Of a DNA stretch of 64,000 nt, positions 1-64,000 are shown piece after piece. Under the pieces are notes generated by a model that saw only the letters and a program-made list of their open reading frames with translations, was not told the DNA's origin and searched no databases. The position numbers and the translations under genes were made by a program. This DNA comes from Selaginella moellendorffii (Eukaryota; Plantae; Lycopodiophyta): positions 496,001-560,000 of the forward strand of contig NW_003314369.1 in the NCBI RefSeq assembly GCF_000143415.4. Direction: 5' to 3'. Position 1 is the first letter of the stretch; every line of letters starts with the position of its first letter.

Positions 1-3000
1 AGGTTCTTAATCCACCTCTTTGACTGTTCCTGTAATCGCCCAAACCTTCCTTTCAGAAAAAAGGAAGACAATGAATGACATTCTGCTTACCTGCGGATCG
101 ATCATCAAGGGCCATCTATTACTTCGCATGACGACTACACCGTTCTCTGTAGAGAACGAATCTGCGGGAAGGCCTTGAATGTTCCATTCTCGAACATCGC
201 CAGCATTGGCTAGAAAGTTGCAGAAGTTAAAATCTGCCGAGGAAGGAATCTCTAGCTTCACGACCTGCATCAAAAAAGAGAGAGCCATTAACGTCACACC
301 AAGCGGCAATTCACGAGGCCAACCTCAGCCATCCATGTTTTGTTCACAAGCTCATCTCGATATTCGGACGAGAAAGGTCCAGCATACGATAGAAACGCCG
401 CCGCAACAAGACAATCTCCAGGGAGCTTACTTATTTGCTCTTCAAAAGATTTGATGGATGCTTCCCACCTATCTTTCTCGCCAGCCAAACCATTCACGAG
501 CTTTTCAGCTCGTATAAGTTTCACCTATTAGACAACAGGAAGAATGAGGTAAATGCTTTGCAAAATGTCTCAATAGGCACCTCGAGGTCGTCTGCTTCCC
601 GCTGAAGCGTCTCTTTCGTGTTCATTGACTTGTCATACTTGTCTTTCAGAACCTGGAGCTTCATTCTCACTTCTTCCAAGGTGTTCCTGCGTAGATACAA
701 GAATACGTTAGAGTCAAACAGAAACGCAATATAGAGTTACCTCGCAGCTTGCAAAGCGTCCATTTGTTTCTTCAGTGCGTCTTGAGCAGATTTTAGTTTC
801 GCCTTTTTGGGAGCCACTTCTTTGGCAACGTGGCCATATGACTCCATGGCACGGACCTGTAACGTAAAAGTTTAGTCTATCCATCGCTTTAGAGTTCCCG
901 TCAGACATTACCCAAAGGCAAAGACCGCGAGCAGCCCCTGAGACTTTCCCGATGATGTCAGGAGTGAAGTCGGGATTTGCAGTATACTTGTTGATCTTTT
1001 TTAACAGCGCATCGACCTGAAGAGAACATTCAATAGACGTCACCAAATGCAAGAATGCACTCACAAGTTGGTCTTTGTCATATTTCAGAAGATTTGTGAG
1101 GAATTGTGAGTCTCCGAGTTGCTTTTTTGCCTCGTCCCAGGTCGGGGGTTTTTTCAGCACTGTCATGACAGCTCCCAACGTCAACTCCACCAAAGCTGGT
1201 GGTTTCGCATATGCCTTCACTTCGCTAAGATCTTTCTTGGTCAAGACATTCAGCGCTTCTTCTGCAGCCATTAGTGCTGGCATAGCTTTATCGAGGTCTT
1301 GCTGACAATCAGAAGCGATTGCGTTGCATATCTTTGCCTCTTTCTCAATCTTAGCTGCTTCTTCATTGACCTGATGGAATCAAACGTCTAGACAAGAACA
1401 TTTTCTTCACCATTACTCACTTGTTTTTCTTGATCATCGATAACACGTTTTTCTTGCACAATCTCCACAAGAATTTCCTCACAGTCCTTCTTTGCTTGTG
1501 CCACAATAACCTTTTTATCCTGGCAGACAATTTGCAATGCTGCCACTTGTTCCCGTGTCTCATTCAAAGTATGAAGACCGCCACGTAGTTTTGCAGCGTT
1601 ATCAGCCAGCTGCTTCTTCTTTTCAGCAATAAGCTTTCGATATCTGGTGGAACAGCGACATTAGAATTTATGCGAAAAGGAGATCATACCCTTTAGCAAA
1701 CTCAAGGTAACTTGTTGGTGTGACATAGTTCCTCCTTTTGAGCTGCGCATACATTTTTGTCGATATAATAATCACTGATTTGTGAATGATCACAAATATC
1801 TTGCAGATATTTGTCTTCACTGCAGCAGCAACATTTTCCTCATCGGCCATCAGCTTTATAGCGACTTCATGAAGAGCGTCTTCAGGCCAATCCAGAAACC
1901 TGCAGTTCGACCCAGATTAGTATTCCAGAACTTGAAAATTTAAGCCTTACCAGTCAATTGTTGTACAATTCACCAGGCCTGGAAACATCATAAGTCTTCT
2001 GTGGAAGGCTCCACTAACAGGACTTAAACAGAGAGCGACATGAAGACTTGCTCGAGCTCGCTCAATGAAGAATGCATAAAGCTCGTCGTCAGTTTCACCA
2101 GCGTTTTCTTTTTTTGCAATGGGACGAATTGAATCAAAAACTGTTGACAAGTCGTCCTTTGTGAACAAATTAGGAACCTGCGTTAAAACCAGGCACCCTC
2201 AAGACGGATGAGAAATGACATATCAATCAAATACCTCTCCCGAGCTCAAAATGTTGTTAATATCCTCAAGGAATGTTTCCACCACAACTTGAGTATCGTC
2301 AAACAAGAACACAACCGGCATCTTGTTTTCGCCTAGACCAGCTTGTTGATACAGAACTTTAAGATCGTCGTGAAACTGTACCGAGCCGTAGTTTTTCACA
2401 ACGTGTATAGTGAACACCTGAAAAATTTATCAAAGTCACAATGGTAGCAATACACCAAGAGCACGCACGAACCTTCATATCCGCAATAAAAGCCGATAGT
2501 CTAGTAAGACACTTTCTTCCACTGCCGCCAACTCCAACCAGGAGTATGTTACCTCTCGGCTGCTTTAAGACTCTGTGGATTCGACATACGTGCTCCATTG
2601 CATCGCGAAAGAGCACCTGAAAACAAAGAACTGTTAGCCAGATGAAGGGTCATTAACAGGCAGAAATACCAAATCCATTCCAACAGCGCCTGGCTGCAAT
2701 TTGCACTCCTCCAAATATTCCTCCAGGTTTTCTTTTAAAATTGGAAAGCTTGGAATAGGCTCGTATATGAGCTCCTCCCCGGGTTGCATGCAACTTGTAA
2801 ACACGGGAACCTGGTCTCCAAACAAGCTTTTCCACTCGGTACTGAAGTTATTTTTGAGCTTTTGATCTAGTTGGTCCTGGGGTGAGCTCAATGCATGTGT
2901 CAGTAAAACAGTGAGTTTATAACACACTACAAAATCACCTGAAGCCATGCTTTGTCCCCTTTGTCCCACATTCTATCACCATAAACCCGGAAGCACTCGT

Positions 3001-6000
3001 GGCAAAACAACTGCAACATTATGTCCTTGCTGACGTACAAGGCTTTGTTGGCCTGAAGTAGCCCTTGGATAACCTGTATTAAAACAAAACGTGAGTTTAC
3101 AAGGAAGAACAAAATCCTGAAGTACCTTCGCAAGGTCACGCATGTTAAAAACATAATGACTTTTGCTCGGTATAGGCAGCAGCTCCTGGCATATATTGTT
3201 GTGCAGCTCGATACACGTGTTGATCAAATTATCACCCAGAAGCCTTGCTTCATCCTCAAAAGTTAAAAGTTTTGCAGTAAGAATAGCTCCGAAAATACGC
3301 TTCATTTGTTGGTCATTCGGAGTTGTCAGGTTCACCTACATAAAAAAGATCAGTTGCAGGCCAGTAAAAAGAAAATACAAACCTTACCAGTGAGAAACAG
3401 GCTTGAACGCGCTGAGAAATAAAGTTCCGACCACCACCAGGTGGAGCCATGGCAGCAAGCAATTGCATATCCTTAACATGCTTCACCTCTTGCTTTTGAC
3501 GATCGTACCAGAAACCATTGTCCATCCAGAGTTTTAGGAGTTCCAATGGCGGTATAAAACCGAACTGTAAGGATGATCAGTGAGCGATGTTAAGCCAAAT
3601 CCTTGCATGTGTACCTGACTCTTCTTAGGCATATTGAAGTCATCCAGGTAACAGACTAGCCGCTTTCCGCCAGCGGGGGCAAACACTCCTTTGGTTCTCT
3701 TCTCGAGCCTACCTTCAATGGTATCCTGAAGGCACAAAGATTAAGCTACGTTAGCATGATATGTGACAAACCTGTAAGCTGTTTGAAGAAGTCTGTGCAG
3801 AAAAGTTGATGATCATCGGACCAAAGCCTTCTGGAAGGGCGCGCAAAACTGATTGAGAAATCAAAGTCTTTCCGACCCCTACTCTTCCAACAATCATAGA
3901 ATGCCTCCTTGCTGCCACAAGCGTTTTGATTACATAGCTTGTTCTCACCTACAGGAGAGCCACAAATATCATTTTCTACATGTTGTATATGTAGCTCCTT
4001 ACCGTGTCAACTGTTGGAACTTGAATTTTGAAAAAGGGTGCTCCCACAGGAATTTTGTACGCGGTAGACAGCTTTTCTTCCCAGGGAGTAAATCCCTTCT
4101 TCTTTGGATCCACGAAGTAGTCATACACTGTTCCAGCAGCAGGAAATCTGTCCAACAAAAAGGTAAAATATGAAGGCGGGGGAATAATCTGCGTACCTTG
4201 GATCAGAATCTCGTATGTACATGTCAAAGGCCTTCCGCCCTTCCTCGTCAACACTGGCTCCTATAGACCAGATTATGCTGAATAGGAACCAATTCTCGAT
4301 CATAGGAACGTACTGGTCTCCTTCATGTTTAGAGACACCGTTTTCAAAAGTTGCTAGTGCATCGAACAGCTTGCAGAAGCTTGCCACACCATTCAAGTTG
4401 TCAATGGCTACTGTCTCTCTGCACTTCTTTTTACGAAATGCATTTCCAGAGTCTATATACTTCTCAAGTAAACTGCGTACTGTCTTGATCAATATCTGTA
4501 CAATAAGATACGACAGTTTAGAAAACGACTGGATCTTACATGACATTAGTTATACCTGATCAGCACCAGCAGCAACTTTACGTTGTAACCATGATTCCGC
4601 AAATGGCCACCATCCCAAGTCTTCTACATTCAAATATATCATTCCTGCTCGACTCACAGTAGCCGGTGATGCTTGTGACAAGTCCTCCACTTCAAAGACC
4701 AAGGAGACCTGTATAGCAAGTTCGTTCATAAGCCCCATGGCCAAGGTAGTAAGAAAATGGATGCAAAATACATACCACGTTCGGCATAGATATACGCTCT
4801 CCGTTCAGCAGCGTAAGAATTTTGTTGTCGTCTAACAACGTATTCATAGACTCGATCCACAAGGTGTCCACCGGGCCATCGAACATCATCCACTTGTTAT
4901 CTGATGTCTCGTCAGCGCAGACGTTTCGCATAATGTTGGCAAGGACCCCGTCCACCCATTCGTTTGTCAGCTTGCTAAAAACTCCGTAGATCTCATCGTT
5001 GGATAGCGCGAGAGAGTTCATTATGTAAACGTGGACTCTCTCAAAATTCTCGACACCTTCCTTTTTGAGACGCCCGGAGGCACGCTGAAGAGCTCTCCAA
5101 GACTCTGTCTTTCCAGAGCCTGTTCGGCCTACCAACATATTTCCGTGTCTTGCCAACATGCAATCGTAGAGCTGCACAGCATTGAAACGTCAGAACAGAC
5201 CAGGAGCAAATGACAAATACCTGAATGATCTTCAAAACAAATGCGTTCACTACTTGTAACCCTTTCGCCAGCAGCTCTTGCTCCAAAGCACGCTTGAGCA
5301 CGTCGTTTTCCTTGGGTGGTAAATCGACTCCAGGGAAGAGATCCGTGAGAAGCGCGTTGAACAGTGGAATGTCTGCGTAGATAAGCTTTGGCATGATTAA
5401 GTCCCTCATAGAAGCCATAAGAATAACGTCTTCCACCATCTCGGGATCAACTCGTTTTGTTGCTCCAGCAGCTCTTGCGATTGGAATAACGAAAGACCTC
5501 AAACCGTAATCGTAATGGTCTTGCTTCGAGAGTTGTCTCTGTGAAAGCTCCATAATGGCGACCAGTTTTTTAGCCAGCGCCTGGGAGAACATAATTTGAG
5601 AACCAACACATAATATTTTAAGAAGAGCCTTTTACCTTAGCCGAGCGAAATCCCTCACTGAAAAGCATGTTTTCAGCAATGAGAGTGAAGTCAGGAACCA
5701 TCATAGAAACGGGCCGGAGCATAGCTTTTAAGTTCTCTGGCAGTTCACTACGACCGGCATATCCAGGATTCATCGTCACAAATATCCCGCATGTCTTGAT
5801 CAGGCGCATTTCAACACCTTCGAAAACAAAGCGCTTTAGTTCTGCCTTGATAGCTGCCATAACACAAGCGATCTGTGTGGCAACGACAGACAACACTTCC
5901 ACCTCAATACGATTAAACTCGTCGAGACAGGCCCAGGCTCCAGTCTGCGCTAATCCGGCAAACATCTTTCCAGTCATTTTGTAGTCAACTCCGTCTGAGC

Positions 6001-9000
6001 AGTTAAACACAATAACGTATCTGCCAAAAGCGCAAGAGGAAAAAGAGTGAAGTTTAAGCGTGCAAGCTAGTACCTAGCAAGAGCTTTTCCGAAGTCCTTG
6101 ACAGTCTCAGTTTTCCCTGTTCCTGCAGGACCTAAAGGATTTCCTCCTCGCCGGGTAAACAATGCCGCACCAAGGGTGATGTAGCATCGATCAGTCAAGG
6201 GTGTAATAACAAGTCGACCGTTGTTGCCTTGATACTCGTAACCATAAGAGAACACGGATAACACCTACAGTGGCCGTTGTTAGAAATAGAGGCGAAGGTT
6301 TGCGAAGAATTAACAACAGAACAGAGCTAGTACCTGTCTGATTGCACAGTCATCGTTCTCCCAGTAGAACCGTAGCTGAGACGCCCATTCGAAATCGTTT
6401 GGCGACGAGCAGCCAACTTTCATAAGCTTCTCAATGACATCTCGCGCATGCACTTCGATAGTAATCAGAGATGTCTGCACGGGAAGAAAACCAAGAAACA
6501 ATTTAGAGAACTCGATCAACTTCTTCAATGAATATACTTACAACTTTGTTCCGGTCGATTTTTGAAAGCCGGGAGCGAGTCATGTCTGTAAGCTTGTTTA
6601 GGTAACTCAGCCACTTTTTCATTAGTTTGCGAACTGATGTTTTGTTAGTTTCCGCTCCTGCTAGTGCCTTCTCACAATCTGCTGTCCATTTTATCTGACC
6701 CGCACTGTAGTCGATAGATTAGAACTAGTTTTGCGAGTCAGGTTGGAAGTATTACGTGATAATGCATTGTCCTGCATTTTCTTTAACCCATTTGTCTTTC
6801 TTCGCAAGTTTACTGTCCTCGAGCGCTTTTCGCAGATAAACTTTTACAGCCGTTGTCATGGCCGCTTCTACCTGTGAACAACACAACTTAGACTACCTTC
6901 AATAATGCCGGGTCAAAGCATCTTACTCTGTTAAGCCACTCCTCTGGCGGTGTGTTTAAAATGATAAGATCTGAGAAAGGAAGATATTCTCCATCCGGAG
7001 AAAATATTCCAGTCGTATCGTATTGTCGTCGTCCTTCCTCTCCTGGAGCATGCATTTCCAGCCTCTTTATTCCCTCGAAGCACTTCTTGAAATGTGGCTG
7101 TAGGTACAGCAGAGAGTGTTGGTTTAGAAAATAAAATAAAACCAACCGTTGTATGGAAACAAACCTGAACATTGCGCGGATCTTTTGCTTGACCAAGAAT
7201 CTCCAAAAGGTTATCGCTAGAAAGGAAGTAGAAGCGAGGGAATTGCTGCCGCTTCTGTTCTAGATAGTCCTCCAGTGACTTCTGGATCTTTTCCAGCTTG
7301 GCCTCCATGTCCATCAAAGACTCGAGCAAGCCTTTTACAGTAAGTGCTTTTGTGACTAGTTTGTTGACCTGAAGAGAAAAAATTAAGAGAGAAAAACAAA
7401 AAGAGAGGAAAACATACATATAAACCCTCCAATGCAGCAATGAACACTGTGTTAACTCCATCGAACATGGCAGTCTCCGCAGGCAGTTGCTTCCGAATGT
7501 CTTCAGAACCAACAAATATATTTTCCAGGTATGCCCAGGACCGTGAAACCTGTAACGAATTGGAAGCTTCGAGATAATAATCCAAATGTTTGGCTTACCT
7601 GCACCACCATCTCTATGGTTTCTGAGACAAGACTAAGAGTGCGCTCCCACTGGTTGATATCTTTCGCGAAGAACAAATGTGCCCGATTTCCCTTCATTGA
7701 AGACAAAGACACTCTATGCTCTTCTAAAACAGCAAAAACATCTTCAGTGCTTTTGAGCTTGTAAATCTGCATAAAACCAAGCGCTTTCACACAAAAAACA
7801 CAGTAAAATCATGTTTACCCTCGGAGCATCGCGATAGATTCCCATATCTAGCTCCATTGTCTCCCACACTTCTTTGATTTTTATAATGGATTCCTCTATT
7901 GCAAGCTCTTTGCTCGCCATGCTACTTAAGTCGCATATTGCTTCTCCATGTAAATCAAGACGCAACTCAGCAACCTACGAAAGACAAATACAGGAAATTA
8001 GAAGAAATTTCATGAAGAAAGTATATCTCACACCTTAGCAAGCGTGAAGGTGCTAGAATATGGATCAAATCTTTGGCCAACAGTTTCCATCAACTGCTCC
8101 CAATGTCGCAACCTCATTGCAGGATTTCTCAAGTCGACTGTAAGGGGGAGAGTTGATTTAAAAGCATCAATCGTTTCCTTGAGGTCTTGCCACACCGGCC
8201 ATCTGTTACACATTAGAGCTGAAGGTAATCTTCAAAAGCATAATCGCTTACCCTTTGGTGTCGCGTCCAATCTTGAAGACACGCTTGCTAAAGATTGACG
8301 CAGAGGACTCCATGGAGGCAGCATCAAGCTCACTGAAAAGACAATCCTTCCAACTGTCGAAGGCTTCCTGCCATTCCCGTTTGAGGAACCACATTCCCTT
8401 CAGTAGCTCCAATTCTTTAAGTGTAGCAGCATTATCTTTATTCGACAGTTTCTCCATTCCAAAAATGCTCATGCCTGCCCAAAGACTCTGCGATCGTTGC
8501 TGAAAAACTTCAACCTGCGAAGAGAAAGAGAGAGAGAGAGAAAAAAAATTAAGGTTCATGAGGCAGACGGTGTTTCAAAAAATACCTTAGCAGCCTCTTC
8601 TTCAATGAATTTTACTGCATCGGGAATAGATGTCGCCGTAGTAGTAGGATAACGATCGACAAAAGACACTCTGGTCTCCGAAACCTACAAAATTGCACCA
8701 TTAAATTGTGTCTCAAGTCCAGTTTCGTAAGGCACCTCTTTAACGAAGGTCTCCACCATCTTGCAAATAGTTTCATAGAAACCAGCCTTATACTGCTCTA
8801 GTACTCCTTCCAATTCTTGAAGCATAGTTTGAAATGCTTCCCATTCCACTGGTAAATTTTCTAGGAGCAGTTTTTCATCATCGGGTATCATAACCTGAAA
8901 AGTTTAGCTATCAATTACAAGGCGAGGCGGTTGACAGCAGCATACCTCAAACTTGAAAAGTGTATCGTACTTCTCATCTATAGGAGTGAACTTGGCTTCC

Positions 9001-12000
9001 ATGGCAGATCTTTCGTCCACCACAGCTCTCCATTCATTGACAGTTTCTGTGAGCTGATCGAGAGTCTCAGGTTTTCTTTTAAGTTGCTGCTTGTTCCTAC
9101 AAAGCACAAGCTCACTAATCTTGCGAAACAAGATATAATACTTACTTTTCCATGTACGCATAGATAGACTCCAACTCTGTTTTAGCTATCGTATTGAGCA
9201 ACGTTCTGTGCACAAACGCAAAGTTTCAAAAAAAAAACAGTCCTTTCTGTGATTGCCAGTTTCCTTACGTAAATTTGGAGACCCAGGCCACGCAATGCGA
9301 TATGATCGCTTGTTTCAAAGGACCACAGTCAATACGCAAAAATCTCAAGTTCGTTATGCCTTCTTCACCCTGTTATATACTTGACATCACGTATCCAGTC
9401 AATCAGATTGTAAAAGTATACCTGCACATCTTCCTGCAGATCTCGATACTTTACAATGTCACTTTCAAAAGCAGAAAGTGGTTTCTTTGCTCGCTCGTAC
9501 CTGCATATGAGCCTTGTAAGGTTTCCATAAAGACGAGCTCAAACCTTCGTATAAACGCGTCCTTGTCTTGGTCCCAAATGCTTCTGTATTTCTTTTCCCA
9601 GTACTGAAGGTAGTGCTGAACTTTATCAGTTATTCCAATTACACCAGCGGTGATCATCATAAGGATCTCCTCTTGATCGGGACCGATGACCTGAAGAACA
9701 CATTCTGTTAAGCTCAGAGAAATTAATGAAGAGACAAGGAACCTCATAAAAGCTAGGAAGCGCTTCTTGAAAGCTGGCTTGTTTCCTCAAACGAGGAACT
9801 ACGGAAATGACAGTGACAAGTTCTCTAGCAACGATTTGTATCATCTCCAAAAGTTCCTGCAATTTCCATAGGCAACCGTCAATCTTCCAGTGACAAAGCC
9901 TAGTCTTAGCAGACGAACCTGCACCGATGGCATAAGCTTAACGCGCCCTGTTCCTTTATCCAGTACTCCAATGGCATTAAACATTGGCGTAGAGGACTTC
10001 GTATCAGCGTTCAGAGCGTTGGATAGTTCATTCAAGGATTTTGTCACACAATTTCTTAGTGAATTTTCCATGAAGACTTCCACCTGGTATTGTAAAACTG
10101 CAAAACTGAATGCATCATTAAAAATAGAAGAGGTACCTTCTTGTTATAATCTTCCCACTTATTATGTACTTCAACCATATCGCTTGCACATTTCTTGTTA
10201 GAGAGAGCAATCGTATCTTTGATGCTGAGGTAAGCCTTCTCAAAACGGCCTCGCATGATACCGCGGTGCTCAACTTGCTTGGATGAAAACTCTGCCAAGT
10301 CATATATTCGTTTCTTGTCGATGCTGATTAACCACGAGTCACTGATCGAATTACAAATCTGATTGATCTTTCTCTTCGCCGCTCGAAAGAGCGCTGTTGA
10401 TGCAAAGAGGACATGATTTTTAAAGCGAACCTCTTGTAGAAAATGCTCGAGCTCGTGTGCAGAAGAAGTCCACGTAAGCTAAAGAAAAAAATAAACATCA
10501 GATCGCACTCGAAGAATGAATGCAACTATACCCTATCCAAGGCTGGACTGATGCTGTTTCTAAGCCGAACAACGTGCTCAGCTATTAGTCCTCCTTCTTC
10601 AGTATCCAAATTATCAATCATCTGCATGAAGAAGTTGCAATACGAGAAATTTCGAACCGCAACCGAACCTTATTACAGTCACGGATCACTATGAGAACAT
10701 TAGCTCGAAGAACGCAAAGATCTTTATTATCTTCAATGAAGCTTGTAGCTACTTCCGGGACATCCCAGCCAAGGGATTTCCAGTAATGAACCTGCTTGCA
10801 GCAAGTTAACATGCCTCATAAGCAAATGGCCTTTGAAACTAACCTCCTGGTAGATAGCAAGCAGTTGAGGATCGAACTTTAGAACGTAAAATCCATCGCC
10901 ACCATCCTCCAGCAAGCTTCTTTCAAGCCTTTTTGGAAGAAGAGGATCAACACTGGCTGTCCATTCAGCATGCTGGTTCTGTACAAACTGCACGAGAAAA
11001 AAACAGGAACAACAACATCAATTTTCGAAAAGGATTTCTTCGGTCGCATAGTACCTGTTCGATCGAAGCCATTATTTGAGAAAATTGCGTGTGAATGTCA
11101 GCAGCATCTGGAGTTTCGAGCAAATACGGCGCCGCATTGGTTAAAAGCATCATAGGCTTCTTAAGTCGACGTTGAAACTGCAAAGCCCAAGTAGCTCCAC
11201 CGGCAAATCGCGGCAAAGCATAGTCCATCAAAGGACGTCTACGAAGTTGATCGAACTGCTTCTTCATAATCATTAACTCCATACTAAATGCTTGACATAC
11301 CTGTACTTTCAGATTAGTTTTTGCCTTGCAAATGGAAAACCTCCAAATTACCTGAGATCCCATTCTGTCAACGCACTTGCATATAGATTCCCTACACGCC
11401 AGTAACTTAAATGCCTCCAGCAACTCTATGCTTTCCGGCAATGAAGACGAATGACGAAACGCGAGGGACATAATATTTTGCATCAGTACCTGTATAGAAC
11501 ACAAAGAAGGTAAACTCAGGTTTGAACTTGCATGGCTTACCTCAAGATCTTGAATCCCACTTTTAAACTTTGCAAAATCGTCGTGCCACCGTGTCACTCT
11601 CACGTCGAGCAAGTTATACGAAAGCGAGCGCAACCCCGAGACAAGTTTTTGAAATGTGTCCTGAAGCTCGAACATCGACTTGGTAATCTCTAAACCTCTT
11701 GTTCCTCCAAAGACTGGCAACTTCATTCGCGTTGAAAACTGTCTTTGCGCATCACAAACCTGCCACGGCCGAAGTTGGTTGAAACATAGTTGCAGACGTG
11801 CCATACCTCCAGCATATCCCGACACCGTTGCAGGAACGCTTCGACTGCAGCGAAAACACTTCGATCGACAAGCTCGTTGTCGTCCTTGAATTCACCATCG
11901 TGTGCCGCTGCAGCCCTCATCATGGCTACGTACATGTGCTTCCACGATTCACAGGCTTGGACGCTCTCAAGAAGAGCCTTTTTGCACTTATCCACGTCCC

Positions 12001-13344
12001 CATCAAAAATCTCTGACAGAGGGATGCCCGCAGAACACCTGCTTATTATCTCGTTACTAACCTGCAGAAGAACGTCCAGTAAGCCGCACAGTACAAAACA
12101 GTTCGTCTAAGTACCTTGGCGAAGAGACCACTAATTTTCTCATCTGTGTTATAGAACGGACTGATCTTCCAGATCATCCGGATGCACTTCAGCAACTTCG
12201 GCAGAGCAAATGGAATGTCGACAATTTTTGCTGCTCCCAGTTCCTTGCAAGGATCCTCTATCGTCACTAGGAATTTCAAGTTCTCTTCTGCAACAACAGC
12301 TTCTTGCTCGATCTTTCTAGATAAACTAGAAAACGGAGAAAGGTACGCAGATTTGAGTTTCTCAAGAATTTTCAAAATCGCAGCTACACCCTGCATTTAC
12401 CCAAGTCTGAGTATCAGAGTGACGCAACATATACATTACCGATTTAAGGAAATGCCTTCCAAGGAAGGATCAAGAATATTTACTGAATGATTTATTTGCT
12501 CCCGAATCCCACTTAAGTCGATACTACGCCGTCTCCAAAACTCCACTTCTGCTAAAGGTCCGGATATCTCCACTTCGGAGAACCGCTCCTGATTCCTAAT
12601 AACCTGGAAACCTTAAAAGAACAGTCAGTCTCATTCCATACAGATTTACCTCTTTAATCTGTCGAGTCCATCGAATCACAATGGACTCCAGTCGCTGAGC
12701 CAATTCTTTGTCAGGAGCTTGATTCCCGACGAAGTCCATCAGCCGCACCGGAGGAATGTACAAAATCGTCTGACCCTTTGCCTCGAACAAAGACTCTGTC
12801 AAAGTAGCCATGAACTTGTCAAGCTCTCCGGCAAAGTCTTTGGTGATGTTGGCTCGCAATGTGTCATCTTCCAGCATAAGTGGAAGATACATGTCCTGCA
12901 AAGAAAAACAAAACCAGAACTTTGTGCTATCGATCTGACAAACACATTCTCACCTGCATCAAGCGAAGCATTGCATCGCCCGGGCTTCCATTGATCACCT
13001 GGCACTGGACGAGCTTCTGGATGCTACGCGCTTTAAAAGGTTGCGTTGTGTCACGCATAAACACAAGAACCTATCAAAGAGGACAAGGAGAAAAACTCCC
13101 CACTCACTCTAGAATCGATCGAAATATTTCCAGAGCTTACCTCGTTCCATCTGGAAGGCAGCGTCGGCGTGCAATGAAGCTGCCCTGACGAATCCAGGTA
13201 GCAAAAGAGCCTGGAATTCTCATTCTGGTGAAGAAATCCCGAGACGATCTTCGCGTGCTCGTCGTTCCAAGCCGCCTCCGCGCCGATGAGCCGCATTTTC
13301 CTGCGCATCCACCCTACCTCCTCCTCCTCCTTCTTCCCTTCCAT
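1..13344 (-). CDS. DHC10: Axonemal inner-arm dynein heavy chain, I1/f beta type (DHC10/DNAH2-like); multi-exon, 3' part lies outside the window
   Basis: ATG at 13344. The spliced ORFs give an N-terminal tail ([27 protein letters not shown]2-like) and the linker motif [15 protein letters not shown]1 has [10 protein letters not shown] (~6110) plus [10 protein letters not shown] and [18 protein letters not shown]2 has GRTGSGKT and [18 protein letters not shown]3 [11 protein letters not shown]4 GVGGSGRK. The microtubule-binding domain reads [18 protein letters not shown]. Many ~50-nt GT-AG introns. Confidence 0.95.
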
Positions 13345-13514
13345 GGCGGACGCGGCGCGAGAGCCCGAGCTCGGGCGCTTTCATCAGAAAAACCCAGCCC
13401 TAGTTAAAATTCCGTTGAGGAAGCCAAAGAATATCCTTCATTGCGCAATGAGCATATGCCCCTCCTTTCAAACAAAGGAAGCTATCAACAAACATACAAG
13501 TTACAAATGGAACG

Positions 13515-16282
13515 CTATGAGTCTCTCGTCGCGGCGATTAGCATCTCCTTGAGTCTCACAGTGAGCTCCTCGAAACTTGGGCGTTCTTCCCAAGCACTGC
13601 AGAAACATATACTCTGTGTAAGAACTCGTTCACTCACGAAGAAATGAAGAACTCGGGAAGAATCCATTCATTCATTCACTCGGAAGAATTCATTCACTCC
13701 CGAGGAAAGGAAGAACTCATTCACTCGCGAAGAAAGGAAGAACTTTGTACCTTTTCCAACAGTCTTGTATCGTGGCTGCGTATTTTGGATCCAAGCTCTC
13801 GGGCAGTGGCATCCTTTTGTCTTTAAATCCCACCACCGCTATCACCTAGAGCAACAACACAAGAATGTGAAGCTTTGATCAAGGATCGAGGAGAAGACAA
13901 TACTAACCTGTAAAGGATCCAAGTCTTTCCAAGGGACTTCTTCCGTAGCCAGCTCCCATAGTATCACCCCGAAACTGTACACGTCCGACCTGAAATAAAA
14001 CGGAGCAAAACGAGAAAAGAACAGATTAGCAACACACACAGAGCCGATTTCGCAGCTCTCACATGCATACTTTTCACTCGAAGCCTCGCTCCGGAGAACC
14101 TCAGGGGGCATCCACTGCGACTGAAGACATCAAAGTGGCTTGTCAGGAATCAAATCAACCAAAGGAAAGATTTACCGTTCCCATCCGTGCGTTCCCCGTC
14201 AAGAAGTTGGAGTGCTTCAATCGCGAAAGGCTGAAATCTCCAACCTGATACATTTCCCAGTTTTAGCAGCGCTTAAAGCCTCTCCTCAGAGAGTTACCTT
14301 GACTTTGAGATTTTTATCAACCAGTAAGTTTGTAGACTTGAGATCGCGATGAACTATAGGTGGTGTGCAGTTGTGAAGGTAAGTCATCCCGCGAGCCTGT
14401 AAAATGGAGCTAAAATCTCGACAAAAGAGCAAACTATGGCAATACCAACCACGTCCAAAGCCATGCTCAGCTTTCGCTTCCAATCCAAACCCGTTGGCCT
14501 TCTGTGAAGCAACTTAAACAAACTGCCCCTGAAGAAGAAAAAAAAGCCATTGTGAGATTCTAAAGTAACAAATTTGTACCTGGGCATAAGCTCGGTTACG
14601 ATGTAAAGCCGATCCTGAGTCGAGGCAGCACCGAGGAAAAGAACAATATTGGGATGTCTTAACTTTTTCATGATTGAAACCTATACTAAGCATATTAGTC
14701 TCCAGGCACTCGTAGAAATGGCGTGCTCTACCTCTTTCCGAAAGTCCTCCATGCCACTCTCGTTGTACTGAAGTTCGTGAAAGACCTTCACTGCCACGTC
14801 CTACACATACATTGTTAAGACTATAACAAAAAACTTTGAACGTACCAGTCCACACCAAGTCCCACGGTGAACTGTTGCACAGCTTCCTGGGAGATAGAGA
14901 AAACTTACAATCAGAGAAAGAGAGGAAAACACTAACGTACCTTGACCAATTTGATCGTGCAAGCTGAGCGATTCCCAAGTGATCTCATACTCTGGACTTT
15001 CTAGATCATCCCAGACGTGCCTGCTTGAACTACTGCTAGCCGTGCCTGTGCTACTCATACTACTATTGACATCCATGCTAACGATCGGTTGATTTGATGC
15101 GGGAGCCTCCGGATGTTCATGCTCGTCCTTCCGCAAAACAGCCGCCGCAGATGCCAACTCTGCCTCTGTATTAGACCAAGGCCACAGCCGACCCGTCCAC
15201 GACCCCGATCTCGATCTTAAACCAGCGAAGACTCTGCTAGCCTGTGTCAAATCCTCACCACTGCTGCTTCCTCCAGCAGCAGCAGGATTTACCTCCATAG
15301 CGTTCCCTCGCAGGTGCGTTAGAATCTTGGTTGCCTGCACGGACAAAACACCAAGCGATAAAACACAAAGAAAACAAAACCTTGACTTTTACCAGGCTTG
15401 AAAATGTCGCGGCAAAGGGTATTTGCCACGAATCAGCTTGCGCGAAGTCCCTGCTCTTCATAAACGGCCGTGCATCGCTCGACACACAAATCACCCCGAC
15501 GAGCTTCCCGTCGTTGTCGTAAAACGGCGTGTTTGTCATCATGGCAGGAAATATCTCGCCGGATTTTTTTTTGAGTGAGAACTGGCCGACCCACGACTCA
15601 CCGACATAGAGTCGTGACAAGATCTTGGTGGCGCTCTCCACGGCGCTCTTGTCGATCAGAAGCTCAATGAGATCGCGACCGATGGCCTCGGCGGCGGACC
15701 AGCCATATAAGCGCTCGGCCATGCGGTTCCTACGCAAAAAAAAAATTCCATTACCACCGAGCAAAGAAGAAAAAAACTACGCTAGAGAAAAGAAACATGG
15801 AAAAGAAACCAAGGAAAGGAACCCGCAACAAAGAAAAGAAAAAACCAGCAGGAAAACAAACCAAAGAAGAAAGAAAAACGAGAGATCATGTACCAGTATG
15901 TCACCTCAGAAGAAGTCGTGAACATATAAACGGCCTGTCCCATGGACTGGAGAATGTCGTTGTAGCGATCCTCGGCCATGGAAAGCGATTTTAGATCCAG
16001 CGCAGCGCGCAAATCCTTGTCCGAGAGCTTCTCCGAGGACGTCCTTCTCGGCCCGGACGAGTTCTTTGGAGGAGGCGACATGGACATAGATCTTCTTACG
16101 TGCCCCGCTGACGCTTCCTCTTGCTGGAGCCGGAGCGCCTTGACAACTCGCTCCCTCTCCTCTAGAATTTTTTTCATCTCCCGTTCTAGCTTGGTGTGTC
16201 TCTCCTCTAGCCTTCTAATCTCCTCCTGGAGGGAAGAACTACATTGCCCCGGCTCCACCTCCTCGGCCACTGGAGCGTCCAT
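13515..16282 (-). CDS. PAS-domain Raf-like MAPKKK (group B2 type)
   Basis: ATG 16282 (MDAPVAEE), then a coiled coil and a PAS domain ([10 protein letters not shown]...[18 protein letters not shown]...GVICVSSD). Kinase motifs: [52 protein letters not shown]. The last exon [25 protein letters not shown] ends with TAG at 13515-13517. Confidence 0.92.
13620..13745. repeat. Imperfect ~27-bp tandem repeat (gaagaactcattcactcgcgaagaaag-like) in the last intron of the Raf kinase
   Basis: 3-4 degenerate units are visible. They expand this intron to about three times the usual local size. Confidence 0.6.
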
Positions 16283-16926
16283 TTCCCCCCAAAATCCAGC
16301 CCCGAAGCTACAATCCACCAACACGAACCCTTGCCCTGGATTCCAGCCGCCAAGAACCCTCCGATCTCCTGCGTCCGGGAGCTAGCAGCAGCTTCTTACC
16401 TCTCATCGTCGCATCCCGGCGCGCCGGATGGATCCGCCACAACCTAATCCTCTCCGCGGCGCTCACCGGATCAAGAATGCGCTCCAGACGGGCCGGGGCG
16501 GAAATCCTTGCCGCGCTCGCCTGGAAGAGCATAGATCCATGCTCGCCGCCCCAGCGCCGACGAGGAGGCGGCGCGCTAGCCCGGATTATCGCCCCTGGAA
16601 TGGAGAAATCGGTCAAGAATCCAGCCTTGAGAGATTGATTGACAGCGCGAGCGCTAAGTTCTCTTTCCTGCCAGGGAACTGTGGACCTTTACGCCAATCA
16701 TGCACATCCCAGCCGTTGATCTCGTAGCTAGATCAGAAATAGAAATGGCGGCCTGACCGTTGGATCCCATAGATCGTAGCCGTCCGTAGCGAAACGGGTG
16801 CGTTTGGCCGGAAATAAGAATGTGCTTTTCTCTAGGGCAGATAAGAAGCTTCTAAGAAAAGCACGAGGAATATTCACAGGCATAGTTAGAAGCCCTAGTT
16901 CTTGATGCGATGATATTGCGACGACC

Positions 16927-18796
16927 ATGAAGGCTTTGCTCCTTTCGATCGCGGCGATCTTCTTCCTCTCGCATGGAGCGGCAGCTAGAATCGGCATCGG
17001 CGACGAAGAGCGGGTAGGGAATTTCAGAGATTTCTTCGGCAGCGCAGCGGCCGATCCAGCCGATGGAGCCGAGGCAGGGATTCTCGTCACGCTCTCCGAG
17101 ATGGGGATCAGCTACGTCCGCGAGGTTCTCGTCGATAGCGTGCTCCAGGATTTGACGCCGCTCAATCTGCCGAATGTGAAGCGGAGGGTGGAGTGGCCGA
17201 TTGGAATTGTGGATGTGGAGCTCAAGAACATTGTCATTGTTTATGCCAACGTATCGTCATCGAATGTAGATCTCGGGAACACAGGGATCTGGTTCAATGC
17301 TTCAGGGGTCGAGACCAAAGTCTCGCTGGATTGGAAGTACACTTACACGGCATCACTGATTCCATTTCCCATCTCTGATAGTGGCACCGCGACTGCAAAG
17401 GTAAGAAAGGTTTTTGCTTGTTTCAGAGACTTCGACTTGATGAAAAAACCATTTTTTTTCTTAAAGGTGAACGATGGAGACGCATGGTTGCAAGCTACAA
17501 TGCAACAAAAGAATGGAACACTGTCCATTCAGGTGACCGAGTGTAACACCGACTTATCGTCACTAGATTTGGAGCTGCAAGGCGGACAGTCGTGGCTCTA
17601 CCAATGGTGAGTTTATTTTTTCTTGTCGAGGAGCTAGAGGGGAAGATCATTAACAAAGCTTCTTTGTTGCTTGCCAGGTTCGTTTATGCGTTCAAAGGAC
17701 AAATACAAAAATCTGTCGAGTCTGCGCTTACGACACAGGTTCTCGCCGCTGTGAGTCGGCTAAATCGTTTGCTGCTCAGCTTGCCCAGGCAGCTCCAAGT
17801 GGACACCACTTCAGCCGTTGATGTCACGGTTGTCGACGATCCAATTCTCAACCAAAACTATATCAGCGTCGGGGTGATGGGGGAGTTTGTAGATATCGCT
17901 TCCCCCAGCGAAAGAAAGCACCCTCCAAAGAAGCTGCCAGCCGGATTATTATGCATTGATTCAGATGTGAAGATGATCACTGTGGCTCTTGGAGACTACG
18001 TTATTACCTCCGCGTCGGACGTGTACTATAAAGTAAGTCTGCAACGCTTTTGTTTTGTTTTCTATTTTTCGTTAGTGCTCAATGGCTTTCACAGGCAGGA
18101 CGATTAGAGAGGGTCGTGGATAGACTTCCACAGCAGTCCCTCCTCAATACTGCAAGTTGGAGATTTCTGATTCCGCAGCTGTATCGCAAGTTCCCAAACG
18201 ATGATATGTTACTCAACCTTTCTGCTGCTTCTGCCCCCCGGGTTTCTTTTTCAAGGGATGGGATTCGTGCGACCACTACGGCTGACATGACAATAGAGGT
18301 GGTGGACAACAACGAGATTATTCCAGTAGCTTGCATAAGTCTGGTACGATCATACAGAATTCTTCCACTTTGCTTTTTCTTTGCTTATTCTTGTACTTCA
18401 CTTTAGGAAGTTACGCTACATGCTTTGGCCGAGATTGTTGGCACTAACATCACTGGCGAGGCCTCACTTTTGGACTTGAGCCTGGACCTCAAGTGGAGTA
18501 CTATAGGCACTTTTCCAGTAAAGTTCGTCGAGGTAAGCGCCTACTGTTTCTTTCACATTATCTACCTAAAACGTTTGTTGCAACAGGTAGCGACGAGAAC
18601 CATCCTCAAAGACGTGATTCTACCACTGGTGAACTACAATCTCAAGAAAGGTTTCCCGCTGCCCGTCATTCCAGCGATCGAGTTCCAAGAAGCAACCATT
18701 AGATACGAAGACGATTTCCTGCTAATCTGTACAGACATCCGCTACACAGGCCTTCCGCTCCCTCCTCCCGTCGCTCCTTCGTGGTCCACCATCTAA
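16927..18796 (+). CDS. LBP/BPI/CETP-family (TULIP) lipid-binding protein, secreted; multi-exon
   Basis: Signal peptide MKALLLSIAAIFFLSHGAAA. BPI-N motifs GILVTLSEMGISYVREV, DWKYTY...ISDSGTA and LQGGQSWLYQW. BPI-C motifs SLLNTASWRFLIPQLYRKFPNDDM and LPLVNYNLKKGFPLP. Confidence 0.92.
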
Positions 18797-19833
18797 AGAG
18801 GTACATATCGGTCAAATGCAACTCCTTTTCTTCTCGAAAGCCATCACGTTGCTCTTTTTTTCTTTTTTTTTTGTCTTTTTTCTCATATTGTTTTTCTTTC
18901 GCAGATAAAATCTGTAGCATATTCCCCGCGGTTTACGAAAAAGCGGGGCGTCTGTTTCCATCCCTGTCTGTCAAGCGAGACAAAAATGTTGAAATGGAGC
19001 CTCTGACAGATTGCTCAGCCGCGGTACGTCGACATTCTCGGCGTATATAACTTGTGGTGTGTACAGGATCATAGGAGAGAAATAAGTGAGCGTTGGGACA
19101 GTCCATTTCTCCATTCGTCGCGGTGAGTACCTTTCATAGTTTTTGGTTGCGGTGGCTCCACAAGTTTTTGTGAAGAAGAGACAAGCGAGCCGTGCTACTT
19201 GTCCTCAAACTCGAGATCAAGCCGAGCTCTTTAGACAAAAAAAAATTGGCGAGAAGAGCTTGATTACATGCGACAGGACTTAAGAACAAGCAGCACACGC
19301 ATTTACGTTTGTGCCCACTCTAAAACTGGTATCGGTTGGTTGTTTTGGCCAGATTTTTTTGCGCGTCGGCTGCTTGCAATCGCCCTCCAAACCCATTGGA
19401 GTTTCTTTCACTCTAAAAATTTGAGAAAGCTGCCAGTCACCCACTGGGATGTTCTGTCATTACTATATTTTCCTCATACGAATCATAGTTTCCTATATTG
19501 TCAATATCAATCGCTAGCGATCTAGGCTATAATATTGAGCTTTCAAAACAGGCTGTATGGAACAATCGCGGATTAACTCACGAGACAAGGCTGTGGAGAA
19601 TCACAACATGGGAGTATCTTTGCGGGCCTGCTGCTGGAAGAACAGTTTTTTCTATGGACTTATTCCCAGTCCATAAAATCTAAGTTTCCAGTCGGGGGAG
19701 CTGCGTGGTGCACAAACGCCCACGACGCCACATCGCTTTCTCTTCTGGGTGCTATGACTGTGTCCTTTAGAAAAATGGCCCTTCGCTAAGTTGGCCGATC
19801 AAGAATCTTTGGAACAAAGAGAAAAAAGTATTT

Positions 19834-19923
19834 TTTTGCTAGTTTTCCTTTTGACAGGCAGGCTGATCAAACAAAGAAAAGAAAAAACCCTTCCATGGTT
19901 TTGCTGGTTTTCCTTTTGACAGG
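19834..19923 (+). repeat. Two copies of a 25-bp motif ttttgct(a/g)gttttccttttgacagg (part of a ~65-bp tandem duplication)
   Basis: Copies at 19834-19858 and 19899-19923, with 1 mismatch. Confidence 0.75.
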
Positions 19924-20189
19924 TAAAATCTCGCGGAAGAAGCCTTTCAAAGGCTGCCACTCTTTGGTCTGCTTGGTTTGCTCGCTTTAAACTTATCCCT
20001 GGGAGCCAGGGCTCTCCTTTGGACGCTACTCCTTGTCCACGAACAAGGAATGGACGGCGATGATAGATAGATGCATAGACATTGCGAAAAATTTGATCTC
20101 ACGCGCCCACAATTCCTCGAGAAATCCGCGTTATTGTCCCTTCATGACATGGATAGCTACAAAGAAAATGCACAGAAGAAACAAACCTT

Positions 20190-20370
20190 GGGTACACGTG
20201 TCACGCTCGTGGCCGATCAAGCTGCTGACGTGACATGACCGCGGCGCCGCGCTTGACGTCCTACCAGCTGGCGGTGTGGGCCTTTCAAAGTCACGTGGCC
20301 CTACCATAACCACAAAAAGCACATGGAATATGCTAATGAGATGCTTTCCCTGGATCAAAGCCACGTGAAG
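20190..20370. promoter_or_regulatory. G-box/ACGT cluster upstream of the APRR2-like gene
   Basis: CACGTG at 20195, 20292 and 20362, plus TGACGT cores at ~20226 and ~20254, all within 180 bp. Confidence 0.5.
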
Positions 20371-21497
20371 ACTATATCCATTTGGCCGAAGCATAATCCA
20401 ACATTCCCCTGGTTTGTTTTAGTCGGGACAAACACGATTTTGTCAACTCCTTAGCCCTAAAAAAGCTTTTGATTCGATGACGTTTTGCAAACCATGCAAG
20501 GGAATCGAGCAAACGTTGTGGGCCATGGACATGAAATATAATCTCGATTTGGATTATTGCAAAGAAAGGGACATCCGCTTGTAATGTGTCGATCGCAATA
20601 GTCCCAATCACACCAATCAATCAAGACCCTTTTCTTTTCTCCTTTTTATCTACCCCACATAGTAAATTCTTGCCCTAATTTTGTCACACCGCGCCTAATT
20701 TCCCGTGACCCTCTTTCTTCTTTCAAGCAGGCAACCCACCACAACCGCTTACAATGCAATGTTTCAATGCACTCTGTAGATATACATAGCCAGGCATGTG
20801 AATGTGAACAGTAACAGATAAAAGAAAAAAGAAAGCAACCGAAGGTAAAAAGGCAACACGATTCGAACACGAGATTTCCGGGAGCTTTCATTTCAATCCG
20901 CAATGGAAGATTCGCACCTCACCGGCTACACCCGGTGCTCACAGTCCTTCAGTACTGGAAGAGCCGGTCACTTTCCTCTTTGTCTCTTTGTTCTAGCGAA
21001 GAGTGTGGCGAGAACAAGCCGCCATAGATAATAGATGGCGAGTTCTTCCCTCTTTCCTTCTCATTTCCTGGCAGCGATTTTCCAAGAGGAACTGCCGCAG
21101 AGAATCCTCCGCGCCTGAAACGCGGCCCTGGATCGAGAAAGGGAGAAGTTCTCTTACAATTCGCTGGCTTTGAGCTCCAACCAAGTCTCCTGGCCGGGAA
21201 TTCATGGCAAATCCGCCAATGCGTGCTCCACTGGAATGCAGGTTGACACAGGAGGATCCAAACCACCGCCACCATTTTAGTCGTCGCGGCCTTATCCACA
21301 CAGGGCCACAGCGGGGACTACTCATAGTAGCTCAAGAACAGCACTAGGAATCGCAAGCCGGTGGTGCCTGGGAAGAGAACCAAAGGAGTGGATTTGGTCA
21401 GTCCTTTCGAGGAATTTAATGCAGGTTTCAAGCTCGAGAGTGACAGAGGAATCAAAGAACTCACCGCAGAGGGGCTTTGGATCTCGCAGCAGCAGTC

Positions 21498-24184
21498 ATG
21501 CCGCAAGACAAACTCCACGGCTGGAAGGATTTCCCGAAGGGACTGCACGTACTCGTCGCGATTGCCGATGGTGACGACCGGGAGGAAATCAGTGGCATAC
21601 TCCAATCCTGCAGCTATCGAGGTAGAGCGACGGGAAAAGAAAAACTCATCACTCCCTTCTCCTCTTTCTTCCCTGGGATGCTCTGCTCTGCTGCCTCTGA
21701 CTCGTCTCCTTGTTTCTATCGTTTCCTGTTCCAACGTTTTCCCGGTGTCTCGTTCTCGTAATGCTGTCCCGGATCTGCGGAGAAATCGTAGCAAGCTCCT
21801 CCACACGGCGTCCCGCACTGCATACATTAACGTTGGCTTAAGTCTAAAAAATGATATGCCTGTGCAAAGAAAATCTCACGTACCTCTGGCCACGAAACCA
21901 TCCTGTCTGTCTTGTGTGCATCGGGTAGCCAACTGAGTGAAAGAGGTCTTTGTCAGCTCTTTGTATGGTGGATTTACGGACAGCTTTTGTGCATGCGCAG
22001 TCACAGCCTTCACTAGCGAGGAGGATGCTCTCGCGGCGATTGAAAAGCCCAAGACCCCGTTCCATGCCGCAATGGTTGACGTAAGTTTGTGTTGCTTATG
22101 TCGATCCACTCACAATCGTCTTTTGATGTTCCAGGCAACCAATCGGGATATCTTCGATGGCTTCAAGGTGCTCGAGGCTGCAAAGGAGTTGGCCGTCATA
22201 AGTAAGCTGACAGAACTAGCGGGTTTTACCTCACACTGTTTGTGGTTCCTGCGACAGTGATTTCCAGCACAGAGGATATTGAAACCATGATGCGAGCAAT
22301 ATCTGTAAGTAGAAAACACCAGCAATTGCGTCAGATTTTCAATACTTGTTGAAACCAGCTCGGTGCCGCGGATTTCCTCCAAAAGCCTTTCTCCGAGGAG
22401 AAGCTGAAGAATATCTGGCAGCATGTTGCTCGGAAGGTCAGGATACAATTTCTGCAGAACCACCTCGCTCACATTTATCACCTTTCAGGCTATGCTTTCA
22501 ACAAACAGCGAGCCAGCTTCCACAGTAGCCGACCACGAAGTTAAGCCCGAAACGCTTGACGATGGCGACCAAATCGAGAGCCAAATGCAATCGTTTGATG
22601 ATCTGGGATGTATAATTGGGGAGTCATTTCACGAATGCGAAAAGTTCCCAGAAGTAGAGGAACCTGCAGCAACGGAAACCAAAGAAGGTTTTGACGTAAA
22701 CGGTAAACTTTACGACTTAGAAAGAGAGTTCATGAGGTCGACGAACCTGGAGTTTTGCACAGCCGAAGGGACTTGTATAAAACTTGAGATTGACGACACG
22801 CTGGACGACTTGAACCTCGGAGATGGCATCGTTCTAGACGGGGAAGGAGCCACGGAGTTCGAGCTCGACCCTTCATTATTCGTTGGCTTTCCAGATTCTG
22901 ACTCTGACTCTGCGCTGGATATCAACTTCGAAATGCTTGATTCCGGAGACACGCACGAGTCAGAATTTGACGGAGAAGAAGCGATGATGTTGGCTCAAGT
23001 CCTCAAAACCGAGGACGAAGTTGTACGTAACGTTTCGGAATCTTCAGAGTCCATGAGCAGCTCCACAAAGGAAAAGGGTGAAGAGGAGACCAAGCCCGAG
23101 AGAGCAGCAAAAAGCTGCAAATCTGCACCAGGAAGGAAGAAGATGAAGGTGAATCTGCTTCATACGTTAAAAAAAAATACATGTACAAACTAACGTCATT
23201 TTTCAGGTGGACTGGACACCGGAGTTGCATCAAAAGTTTGTACAGGCCGTAGAACAACTTGGCGTCGACAAAGCCATACCGTCCCGTATTCTGGAACACA
23301 TGGGAGTCAAGTGTCTAACGAGGCATAACATTGCGAGCCATTTACAGGTAACTCCTGCAACAACATCATCAAAGATCAGCAAACTAACAGAGAGTGCATA
23401 AAAATCCCACCTTTTCAGAAGTACCGCTCGCACCGGAAACATCTTCTGCAACGAGAGGCCGAAGCAGCAGTAAACTGGAGCCATCGTCGACATTCCGATA
23501 CCTGGTCTAAAAACCGGGCGCCAACCCAGTCACGTCAAACACCAATTTTGCCTGCACCACCACCCGGTGGAGTTCCATTGCTTGTGTGGGGGCATCCAAC
23601 CATCGATCACTCTTCGGCTCATATGTGGCAACAGCAGCAACCACCTGTGACTCCTCCGCCATGGCAAGCACCGGACGGAACCTTGTGGCAACACCCTGCT
23701 GTAAGTTCCTCGGTCTTCGAACTTGAATGATCCAACTTGTGTGGAAACAGGTTTGCTTTCCTCCTTGGGGTCACGCACCAGCACCAGGAACACCAGTTTA
23801 TCCCAACTGCATGGTCTGCTATAAACTTCGAGTTTTCCTTCTTAACCAGTACCTTGTTTCCTTTGTTTTCCGCAGAGAGTACCAGTCGCACCTGTGATTG
23901 CTGTGCCGCAACCCCCTGCACCTCCACTTCCAGGAGAAACTCTCAGCCCCCCGGCATGCCATCCGGTAATCTCTTCATTTTGCCCGGTAGCCTCTGCTGA
24001 TAAAAGTTTCCACGTTGTTCTTTTCTTCCTGGTAAAGCCTCGGGAGGTCGTTGACGCTGTGATAAGTGAGGCCCTCACCAATCCCTGTACACTTCCGCTG
24101 GGACTAAAACCTCCTTCGATGGAAAGTGTGATGTCCGAGCTAGTGAAACAAGGAATCACCATAACACCTCCAACGCCTTCTTGA
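21498..24184 (+). CDS. APRR2: APRR2-like two-component response regulator (receiver + GLK-type GARP/Myb + GCT box)
   Basis: ATG 21498 [20 protein letters not shown] (APRR2 hallmark WKDFPKGL). Receiver: FHAAMVD/ATN...DGFKVLE...[22 protein letters not shown]: [31 protein letters not shown]...[11 protein letters not shown]. Also VWGHP and the GCT box [34 protein letters not shown] at 24182-24184. Confidence 0.92.
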
Positions 24185-25060
24185 CGAGCAAAACCTCTGA
24201 GGTTCAAAAAATCCGTCGACATATACTACTATCGTCGCTTTTTCCCTTCCCGTTTTCCCGTTTTTCGTTGAGGAGACCATGCTGTTCTGCAGAAACATCA
24301 CTGAAAGCCTTGCAAAAGAGCTGAGGTTGTAAAAGTTCCAGTTTTGGCGTGGTGATGTACAGACCTGTACAAGAAATAAAAACACATTTGAGAGATTAAA
24401 AAAAAAAAACACACTTCGATTTCCTGCTAACTCAACTGGTTCCTTCATTCCAGCTTTCAGGTGGCGTCGATCTTTCTCTTTCTCTTCGCAGCACCAGGCC
24501 CTGCCAAACGCATTTATCAGAGTGACATACAAATCTGGAGAATTTCCGTCTCACCCGAGACTCCCTCCGTGTGTCCTTGGCAAAAGATTATTGAATTCGC
24601 TGCCAAGATCGTCCCTCTCACTGTTCCTGTCCACATCCAGACGAGGAAAAGCTTGCAAGAAAAAAGCAGTACAGAAAACATGAACTTACTTTAATCAGCC
24701 GCAGTAGCAAAGGTACTTTAAATCTCACGCCTCTTTGAGCCTGTCTTGGCTGCTACGCAAGAAAAGGTCCGCTCTGATCGCCAGCGAGAAAGTAATAAGC
24801 GAAAGCGAAAGCCTCGCGCAGGAATCGGGTCGCGTTCGTCTGAGCATGTTGATAAAGTTAAACAACTTTATTGACTTCCACTCCCTGCAAGCTATGTACA
24901 ACTTTGGCCAAGGCTACGTTCCACCCATCCGTAATCCATCCATTCCCTGCTTTGATTTTGCTCTGCGAGGCGGATACTATCAGTACGTAACCTGTGTCGA
25001 TTATTTCGATCCTCCTCCTGTCCCGTCCTGTGAGAAGCACTCCTACCCCCTACATTCTTC

Positions 25061-26417
25061 TCATGTCCCTTCACTGCTCTTGTTGGTATCAGACGCTGTC
25101 TTTGGGTGACCATCCAAATCATCCGGACCCGGCTTGGTCCCGCTGGTTTCCTGCTGAAAGGCCTTAAACATCCCCCCTGTGGAGATCGTGTCCACCTTGT
25201 TGGAGCCCGTCGCAATGTCGGCCAGAAACGAGCTGCCGCGGCTGGCATCCCCTTGAGCATCAATCCTCAAAGTTTTCGGGGCCCATAAAGACCCCTCTGG
25301 CCGCTTGGCCGGTCCCGCCCCTGCCACTGACTTCTCGTCCCTCATGTGCTTCCCCAGCGCCGTGTGAACATTCTGAGCGAGAACCTTTGCGGCTGCTGTT
25401 GCCGCGGTCGCGGCCATGCTCCCCCAAGGACTGTTGCTCCAGCCAGCCCAGCCGGGGAGATTCCATGGGCCCGTGCCATTGAAAAAGGCGTAGGGCCAAG
25501 CCGTCGTACCACCGCCACCCTCCCTGCACTCCTGGGCCGGGTTGGACACCGATGACCCGCAAGTCGAGTCGTCTCTGGAATCGTTGCTGCCTTCACTTGT
25601 GCTGCTCTGCTGCTGCTGAGACTGCCTTGAAGGATCCTCTTCAGTGCTGCGTGAAGTCGCGAACCCCCGGATGAAACCAAAACTTCCGCCTCTCCCGGCG
25701 TCGCTTGCTCGGCTAACCTTGCAGCTCGAATCCTGCTGCGGGAGCTTCGTCGCCAGCTTTCTCTCGGAGCTCTGCCCGGGATTCTGCTGAGGAGGAAGAT
25801 CACTCCCGGCAGCGGCAGCAGCACCACCACCACCACCACCACCATTTTCCAATCGCCCGTTCTTGTTCTTCCGGCGCCCGGCACCCACTGGAACGTTTCT
25901 CAGAGTGCCCCCGGCTGTCCAGTACCTCTGGCAGTTCTTGCAAAAGTGTCGAGGCTGGTTGACGTTGTAGTTGTTGAAGTAGCAAAATTTGGTGTCGAGG
26001 CTATGGCAGCGGGGGCAGGACACGGGCTTCTCAGGTCTCTTGAGTGGCCTGCCGCTCCTTTTGTCCTCTTGCTCCTCCGGCCTCCTTGGCACCTCCGCTA
26101 CACCGCCGCCGCGGCCACCGTGATCCTCCTCCTCCTCCTCCCTTTTCAAGGCTTTGTCATCGTCGCTGCCGCTGGTGCTGGCGGAGAAGCTCGCGATCTC
26201 TTCCGCGGTATTCGATATCACCTGTGATGTTTGTTTGCTCGCTAAAACTCGTAGATTTCCAAAAAGCACTTACCTCGGACTTCGCCAATTCAGCGGGCGA
26301 CGCGGCTTGATCCTCGTCCGCCGGTGTCACGGACAGCGAAATCTTCATACCAAACAGCTTCACGGCGTGGGAGAGCTCCCGCTTGGCCGCGCTCTGCCCG
26401 CTTTCTTTCACCGCCAT
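25061..26417 (-). CDS. Cycling-Dof-factor (CDF)-like Dof zinc-finger transcription factor, 2 exons (26417-26274, 26221-25061)
   Basis: N-terminal VKLFGMKI motif. Dof domain [53 protein letters not shown]-type C-terminal boxes LGKH and [11 protein letters not shown]. Confidence 0.93.
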
Positions 26418-26774
26418 GACAAGAAGAAATCCGCCAATGCCAGAACCGGTGCCTAGCTCAGCGTATCTCCAAGAAAGATCGCCGCCTTACTTCTGGCAAG
26501 AATGCAAGTGGCGCGGCGCTGGGGATGGCGATTATGACGCACAGATCAGAAAAGATTGGGGAATTTGGGAGCAAGCGCACCTGGATTGACGAGATTGGCA
26601 TGGATCGGAGCGAAATCGAAGCTGTGGGAGCGCACATTCCATCAAACCCTGACCAGAGGCCGCCGCGAGAGACGAGGCGAGAGCGAAGAAAGGAGATAAA
26701 AGAAAAACAGTGTTTTTAGGGTTTATAATAAGCTGTTTACTTCAAAATCGGCTTCTATGATTAGGACCATATCG

Positions 26775-27025
26775 CGACTGACGTGGCGCGCCAGCATTGG
26801 GTGCACAATAAAGTGACCACGAGGGCCTTTGCCTACGTGGCGGTAGCAAAATTTCGCCGGAAATCCTCTTCGTTGGTTTTCAAGGAGAAATCCACATCGT
26901 AGAAGATGATCTTTTTGGTCCGCCACGTAGAAAGGCCGGCTGCCACGTGACGCGTCATGGTAGGCAGAAAAGATATGCAAGTAAAAGACTCTTTTTGGTA
27001 CTGGATAAGCACGGGCCACGTGATG
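26775..27025. promoter_or_regulatory. ABRE/G-box (ACGTGGC) cluster upstream of the CDF-like gene
   Basis: Five ACGTGGC/GCCACGT sites (~26780, 26834, 26922, 26942, 27015) in 250 bp, ending where the AT-rich TE block begins. Confidence 0.6.
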
Positions 27026-28399
27026 AAAATTGATGGACGGCCGGGATGCTTGTAAAATCAAATCTGAGAAAGGTAAGTTTTATAACCTAATATTTTAATA
27101 GAAAGGTAGATAAAACTTTCACTATTTACCAATTCACGTATATTAAAAACCATTGCAGAATATTCTCATTCCAAAAATGCAAAAAAAATCCTATATAAAT
27201 GAATATTCTCAAATAAATGCACAAGAGTGAGATACTCTCTATATAAAGGGAACTTCTCTCCATTTATTTTGTATTTGGAAAATCTTGAAATGCATTCCAA
27301 GGATTTTCCAAGAATGCTTGAAAACTTGACAATCATTCTTTCATTGGTCCAAAAACAATTTGAAAACACTAGGGCTACATATAAATGGAACAACTTTCAT
27401 CATGGTTTATTTATAGAGTACAAAGTGGATAATTTTAAAGTATATAACATTTGGCATACCATTACAAAATCCATAAGTGTCTCCCTTTAATGCTTCTTTA
27501 CAACCTAAGAACTTTAACTACTTCCCATCTTTCCAAAAGGATATGAGATGCAGGTGTACAATTATATATTATTATTAGTATAGTGGAGATTTGGTAGTTG
27601 TTGGATTGATTTCAATCTGAACCACTTGCATTATATATAATCTAGGGTTTTCTTGCTAATCCGATATACATATTTTATATTCCATACACTCTAAATTTTA
27701 GAAATTTATGTATTTATATTAAAATTAACATTTTTAAGAATTTAAAGTTAAAACACTTTTTATACTTTTATTCTATCAAAATTTTTATATTCTTGATTTT
27801 TTAATCCATATCCTATGGTCCAAAAAAACTAACTATGCAATCATTTATAGATTGTGGCTGTTATTATTGGTTAAATTGCTAAAGCTTGCCAAATGCTAAA
27901 GTACTAGTTGCATGTATCATCCTACATTTATATTTATGGATCAAGCATTCAGACATTTATTATTTTCATTAGTCAAGGATTATATAGACAAAACACCCCA
28001 CCCTAAAGAAGTGTTCTATCCAAGAGATTTAGAAGTTTGAATGCTTGATCAATAGAGTTAATGAAAATGCATTGTGACTCAATGTGAGATTCTATTATTT
28101 TATATACCACAGCTACTATAGCATTTGACAAACTACAGTAATTTAAGTAACCACAATAGACTTTGTAAATGATAGGAGTGGGATGGCTAAAGCTACTGAC
28201 CATTTCACAACAATGTTTTTGAGGATTTGAAACCTTTACTGATAATTGCCTCTAATAAAGTAGTCTTTTCTATTGAAAAATCTATGTGTTGACTAGTACA
28301 CTATAAGGTTTATTGGAAGCTTGTCTTGAAACACCTTCATAAGCAAATAGTGTTCTTGAACACATATAAGTCTAAAAGTGTAGGGATGGTGGTTGGAAT

Positions 28400-29338
28400 G
28401 CACTTAAGGAACAATTGCGAAGTCATAGCATCCAAACATGTATCCACTCGGATCATCATTTTCATCTCTATGTATGCAACAAGATTAGTTAGTGACTAAT
28501 TATTATTGACTAATCACAAGTTCCCACCTCTTTCTCGATGACTCATTTTTGAAAAGGGGTATGGTTGTGTAAACAATTTAATCTGCCAATTTATAATATG
28601 TCTAAATCTTCCTGACGGGGTTGATTTCTTGCTCAAGGGAAGTTAGGCCTTTGGCCTTCTTCCTATATCCCTGCAGGCAGGGATGTATCATTCTTTTGTA
28701 AGCCGAGTGGTACTTAGAGTAGCAAGGGTGGCTAACTCTGTTAGTCATTTCCTTGTCAGCGACGGCTAAAGAGTGTCTGAGTCTTAATGTCTTTGAATAT
28801 AGAGGAGAGGTTGTTCCATAACTCATTTCAGTCGGTGTGTTTCCCATATAGTGTGCTTTCCATTAACTTTTGAAGTTATTTCCTAAACGGTTTGCTACTT
28901 AAGCATGCATCGACGAGGACGTCAATCTTCCCCAAGGGGAGGAGAGTGACACGAATGTGACTTCGGGTATCGAAAGATACTTGTCGGCTAGTCCTTAGGA
29001 ACACTCTTTCCTTATTGCCATGACAGTAGGAGGTCGGTATAATTAGTTCCTTTTATCATTCCCACTTGAGCTAATTAAAAAACTGGTCAATGACCTTGCA
29101 CTTAAATTGGTAAACATAAGGTAAGAACTTTATGTGTTTCTTGCTGAGCATACTCGGCCTAGTTTAAGAAACTCGTGTCATTGGTTTGCACTTGCTAGTA
29201 TCAAGAACCCCCTCAATATTAAGTCTAGTCTCTCAATATCATTATCATTTCGGTCCCAAGTGTTATTTATGGAAAGTGTCTAAATTCGCTTATTTGGCAT
29301 ATCTACGGAATGTAGAGATCGGCCTGAACACAATGGTG
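28400..29338 (+). mobile_element. Ty3/Gypsy remnant: polypurine tract plus truncated LTR (28947-29338), same family as the LTR at 32395-35069
   Basis: gacgaggacgtcaatcttcccaaggggaggagag (PPT) is followed by TG at 28947. 28947-29338 is a diverged inverted copy of 34618-35069. 28408-28490 repeats 32262-32345. Confidence 0.75.
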
Positions 29339-29550
29339 ATAAGGTTTAAGCCTGGTAGATTGGATACCTTGTTAATATATTATTTTATTTATATTAATAA
29401 AAATGATAAAACTACATATTAATTTACAATACAAAATAAAAAATTTAATAAGTCAAATAAAATTCAGAATATCAGAATCTTAAAAGTATATTCTAGGTCT
29501 ATTTAAGAACATACTACATATCCAATCTACCAAGCTTAAACCTTATCCCC
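29338..29550. mobile_element. MITE-like AT-rich element with 29-bp terminal inverted repeats
   Basis: gataaggtttaagcctggtagattggata at the left end pairs with tatccaatctaccaagcttaaaccttatc at the right end (1 mismatch). No clear TSD. Confidence 0.65.
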
Positions 29551-32500
29551 AAAGGTTTTTCAGGGCCTTTATTCACTAAAACAAAGCTAATAGAAAGCAA
29601 GAGTGAATCACCACCCAAAACTCTTTAACAACTAAGCTAACTAAAGTTGAAGATACTTTACTTAGTGTCCAAGACCAATCCTCCAACAATACTCAGTTAC
29701 AAATAACACATCATCAAGGAGTGATTCACCACATCCAAGATTTAATAAAATCCAACACCATAGACTAAATGTAACCAAATAATATCAACAGAGGTATAGC
29801 CAATATACCAACATAGAAAAAACCATGCAAGTCTAACAACATGATCCTCTACAACACTAACTAGCAAAACAAGCCTATCACTGATAAATCTTCATCGAGT
29901 GAAACAAGTGTTAACATTCCTTAACAAAGTCTACAAATAATCACTAGTCACAAAGCAACCACCAATTACTTTTCAACTTGCTTTCACAAGACCCAAACAC
30001 TAAACTTATATCATCAAATCATATATTTGTCCAACATGAACATAATATCCTAGATATGAGATAAAGGTTCATAAACAAGCATAAGCTAAATGACCACTCG
30101 AATCCAACTCAATAAGCTCAGTAATGGATTTAACCATTAGCTCTAAGCATGTCTTGAAGAGGCTAGTTATACATGACCAACACTTTGTTGAAACTAAAGT
30201 GAAGATCATGAGATGGACTTATATCGGTACACAACCTCCTCATACACAAAGCTATAGTACGGGTACCAACATCTTAACCTCAAACAACTAAGTTGAACAT
30301 TATCATCTTCAACCAAGGCGCAAAGCTACCAAGACTAAGTCTGAATCAATGAGAGTTCACTACTCTCATAAAGTTTAACAAAATTCAAGATGCAACTTGC
30401 CACCAAGTAAAATGCTATAAAAGAAAGGCACAAAAGTCACCCTTCTTAGAAGAGTACAACGATGTAAACTCTAGTGTGCTTACAACAGCTACTTTCTTAC
30501 ACCAACTCCAAACTCTATCCAATCAATTGCTTTAGCCTCAAAAGTCAACATCCCTTTTAGGTCATATCATATAAACTACTTACTAAAGTTTAAGCTAATT
30601 GAAGTCAACTCTAACCCTTTCACTAATTTGTAATGGTTTATGAAAACAAAATGGTTTTCAAGTAAAATGATAAATAGATTAGCCATTGGAAAAGTCTAGG
30701 AAAATTTGTGGAAAAAAAATTTTCATCCTAGAAAAAGAATGACTCTTAGTCTAGGAATGCAAACTCTCTAGACTCAACTAACTTCCTTATACCTACAACT
30801 TCACATAGGCTCACCTCAACACAAATTCTCATGACCCATAGTATGCTTAAGCACCTATATTTTTGATATCTAACACCGATATCCTCAAAATGCAAAATGA
30901 ACATCCAAGGCTTGATCACGAAGACTATATCTTTGGACATCCATATTGCACTAACATTCTTTTTCAATCACCTACAAGATTCAATATGAAGCCAAAACAT
31001 TAACAAAAAAAATGACATGGAAAATTAAGTTTTAAGGAAAATTTTTTCCATCTGACAATCTACTCCAAATACTAACAGATAAACCGATAAGCCATAGCAA
31101 ATGAATGTTATAACCTTTTTCCAACAGCTCAATAGGCAAACTCAAGGAATCTAGGTACTGACTTAAGCTTAACATAATGGATCATCATCGAGAATCAAGT
31201 TAAAGCTACTACAATATTATTATATGTAAATAGATTAACTTCTCTATTAACCACTTTGGGGTTGATCATCGTTTAACTAAACAACTTTGTAAATGCATTA
31301 CTCATTATCACATAGATATGATATAAAAAATCATAATGAATTGATCATCAATTGAGTAACACCACGAGTAGTGTTTATATCACTACTACAAAAGTCTATG
31401 TGAGTATCAAATGCCAACTCTATTCAACAAAATGCAACATAAATACCCACTGATAGAGATTTACAATACTTAACACTTCTAACTTTTGTTCACAAACTCA
31501 TACCACTTTTTTTCTGACCAAATTCAAAACTAATCCAATACCAAACTACTCAAGGAGTAATAGCAAGGTTCTTCGAAAAAGAATTAAACATTGCAACCCA
31601 ATTCTTCAATAGCAAATCTAGACAAAATGGTTTAACGCTCTACCACTATCCATCCCACAACTCACCATTTGTAAGACTATCATTTTCCACATGCATCAAG
31701 ATAAGGACTCTTGATTGCATGATATGAACACAAGCAATGAGATCACACATCATTACAAATCATCTCTTCAAAAAGAGAAAATGATTTACATGTTTGATCC
31801 TTCATCTCTGATAACTCACTTTTTTATCTCATTTTTTTACTAAACCTCAAGCTTGCTTTCACATTGCCTTTAGTCCAATCCAAGAAAAGTTTATGAGAGA
31901 GCACGGTAATGACTATATGAACCAATAGACTAATCCCTACAGTCTTGATTAATCCACTTATAATCATGCTTAGAAAAGATCCACTAGTGCCGTGCTAAAT
32001 AGCTACGGATTAGTTTATTTGCCACTCATAGAAAACCCAAGGAAGATTTACTTTTACCCACGGTACATGGAACAACTCATGGAACCACTAATATCCTAAC
32101 ATTAATCCTACCAACTCAAAGTGTAACCTTGAGTTGCTAATGTGCCTCACTCACGAGCCCAAGCACGAACTCGTGCTAATGAAACATCTTACATCCATCT
32201 TATGAGCCTAAGCAAAAGCTCATACAATCTAGTATGAAAGGTAACTAAATTTCATACCCATGGAACAATTGCAAAGCCTTTACACTGAAATATATACCCA
32301 CTCGGATCACCGTTTTCATCTCTGCGTATGCAACAAGACTAGTTACCTAATCTCATTGGATAGTACTCACCGAGACTCATCCTTTGATACCAAATGTAAC
32401 ACACGTGGTTTTTACCCTTTATTTTATAGTGTTTTACTATAAAATAACCACAAAACGGAACCTAAACACTCCATATGCCACATGCTCAAAGGACAATGGT

Positions 32501-33067
32501 GTGGAACCCGAGTTTCAAGGCCTTGGACCACTGAATGAAGGAATAGTGCCAAACTCCCAAGTATGGAGCCAAGGAGCAATGGTACTGGAATACAGAACAA
32601 TTCCCAAGCATATAGCCCAAGGAGCAAAGGGACAGGAGCATGGAGCAACTTGGATCAGTTTTAGAGCAACTAACATTCTAATGCCAAGACCAACATGCAA
32701 AATAGAGTTAAATGGAGTTTAGTGCTATTTCAGTATACCAGTGGCCTAATGCAAGGATATGGGTACTCCACCAGCTAACATAGAATGGAACTTGGGCTTA
32801 GACCCAAGCCAAATGCAAAACAAGGACAGGCATGCAAGCGAAAGCTAAATTATACTATGAGACACAAAATCCCTAGGCCCCAAAATGGAGCCGAAAGGGT
32901 GCCATGTGGTAATGGCTAAAGCGAAAGCCAAACAAATGTAACACATTTGGACTAAAAGCTCCGACTTGAAAGGTTGAGAGCGGGAGTGATACTCCCAACG
33001 AAGTGCTTGAGGAACAAGTGCAAAGCAAGCAATAAGTGAGTCTTTAGAAAAGGGACACAAGAGGAAC

Positions 33068-33812
33068 TGAGATGGAGTCCGAGATGGACCCAAGATGGAG
33101 TCCGAGATGGACCAAGATGGACCCAAGATGGACCCGAGATGGAGTCTAAGATGGAGTCTGAGATGGACCCGAGATGGAATCCGAAATGGAGTCTTAGATG
33201 GAGTCCGAGATGGACTGAAATGGAGTCCAAGATGGACCCGAGATGGAGTCTGAGATGGAGTCCGAGATGGACCTGAGATGGAGTCCGAGATGGAGTCCTA
33301 GATGGAGTCCGAGATGGACCAAGATGGAGTCCGAGATGGACCCGAGATGGAATCCGAGATGGAGTCCAAAATGGACCCGAGATGGACCCGAGATGGAGTT
33401 CAAGATGGACCCGAGATAGAGTTCGAGATGGAGTTCTAGATGGAGTCCGAGATGGACCCGAGATGGAATCCGAGATAAAGTCCAAGATGGACCCAAGATG
33501 GAGTCCAAGATGGACCCGAGATGGAGTCCGAGATGGACCCGAGATGGAGTCCGAGATGGACCCGAGATGGAGTCCAAGATGGACCCGAGATGGAGTCCGA
33601 GATGGAGTCCAAGATGGACTCCGAGAAGGATCCGAGATGGAGTCCGAAGTCGAGACCAAGACCGTGACCAGGACTGAGACTGAGACCGAGGCCGAGGCAG
33701 AGCCCGAGTCCGAGTCCGAGCCCGAGCCCGAGTCCGAGTCTGAGTCCGAGTCCGAGTCCGAGTCCAAGTCTGAGTTTGAGTCCAAGTCTGAGTCCGAGTC
33801 CGAGTTCGAGTC
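33068..33812. repeat. Composite tandem array inside the LTR: 11/12-bp units (gagatggagtcc / gagatggaccc) followed by 6-bp units (gagtcc)
   Basis: Directly visible. About 570 bp of 11/12-mers grade into about 170 bp of hexamers. Confidence 0.95.
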
Positions 33813-34413
33813 TAAGGGGGTGAAAGCCCAAAGCATTCATCTCCCAAACCCTAGAGGTTTTAGTGAGCTCCAAAAGTATAGTAGGGGGAGGATTCCAGTG
33901 GAGTCAGTTTGGCCAGGAAAGGCCAGTTTATCCCAGAAAGGCTGTACCTAGGTGTTGGGTGATGGGATAACCACTAGGAAGTCCAAAGCTAGAGTGAATA
34001 CAGACTGACAAGTGGGGTAGCTTGGTGAAGTGTTCAAGAGCCGACTCTAATTCCCCCGAGAGATCAAATGGTCAATGTTCCCAGTCCAAGTGTGAGTGGC
34101 ACTACCTACTTGAATACCTGACGTGGCTCAATGAAACCTCACTCTAAGCTCATGGCTAGAGCACCCAAAGGTGAAAGGCGGGGAGAGTAACCATGAGGCT
34201 CATATAAGGCCACGGTGTTCCGAAATGTTGTCCCAAAAGCCCAGACTGTGGAAAGGAAGAGGAGTAGTCCTTTGGTGTAGTGACCAAGGATACAATCAGG
34301 TGGTAAAGAGGTCCCAAAGGACCATGGGACTTAGTGGTCGGGCCTGTGGACCTCAATCCAATGGTAGTGTTGGCAAACACGGCCATGGGCAGAAAGGGAC
34401 TTGGTAGGGACCA

Positions 34414-34513
34414 NNNNNNNNNNNNNNNNNNNNNNNNNNNNNNNNNNNNNNNNNNNNNNNNNNNNNNNNNNNNNNNNNNNNNNNNNNNNNNNNNNNNNNN
34501 NNNNNNNNNNNNN
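34414..34513. other. Assembly gap (100 N) next to a poly-C run
   Basis: N-run followed by about 18 C. Confidence 0.98.
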
Positions 34514-35249
34514 ACCCCCCCCCCCCCCCCCCTTGAGGAACACACGCTTTGGGCTTTCACCCAAAGCTTCCTACTAAATATGGAATATTCCTAGATTGCG
34601 AATTTGGATATAGGACGAACACCATTGTGTTCAAGACAATCTCTACATTCCATAGATATGCCAGATGAGCAAATTTAGACACTTTCCATAAATAGCATTT
34701 GGGACCGGAATAAGACTAACACAAAGAGCATGATAGCAAAGGTGTTTGGTAAACACGGTAAATTATCATGTAGTGAATATTAAAGGACCAAGCTCAACAT
34801 CACAAGGGTTCCCAACATTAACAAGTGCAAGTTAACGAATAAGTTTCTTTAACTAGGTCAAGTATGCTTAACTAATAACATTTAGGAATTTCGTCCTTAT
34901 GCTCATTTGGTCAAGTACACACATAAAGACCAATTTCTCAATTAGCTTAGGTGAAGATTAATAAAGGATCCAGCAATACCAACCTCCTACTGTCGTGGTA
35001 GTAAGGAAAAAATATCCAAAACAACTAACCAACAAGTAATTTTCAATACTTACAGTCACATTTGCAACACCAATGACAAGTACATTTCATGCTTGAGCAT
35101 CATTAATAGCCTACAAAAAAGAGGAAAGAAAGGCCATGAAGCTCAAAAGAGCCAAAAAGAAAGGGGTTTAATATGTAGTAGTTATAAAGAAAATATTTGA
35201 GTGTCAAATTACAAAATAGTTGATAAAATAAGAAGAAAAAAAAGTTATG

Positions 35250-38200
35250 AAGGAAGTAATAGATTAAAGAAGTAACACTAGCAAAAGTTTATTAAGAGTC
35301 CATAACCAATGAAAAATAAATATGCTTATATTCCAAACCATCACCATGCCCTAGTAAGTTTAAAGCACTAAAGGGTTGAGACTCAAACCCAACTTTTATA
35401 TATGCATCTATAGATGGTATTATCCAAGATGCTTGGTGTGACTCCCCACACCAATGCACTAATTTATACTTAATGTGCACTATGGATCACAACTTAGAAA
35501 CTTAATTCCTTTGAACTTCCAAGTCCTTTCACTTGACAAGCTTATAATTATGCATGTACTCCTGGTCACCCTTTTTGAAGTTAACACTTTTAACTAAGAT
35601 CTTTATTCCTCTGACTTACCAATCTCACTTAGCAAGTCACCTGATTAGTGTAACATAGTTCTATGCATAAGTGTGAAAGTCTTTAAACATCAACTTACAT
35701 TCAAAAATATCTCTTTGAACACTCAAGAATTAATTCCCCAACCTTGATAACATTGCCTTATGGCAAATTTCAAGACTACACTTCTGCTGCACCACTCTAA
35801 TTTCATGCGTTCTTATAAACCATTTAAACTTGTCTTTCTAAGTATCTACTAAGAATTATCTTTGGAAATCTTGAAAGGACTCTGTCCCTTAGCTTGAAAG
35901 TTTTTCCTTTTGCAAGCTTTCTAATTACTATATGATCAAAAATGGATAAATTCTATATTTTAGAATTTCTATAGCAATATGATTGTTAATAATAACATTT
36001 TCGAGCACCCACTTGATTCTCCACTCCCAACTTGCATAACCACCCTCAACTATGCCTTTTGATTTTTATAGTTTGATTCTATCCTTTTATTACTTTCTTT
36101 TTCGCTTTATACATTCCTTTTAGTTATTCTCTTCTAAGCTAAGAGGGTAGCTTTGCACTTTCTACTATGCCTTAACATATATTCTTAGGGATGAATCTAC
36201 TCATTAGTCTAGGGAGTGGTTATTTAATCTTGATATGCTCACCTTAACCTTCTGGAAGCCCTAGATTCCAAATTATGGCGAGAGATCATGAATATTTGCA
36301 AAGATTTATATCACCATCTCCAGCTTTCGTCAACCTTGGAAATTGGATAGCATCTTCTATCCATTTTTTTTTAGAGACTTAGTCTGATGGGTCTTATCTA
36401 ATGCCTCCATAATATCTCAACACCACCTCTTTGGTGTTTTAAGGTGTTTATATGTTTCAGTGATGCATTTCCCAAACAATGAACATTTCTTATTATAACA
36501 CTTACCCATTATAATGCAATGCAAGCAATTTATTCCCCAAGAGATATATCTAACCTCTTCCTTGCTCAACCAAAAAGTCTCAAGAAGTTAATTCTAACAA
36601 ATTATTCCAAACCTTTGCTTAGTTGTTTCATAGTTATCATATTCTACAACTCATTGTTGATGCTTCTACACATCCATCAATATTTGGTCAAAGCACTTAA
36701 ATTGCATGTCTTCCATCTTAAACTATGCCAATCCCATTTTCATTAACATTCCTTTATTAAGAGGTTCTTATAAACCAATCAACTTCACCTCAAAACATTA
36801 CATATTGGAATATTTAGTGTCTCCACACCATCAACAGTATAAACCTACCCTCACGATACGTCCCACTTGTGTCTAAATTTTTCCCAAAACAATAGTAATA
36901 ATTTTTTATGTTAACTATCGGTTAGCATACAATATAGTGTTCATCCACAACTCCTCACTAAAATTACTTTCTTTAATAAACATCTTTTCATGACTTTAGT
37001 ATGGCATATTCTGCTATCAATGAAATACCCACTATTCTTATATTTAAATCTCAAGATTTTCCTATTTCTCCAACACACTTCTATCTAAACAGAGTTCTCC
37101 AAGCTTTTGGGACTATCCCTTAACTCTACTAAGTTATCTAATTTTTAGACTTTGTTAATTCAACATTCCATAAAGCTGTAGCCTCTTTGCTACTTTTGAG
37201 GTGCCACCACACTTTAATACAACTTTTTGTATTAACATTCTATTCATAAAGACCATCTTTATAAGTGTTACTCTAACACTTGATTATCCTTTGTTTTACA
37301 TAGGTTACTTTTGCCCATTGGAACTATCCTTCCATATAAGAATAACACTAACTCATCCTTTGAGTACACCTCCGAAATTCTTTGGGTTGTTCTGATTTTT
37401 ATTAAATGTAGCCCCAACTACCATTTCAAGGACATATATCTTTATTCATATTTGACCTTTTACAATCACCAACCTTTCATGGTTATTAATTCTAATTTCA
37501 AATTCATAAGCACCATCTTTAACCACATGAGGATAATCTATCGACTCCTTTATTGTCCAAAGTCTCTATCTTTTCTATGATCCCAATTATAATTGTTTAT
37601 CACAACCATATTAGCCAATTTGCTAAGTCAAACATTTATATAAATCACATCCTCAACTTTCTACAAAAAACTTTCTATTGTTTCCAAAATCCTAAAGTCA
37701 TTCCTTTATTAGTCATTTTCTATCCTCTACATTGCTTACACATTCACATATGAACTCAAATGGAAAGTCATGCCCTCTTGACATACCACTCCTTGAGAGG
37801 ATAGACCCACTCTTAGGACACTTTGATGCCAATATCAAGTGGTGATATATCTGACCACCAATAAAAGTTAAACTAAAGAATAGTTTCAATACCAAATTGT
37901 AAATGACTAAATTTTCCATTCTATTTTAGTCACTTTACCACACCTTTAACCATTTGAAGTCTCACTTATAACCTTCATAAGTTCTATTCCTAACTTGGAA
38001 ACATGCTAACCCCATGAATAGCATCTATGCCATTTAGCCTTTGCACTTGTTCCAAGTGCTCCATATATCTAATCCCATGATAAACACCTCAAAGGTATTA
38101 TTGGAATTTTAACCTATTACTCTAAGGCCATATCCATTTACTATTGCCTCACTAGTAGTCCAAAACCATCTATACCATAATCCCTTCTCCCAAAGACTAG
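35250..38200 (-). mobile_element. Second decayed Ty3/Gypsy pol region, probably a chromovirus
   Basis: RT-like FFSLTFIGGQIYHHLIL (cf. FSKIDLxxGYHQI) at ~37850, integrase GPY/F-like SPFKI at ~35875, and chromodomain-like YKLVHWCGESHQASW at ~35450. The order matches Gypsy pol. Confidence 0.6.
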
Positions 38201-39840
38201 AAAGTGCTATATATACTTCCTTATAATTACACTAATGATTTTAGGAAGGTGGAAAATGGTAACAATGAACAGATGAGATTATCAACCATTCCATGGGAAT
38301 TGCCTAGAAAATGATTGATGAAAAAGGATAAATCATAATATTCTATATGGACAAAAAGTCAACACTGGTATATAAAGAATTCCAAAAGTATGCACTTAAT
38401 ATTCATATAATTTTCAATGACTATCCATTTGGATATAATGGATGACTTGGGAAAGATAAAGGTTTGTGTAATATTAATCATCTAGGAAAATTACCATTTT
38501 AATTTTTGCAGAAAATCAACTCTAAAAATAAAGCTAGTAAAACTAAAAAAAGTTGAACCATGGTTTACCGCTACTACATTTAACAAATGGGACCTCAATA
38601 ATGATTTTTTCAAGTTCATAAAAATATTTTAACACTATATGACAATGACGCAAACTTGATTAGGAGGGTATATAATTCTTTGACTTCTTAATACATTGTA
38701 CCACACCGAACAAAGGCGTCATTTTGGATCTATTTGCAAGAATAGGAAGCTCACTTGTGGTAGCAGGAACAAACAAGTGCTACCTTTTGTCTTTAGAAGA
38801 AGACTCTGAAATCCTAATAATCTCAAACAAGAAAAGGAAGAGTTAGTAGTTAAGATGAAGAAGGGTAAAGGTAAAGAACCAATTTTTGAACTTCTAGGTG
38901 ACTCTAATGAAGAAGTTTAAATTCGAAATTTTGAAGATGATTAATAGCTTTTAAATAAGTAAGTTTTGACATAATTATCACTTATTTAAATTTAACTATA
39001 TCTTTACTTAGTTTTATATGAATGTCTTTAATATATTCTCATTTCTTACATAATTTCTAAGCTTCTGAAATGGAATTATATAAAAAAGAAAACATATGAT
39101 AACTTGATAAAATAGAAAACATATAACACTAAAAAATTAAAACATTGGACTCCATCTTATGGTTGTCGGTTTCTTCTTTAGAAACATTGTCGTCTTCATC
39201 ATCTCAATTATCAGATACATCACTATCACTATTTGCAAAAGAAGATTTCACCCCATCTTTAGCTAGATGAGTTTTCTTGGGTGGGGAGGAGAAACTAGAG
39301 TGGAAGTTAGAGTGTTAAACTTTGGTATTAGATTATAATGGATTTTAGTGATGAAATTGGAGAGAAAATAAGTATGGGCCACGTAGTCCCATCATCATCC
39401 TCAAAATGTAATATGGGCCCATTTCACCTAAATTCTCTATCAACATCTTTAGACCTTGCTATTCTCATTTCTACAAGGATAAAATATAAGAGCCTAAAGA
39501 TGTTGATAGAGAATCTAGATAAGAGACAAGGCAATATTTTGGCAGTGGCTAAGAATTTGGACGACCATATAAAGAATGTGGAAAAACTTTGGTGGATCAC
39601 TTGATAAACCTGACCTTAATGAAAGACTAAAAACTTCATTCATTTAAAGTTCCTCTTCCAAATTTAAGAAACATTTGAAATCTATCAAGTCAAATTTTAA
39701 AAAACATTAGAGTCTGATATTTGAATCTGACTCTACAAAAACCAAATAATATGCAATAAATTTATCATGATCAAAATATAATACGGTCAAACTTTTTCAG
39801 GTAAAAATTAACTTACTTGATTTCACAATTATATTAAAAT

Positions 39841-40015
39841 ATATTATTTTATTTATATTAATAAAAATGATAAAACTACATATTAATTTACAATACAAAA
39901 TAAAAATTCTAATAAGTCAAATAAAATTCAGAATATCAGAATCTTAAAAGGTATATTCTAGGTCTATTTAAGAACATACTACATATCCAATCTACCAGGC
40001 TTAAACCTTATCCCC
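39841..40015. repeat. Second, 5'-truncated copy of the MITE-like element
   Basis: About 175 bp nearly identical to 29378-29550. Its TIR is a perfect reverse complement of the left TIR at 29338. Confidence 0.85.
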
Positions 40016-40890
40016 GAAGTTTTCATCTCTGTCCAGCTTAGTTTTTAGTTTTGTTGTTTTCATGTGTCGAGGTGCCACCTGTTCAGTGAGCCATTCAGGT
40101 GAGAAGTCTTCATTAAGCTGTTTCTTAAGCAAATCTCCATGGAGTGAAACGTGAGTGTCACTTACCCTTTTGTAGAGCCTCTGAAAGCATTGAAGTGGAT
40201 TAAGCAAAAAGCTTGTACTCAAGGTTTTCATAGATTCTTATCCTCTTGCTTCTCTTTTTTTCACTCCTGCAGGCTCCTGAGCTACAAGATCTTTTCTTTT
40301 CTAAAGATAGAGCTTTGTGTAAGAAGTTTTCTCAAGTTTTTTTGCAGAAGAGTTCTTATTCGCTTCTTTTGGTTTGCGCTAGGACGTGTTTGCTGCTGAG
40401 GGAAATGCAATATCTACTGGATGGAACTGGATGAGGTTGTGCTACGGAACAAGATCATTCTCGAGCTACTACTCACGCTCCCAAGGTTTGTTTCTCAATT
40501 TGAGTCGTTTTCTTATGCTATTTCATCAACGTTTCCTTTTCTTTTAGAAGAGGAAGCACGGCTTTCATTAGTATTCAAAGCCTTTAAATCAACACGTAAT
40601 TCACCTTGATCTATTGAGGTGCAATCTTTTTCCGAATGGCAGGCAAAGTTACAGCTCTTGAACGACCTCGAGATGGTGGAGATGAAGATCGTGACAATTA
40701 GAGCTTGCTGGAATAGGTAGCACTTGATCAAATCTTCCTTTCCTCTTTGTTTCATCTGTGTAATTCTCACCTTCTGGAAAGGAATTGGCAGATGAAGTTC
40801 TAACGAAATGATTAGCTACAAACTAATCTTGATCTAAGCTCTGTTGGAAATTTGAATTTCCCGCCCTTCGCCAAAAACCCTAGTCCTACG

Positions 40891-41739
40891 ATGAGCTTTG
40901 GGATTAACAAGCCAAGCGCCGGCGAGCTCGCGTCACTCTGCGGATCATACGACAGGTTTGAGCGCCAAGTCCCTCGCGGCGGCGATCCCAGGCGGCTGGA
41001 TCTTTTGCGCTCCCGGCCGCTGCCGCCGCCGCCGCCGCAGAGCCAGCAGCAATCCTTCTCGTCCTCGCAATCCTGGCGAGAATCTCAGGTCACGGCCAGG
41101 GATCTGGTCCCTCGGCCACTCCCAATCTGTAGCCGATCGGACGATGTGATCGAGGAACGGCTGGCTGCTCTGGAAAATCTCGTGGCCGGGGTTGCGGAGA
41201 GCGTCAGCTCCATGCGAAAGTCTCTGGACGATCAAAATCGCGAGGTCTCTTTCATGGTGCGTTCTTTCTTTTTTTTGTCCTGCTCTCTTTATCTAATGTT
41301 TTTTTTCCTCTTGTGAATGGAAGTTGAAAGAGGAGGAAGGCACCATCAAACGAGTGGTCGATCAGATCCAAGCTGTGCCCGCGAAGCTGTCCGGGGATCT
41401 CAAAGCAGCACTCCGAGAGGAAATCAAGCAAGCGCTCTTGGAGTCGGACGAAAAAACTGTGAGCCAATGCATCCCGTCAAAGGATCCGAGAGACAAGACT
41501 CCGTCAAGTGTGGAAACAAAAGAGAAGAAAGGATCGAATAGCAAGAGGAAGTCAGCAAGTGCGGAGGAGCAACGATCTGACGGTAAGACTCTGCTTTTCT
41601 TTTTCGTCTTAGCTTTATCAGATTCTCGTACTTTGCAGATTCCACGACCTTGGATCTCTATTCCCCAAGCGCAAAGGAGCTCAAGAAAATGCGAGACAAG
41701 GTCCTCAGAGCTCGAAGGAGCATTAAGAAACGAGTTTGA
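40891..41739 (+). CDS. Candidate PRD3/PAIR1 (Mer2/IHO1-like) meiotic double-strand-break protein; 3 exons
   Basis: MSFGINK..ELASL start, RSRPL...QSQQQSFSSSQ..RESQV, a coiled coil (IEERLAALENLVAGVAESVSSMRKSL) and a basic C-terminus MRDKVLRARRSIKKRV*. The motif order parallels PAIR1/PRD3 as remembered. Confidence 0.6.
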
Positions 41740-41924
41740 CGAGATCCTGGTACGAAGAAACTTTTTCTGTTTTAAATAAAACAGTAATGTGATTTTCCAG
41801 GAAGTGAACGAGAACAAATTGGCGAGGTGGAAACTATAATGAATCGATCAGGAAACTATGAGATGAGCTACGGGACGGCGTCCTTCCGAGCCACATCTTC
41901 AAATTCCTGGCCCAAGTTGCTCCG

Positions 41925-42837
41925 CTACCGGTCTTTGAGCTCGTGCTCAAAGCTGAGCAGCGTCTCGCGAATTCTCGGCAAAAACGACTCGAGTTCCTTG
42001 GCGAGCCGGTTCTTCTCCGCTGCGGGCAGGCCCTCGTCCTTGGTGAAGTCGACCTCGATCTAAATCAACCAAGGACGAATCCATCAACTTGGTATGCGCA
42101 ACTTGATCACCAAAGAGCTAAACTTTTACCTGGAGATCGTCCAGCTCGCCACAAGATGCGTCCAGGAACTTGAGAGTTCCCGTCAGGTCCTTGAATTCGT
42201 CGAACAGCAAGCTCCCTGTAGCAACATCGATCACTCCCTCGAAACAAACAAGAAAAAGAAAGAGAGAAAAACAGTACCTTGGAATCCTAGAGTGATGTCG
42301 AAGGAATACCCAATGCGCTTCTTGTTACGCACCGTCACGACTGTGGCCTGCATCCATCGCTCACTTAGAAATCTCGGAGAAAACGAAACCAAAGAGAGAA
42401 AAAGAAAGAGAATCTTTCGTTCTTACATCTCCACTGCAGCCCACAACTTCCGTGACTCGAGCCGATCCATCAGCGTACTCGATCGGTTCCAGCGCAAGGA
42501 GCATTTCCTGGGAGCAAAGGAGCACGAAATTTTTTCTCTCCAACGAAAGAACCCAAGCTCATACCTTTAACCTCGCAATTGCCCACGAATTTAAGTTCTT
42601 CTCCTCCCATGTCCCCAGCTGCAAGAAGAAGAATGCGAGATTTCATTCAACGAATTCCATCCGAGGCACGAGATCTACCTGATTCCACGCCGAGCCGACG
42701 CGATTTTGCCGCGAGACGAGCGAATCCCCCTCGGCGGCCGTGAGCTTGCGAGGGACTTCCGCTTGGCAAGTCGCCTCGCGGACCCAGTAGGTGTAGGACG
42801 CAGATTTGCCGATGGCGGCATCTGCTGGAGCATCCAT
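41925..42837 (-). CDS. Aha1 N-terminal-domain protein (activator of Hsp90 ATPase family); 6 exons
   Basis: SYTYWVRE...GSAWNQ/GTWEEKNLNSWAIARLKEML...SGDATVVTVRNKKRIGYSFDITL...LLSFEHELKDR*. Confidence 0.9.
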
Positions 42838-43265
42838 TGACGCTTAACAAGAAACAACACTGGCCCCTTACCGCGACCTCGATCGATCGAGCCCCAACCG
42901 GCTAGAGTGGAGGAACCCTAAAAGCACGCCAATCGTCCAATTTAGGGCTCCTAGAGATTGGTCTTTAGTGGCAGCGGCCGAGCTGTGGCTTTGCGGCGAG
43001 CCCTACCGCCCACGGCAAGAATCTGTGAAGCTGCCCACAGCGAAATCTCGCGCCTCAAATCAGCCCCCTGGAACGCGGAGAATCGGTTCTAGAGGTTGAC
43101 CAGGCTCTACATTTTCCTACTCTTTCCTTTGTTCCAGCTTCTGGACGGAAGAAGCAAATCTAGCATTGCTTCTATGCTCTAGCTAGGTGAGCGTCCCTCG
43201 AAGCTGGGAGAGCAAAATTTTCACTCGGTACTCCTCTGGAAGCCACTGTCATTCTTCTCTGAGGC

Positions 43266-45300
43266 TCAAATGGGTGAATACACAGAGTGTTCTTCGTTAC
43301 CCAGGAGGATCTCAAATTCTTTGCCGCCAGGCAAAGCCGAGAACAAAAAATGGTGCGAGCACTCACTGACCACTGGATTTCCTCGCCAGTCTCCATTTTT
43401 CAAACCTAAGATCCAAGCTATACGATTGCTTGGGTACACTTTTGGAGCATGATACTTTTCTCGACATTCAATGAGCACATTGGTGGTAGTGGACGTAAGA
43501 GCCATCTTCACAGCAATGTGGAAACACAGAGACAGAGAGGGAGAGAGAGAGAGCTCCTCTCATTCAGAAAGAACAACTACTTTGTCGTGCAGAAGTTTTT
43601 CCTTGAGCAGCTCCACTCGGGTGTACCCGGATTTACTGCCAGAGCATTGGCCTCGTAGCGTCTCAACTTCTTGAACCGGCTGCTCGTCAACTGGATGATG
43701 CTCCCCTCAGCTGGTGGAACCATGGGATCAGGCATCCCAGATACAGTCCTATTGCACCACTCTCGAGCAGCAGCCATCTTTTGCATTACCGTGCGTACGT
43801 CAACATGCACCTTGCCTTCCAGTGCAGCTTCGAAAGAAAGCACATACCGTGTATGCTCCAAACACCAACATGGCTTCCATCTCGCAGTGACCTGAGAGAT
43901 TCCTTCTGAACTTCAGGCGCCCTCCCGGTTGTACAAACAAAAACATAATCCAGCTGCACAAGCTTATTCCGTGTTGCTTCCAGGACCCATACCACTTCTC
44001 CAGCTCCCGAATGCTCATGAACTCTGATTCTGAGTGCAGATGCCTTTTAGTAGAGAACGGAATGGAACTAAGCTGAGTGATGAAGTATCAGGCAGGATCA
44101 GTCACCAGTCCCTTTCGAGAAATGACGTCGTTACAGAACCGTTCACACAGCCACCCAGCTTCACTCCAATCCATAAGTGAACTGTGGACTACTGCGCTCG
44201 CATAAGCCACCCAAGGGTCATGATCATCACCAGCATGCTTGTTTCGAAACTCCTCCACGTAAATTTGCTGAATGACAGAACATTCACTTTTCGACATATG
44301 CATACCTAGGATCCACATTTATAATCCGGTGCTGAAATCTCCTTTAGCTTTCATTGACGCCCTTATAGCTGCTATCAACGAAAGAGGAGATGACTGAATC
44401 CCAGTCTTCAGAGCTGTCTAACAGGTCACTGACTTCCTCGGGCGTCAAGTCGAACATTGGAGCCTCGAACCAAAATCCATCCGCCTCTACTCTCACCCGT
44501 TCCCGTCCAACCAGTTTCTTAGAGGCAATTTCGATGCAGGTCTTATCCAAGATATCCAGAGAGTGTGGGTGCTTGGCTGCGTAATACTCCACATCGCGTT
44601 GTCTATCCTGGTCATCACCAACCACAGCACCTAGAACTGAGGCATGCTGCATAAACGTCTGCAGTTGTTCCTGCAAGACAGTCCACATAAGCATAAACAT
44701 GAAAGTAAGAACGATCACATACCTTGGTGAATCCTTCTGAATGAAAGATTGTCGGTTTTTCATCGAAGGTTCTTTCCACTTCCGTGAAGTGCCAGGCATC
44801 GGGTGAGAGTCCAAAAATCACTTTGTAGTTCCCAACAATGTCCTTCAACGACTCCTCCGCTTTAAAACGCTTCTTGCGATCTGGTTTCTTTAATACAAAG
44901 CCGGGGCACCATCGACAATAAAAGTGAAATCATCCCCCAAGGACGTTCGCTTCTTCAGAAAAGCCTTCAGCGAAAGACCTCAGCTGTGACGTCGGGTTGC
45001 TCTGCATACGAAAACTTGAGCTCATCAACAAACCAATGAACGAGGCAAGCGCTGGCTAGTTCCACGCTACCACCCATTAACATCCAGTGACTTTGCAGAT
45101 GTTCCAGATACACACCACTTTTCTAGTAGAAACGGAGCACATAAGTGAGGTCAATGCCCTGAGCTTGCAAGACTTCCCGTCGCCCTTGGGACCGACCAGC
45201 AGGAATTCCTGACCAGGACGCATATCACGAATCCACCTCCGAGCTAGATCCTTCAAGTCCGGCAAGCCCCTCCTCTGCCTGGCCTTGGACCTGGTTCCAA
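43266..45300 (-). pseudogene. P-loop NTPase plus putative restriction-fold nuclease (Crinkler/RHS-type architecture), disrupted
   Basis: Walker A LLVGPKGDGKS, Walker B FTFIVDG, sensor-like VIFGLSPD, HP helix motif, then GWLCE and NKLVQLDYVFV. In-frame stops and frameshifts are present. The 43266-43860 part may be a separate unknown ORF. Confidence 0.5.
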
Positions 45301-46451
45301 AGTGCCTAGGTAAGGAACTTTGTTTACCTTAGACACATTCTACAAGTTCTCATACTTGCGCTTCCCGTCGTCCTCCTTAATCAGCTTCCAGGCTGCAGCA
45401 CTCTACCACCATTCTGGATTCTCTATTCTCTGAGAACCCTAAAAGTAAAAAGAAGTTTATCACGATGAATATTCTAAGAGGGAGGTGGTTAAGACTCTCT
45501 GGATGGATGCTGACACGTGAGGCAGTCCCAATCAGAGAGTTGCAGTGGCACTATATTTGCTACCGTGAGAAGGCCAAGCCTGGAGGCATTCTTCCACGCA
45601 CTCTAGATTCTCCACTTTTCACCAATTCAAAAGAGTGTGGTGTGATCGTCATCAACTCTATCAATGGTTTCAAAGGAAACTCTCATCCGTGAATATGGTA
45701 AGGTGGTGATTGTGCCAAGTCCAGATGCTTTTGATCGTAGCGTCTACACTCTTGAGGCTTTTACCTGGGGTTTTGGGATCTCGGACGTTTCCAGAGATGA
45801 CCTTGCCTTGGTACCAGTGGCGGACCTTGTAAGTAAGTTTTTGTTCGAGATTGTTTAGTGTTCAACTGACCCTGATATATAGTTGCTTTCGCATAGGCAA
45901 ATCATGGCTTCGGGCTGACCAATGAAGATCCTAGCTAGAATGCCAAAGTTTCCTCTTGCAAGGATCTCACCTCGCCAACAAAGTAGCTAGCATTACTATG
46001 CAGCTCTTCTCCTTGATCGAGGATTCCTCGACTGATAGAAGCATACAGGTTAAGTTCTAAACTTCCGCAAAGAAGATCATCTCATCAGTGGAGAGCTAGG
46101 AAGAAATGAGAGAGGACATGAAGGATTTCATCTGCTTGTGGACAGATCATTGCTCCATGCGTTAGAGGCTGTATCTCATGGCGTCGTCTATGAGATAGAG
46201 GCCTCGTGAGCTTATGATTTTAAAATAGCAATATTTCTATCTTAAATTTCTAAAATTGGCTAATACTTTAAAAATATTTAATAAATATCTAAAAATATTA
46301 ATTTTGAAGCACAAAAAATTATTATCATCTGATAAAAACTCTAAACTGCTATTATTACACATTCAAATGCTTAATATTATATTATTTACTTCTTGATATA
46401 TTTTAAGTATTAGGATGCTAAATGTAAAGCATATATTCCCAGAAAGATATA

Positions 46452-47374
46452 TAAACTAATATATTTTGTCAATGAAAAGTTTGCCATCTTAGTCTCGACA
46501 GGGAACTTGGAAAAGCAGCAAGAAGGAAATAAGACGCAGTAGTGGAGACGAATTTTTCAACGAATTTGATCTCTTTCCCAAGACAAAGTCTAGCAATTAC
46601 CTACGCCAACCACGTATATAAAACACCCGATCTAAAATGAAATGAAACACACACTTCTCTTCTAAAGATCGTCAAGGTCCAACTATTTATTTGGATATTT
46701 GTCCTTTTCAGTGGCAATGAAGTCGATAGCCATGGCGCGTGGTGATGCATGAGTTCAATAATATATATTATATAAACTGTGAAAAAAACTAAAGATGTTG
46801 CCTTTACTCATCTGGATTCACTCGTGTGTTGTTCTATGTCCCAGCATTATAGAAAAGAAAAGGAATTGACAAACTCGGAACGATTTCCTCGACTAACTTT
46901 CAAAGGACAAAGTGATGCCGCCCCAAGAGACGCCACAGCATTGTATGCTGCCTCCAGCTACAAATACGAGTGGCCTCACAGATCAAATCACTTCTCTCGA
47001 ATATACTCGTTGAACTTTTAGTTTTAGCAGCAAATCATGGAGAACCAAGGCTTGCTTGGTGTTGTTTTCGGTGCTTGCCATCTTTGTGCCGATGCTGGCC
47101 ATGAGAGTGGACGTGGGAGGAATCGAACCGCGAGGATGGCGCTAGTATGGCGGCAGCTGCCACCGTAACTAGAAAGCTAGCTCCTCTCTGTGATCGTAAG
47201 TTTCCTCTCGGCAATTTTGAATTCAACTATGAAGAACAAGTTGAGGGAACACACTATGACCAACAAATCCAATTGCCCATGTACGCTTATTCGCCATTGA
47301 CAAATCAAAGCTCTATCTTGTCAGTCAAGAGAATTCCAGGAAAACGCCGGTAAAAGCAAACGAAATGATCGATG
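46452..47374 (+). repeat. ~0.9-kb direct repeat, copy 1 (peptide-gene unit)
   Basis: Aligns by eye with 50525-51425 from taaactaata to gaaatgatcgatg. Confidence 0.9.
47037..47172 (+). pseudogene. Pseudogene of the Cys/Trp-rich secreted peptide
   Basis: Homologous to 49732-49929, with a +1 frameshift at codon 4 and loss of one repeat. The ancestral frame reads RGWR*YGGSCHRN* (TGG>TAG). Confidence 0.8.
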
Positions 47375-49089
47375 AGAGGAATCACTACCACGCAGACGTA
47401 CCGATTGAAGCCTCTAGAACAGGCCGTAGACGATCTAGAGCGGCGGGCATCGTCGCTCGACGACGACGACTACGCGCAACTCCTCACAGCTTGCATCCAG
47501 GAAAGAGATTTGCGTCAAGGCGCCAGGCTCCACGCGCTCATCCTTGGCAGCAGCCACCACCAATCCAACAGGTACCTCGCAAATCTTCTCATCCAGCTCT
47601 ATGGAAGGTGCGAGCGCGCGGATCGAGCATGGCAGGTGTTTATCAGCATCCACGAGCCCAACAGATTCTCCTGGAACTTGATGCTTGGCGCTTATGCCCA
47701 AAATGCGGATCTTGAGGAAGCAAAAGAGCTGTTTAAGAGATATTGTTGCATGGGTCCCTATTCTCACGGCTCATGCAAACCGTGGAAACTTGGAGGAATG
47801 CCAAGCATTGTTTGATCAGGTTCCAGAATGGGATGTCGTTTGCTGGAACTCGCTACTTACAGCATATGCCCATAACGGGCATATGGATTAGGCAAGCCAG
47901 GTCTTTGATGGAATGCTAGAACACAACATAGTTTCTTGGGCTGTTATGGTTACTGGGTATGCAAGAAAAGGCCCTGTTAACGACGCGCTAAATGTGTTTA
48001 TGAGAATCCCCGAAACCAACGAACTAGGATGGACTGTTCTTGTCACTACATATGCCCAGCTTGGGCATATTGAAAAAGCCAAGGAGCTTTTTAGTAAAAT
48101 GCCACACCGCGACTTAATCTCGTGGAACGCAATGCTAGCGGCAACGGCCAGCCTGCAAGAAGCAAGGTCTCTGTTTGATGCCATGCCACAGAGGAACGTT
48201 GCATCGTGGTCGACAATGATCACCGCACTGGCGGAGAGAAACCAGCTCGAAGAAGCTCGCATTCTCTTCGATCGAGTTCCCTATCACGACGACGTGGTGT
48301 GGATTGCCATGATCTTGGCCTACTCCAACCACGGCCACCTCGAAGAAGCCATGAAGATGTTTGCACGGATGCCACAGCGCGATCTCGTCGCTTGGACGGC
48401 AACGGTGGCGGCAATTGCTTTGCACGGGAGTTTGATCGATGCCAGAGCCTTGTTCGACCAAATGCCACAGCACGATCGCGTCGCGTGGAACACGATGCTG
48501 GGAGCTTTACATCCAGAGCAATTGCCTCGTCCAAGCGCGGGAGCTCTTCGTGGCCATGCCGGTGAGAGACACATCGAGCTGGAACACGATCCTTGCCGCG
48601 AGCGCTGAAGGGGGGAATGTCTTGCACGCCGGGAAGATCTTCTCCACATTGCCTGAACGGAGCATTGTGTTGTGGAGCGCGATGTTTTTTGGCAGCATGG
48701 CGATGGAGGGCGAGACGAGAAACGAGATAAGTTTCCAGGGGATTTTCCTGACTTGCAATCACGGTGGGAAGCTCCCTGTGGCACTCGACTACTTTCGATC
48801 TATGGTGGCCGAGTACAGCATTTCTCCAAATGTGATTCACTTCCAGGCGATGGCAGATGTGCTGGGACGAGCCGGGCTGGTTGCCAAGGCCGAAGCTCTG
48901 CTGCTGGTGATGCCCTTCCAGCCGCATTTCCTCGTGTGGAAGAGCTTGATCAGCGCTTGCAAAGTTCATGGTAGTGGCAAGAATTGCAGCTCGTGCCGCA
49001 GAGAAACTCTTGGAGATGAAACCAGGGGACTCTGGAGCTCTACGTGCTCATGCTCATGTCGAATCTGCAAAAGCAGCTGCGTCACATGA
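47372..49089 (+). pseudogene. PLS-class PPR pseudogene with E-domain remnant
   Basis: PPR repeats (SWNAML, VAWTA, ARxLFDxMPQR) are split across three frames, with a TAG at ~47889. C-terminal PFQPHFLVWKSLISACKVH. Confidence 0.85.
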
Positions 49090-49643
49090 GTCCATTTGGC
49101 CGGTTAACATTAAAGAGTCAACAAGTATAAACATTTAATTAATAGAATAACAGAAAATAATTATATGTAAATTAAATAAGAAAAACAATTTTAATGAATA
49201 AAATCTTGATAATTATTGATATCACTTTCATTAATCGTTGCAGATTGCTCCAAAAGATTGTCAAGAGCCTGCCAGTGAGAAGAGACAATGTAGCATTTAC
49301 CACTTTGATTAAAGTTGCAGGTGACTGGAAGCAGCCGTACTGAGTCTGTGGTCGAGATGGAAGACAAAGTATTAGGTTCGTGTTTAGGATATTAGCATGG
49401 AAGTTCTATGGAACTTTGAATCAAACACTTGTAAAGTTTTGGCAAAGCTAGTAGAGGAATGCTAGAGTGACTTTGGAGATAAGGATTTGAAGGGTTGGAG
49501 AAGCATAGGAAAAAGAAGAATTGGCAAACACGGAACCACTTTTACTGGACTAGCTCTCAAATATTCTTTCAGAGATAAGAAATAAGCGAAGCCGTCCCAA
49601 GACAACTCTCCAGCGTCCATCTAACATTTTGTGCTGCCTCGAG

Positions 49644-49651
49644 CTATAAAG
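49644..49651 (+). promoter_or_regulatory. TATA box of the peptide gene
   Basis: ctataaag about 85 bp upstream of ATG 49732. The context (gctataaagacgagc...cctcacagatcaaa) is conserved in the copy at ~50975; the copy at ~46960 reads ctacaaat. Confidence 0.6.
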
Positions 49652-49731
49652 ACGAGCCCCTCCTGCCTCACAGATCAAACCATTTCTCTCTAATATACAA
49701 GCTTACTTGATCTTAGTCTGAGCAGCAAATC

Positions 49732-49929
49732 ATGGAGAACAAGGCTTTCTTGGTGATGTTTTTGGCGCTTGCCATGTTTGTGATGATGCTGGCCATGGGC
49801 GTGGACGTGGGAGGAATCGCAAAGGCTGCTGCCCAGCGCTGCCAGTCGGGGTGGTATTGGTATGACAACAGTTGCCACCGTTGCCAGAGGGGTTGGGTCT
49901 GGCGCAACAATCGCTGCTGGCGCAACTGA
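49732..49929 (+). CDS. Small secreted Cys/Trp/Arg-rich peptide (65 aa) with two 14-aa RCxxGWxWxxxxC repeats
   Basis: Intronless MENKAFLVMFLALAMFVMMLAMG VDVGGIAKAAA QRCQSGWYWYDNSCH RCQRGWVWRNNRCWRN*. It has a hydrophobic signal peptide, a TATA box and paralogous copies nearby. Confidence 0.85.
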   Translation: MENKAFLVMFLALAMFVMMLAMGVDVGGIAKAAAQRCQSGWYWYDNSCHRCQRGWVWRNNRCWRN

Positions 49930-50227
49930 AACCTCCCGTTTCACGGGGTAAGCCCATGTTAAGAATCAACATCATAATTGCCTTTGATTTCATCATTCTG
50001 CAGTGCCAAGAAAGAATAAAGACACTGATAACGTGTTTTCTGATCGTGATGAGTTCCAGCAATAATAAATAAATTGTCCAGCTTGATATAAAAAGTCTGA
50101 ATGTCTCTTGCTCCTCCTCTCTTCTCCGAATCCCTCGACTTCCAATCAATGCATCGCTGGATTGATCGATTGCTCGACTCGATTGGAGCGTCACAACCAG
50201 GCCCAGGCACACCCAGCTCACCAAGGC

Positions 50228-50345
50228 GATGGCGCAGCGCTGCCAATGGATTTCGCTGCGTGCTATGCAATTGGTACGGGTATGACCAGTTGCCATCGAT
50301 GCCAGCGAGGGTGGCGCTCGAATGGCAGCCGCTGCTGAAGAATCG
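50228..50345 (+). pseudogene. Degenerate mature-domain copy of the Cys/Trp-rich peptide
   Basis: gcgcagcgctgccaa...tggtacgggtatgaccagttgccatcgatgccagcgagggtggcgc...cgctgctga encodes AQRCQ.../..SCHRCQRGWRSNGSRC*. It is frameshifted and has no signal peptide. Confidence 0.7.
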
Positions 50346-50524
50346 CCAAAGTTCGCTAGCCTGGCGCCTCGAAGAACCACGGGAGCGCAGTTTGAAATTT
50401 TCATGCCCCTGAGACTGTCAATGTGGTTTCTAGAAAGTTGGTTCACTTTTAATATCAAAAAAATTTAGAACGACTCAAATCTACATAGCTTTTGGACTAA
50501 AATTTATTATTATATAATATTAAA

Positions 50525-51425
50525 TAAACTAATACATGTTTTTGTCAATGAAATGTTTGCCATCTTAGTCTCGACGTGGAACTTGGAAAAGCAACAAGAG
50601 GAAATAAGATGCAGTAGTGGAGACAAAATTTTCAACGAATCTGATCGCTTTCCCAAGACAAAGTCCAGCAATTACATACACCAACCACGTCCCCTCTCTC
50701 GATCGAAAGTGAAATGAAACACTTCTAAAGATCGTGAAGATCCAGCAATTTATTTGGATGTTTGTCCTTTTCAGTGGCAGTGAAGTCTATAGCAATGGCA
50801 CGTGGTGATGCATGAGTTCAATAATATATATTATATAAGCTGTGCCTTTACTCATATCAGCATTATAAAAAGGAAAAGGAATTGACAAACACGGAACGAT
50901 TTCCTCGACTAACTTTCAAAGGACAAAGTGATGCCGCCCCAAGAGACGTTACAGCATTGTATGCTGACTCCAGCTATAAAGACGAGCGGCCTCACAGATC
51001 AAATCACTTCTCTCGAATATACTCGTTGAACTCTTAGTTTTAGCAGCAAATCATGGAGAACCAAGGCTTGCTTGGTGTTGTTTTCGGTGCTTGCCATCTT
51101 TGTGCTGATGCTGGCCATGAGAGTGGACGTGGGAGGAATCGCACCTCGAGGATGGCGCTAGTATGGCGGCAGCTGCCACCGTAACTAGAAAGCTAGCTCC
51201 TCTCTGTGATCATAAGTTTCCTCTCGCCAATTTTGAATGCATAATTCAACTATGAAGAACAAGTTGAGGGAACACACTATGACCACCGTTTCCTTTGTAC
51301 TGCACAAATGCAATTGCCCCATGTACGCTTATTCGCCATTGACAAATCAAAGCTCTATCTTGTCAGTCGAGAGAGTTTACTGTATCCCAGGAAAATGCTG
51401 GTAAAAGCAAAGGAAATGATCGATG
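50525..51425 (+). repeat. ~0.9-kb direct repeat, copy 2 (peptide-gene unit)
   Basis: Matches 46452-47374. Confidence 0.9.
51053..51188 (+). pseudogene. Pseudogene of the Cys/Trp-rich secreted peptide
   Basis: Carries the same frameshift and TAG as 47037-47172. Confidence 0.8.
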
Positions 51426-51600
51426 CCAAAGGTTGCATGTGGTGAGATGGGTAGTAATATCACGTCCATGCCTAATAGTCTTGCTGTTTCCAGGACAAGT
51501 TTGGTCACATAAGACCTGTGGCCATCAACAATGCGAGTGTGGTGGTTGTATACGAACATCCATTAGGGATTGATTTCATAAAGTGTTCAAGCCAATAGAT
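51426..51600 (-). mobile_element. pogo/Fot1-type (DDE_1) transposase fragment
   Basis: RIVDGHRSYVTKLVLETARLLGMDVILLPISPHAT matches the DDE_1 pattern hhDGHxSH...hhxLPPHxT. It is cut off at the repeat junction. Confidence 0.65.
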
Positions 51601-52486
51601 TTTATATCATTCAAGCTTTCTTACTGATGGTGAGTGTAACTCTTACTTTGCAATCTGCAATCCAATTTTGTATCCTCCACTTGCCTTTGAAGATATAGGA
51701 TCCAGGTAGCAGCATTCACTGCCACAAGAACAATCATGTGTTCAGTGTTGTTTGGGACAATTCAGTAGCTGAAGCTGACACTTCGGGTGTCCAAAACTTT
51801 GACACCTCTAAAACAATTGGCTCAGACACTAGTTTTGTCAGCATTCCAAATGTTATTTGGCTTGTAACTGCTTGGAACATAAGATGCATCAAGATTCTCA
51901 TAGAATCATGATGCAACTTCTTTGCTTAGGAACTTTGCACGTTGGAGCTCCAAGGCCTCCCCAAGCTTGCTACTGATCTCTGGGTGCCATTTCATGAAGC
52001 TACTGCTCCACTTTCTGCTCGGTTCTCTGTCTGTCCAGCTTAGTGCTGTAGATGCCTGGAAACAACAAGAAGAGAAGTTGGTTCTCTTTCTTTTATCTTT
52101 TACCTTTTCAGATTGGCTTTCACTGACAAGAGCTGCCTGACAATTTTTCTGCACAACAGGCTAAAAGTGGTTTAATTAAGACCTCAAAGGACTTATAGTG
52201 TACCTCTGGATGCAGAACGGGATAGCCTTTAAGAGATGCAAGTGTTTGCACACGAGCTCTTCAAAGTAAGGTTGTACCTTTTGGACCAGCCAAAGAAGTA
52301 TTTTAAGATTTGCTTCGTGTAATGTTGTTCTGGCTGAGATTTGCAGTTGATGTAACAGTAAATCTTGTGATCGGATCTAGAAAACATGAAAGAAAGAAAT
52401 GCTTTCCTTTTTACAAGAATGTTCTTACCTCAAGATTCTATTAGTCCACTCTTGAGACTAGTATATTTTAAGTCTATCCACTACAA

Positions 52487-53248
52487 TTATTTTGTCTCAA
52501 AAGTCTCCTTGTGTTTCTCCTCCATGTTTAATGTAGTATTTAGGTTATGCTCCCACAATTCTTCACGCATGTGGATCGATAGCCACATAAAGCGATTCGT
52601 TACTGGAGCTTTATTCCTTTCTTCTGCAACATTGATTTTGGGATGGCACTTGCCATGTACCATATATCCACAAACAACACTACTGCCACCAACTATTGTT
52701 GCTTTGCTCAAATCCTTTATAGTGCCCACCGGTTACAACTCCACCATTTTGTGGAGCACGGAGCAAATCTATTCCCTGCCTCTGTTTTGAAGATCCCGAG
52801 CGTGGATTTGCAGGTTCTCCATGCCTTGGTGCTTGCAAGCAGACCTTACCAGTTCATGTTTTGTGGCTTCTCTTGCCTTTCAAACGTTTCCTTTGGTGTA
52901 GAAAGGAGTGGCTTTCATTCAAGGAGCCTGCGGTTTAATCCCCAAAGACTTAGAAAGAAATGTCCAGGACACTGCATTAACTTTGACTTATCAAGGTGCG
53001 AACTTTTTCTGAATAGCATGGAACCAAGGTGAAGTTCCAGAGATCCAACCAAGAAAGCTCTTGTCTTAGTAAGCAAAGTGTGGAAGCGATGGACCAAGGA
53101 TGAAGGCCTTTCTGAAGCAGAGAAGTGGTTTGCCAAAGTTCAAGCTTAACAATTTTAAGACTGATTCAGCCAACATTTCTACAAATAAATGCATCAATTT
53201 AGAATGCTCTACTTGATTGCTAGACTTTTGATGGGAGATCCTAGACAT
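52487..53248 (-). pseudogene. Unidentified coding-like remnant directly downstream of the FAM172-like gene
   Basis: Broken ORFs with an intron-like gt...tgtag segment. Duplicated with indels at 58480-59100. No recognisable motif. Confidence 0.3.
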
Positions 53249-54575
53249 TCATTTAATTTCAGAAAACTTCATCAAAATAAACCTACAAATCTCTTCAAAA
53301 GCCTTCATGGTTGTTTCAGCATGAGATGCAGTTCCTGCTGAAATCTCCACACAACCAATATCTGTCTTAGTTGGAGGTAATTTAGTGTTGGAGCGACTAA
53401 AACACCAATATCCCTTTCTTGATGTTATTTCCTTCTTCTCTGAACTTGATGTTCTTATGATCGTTCCCAAAGGCATGGAGCTTGAAACCCATTCTTTACA
53501 ATTTTGTACCACAAACATCCGAGAAGTACAAGAAAGATTCTGTAAAAATAAAATAATATATAAAAAAGAAAAAACATATGTTTTACCTTCACATATGAGC
53601 TTTGTCCAGCATCAGTGAAAGCAATGCATTTGAGACGTTGTAGCACCTCTAACTCTGTAAAGTTTATAATAAATATAAAATATATCAAGTAAATACTTAA
53701 AACCTCGATATTTTAGAAGCTCATAAGCATCATATCCACCACATGAATGTGCAATAATAGCAAGTTGTTTAGCTGGAAGTTTTTGACATATATTATCCCA
53801 TACAGATATAATATGTTCTCTCCGATTCTTAAAGTATGACTCCTATAATAAAAACATTAATAAGTAAAGGTAGAATAAGAAAACTTAAAATTGCATTACC
53901 GTTTTTAGAGAGGCATGATTTGGATTCAAAACTAATATTGCAATGTTCCTCTTGTGTGCCCACTCTAATAAAATATAAAGTTATATCTGACTAAAATACT
54001 AATTTTCTTAAAATTTACCAAGAAATGGCAAAACACTCCCAATCTTTAGTGAACCCTGTACCAAAATTTAAATTCAGTCTCAAATTGGAAACTTATAAAG
54101 AACTTACATTAATACATAGCTTCCGAGCCCATTGCCCTGCACTGATAAAAACAAAACCAGAAATTAAATCCCTGTACTAAAATTAATTGAGTTAGAAAAC
54201 TTACGCTACTTTTCCAGCTCCACAGCCAAGAATAACAAGCTCATTAGCTTTAACAGCATTCTTAGATAAGAAAACAAAGCACTGAAAAAGCACATGAGGT
54301 TTTAAAATCTCAAATTGAATCTAACCAATAAACCTTTTGTGAGGGTAGCTCCACTCTCTCCATACCATACTTCTAGAAATAAAACAGTTAGCACAATTTT
54401 TTTTTAACTTAACTAGTACCGTTTCCATAAGCTGATGCACAATAATCTCCAGAGCATTGCCTACACACTCATAATGAGATTGGCTTACAAACTGAAAACC
54501 AGCAGCAGTCGCTATATGTCGCAGTTCTAAGCTTTCTTCATCTAATCTATAGCCCAACTCTTCCAATCTCTCCAT
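53249..54575 (-). CDS. FAM172/ARB2-like alpha/beta-hydrolase-fold protein; 9 exons, frame intact
   Basis: Spliced product: MERLEELGYRLDEESLELRHIAT...HYECVG / CFVFLSKNA..LVILGCGAGKVA / AGQWARKLCIN / GSLKIGSVLPFL / ILVLNPN / EHIISVWD..IIAHSCGG / IAFTDA / CKEWVSSSMPLGT..ISAGTASHAETT. This is collinear with FAM172A motifs (GQWARRLIIN, VLNPN, AHSYGG, TDS, NWVSS, SAGT.RHE). Confidence 0.88.
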
Positions 54576-54981
54576 CAAAGCAAACCCTAACTAGGTTTTA
54601 AAATAACATATACATATATTCCTTTTATCAAGGAAGAGCTCAGAATCACAAGACACTTGCATTGCACAGAGAATTGGACATATGCCAGTTGTTACTTGTT
54701 CTTCTTTGCTTGCCGCCATGGCTTCTACCTCAAGCTCTCAAGCTTGTCAAGCAGGAATCTCTTGATAAGCCTATATGGTCTTGAGAATGAAATTTACTTC
54801 GCGAATGCTCTACTGGATGCGTTCTCGATTGCTTCCAATCCATGGTCGTAGTGGCTACTAAGAGCTTTTGCAAAGCATCGATGCTTTGGAGTGGGCGTGT
54901 TTGCAAGAGCCACAGTAGCTTAGCTTGGAATAAAAAGAGCGGGCTTATTTGAAATGCTCTTACTCTTAGGTCTAATCGAGA

Positions 54982-56196
54982 ATGCGGGCGATTCATTCGA
55001 TCGCGGTGGCTGGAGCTCCTGGAGATCGCGGCGGGCGCCGGCAATCTCCTGGCTATGGCGCTGCCACTGGCGCTGGATCATCGAGGTAGGAATTCTCGCT
55101 CCAGTTTCAGGGTTTTCAATCGCGTTTCTTTCGCAGATGGAGAACTCCCAAGAACAAGAGCGGCTCCAATGCTGGAATTCCGTCGATCTACGACGCGTTG
55201 CAGCAGGCGGGAGCGATTCCGGGCGTTGGTGTCGTGCTTGCGGCATTGACAGCGTGTAGAAACTCGCGAGACCTCCAAACAGGTAAGCGAGTCCATAGCT
55301 ACGTTGCCGAGCGAACGAATTACTGTTCTTCAAACAGCGTGGTGGCGAACTCTGTGCTGGATATGTACGCAAAGTGTGGAAGCATGGAGGACGCGTTGCA
55401 AGCTTTCTCTGAGATGAAGCATCGGGACGTCGTTTCGTGGACTTCCATGATCTCGGGATATGCAAGGTGTGGAGATGGCGCTCTGGCTCTTAAGTTCTTC
55501 GCGCGCATGCAAGAAGAAGGCTGTGAGCCGGATCGTGTCACGGTCATCGCAGCAGTGAAGGCATGCTCTAGCTGCGCAGAGAAGGAAGAAGCTCGCGAGA
55601 TACTAGGAAGAGCAGTGAAGATCAAATCGCTGGAACAGGGAAGAGCTCTTCATTCTCGAGTCGCCAGAGCAGGATTTGTCCGGGACCTTGCTGTGGCAAA
55701 CTCGCTGGTGGATATGTACTCCAAGTGTGGGAGCATGGAAGATGCACAAAAGGTGTTTGAGAGCATGAGGCAGCGGGACGTGATTTCATGGACTTCGATC
55801 ATTTCGGGTTATGCACAGGCTGGGGAAGCGGAGTTTGCTCTCAAGCTTTACTCGCGAATGCAAGACGAAGGCTGCGGTCCAGATCGCGTAACTCTCCTCG
55901 CTGCGCTCAAGGCTTGTGCTAGCTTGGCCGAAGGAGAGAAAGATGGTCCCTCGAGACAAAAGTGGCTGGAGCAGGGAAGGGCTATTCATTCCAAGGTCGT
56001 GGGAAGTGGAAACCAGTCGGCAAACTCTCTACTCGACTTCTACGCGAAGTGTGGGAGCATGGAAGACGCTTGCACTGTGTTTCAAGCTATGGGTCGTCAC
56101 AGCTCAATCTCGTGGAAGTGCATGATCCTGGGATATGTCTACAACGGGGAGTTCGAGCAAGCTCTCGAGTTTTACAAGCGCATGCAACTTTTCTAG
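54982..56196 (+). pseudogene. Truncated copy of the PLS-PPR gene at 60363
   Basis: Same 5' exon, intron and repeats as the 60363 gene, with a 12-bp deletion. It breaks at KRMQ (56188) and is fused to a different PPR remnant. Confidence 0.85.
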
Positions 56197-56690
56197 CCAG
56201 CACGCTCGTCAGCTTCTACGCCAGTGTGGAAACATCCGGGACGCCTGGAAAGTGTTCCAAAAGGTGCGCCGTCACGACGCGCTGTCCTGGACTCGGGCTC
56301 TGCAACTAATGCGACGACGCGTCAACTTTCGTGGCTGCTCTAGCAGCAGCGCGGGAGCCCTGGAGCAGATATCTCCAGGTGTGGACTCGAGGACGCGAAC
56401 GTCCTCGTTGATGGCTATGGGAAAACCGGGAACGCAAAGGCACAGCAGGCCTTCAAGTCACTGGCGAAACCAGACGAGGTTGCCTGGACGTCCGTGATAG
56501 CAGCACACAGCCGCGACGCAAAGCTCTTCGGCTTCTTTGCGTGCTCACGGCGTGCAGCCATACCGGGCTTGTCCGCCAAGCGCAGCGCTGCTCCAATGAG
56601 ATGGAAGAAAAGTATGGAGTTCGTCCTGCCGAGCACTTGCGTGCTTTCGATCGGCTGGTTCAAGGGAGGCGAGGGACGAGGCGGGGTACT
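56190..56690 (+). pseudogene. PPR remnant (paralog of 63030-63680)
   Basis: CGNIRDAWKVFQKVRRHDALSWT-like codons with frameshifts. Shares blocks such as gtgtggactcgaggacg and gtgctcacggcgtgcagccat with 63180-63560. Confidence 0.7.
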
Positions 56691-57658
56691 TGTTGATGGA
56701 GGCGATTTACTTGAGGGAGGAGCATGCTCAAATCATTTGAGAACGCGCTCTTTTTTTACAAGCACAATGTAGTACATACCAAAGAATATCCTCTTTCATT
56801 TCTACAAGGCGGCAAAATTTGATAAGATGCCGAGAAGATGCTGTTTTGACACGTGGCCGTGTCCTATTTGCTGCTGGCCGATGCTTTGAAGCTCGTAGAG
56901 CCTGCCGTCCCCTTGGTTGCTAGGTTTATTGCATTCTCTATACGCGCTCTTCGTCTCCAACAGCTAGGGCGTCGAAAATCCATCGTCTTTGTGCGCGCCC
57001 GGGCCTCGCGCTCTTATAATCCGGCTTCCGGCCGCCAGCAGGTACTGTGATGTGATCGCGCTCGATCAATCCTGTCTCCGATGTCGAAGCGTTTCTAATC
57101 TTCCGCTACTGGCGCCAATGCAAAGATTTCGAGCGTGCCATGGAGCCTGGCAGTGGAGGAGACGGAGAAATTCTAGAAATCTCGGCAAAGGTACGCTTGT
57201 ACGTTATAATCCCTTTGCCGGCAGCGCTGTAGTGGATCTGTTCCACAGAACGATGAGCCACGACTAGCCGCGCAACCTCTCGAGGAGTTTCCGGTACAAT
57301 GCAGATTTCTTTCATCTCGGAATCTGGCAATATTCTTTCACGCAGGGAAATGAGAGCCCAGCGCTCGAGCAACCGGTATGCTTTCAAAGATTTGACTCGA
57401 TCTTCTCTTTAGTCGTTAAACGTTTCTTCTACTAAATTTTAGGCCCCGCGAGCTCACGGCAAATTGGTACAAGCGTTGTTCTTGCCAAAGTATGAGTCCG
57501 AGCGCTGTGTGTTTTGCAGCAAGGATTGGCGAGTCTATGTTGCTGGGCCTTATCATCTTTGGTAACCTTGTGTGCTTCTGCGTGCTCTCGACAGTCCAAG
57601 GAAAAGGTTCGTTTACAACTTTAGCTTACTTCGCTGATAGAATTGTTTCTATTGCAGA

Positions 57659-58364
57659 ATCTGCAGAACGACCAATCTCACCAAGCTGACATTGAGGATG
57701 ACGACGCGGTTGAACTGGTATGCTGTCCGGATATTTGCCTGCTTAAGCTTTTCCTGCTCGGGAAATGCAGCCTCGCCGAGGACTCTCCTATATAGTGTCG
57801 TGTTCGTTCATCAAGAAACGGATCAGCAACATGGAGTGCAGTGATGTGCGCATCTCGCTCAAGCGGAATTCTTTCCTCACGGTGCAAAATCGCGAGACAT
57901 ACGCTCCCTACACCCGGTTTAAGGCAGCATATGAAGCGATGGAAAAGGACCATCCCGATCTTGGTAAGAGCTCAGTGTTTCTTATGGAATTCTTTTGAGC
58001 ACGACCAGGTAACATCAGTGCTGAATTCGAACCAGCTGACGCCCCAGAGGTGTTGAAGTTCCTGTGGCACGGCACCCAAACGAAGAACGTTGCCTCGATC
58101 ATGGAGAGGGGAATGCTCTCAAACCGGGCGAATGCTTACGGGAGGCGTGAGGCTTACTTCTGGTTCACACCCACGGTCAGATATGCGAGGCTCCACACCA
58201 GCAATGACACGAAGGAATACACGATTGTGCTATGTGCTACACTCTCCGCACAAAAGGTGGACGAAGATCGTTTCACGGTGGACAGCGAGCGCCCAGATCT
58301 CGTGCTTCCGCTAGCGGAGTGGCATCGTCGCCGTGCGGAGCTCCAGCCCGGCCAAATGCGATAG
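57659..58364 (+). CDS. PARP-like ADP-ribosyltransferase catalytic domain (5' exons, probably within 57.1-57.6 kb, unresolved)
   Basis: Exon 1: ...VRISLKRNSFL...YTRFKAAYEAM. Exon 2: KFLWHGTQTKNVASIMERGMLSNRANAYGRREAYF...YARLHT..YTIVLCATL...DRFTV...DLVLPL. This follows the PARP pattern LFHGT..I...G...YG.GIYF...(L/F)C...hLP. Confidence 0.7.
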
Positions 58365-59109
58365 CTAAATACCTATTTCTCAAACGAAACGAATATTCTC
58401 TAGCATTTACAATTAGCATTGACTTTTATTGGTCAAAGCCTCTTGCATGGAAGGGATAGCCAATTTTCTCCTGTTTTGCGATGGCGCTTATCATGTACCA
58501 TACATCCACAAACAACACTACTGCCACCAGCTATTGTTGCTTTGCTCAAATCCTTTATAATGCCCACTGGTTGCAACTCCGCCACCATTTTGCTCCACAA
58601 GATCACACTCTATTCTCTGCCTTTGTCTTGAAGATCCCAAGCGTGGATTTGCAGGCTCTCCATTCTTTGATGCTTGCGAGCAGGCCTTACCAGTCCATGT
58701 TTTAGGCTTTTCTTGCTTTCAGAACGTTTCCTTTGGTGAAGAAGAAGAGTGGCTTTCATTCAAGGAGGCTGCGGTTTAATTCCAAAAGCCTTAGAAAGAA
58801 ATGTTCAGGACACTGCATTAACTTTGACTTATCAAGGTGTGAGCGTTTTCTGAATGACATGGAACCAAGGTGAAGTTCCAGAATCCAACCAAGAAAGCTC
58901 TTGGTCTTAGTAAGCAAAGTGTGGAAGCTTACTTATAGATGGACCAAGGATGAAAGCCTTCCTGAAGCAGAAAAGTTGTTTGCCAAAGTTGTTACTGACA
59001 TTCCTCAAGTTTAACAATTTTAAGACTGATTCAGCCAACATTTCTACAAACAAATGCATCAATTTAGAATGCTTTACCTGATTGTTAAAATTTTAATGGG
59101 GTGTCTAAG

Positions 59110-60033
59110 GCAGCTTTGTCCAGCATCAGTGAGAGCAATGCATTTGAGACGTTGTAGCACCTCTGACTCTGTAAAGTCTAGAATAGATATAAAATATATC
59201 AAGTAAATAACTAAAACCTCGATATTTTAGGAGCTTGTAAGCATCCACATGAATGTGCAATAATAGCAATTTGTTTAGCTGGAACTTTTTGACATACATT
59301 ATCTAATACAGATATAATATGTTCTCTCAAATTCTTAAAGTATGACAATAAAAACATTAATAAGTAAAGGTAGAATTAAAAAAAATTAAAATAATACTAC
59401 CGTTTTTAGAGAGGCATGATTTGGATTCAAAACTAACATTGCAATGTTCCTCTTGTGTGCCACTCTAATAAAATATCAAGTTATATCTGATTAAAATACT
59501 AATTTTCTTTAAAATTTACCAAGAAATGGCAAAACACTCCCAATCTTTAGTGCACGCTGTACCACAAATTTAAATATAAGAAACTTACATTAATACATAG
59601 CTTTTGAGCCCTGCACTGATAATAACAAAACCAGAAATTAAATCCTTGTACTAAAACTAATTGAGTTAGAAAACGTACGCTACATTTCCAGCTCCACAGC
59701 CAAGAATAACAAGCTCGCTAGCTTTAACAGCATTCTTAGGTAAGAAAAAAAAGCACTGAAGGACAAAACATTTTAAAAATATAAATTGAATCTAACCACT
59801 AGAACCTTTTGTGAGGGTAACTCCATTCTCTCTATATCATGTAGAAATAAATCAGTCAGCATGTGAAATTCTTACCTAAGTAGTACCGTTTCCATAAGCT
59901 AATCTCCAGAGCATCGCTTACACACTCATAATGAGATTGGCTTACAAACTGAAAGCCAGCATCAGTCGCTGTATGTCGCAGTTCTAAGCTTTCTTCGTCT
60001 AATCTATAGCCCAACTCTTCCAATCTCTCCATC
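59110..60033 (-). pseudogene. FAM172/ARB2-like pseudogene
   Basis: Homologous to 53600-54575, with small deletions (in exon 1, the GQWAR exon and the AHSCGG region) and loss of the last exon. Confidence 0.85.
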
Positions 60034-60362
60034 AAAACATAACTTTAGGTTTAAAATTATATTCCTTTATCCAATCCATCCACGTTCTTAGGTTTTGCTT
60101 GCCGCCATGGCTTCTACCTCAAGCTTGTCAAACAGGTTACACGGTCTTGAGAATGAAATTTTCCTTGTGAATGCTCTACTGGATGCGTTCTCGATTGCTT
60201 CCAATCCATGGTCGTAGTGGCTACTAAGAGCTTTTGCAAAGCATCGAGTGGACGTGTTTTTGCAAGAGCCACAGTAGCTTCGCTATGCCTGCTAATAACA
60301 GGAGATTGGAATAAAAAGAGCGGGCTTATTTGAAATGCTCTTACTGTTAGGTCTAATCGACA

Positions 60363-62669
60363 ATGCGGGCAATTCATTCGATCGCGGCAGCTGGAGCTCC
60401 TGGAGATCGCGGCGGGCACCGGAAATCTCCTGGCTATGGCGCTGCCACTGGCGCCGGCGCTGGATCATCGAGGTAAGAATTCTCGCTCCAGTTTCAGGGT
60501 TTTCAATCGCGTTTCTTTCGCAGGTGGAGAACTCCCAAGAAGAAGAGCGGCTCCAATGCTGGAATTCCGTCGATCTACGACGCGTTGCAGCAGGCGGGAG
60601 CGATTCCGGGCGTTGGTGTCGTGCTTGCGGCATTGACAGCGTGTAGAAACTCGCGAGACCTCCAAACAGGTAAGCGAGTCCATAGCTACGTTGCCGAGCG
60701 AACGAATTACTGTTCTTCAAACAGCGTGGTGGCGAACTCTGTGCTGGATATGTACGCAAAGTGTGGAAGCATGGAGGACGCGTTGCAAGCTTTCTCTGAG
60801 ATGAAGCATCGGGACGTCGTTTCGTGGACTTCCATGATCTCGGGATATGCAAGGTGTGGAGATGGCGCTCTGGCTCTTAAGTTCTTCGCGCGCATGCAAG
60901 AAGAAGGCTGTGAGCCGGATCGTGTCACGGTCATCGCAGCAGTGAAGGCATGCTCTAGCTGCGCAGAGAAGGAAGAAGCTCGCGAGATACTAGGAAGAGC
61001 AGTGAAGATCAAATCGCTGGAACAGGGAAGAGCTCTTCATTCTCGAGTCGCCAGAGCAGGATTTGTCCGGGACCTTGCTGTGGCAAACTCGCTGGTGGAT
61101 ATGTACTCCAAGTGTGGGAGCATGGAAGATGCACAAAAGGTGTTTGAGAGCATGAGGCAGCGGGACGTGATTTCATGGACTTCGATCATTTCGGGTTATG
61201 CACAGGCTGGGGAAGCGGAGTTTGCTCTCAAGCTTTACTCGCGAATGCAAGACGAAGGCTGCGGTCCAGATCGCGTAACTCTCCTCGCTGCGCTCAAGGC
61301 TTGTGCTAGCTTGGCCGAAGGAGAGAAAGATGGTCCCTCGAGACAAAAGTGGCTGGAGCAGGGAAGGGTTATTCATTCCAAGGCCGTGGCAAGTGGAAAC
61401 CAGTCGGATCACTTCGTGGCAAACTCTCTACTCGACTTCTACGCGAAGTGTGGGAGCATGGAAGACGCTTGCACTGTGTTTCAAGCTATGGGTCGTCACA
61501 GCTCAATCTCGTGGAAGTGCATGATCCTGGGATATGTCCATAACGGGGAGTCCGAGCAAGCTCTCGAGTTTTACAAGCGCATGCAATCAACAGGGTGTGT
61601 GGCGGATCGTGTGACTTTACTGGCAACTTTGAAAGCTTGCTCTACCTTGACGGCGGCAGGGGCATCAGAAGAAGCACTGGGAACTGCTGAGAAAGAAAGG
61701 CTCGTAAAGTTCAGGCTCAAGTGTCTCGAAACAGGAGCACGCATCCATTCTCAAGCTGGAACGCTGGACCTTGCAGTGGCAAACTCTGTGATCGATCTCT
61801 ACGCGAAGTGCGGTCGCATCACACTTGCTCGCAATCTCTTCGAAAGCCTTCCACAGAAGAACACCGTCTCATGGAACTGTATCATCATCGGGTATGCGGA
61901 GTGTGGGGAAGGCGCCGTGTCTTTGGAACTCTACAGACAGATGCGTCACACCTCAGGCTGTGCTCCAGACGCCGGTACTTTCGTGGCCGTTTTGAAAGCT
62001 TGCTCCAGCTTGGTGGCACTGGAATTCGGGAGGCAAATCCAGATGGAAGCCCGCAGTTTTGGACTAGAGAGAGATCCCATCGTCGCAAACGCGCTCGTTA
62101 GTTTCTTCGCGAAGTGTGGGAGCATGGCCGAGGCCGAGGAGGTATTTAGTTCCATTTTGAAGAAAGATTTAGTGACATGGAGCTCATTGATCGCAGGCTA
62201 TAGCTGCCGAGGCGACGCAACTCGGGTGCTGGACCTTTTCGAGAGAATGGAGAAAGTTGGCGGTGTGAAGCCAGACGGTGTTACGCTCCTCTCCGTTCTC
62301 ACTGCCTGTAGCCACGCCGGCCTGGTCGACAGAGCGAAGGACGAATTCAGAGCAATGCTCCGCAAGCATGGGATTGCTCCCACGATTCAACACTACACTT
62401 GCATGGTGGAGCTTCTCGGCCGCGCGAATCAACTCGACGAGGCAGTGAAATTGGTGAAAGGGATGAGCTGCAAGCCGGATGTTGTGATATGGAAGGCAGT
62501 GCTGGGAGCTTGCTGGAAGTGGAAGAACGTGGCGCTCGGGAGGCTTGCTTTCGAGTCCATCATGGAGCTCGACAATCAAAATGCCCCGGCTTACGTGCTC
62601 ATGGCCAATCTTTATGCTGAGGCTGGGATGCTGGAAGAAGCCGCAAGGATGCGCCGAAGCTTAAGTTAA
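60363..62669 (+). CDS. PLS-E class pentatricopeptide repeat protein (putative organellar RNA-editing factor), one 5' intron, no DYW domain
   Basis: ATG 60363 (MRAIHSIAAAG) splices via gtaag...ttcgcag (~60473-60523) into the 694-aa frame. Repeated ANSLVDMYSKCGSMEDA / DVxSWTSxISGYA / PDRVT triplets. E-domain QHYTCMVELLGRA...PDVVIWKAVLGAC...AYVLMANLYA. Confidence 0.92.
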
Positions 62670-63029
62670 CTATCTGGTACGTGACACTTTGAGTCCCCCG
62701 TGTTAACTTTCTAAATGCCTTGTAGAAGCGATTGACAATACAAGATCCAAAGAAGGTTATTAGGGGAGGATTTTATCACTTTCGGTACCTACGGAGAAGA
62801 AACAGGTGTGAAGAGATTTTCTCATGAAGGAATTGCGTGGCTAACTGCGATCAAACGAACAGGTCTCAAAGGATTTTCCCCCGACTTGGACGCAGAAGTT
62901 CTCGACCGGAACCAGCCCAGGGCCAGAGAATAAGTGAACTTCGCCACCTAAGAGTGCCAATGACGATGGAGAAATCTGGATCGAAGAGTACGTACCATAC
63001 GATTTATAGTTCTTCCAGTACGAACTCAG

Positions 63030-63680
63030 TGCTTTACTTGCAGAGAAACGAAACAAGCCAGGCTTTACAGTTGCAAGTGGCAAGCACACTCTTTCTTCAA
63101 ACGAACTATTGCACTGTTTCTTGTCAAGGTTCCACGAGTTTGACTTTCTCCTGTTCCATCGAATGCGAGCCCAGCCCAAGGCTAGCAGCAGCGTGGGAGC
63201 TTTGGAGCCTCTGAAGGGAATTGACGCAGATATCTTCAGGTGTGGACTCGAGGACGTACAAGCTCCAAGGTTACTTCATGTACGCTGTGCACAGGCTGAG
63301 GCCGAACTATTTGCTGCTTCCTGCGAACGCTCCCAAGTATGGAGTCCAATTCATGAGGATGATACAAGGCTACAAGTTTCAGGCAAGAGTATTAGTGAGG
63401 GTGAACAAGATTCTGTAAGGTGACTCCAGACGCAGTTGCCTAGACGGCCATGATCCGCGATGGGGACACACGAATGGTTTTAAGCTCTTCAATGAGATGC
63501 AAGACGAATGGCACTTCTTTGTGTGCTCACGGCGTGCAGCCATCCCAGGCTTGTCCGTGCTAAGCAAAAGTATGGAGTTTGTCTATTGACTGAAGCGCCG
63601 AGCTGGAGGAAGCGCGAAAATGGTTCAAAGCCAGCTGCTTGACAAGAAGTGGAAGAATGCGGGCTTACTTTCGATTGGCT
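63030..63680 (+). pseudogene. Degenerate PPR remnant
   Basis: Homologous to 56190-56690; fragmented PPR-like codons. Confidence 0.5.
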
Positions 63681-63726
63681 TGGCGAGGAAAAATAAAAGT
63701 TAAGACAACGATCAAAAAATTTAGAT

Positions 63727-63815
63727 TGGGGATGCCAGGAATCGAACCCGGAGTCTTTTTGTTTGGTCAAATAGAGGATTAACCCGAATAAAAGACCTTG
63801 CTTAGTGACATCTAC
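63727..63815 (-). pseudogene. tRNA-Ala-like remnant (T-arm and 3' acceptor strand only)
   Basis: Minus strand CCGGGTTCGATTCCTGGCATCCCCA resembles a tRNA-Ala 3' end. The 5' half does not form a cloverleaf. Confidence 0.4.
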
Positions 63816-64000
63816 GTCAAAAAAGATACTGGAAGTTTCAGGGACGTTAATCCTTTATAGAAGTGTCTCGTCGTACGTGTTGATCTCGACTTGTTTAAAT
63901 CATAATGTTTACACGACAATGTGAAAAACATCCATTGCTCCTTTTTTTTTTTTATAATATAGGAATTTTAAAACTTTGCGTCATAACGACTAAAGAAAAT

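Follow-up and report, generated by a model that had tools for sequence, protein, structure and literature searches.

A short disulfide-stapled beta-hairpin of the form C-x2-G-aromatic-x-aromatic-x(4-9)-C, chained through C-x2-C junctions, is the unit of TNFR A1/ephrin-receptor-like repeats (GCC2_GCC3, PF07699; PF23091). A small disulfide scaffold bearing planar arrays of Trp and Tyr is a typical feature of carbohydrate-binding modules. Small Trp/Arg/Cys-rich antimicrobial peptides include the Impatiens Ib-AMPs, tachyplesin and protegrin, and the Ib-AMPs start with an N-terminal Gln. The peptide family of Selaginella moellendorffii described below was compared with each of these systems, and no published description of it was found in the literature.

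The intact gene and its transcript

In the window, that is, the whole 64-kb stretch of DNA that was analysed, an intact CDS on the forward strand (49732-49929; 65 codons plus TGA) encodes the precursor of a two-unit peptide and is covered by transcript contigs in four runs. An earlier sequence-only reading of this DNA had proposed the same ORF, and both its coordinates and its sequence agreed on re-examination. The signal peptide and a conserved spacer, GVDVGGIA-x-A-x-A ending in AxA|Q, were placed at 49732-49833 (+) by hydropathy and paralog comparison, with residues 5-22 as the hydrophobic core of the predicted signal peptide (a heuristic hydropathy call). The spacer and AxA|Q are also present in protein P0002 and in a paralog at the L004 locus, and we infer from sequence that the precursor is cleaved at AxA|Q. 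The predicted mature peptide of 31 aa (49834-49926, +; 4.1 kDa, pI 9.7, net charge +4.8, 5 Trp, 6 Arg, 4 Cys) contains two 14-aa units of C-x2-G-W-x-W-x4-C with two residues joining them, giving an overall Cys pattern of C-x10-C-x2-C-x10-C, and stops 3 residues past the second unit. With 65 aa, 4 Cys and a signal peptide (heuristic prediction), the precursor has the generic features of plant secreted cysteine-rich peptides (CRPs). A degenerate DNA pattern for C..GW.W....C matched three times in the window where 0.05 matches were expected, each time within 49840-50335, and the strict motif was found nowhere else in a six-frame scan of the 64 kb.

A TATA box (TATAAAG, placed by motif position) lies at 49645-49651 (+) in a block kept in both one-unit pseudogene copies, and the transcript probably starts some 30 nt further downstream, at about 49677-49679. 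Contig coverage begins at 49679 (X2), and the 5' tail of an X6 contig resembles 49677-49693. In public runs of three studies, contigs covered 49679-50389 without an intron of 56 nt (GT..AG; 49948-50003, +) that belongs to the 3'UTR and starts 18 nt past the stop codon; the joint 49946>50003 (cut +1) was present in contigs of X1 (four contigs), X2 and X6. Because these contigs lack the intron, the window gene is transcribed and spliced. The spliced mRNA is about 330 nt long, and the 65-aa precursor is its only sensible ORF. The main 3' end is probably in the region of two AATAAA signals (50015-50020 and 50064-50069, +); contig depth drops about 40-fold from bin 49880-50053 to bin 50054-50227, and contigs extend to about 50390. 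Flanking bins 46400-46747, 49358-49531 and 50576-50749 had zero depth. The depths reported for the transcript itself were very large, though by the tool's own caveat they are no measure of expression. Among the matches listed, the stretch was present in at least 20 runs from 7 studies, and the transcript variants (F6L, M9L, S47G, V56S) kept the frame and left all Cys, Gly and Trp untouched.

Neighbouring copies, paralogs and unit number

Two direct repeats of about 0.9 kb, copy A (46448-47374, +) and copy A' (50521-51425, +), are 91-97% identical in ungapped blocks and hold one-unit pseudogenes at 47037-47172 and 51053-51188, respectively. Contig depth was zero over 46922-47095 in A and about 9-13 in A'. 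The two pseudogenes share three lesions, namely 1 nt inserted behind codon 3, a 21-nt deletion that takes out the first Cys and a TAG in place of the second Trp codon; they are a single pseudogene duplicated within the segmental repeat. Their identity to the intact gene is 81-83% over about 200 nt spanning the promoter with the TATA region, the 5'UTR and the signal-peptide block, so that the shared core promoter reported earlier was recovered. A further copy (50226-50338, +; copy 50228) is a two-unit mature-region relic with a stop directly after the last Cys. It has no signal peptide, requires at least two frame changes for reading, has lost two Trp and sits in the 3' stretch reached by low-level read-through from the intact gene; related transcripts show indels of +2, -7 and -12 nt across it, which fits non-coding drift. 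All three decayed paralogs named in the sequence-only reading are present, although two of them are not independent. Between copy A and the intact gene, and outside the peptide family, lies a PPR pseudogene (47365-49089, +) whose PPR repeats are spread over three ORF pieces that overlap; it differs from paralogous transcripts by single-base indels. Elsewhere in the window, a Dof ORF is 100% identical to SELMODRAFT_448037.

On another scaffold, the L004 locus carries an intact four-unit gene (9078-9347) and three decayed copies. The four-unit product is nearly neutral (net charge +0.9, pI 7.7), and the N-terminus of P0002 is 60% identical to that of the window precursor. The family occupies at least two loci, with many decayed copies and from one unit per gene (pseudogenes 47037 and 51053) through two (window gene) and four (intact paralog) to about five (a decayed paralog). 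Taking exactly one period of 42 nt out of the two-unit gene gives the one-unit copies, which suggests that periods are gained or lost whole. Modular unit number and local birth-and-death evolution, both proposed from the window, hold across copies and paralogs.

At scaffold positions of the units, pN was 0.06 vs a pS of 0.41, and at loop positions 0.51 vs 0.66. The signal/spacer block gave dN 0.29 vs dS 1.1 (dN/dS ~0.27), and the mature units overall gave dN/dS ~0.7, on very few sites. Across the family, Cys, Gly and Trp are kept, loops are variable and positive charge is not kept.

The window product and the intact four-unit paralog were both absent from a collection of 15 billion proteins. 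Two models were found for other family members, XP_024531936 and SELMODRAFT_416301; one is a RefSeq model fusing a family member to a pectinesterase, which looks like an artefact, and the other is out of frame. The expectation that so short a gene would be missed by annotation was thus correct. A protein search saw no orthologs of the window peptide outside Selaginella.

Comparison with described peptides and modules

Pfam scans (E up to 1 for the window peptide, up to 10 for the four-unit paralog) listed no defensin, thionin, snakin/GASA, hevein, LTP, RALF or other curated plant CRP family for either protein, and no curated family of any kind reached threshold, in line with the earlier view that no known plant CRP class fits; the best match of the window peptide was DUF4215 alone (E 0.58). 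The alpha-hairpinin class, which requires a CX3C-Xn-CX3C helix-loop-helix, was rejected for the C-x10-C-x2-C-x10-C peptide, predicted to be all beta. Like the Ib-AMPs, tachyplesin and protegrin, the window member is small, cationic, Trp/Arg-rich, disulfide-constrained and beta-structured by prediction, and it shares the N-terminal Gln of the Ib-AMPs; it differs from them in Cys pattern, predicted disulfide topology, tandem modular hairpins and a charge that varies within the family. The tachyplesin/protegrin type is defined by one hairpin of 17-25 aa, one or two disulfides across the strands, and strong conserved cationicity. It was likewise rejected, because this family has 2-4 tandem hairpins in which each unit contains a single Cys pair, and because its members do not share a positive charge, the four-unit paralog having +0.9 vs +4.8 in the window peptide. 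The sequence-only reading stood as to a real, transcribed gene for a secreted Cys-rich peptide, the lack of a match to curated plant CRP families, birth-and-death evolution, modular units and absence from annotation. Its analogy with these animal peptides is weak, and the pyroglutamate and WxW cross-links that it put forward are hypothetical.

AlphaFold2 modelled the mature peptide alone as all beta (pLDDT 85), with strands 7-10/13-16 and 21-24/27-30; the precursor model showed the same two hairpins with N/D/G-rich turns (mature part pLDDT 82-86). Structural matches were all weak (Z 2.1-2.6; Foldseek E >1), as expected from a 31-residue model, and speak to shape only, not function. CBM14 domains made up five of the ten best VIA-align rows (Z 2.1-2.6, rmsd 1.2-1.9), and the best ESM Atlas shape match was a CBM_14 protein (TM 0.72 over 31 residues), both in the chance range for a model so short. 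CBM14 domains (peritrophin-A type: tachycitin, Avr4, Der p 23, the chitotriosidase CBM) likewise have two consecutive small beta-hairpins with exposed aromatics, but contain six Cys in about 50-70 aa, compared with 4 Cys in 31 aa here, and the Pfam scan gave no PF01607 sequence match for the window peptide or the four-unit paralog. This likeness to CBM14 is not strong enough to establish common ancestry or chitin binding. Long-form C-type lectins (e.g. SPL-1, snaclecs) carry an N-terminal hairpin motif, C-x2-GW-x-aromatic-x4-C, with spacing nearly as in the window peptide. The alignment with 6a7t_A (CQSGWEWFGGSC in 6a7t_A vs CQSGWYWYDNSC in the window peptide) gave E 0.15, and the local superposition gave an rmsd of 0.7 over 16 residues. 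This hairpin, however, is the first 15 residues of a ~130-aa domain whose remaining fold (~110 aa) is absent from the window product.

Prokaryotic or virus-like metagenome proteins of 83-85 aa (P0005, P0007 and P0009) have a module, C-x3-GWYWYDNxC-HRC-x2-GYVW-x5-C, that is 56-59% identical to the window peptide over 27 residues (phmmer E 4e-5, 1.8 billion proteins). P0005 also matched PF01607 weakly (E 0.0096, below cut-off). Single units, EECxxxG[WF]YWY[DN]xxCH, are repeated in the surface proteins P0003 and P0006, and the prokaryotic module sits beside Ig-like domains in surface proteins. Compared with the Selaginella units, these modules have one extra residue before Gly and an acidic, not basic, context, and the proteins around them have a C-terminal membrane anchor or are large Ig-like/FISUMP proteins. 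The sequence similarity of the GWxW hairpin may reflect homology, gene transfer or convergence. The prokaryotic single units carry just two Cys each and unit number changes in steps of one complete unit, which favours an intra-unit disulfide.

Possible roles of the peptide

We read these data as a family of small secreted Cys-rich peptides specific to the Selaginella lineage, most likely acting as extracellular binders or in defence, an account to which we give about an even chance. The signal peptide would send the precursor to the ER, and a cut at the conserved AxA|Q would free the mature peptide, which would fold as two tandem beta-hairpins (WYWY-DN-SCHR and WVWR-NN-RCWR), each stapled by one intra-unit disulfide (C37-C48 and C51-C62). 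Alternating Trp/Tyr side chains would make exposed aromatic faces, and these would attach to microbial surface polymers (e.g. chitin), other glycans or membranes, helped in the window member by its +5 charge. The weak CBM14 shape matches and the module in prokaryotic surface proteins were counted toward binding; a cationic membrane-active mechanism is weakened because net charge is not conserved. A bolder version, which we consider doubtful, would make the 14-aa GWxW hairpin an autonomous, unnamed glycan- or surface-binding mini-domain, common through deep homology or gene transfer to prokaryotic/viral surface proteins and a lycophyte, there freed as an abundantly transcribed antifungal chitin-binding tandem peptide and forming a structurally new class among the defence peptides of plants.

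The peptide might instead be a signalling ligand like EPF, RALF or LURE, perceived by receptor kinases with specificity set by the variable loops. The precursor logic is the same (predicted signal peptide, conserved spacer, small disulfide-rich mature part), variable loops stand on a fixed scaffold, and the closest sequence-profile hints are receptor-type Cys repeats. We regard this as unlikely, since rapid pseudogenisation, tandem clusters and unit-number shifts suit defence or effector-like peptides better than conserved hormones, orthologs were not seen outside Selaginella, and the breadth of runs and very large contig depths, a poor measure, also tell against it.

An improbable alternative on a similar footing is that the aromatic faces dock on the plant's own cellulose, pectin or other wall polymer, serving wall or surface properties and not defence. 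The resemblance of the Trp/Tyr arrays to carbohydrate-binding modules, the weak CBM14 shapes, the conservation of aromatics while charge is not conserved and the pectinesterase model, though an apparent fusion artefact, would agree with such a role, whereas neither of the loci studied has a pectinesterase nearby and birth-and-death turnover is unusual among structural components.

There is also a small chance that the family is not new but has diverged within a described one, such as CBM14 or the TNFR/ephrin-receptor-like (GCC2_GCC3) repeats. The four-unit paralog matched PF23091 (TNFR_ELAPOR1_6th; E 2.6e-4, 20-21 bits, cut-off 33.2) and PF07699 (Ephrin_rec_like; E 0.08, ~13.2 bits, cut-off 23.1), and weak Foldseek/VIA rows included mGluR, CD40, 4-1BB, EphA2 and CBM14. 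The short hairpin unit and the C-x2-C chaining are indeed shared with the TNFR/ephrin repeats, but all scores fall under the curated cut-offs, the window peptide itself matched just DUF4215, and Cys-pattern matches are common among short repeats, which suggests motif-level similarity only. Those repeats occur in large membrane receptors with mixed module types, whereas the Selaginella mature product is only 1 to ~5 like units, each built on a GWxW core and recurring strictly every 14 aa.

That the transcript is real but its ORF untranslated or its product unstable, the RNA being a non-coding or decaying family member as most neighbouring copies are pseudogenes, is very improbable, given an ORF that is intact whereas silent copies decayed, scaffold codons kept despite synonymous change, listed variants that keep frame, Cys and Trp, and an intron so near the stop codon that nonsense-mediated decay is not expected.

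Among lycophytes, Selaginella moellendorffii provides the reference genome, and the secreted peptide family appears well transcribed there yet is absent from the protein sets searched. Because the only models found for it are the pectinesterase fusion and the out-of-frame product, neither expression atlases nor comparative surveys of peptides that rely on this annotation can see the family. Should the peptide exist, it would provide a compact, modular and easily synthesised scaffold, a predicted disulfide-stapled Trp hairpin of 14 aa in 1-5 repeats, useful for studying the origin and unit-number change of plant defence or signalling peptides, and the Selaginella family would offer a testable case of a Cys/Trp module common to prokaryotic surface proteins.

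The window gene is spliced, transcribed and unannotated

An uninterrupted ORF of 65 codons lies at 49732-49929 on the forward strand, where the sequence-only reading had claimed an intact 65-aa gene with two 14-aa units. The N-terminus of the precursor is short and polar and is followed by an 18-residue hydrophobic core (hydropathy) and the spacer GVDVGGIAKAAA; the C-terminal 31 residues consist of two 14-residue units, CQSGWYWYDNSC-HR and CQRGWVWRNNRC-WRN. The predicted mature peptide (4.1 kDa, pI 9.7, net charge +4.8) contains 5 Trp, 6 Arg and 4 Cys. The degenerate DNA pattern for C..GW.W....C matched 3 times, where 0.05 matches were expected for the window; every match lies within 49840-50335, and the strict motif was absent from the rest of the 64 kb in a six-frame scan.

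The 31-mers of 49600-50100 were present in 20 public runs from 7 studies among the matches listed, and the contigs of 4 of the 20 listed runs were compared with 46400-51600. The transcript contigs of the four runs span ~49679 to ~50390, with zero depth in the bins 46400-46747, 49358-49531 and 50576-50749 in every run; with such empty flanks, the runs behave like RNA rather than DNA. RNA-seq coverage of the gene region had been proposed as a check, and spliced contigs were found: in three runs, each of a different study, contigs join position 49947 directly to 50004 and lack the intervening 56 nt, which have GT..AG ends. The skipped segment is a spliced 3'UTR intron that starts 18 nt past the stop codon. 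On the same strand, a TATAAAG box (49645-49651) is located ~30 nt upstream of the start of coverage, and AATAAA signals occur at 50015 and 50064. The window gene is therefore real and spliced as well as unannotated. Transcript variants among those listed include F6L, M9L, S47G and V56S (codon effects worked out by hand), and the scaffold Cys, Gly and Trp were unchanged in every listed variant.

In the same runs, the summed contig depth over the CDS was orders of magnitude higher than over an adjoining frameshifted PPR sequence; since contig depth is, by the tool's own warning, a poor measure of abundance, the contrast no more than hints at high abundance. The PPR sequence (47365-49089, +) consists of three overlapping ORF pieces and is probably a pseudogene, because paralog transcripts differ by single-base indels. 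Two further PPR ORFs (55198-56196 and 60585-62669, both +) have their repeats at identical positions through the first 330 residues and are on that ground likely tandem paralogs; the second carries an E motif. Elsewhere in the window, a Dof zinc-finger ORF (25061-26266, -) is 100% identical to SELMODRAFT_448037 over 97% of its length, which identifies the genome as Selaginella moellendorffii, and two ORFs matching a dynein heavy chain N-terminal region (10965-11825, -) and an LBP/BPI/CETP N-terminal domain (16927-17610, +) are probably exons of larger genes.

Decayed copies and a second family locus

Three decayed paralogs had been described near the gene, two of them with its core promoter. 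All three are decayed, and the promoter claim holds, with 81-83% identity to the window gene from promoter and 5'UTR through the signal-peptide block. The copies at 47037 and 51053, counted earlier as separate paralogs, are one dead gene duplicated with its segment: they lie in a direct segmental repeat (46448-47374 and 50521-51425, +; sequence comparison), each half of which contains one version. Both share a 1-nt insertion following codon 3, the loss of 21 nt including the first Cys codon and a TAG in place of the second Trp codon, indicating that the gene was already dead before the segment was duplicated. In the shifted frame both finish with SCHRN-stop, and contig depth over them is almost nil. 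Each equals the window gene minus exactly one 42-nt period, indicating that unit number changes by whole periods. The third copy (50228; ~50226-50338, +) is what remains of a mature region with two units and has no signal peptide; at least two frame changes are needed to read it and two Trp are lost. It lies inside low-level read-through of the window gene, and related transcripts carry indels of +2, -7 and -12 nt across it. When the listed variants were applied, a stop and the 7-nt deletion persisted, so this copy is not intact in related transcripts either.

When 1.84 billion representatives were searched exhaustively with phmmer, the single plant match was XP_024531936 (P0002), annotated as S. 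moellendorffii "putative pectinesterase 11". Its residues 1-52 are 60% identical to the window precursor and take in the spacer, AxA|Q site and 1.5 units; downstream, the model switches to an acidic linker and then a pectinesterase domain. The RefSeq model is probably artefactual, a product of read-through or fusion; neither the window nor the sequence up to 10 kb from the second cluster described below contains a pectinesterase. The matches P0001 and P0004 were rejected as repeat or low-complexity artefacts, and a word-index protein search with the window precursor returned zero candidates. A profile search added SELMODRAFT_416301 (P0010), in which the same signal peptide precedes repetitive AGTG-type sequence. 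These repeats are GWNW-type units read in the +1 frame: all 17 residues overlapping XP_024531936 are codon-compatible, the pattern permits three units, and the DNA of scaffold GL377595.1 (L004) agrees with the decoding at each residue. Judged from this decoding, SELMODRAFT_416301 represents the first decayed copy at that locus, modeled out of frame.

The L004 locus also holds an intact, unannotated four-unit paralog (L004:9078-9347, +, at ~339.1 kb of GL377595.1) of 89 codons with 8 Cys and 8 Trp, together with three decayed members at ~10001, ~10906 and ~11736 (within 10001-12084) that have frameshifts or lost Cys and reach up to ~five units. The local birth-and-death evolution suggested earlier is supported, and unit number is modular as proposed: one in the window pseudogenes, two in the window gene, four in the L004 gene and up to ~five in decayed members. 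The suspicion that so short a gene would be missed by annotation was also borne out; exact look-ups found neither intact product in a 15-billion-protein collection or its called genes. The family of the window gene spans more than one locus, is built of modular units and includes many dead copies. Literature searches on Selaginella Cys-rich, Trp-rich and small secreted peptides, peptidomics and GWYWYD found no description of the family or motif in the library covered.

Predicted fold, constraint and likeness to other proteins

AlphaFold2 modeled the mature 31-mer as two beta-hairpins (mean pLDDT 85; strands 7-10/13-16 and 21-24/27-30), and the precursor modeled with a small alignment gave the same hairpins (pLDDT 82-86 over the mature part); structure prediction had been among the proposed checks. 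The turns fall at DN and NN, and the equivalent positions in other units are DG, NN, TG or SG; pairs of the DG, NN, TG and SG type are good beta-turn formers. Three observations suggest one disulfide per unit: genes differ by entire units, the one-unit form carries just a pair of Cys, and each prokaryotic single unit likewise has two Cys and no more. A laddered pairing may occur instead.

The unit scaffold is conserved. For the scaffold positions (C, G/N, W, W, C) of all six intact units, pN was 0.06 versus pS 0.41, and for the loop positions pN was 0.51 versus pS 0.66; cysteine-rich peptides usually show this pattern, a fixed scaffold whose loops are free or diversifying. Between the window and L004 genes, dN and dS were 0.29 and 1.1 for the final part of the signal peptide together with the spacer, and 0.44 and 0.63 for the last two units. 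With few sites, and with scaffold positions themselves used to define the units, these figures are supportive and not decisive. The cationic character that had been stressed is not a family property, since the four-unit paralog is nearly neutral (pI 7.7, net charge +0.9, versus +4.8 in the window peptide).

Pfam and NCBIfam searches gave no curated family at threshold, in agreement with the earlier view that the peptide fits no known plant CRP class, and the PDB sequence search likewise gave none. Below threshold, the four-unit paralog resembled PF23091 (TNFR-like; E 2.6e-4, 21 bits, under the cut-off of 33) and PF07699 (ephrin-receptor-like; E 0.08). The best PDB sequence match was the N-terminal hairpin of a long-form C-type lectin, with a near-identical motif (E 0.15); a zinc knuckle (PDB 1dsv) was rejected, as neither its His nor its spacing is present and a secreted product is predicted. 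Foldseek against PDB gave no match with E <= 0.001 for either model, the weak rows being Cys-rich receptor domains of mGluR, CD40, 4-1BB and EphA2. CBM14 chitin-binding domains took 5 of 10 rows in an exhaustive VIA-align search at Z of only 2.1-2.6, an arthropod CBM_14 protein was the best ESM Atlas shape match (TM 0.72, all 31 residues), and the best ESM Atlas feature score, 0.76, is under the level for more than a lead. For a 31-residue model, such shape scores point to a common double-hairpin shape and not to kinship.

Further protein matches were prokaryotic or virus-like, with phmmer E-values of 1e-4 to 1e-5 that refer to a short Cys/Trp/Tyr-rich stretch. Three metagenomic proteins of 83-85 aa (P0005, P0007, P0009) contain C-x3-GWYWYDNxC-HRC-x2-GYVW-x5-C and end in a hydrophobic anchor, and P0003 (FISUMP domain) and P0006 (Ig-like/PKD domains) repeat single EECxxxG[WF]YWY[DN]xxCH units between acidic linkers. 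Their gene neighbors encode secreted Ig-like proteins; P0009 is surrounded by small unknown genes in a one-stranded array with faint phage-family matches. The contigs L003 (Logan SRR16071516, 17 kb) and L001 carry 83-85-aa GWYWYDNxCHRC proteins in one-stranded small-gene arrays that include Big_3_5 proteins, a transglutaminase-like protein and a phrog_9224 match, and may be prokaryotic viruses or mobile elements. The likeness of the window peptide to these modules may reflect homology, gene transfer or convergence.

Possible role of the peptide

The product of the window gene would be secreted, its precursor cleaved before Gln35 and its disulfides formed inside each unit. A signaling ligand appears unlikely, and a binder of the plant's own cell wall or a structural peptide is doubtful to the same degree. 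The favored role is that of an extracellular binder or defence peptide, because the family turns over fast in tandem clusters, the transcript is present in a wide range of runs, what is conserved is a ladder of aromatic residues borne by a rigid mini-scaffold, and the related modules and nearest shapes belong to surface or chitin-binding proteins.
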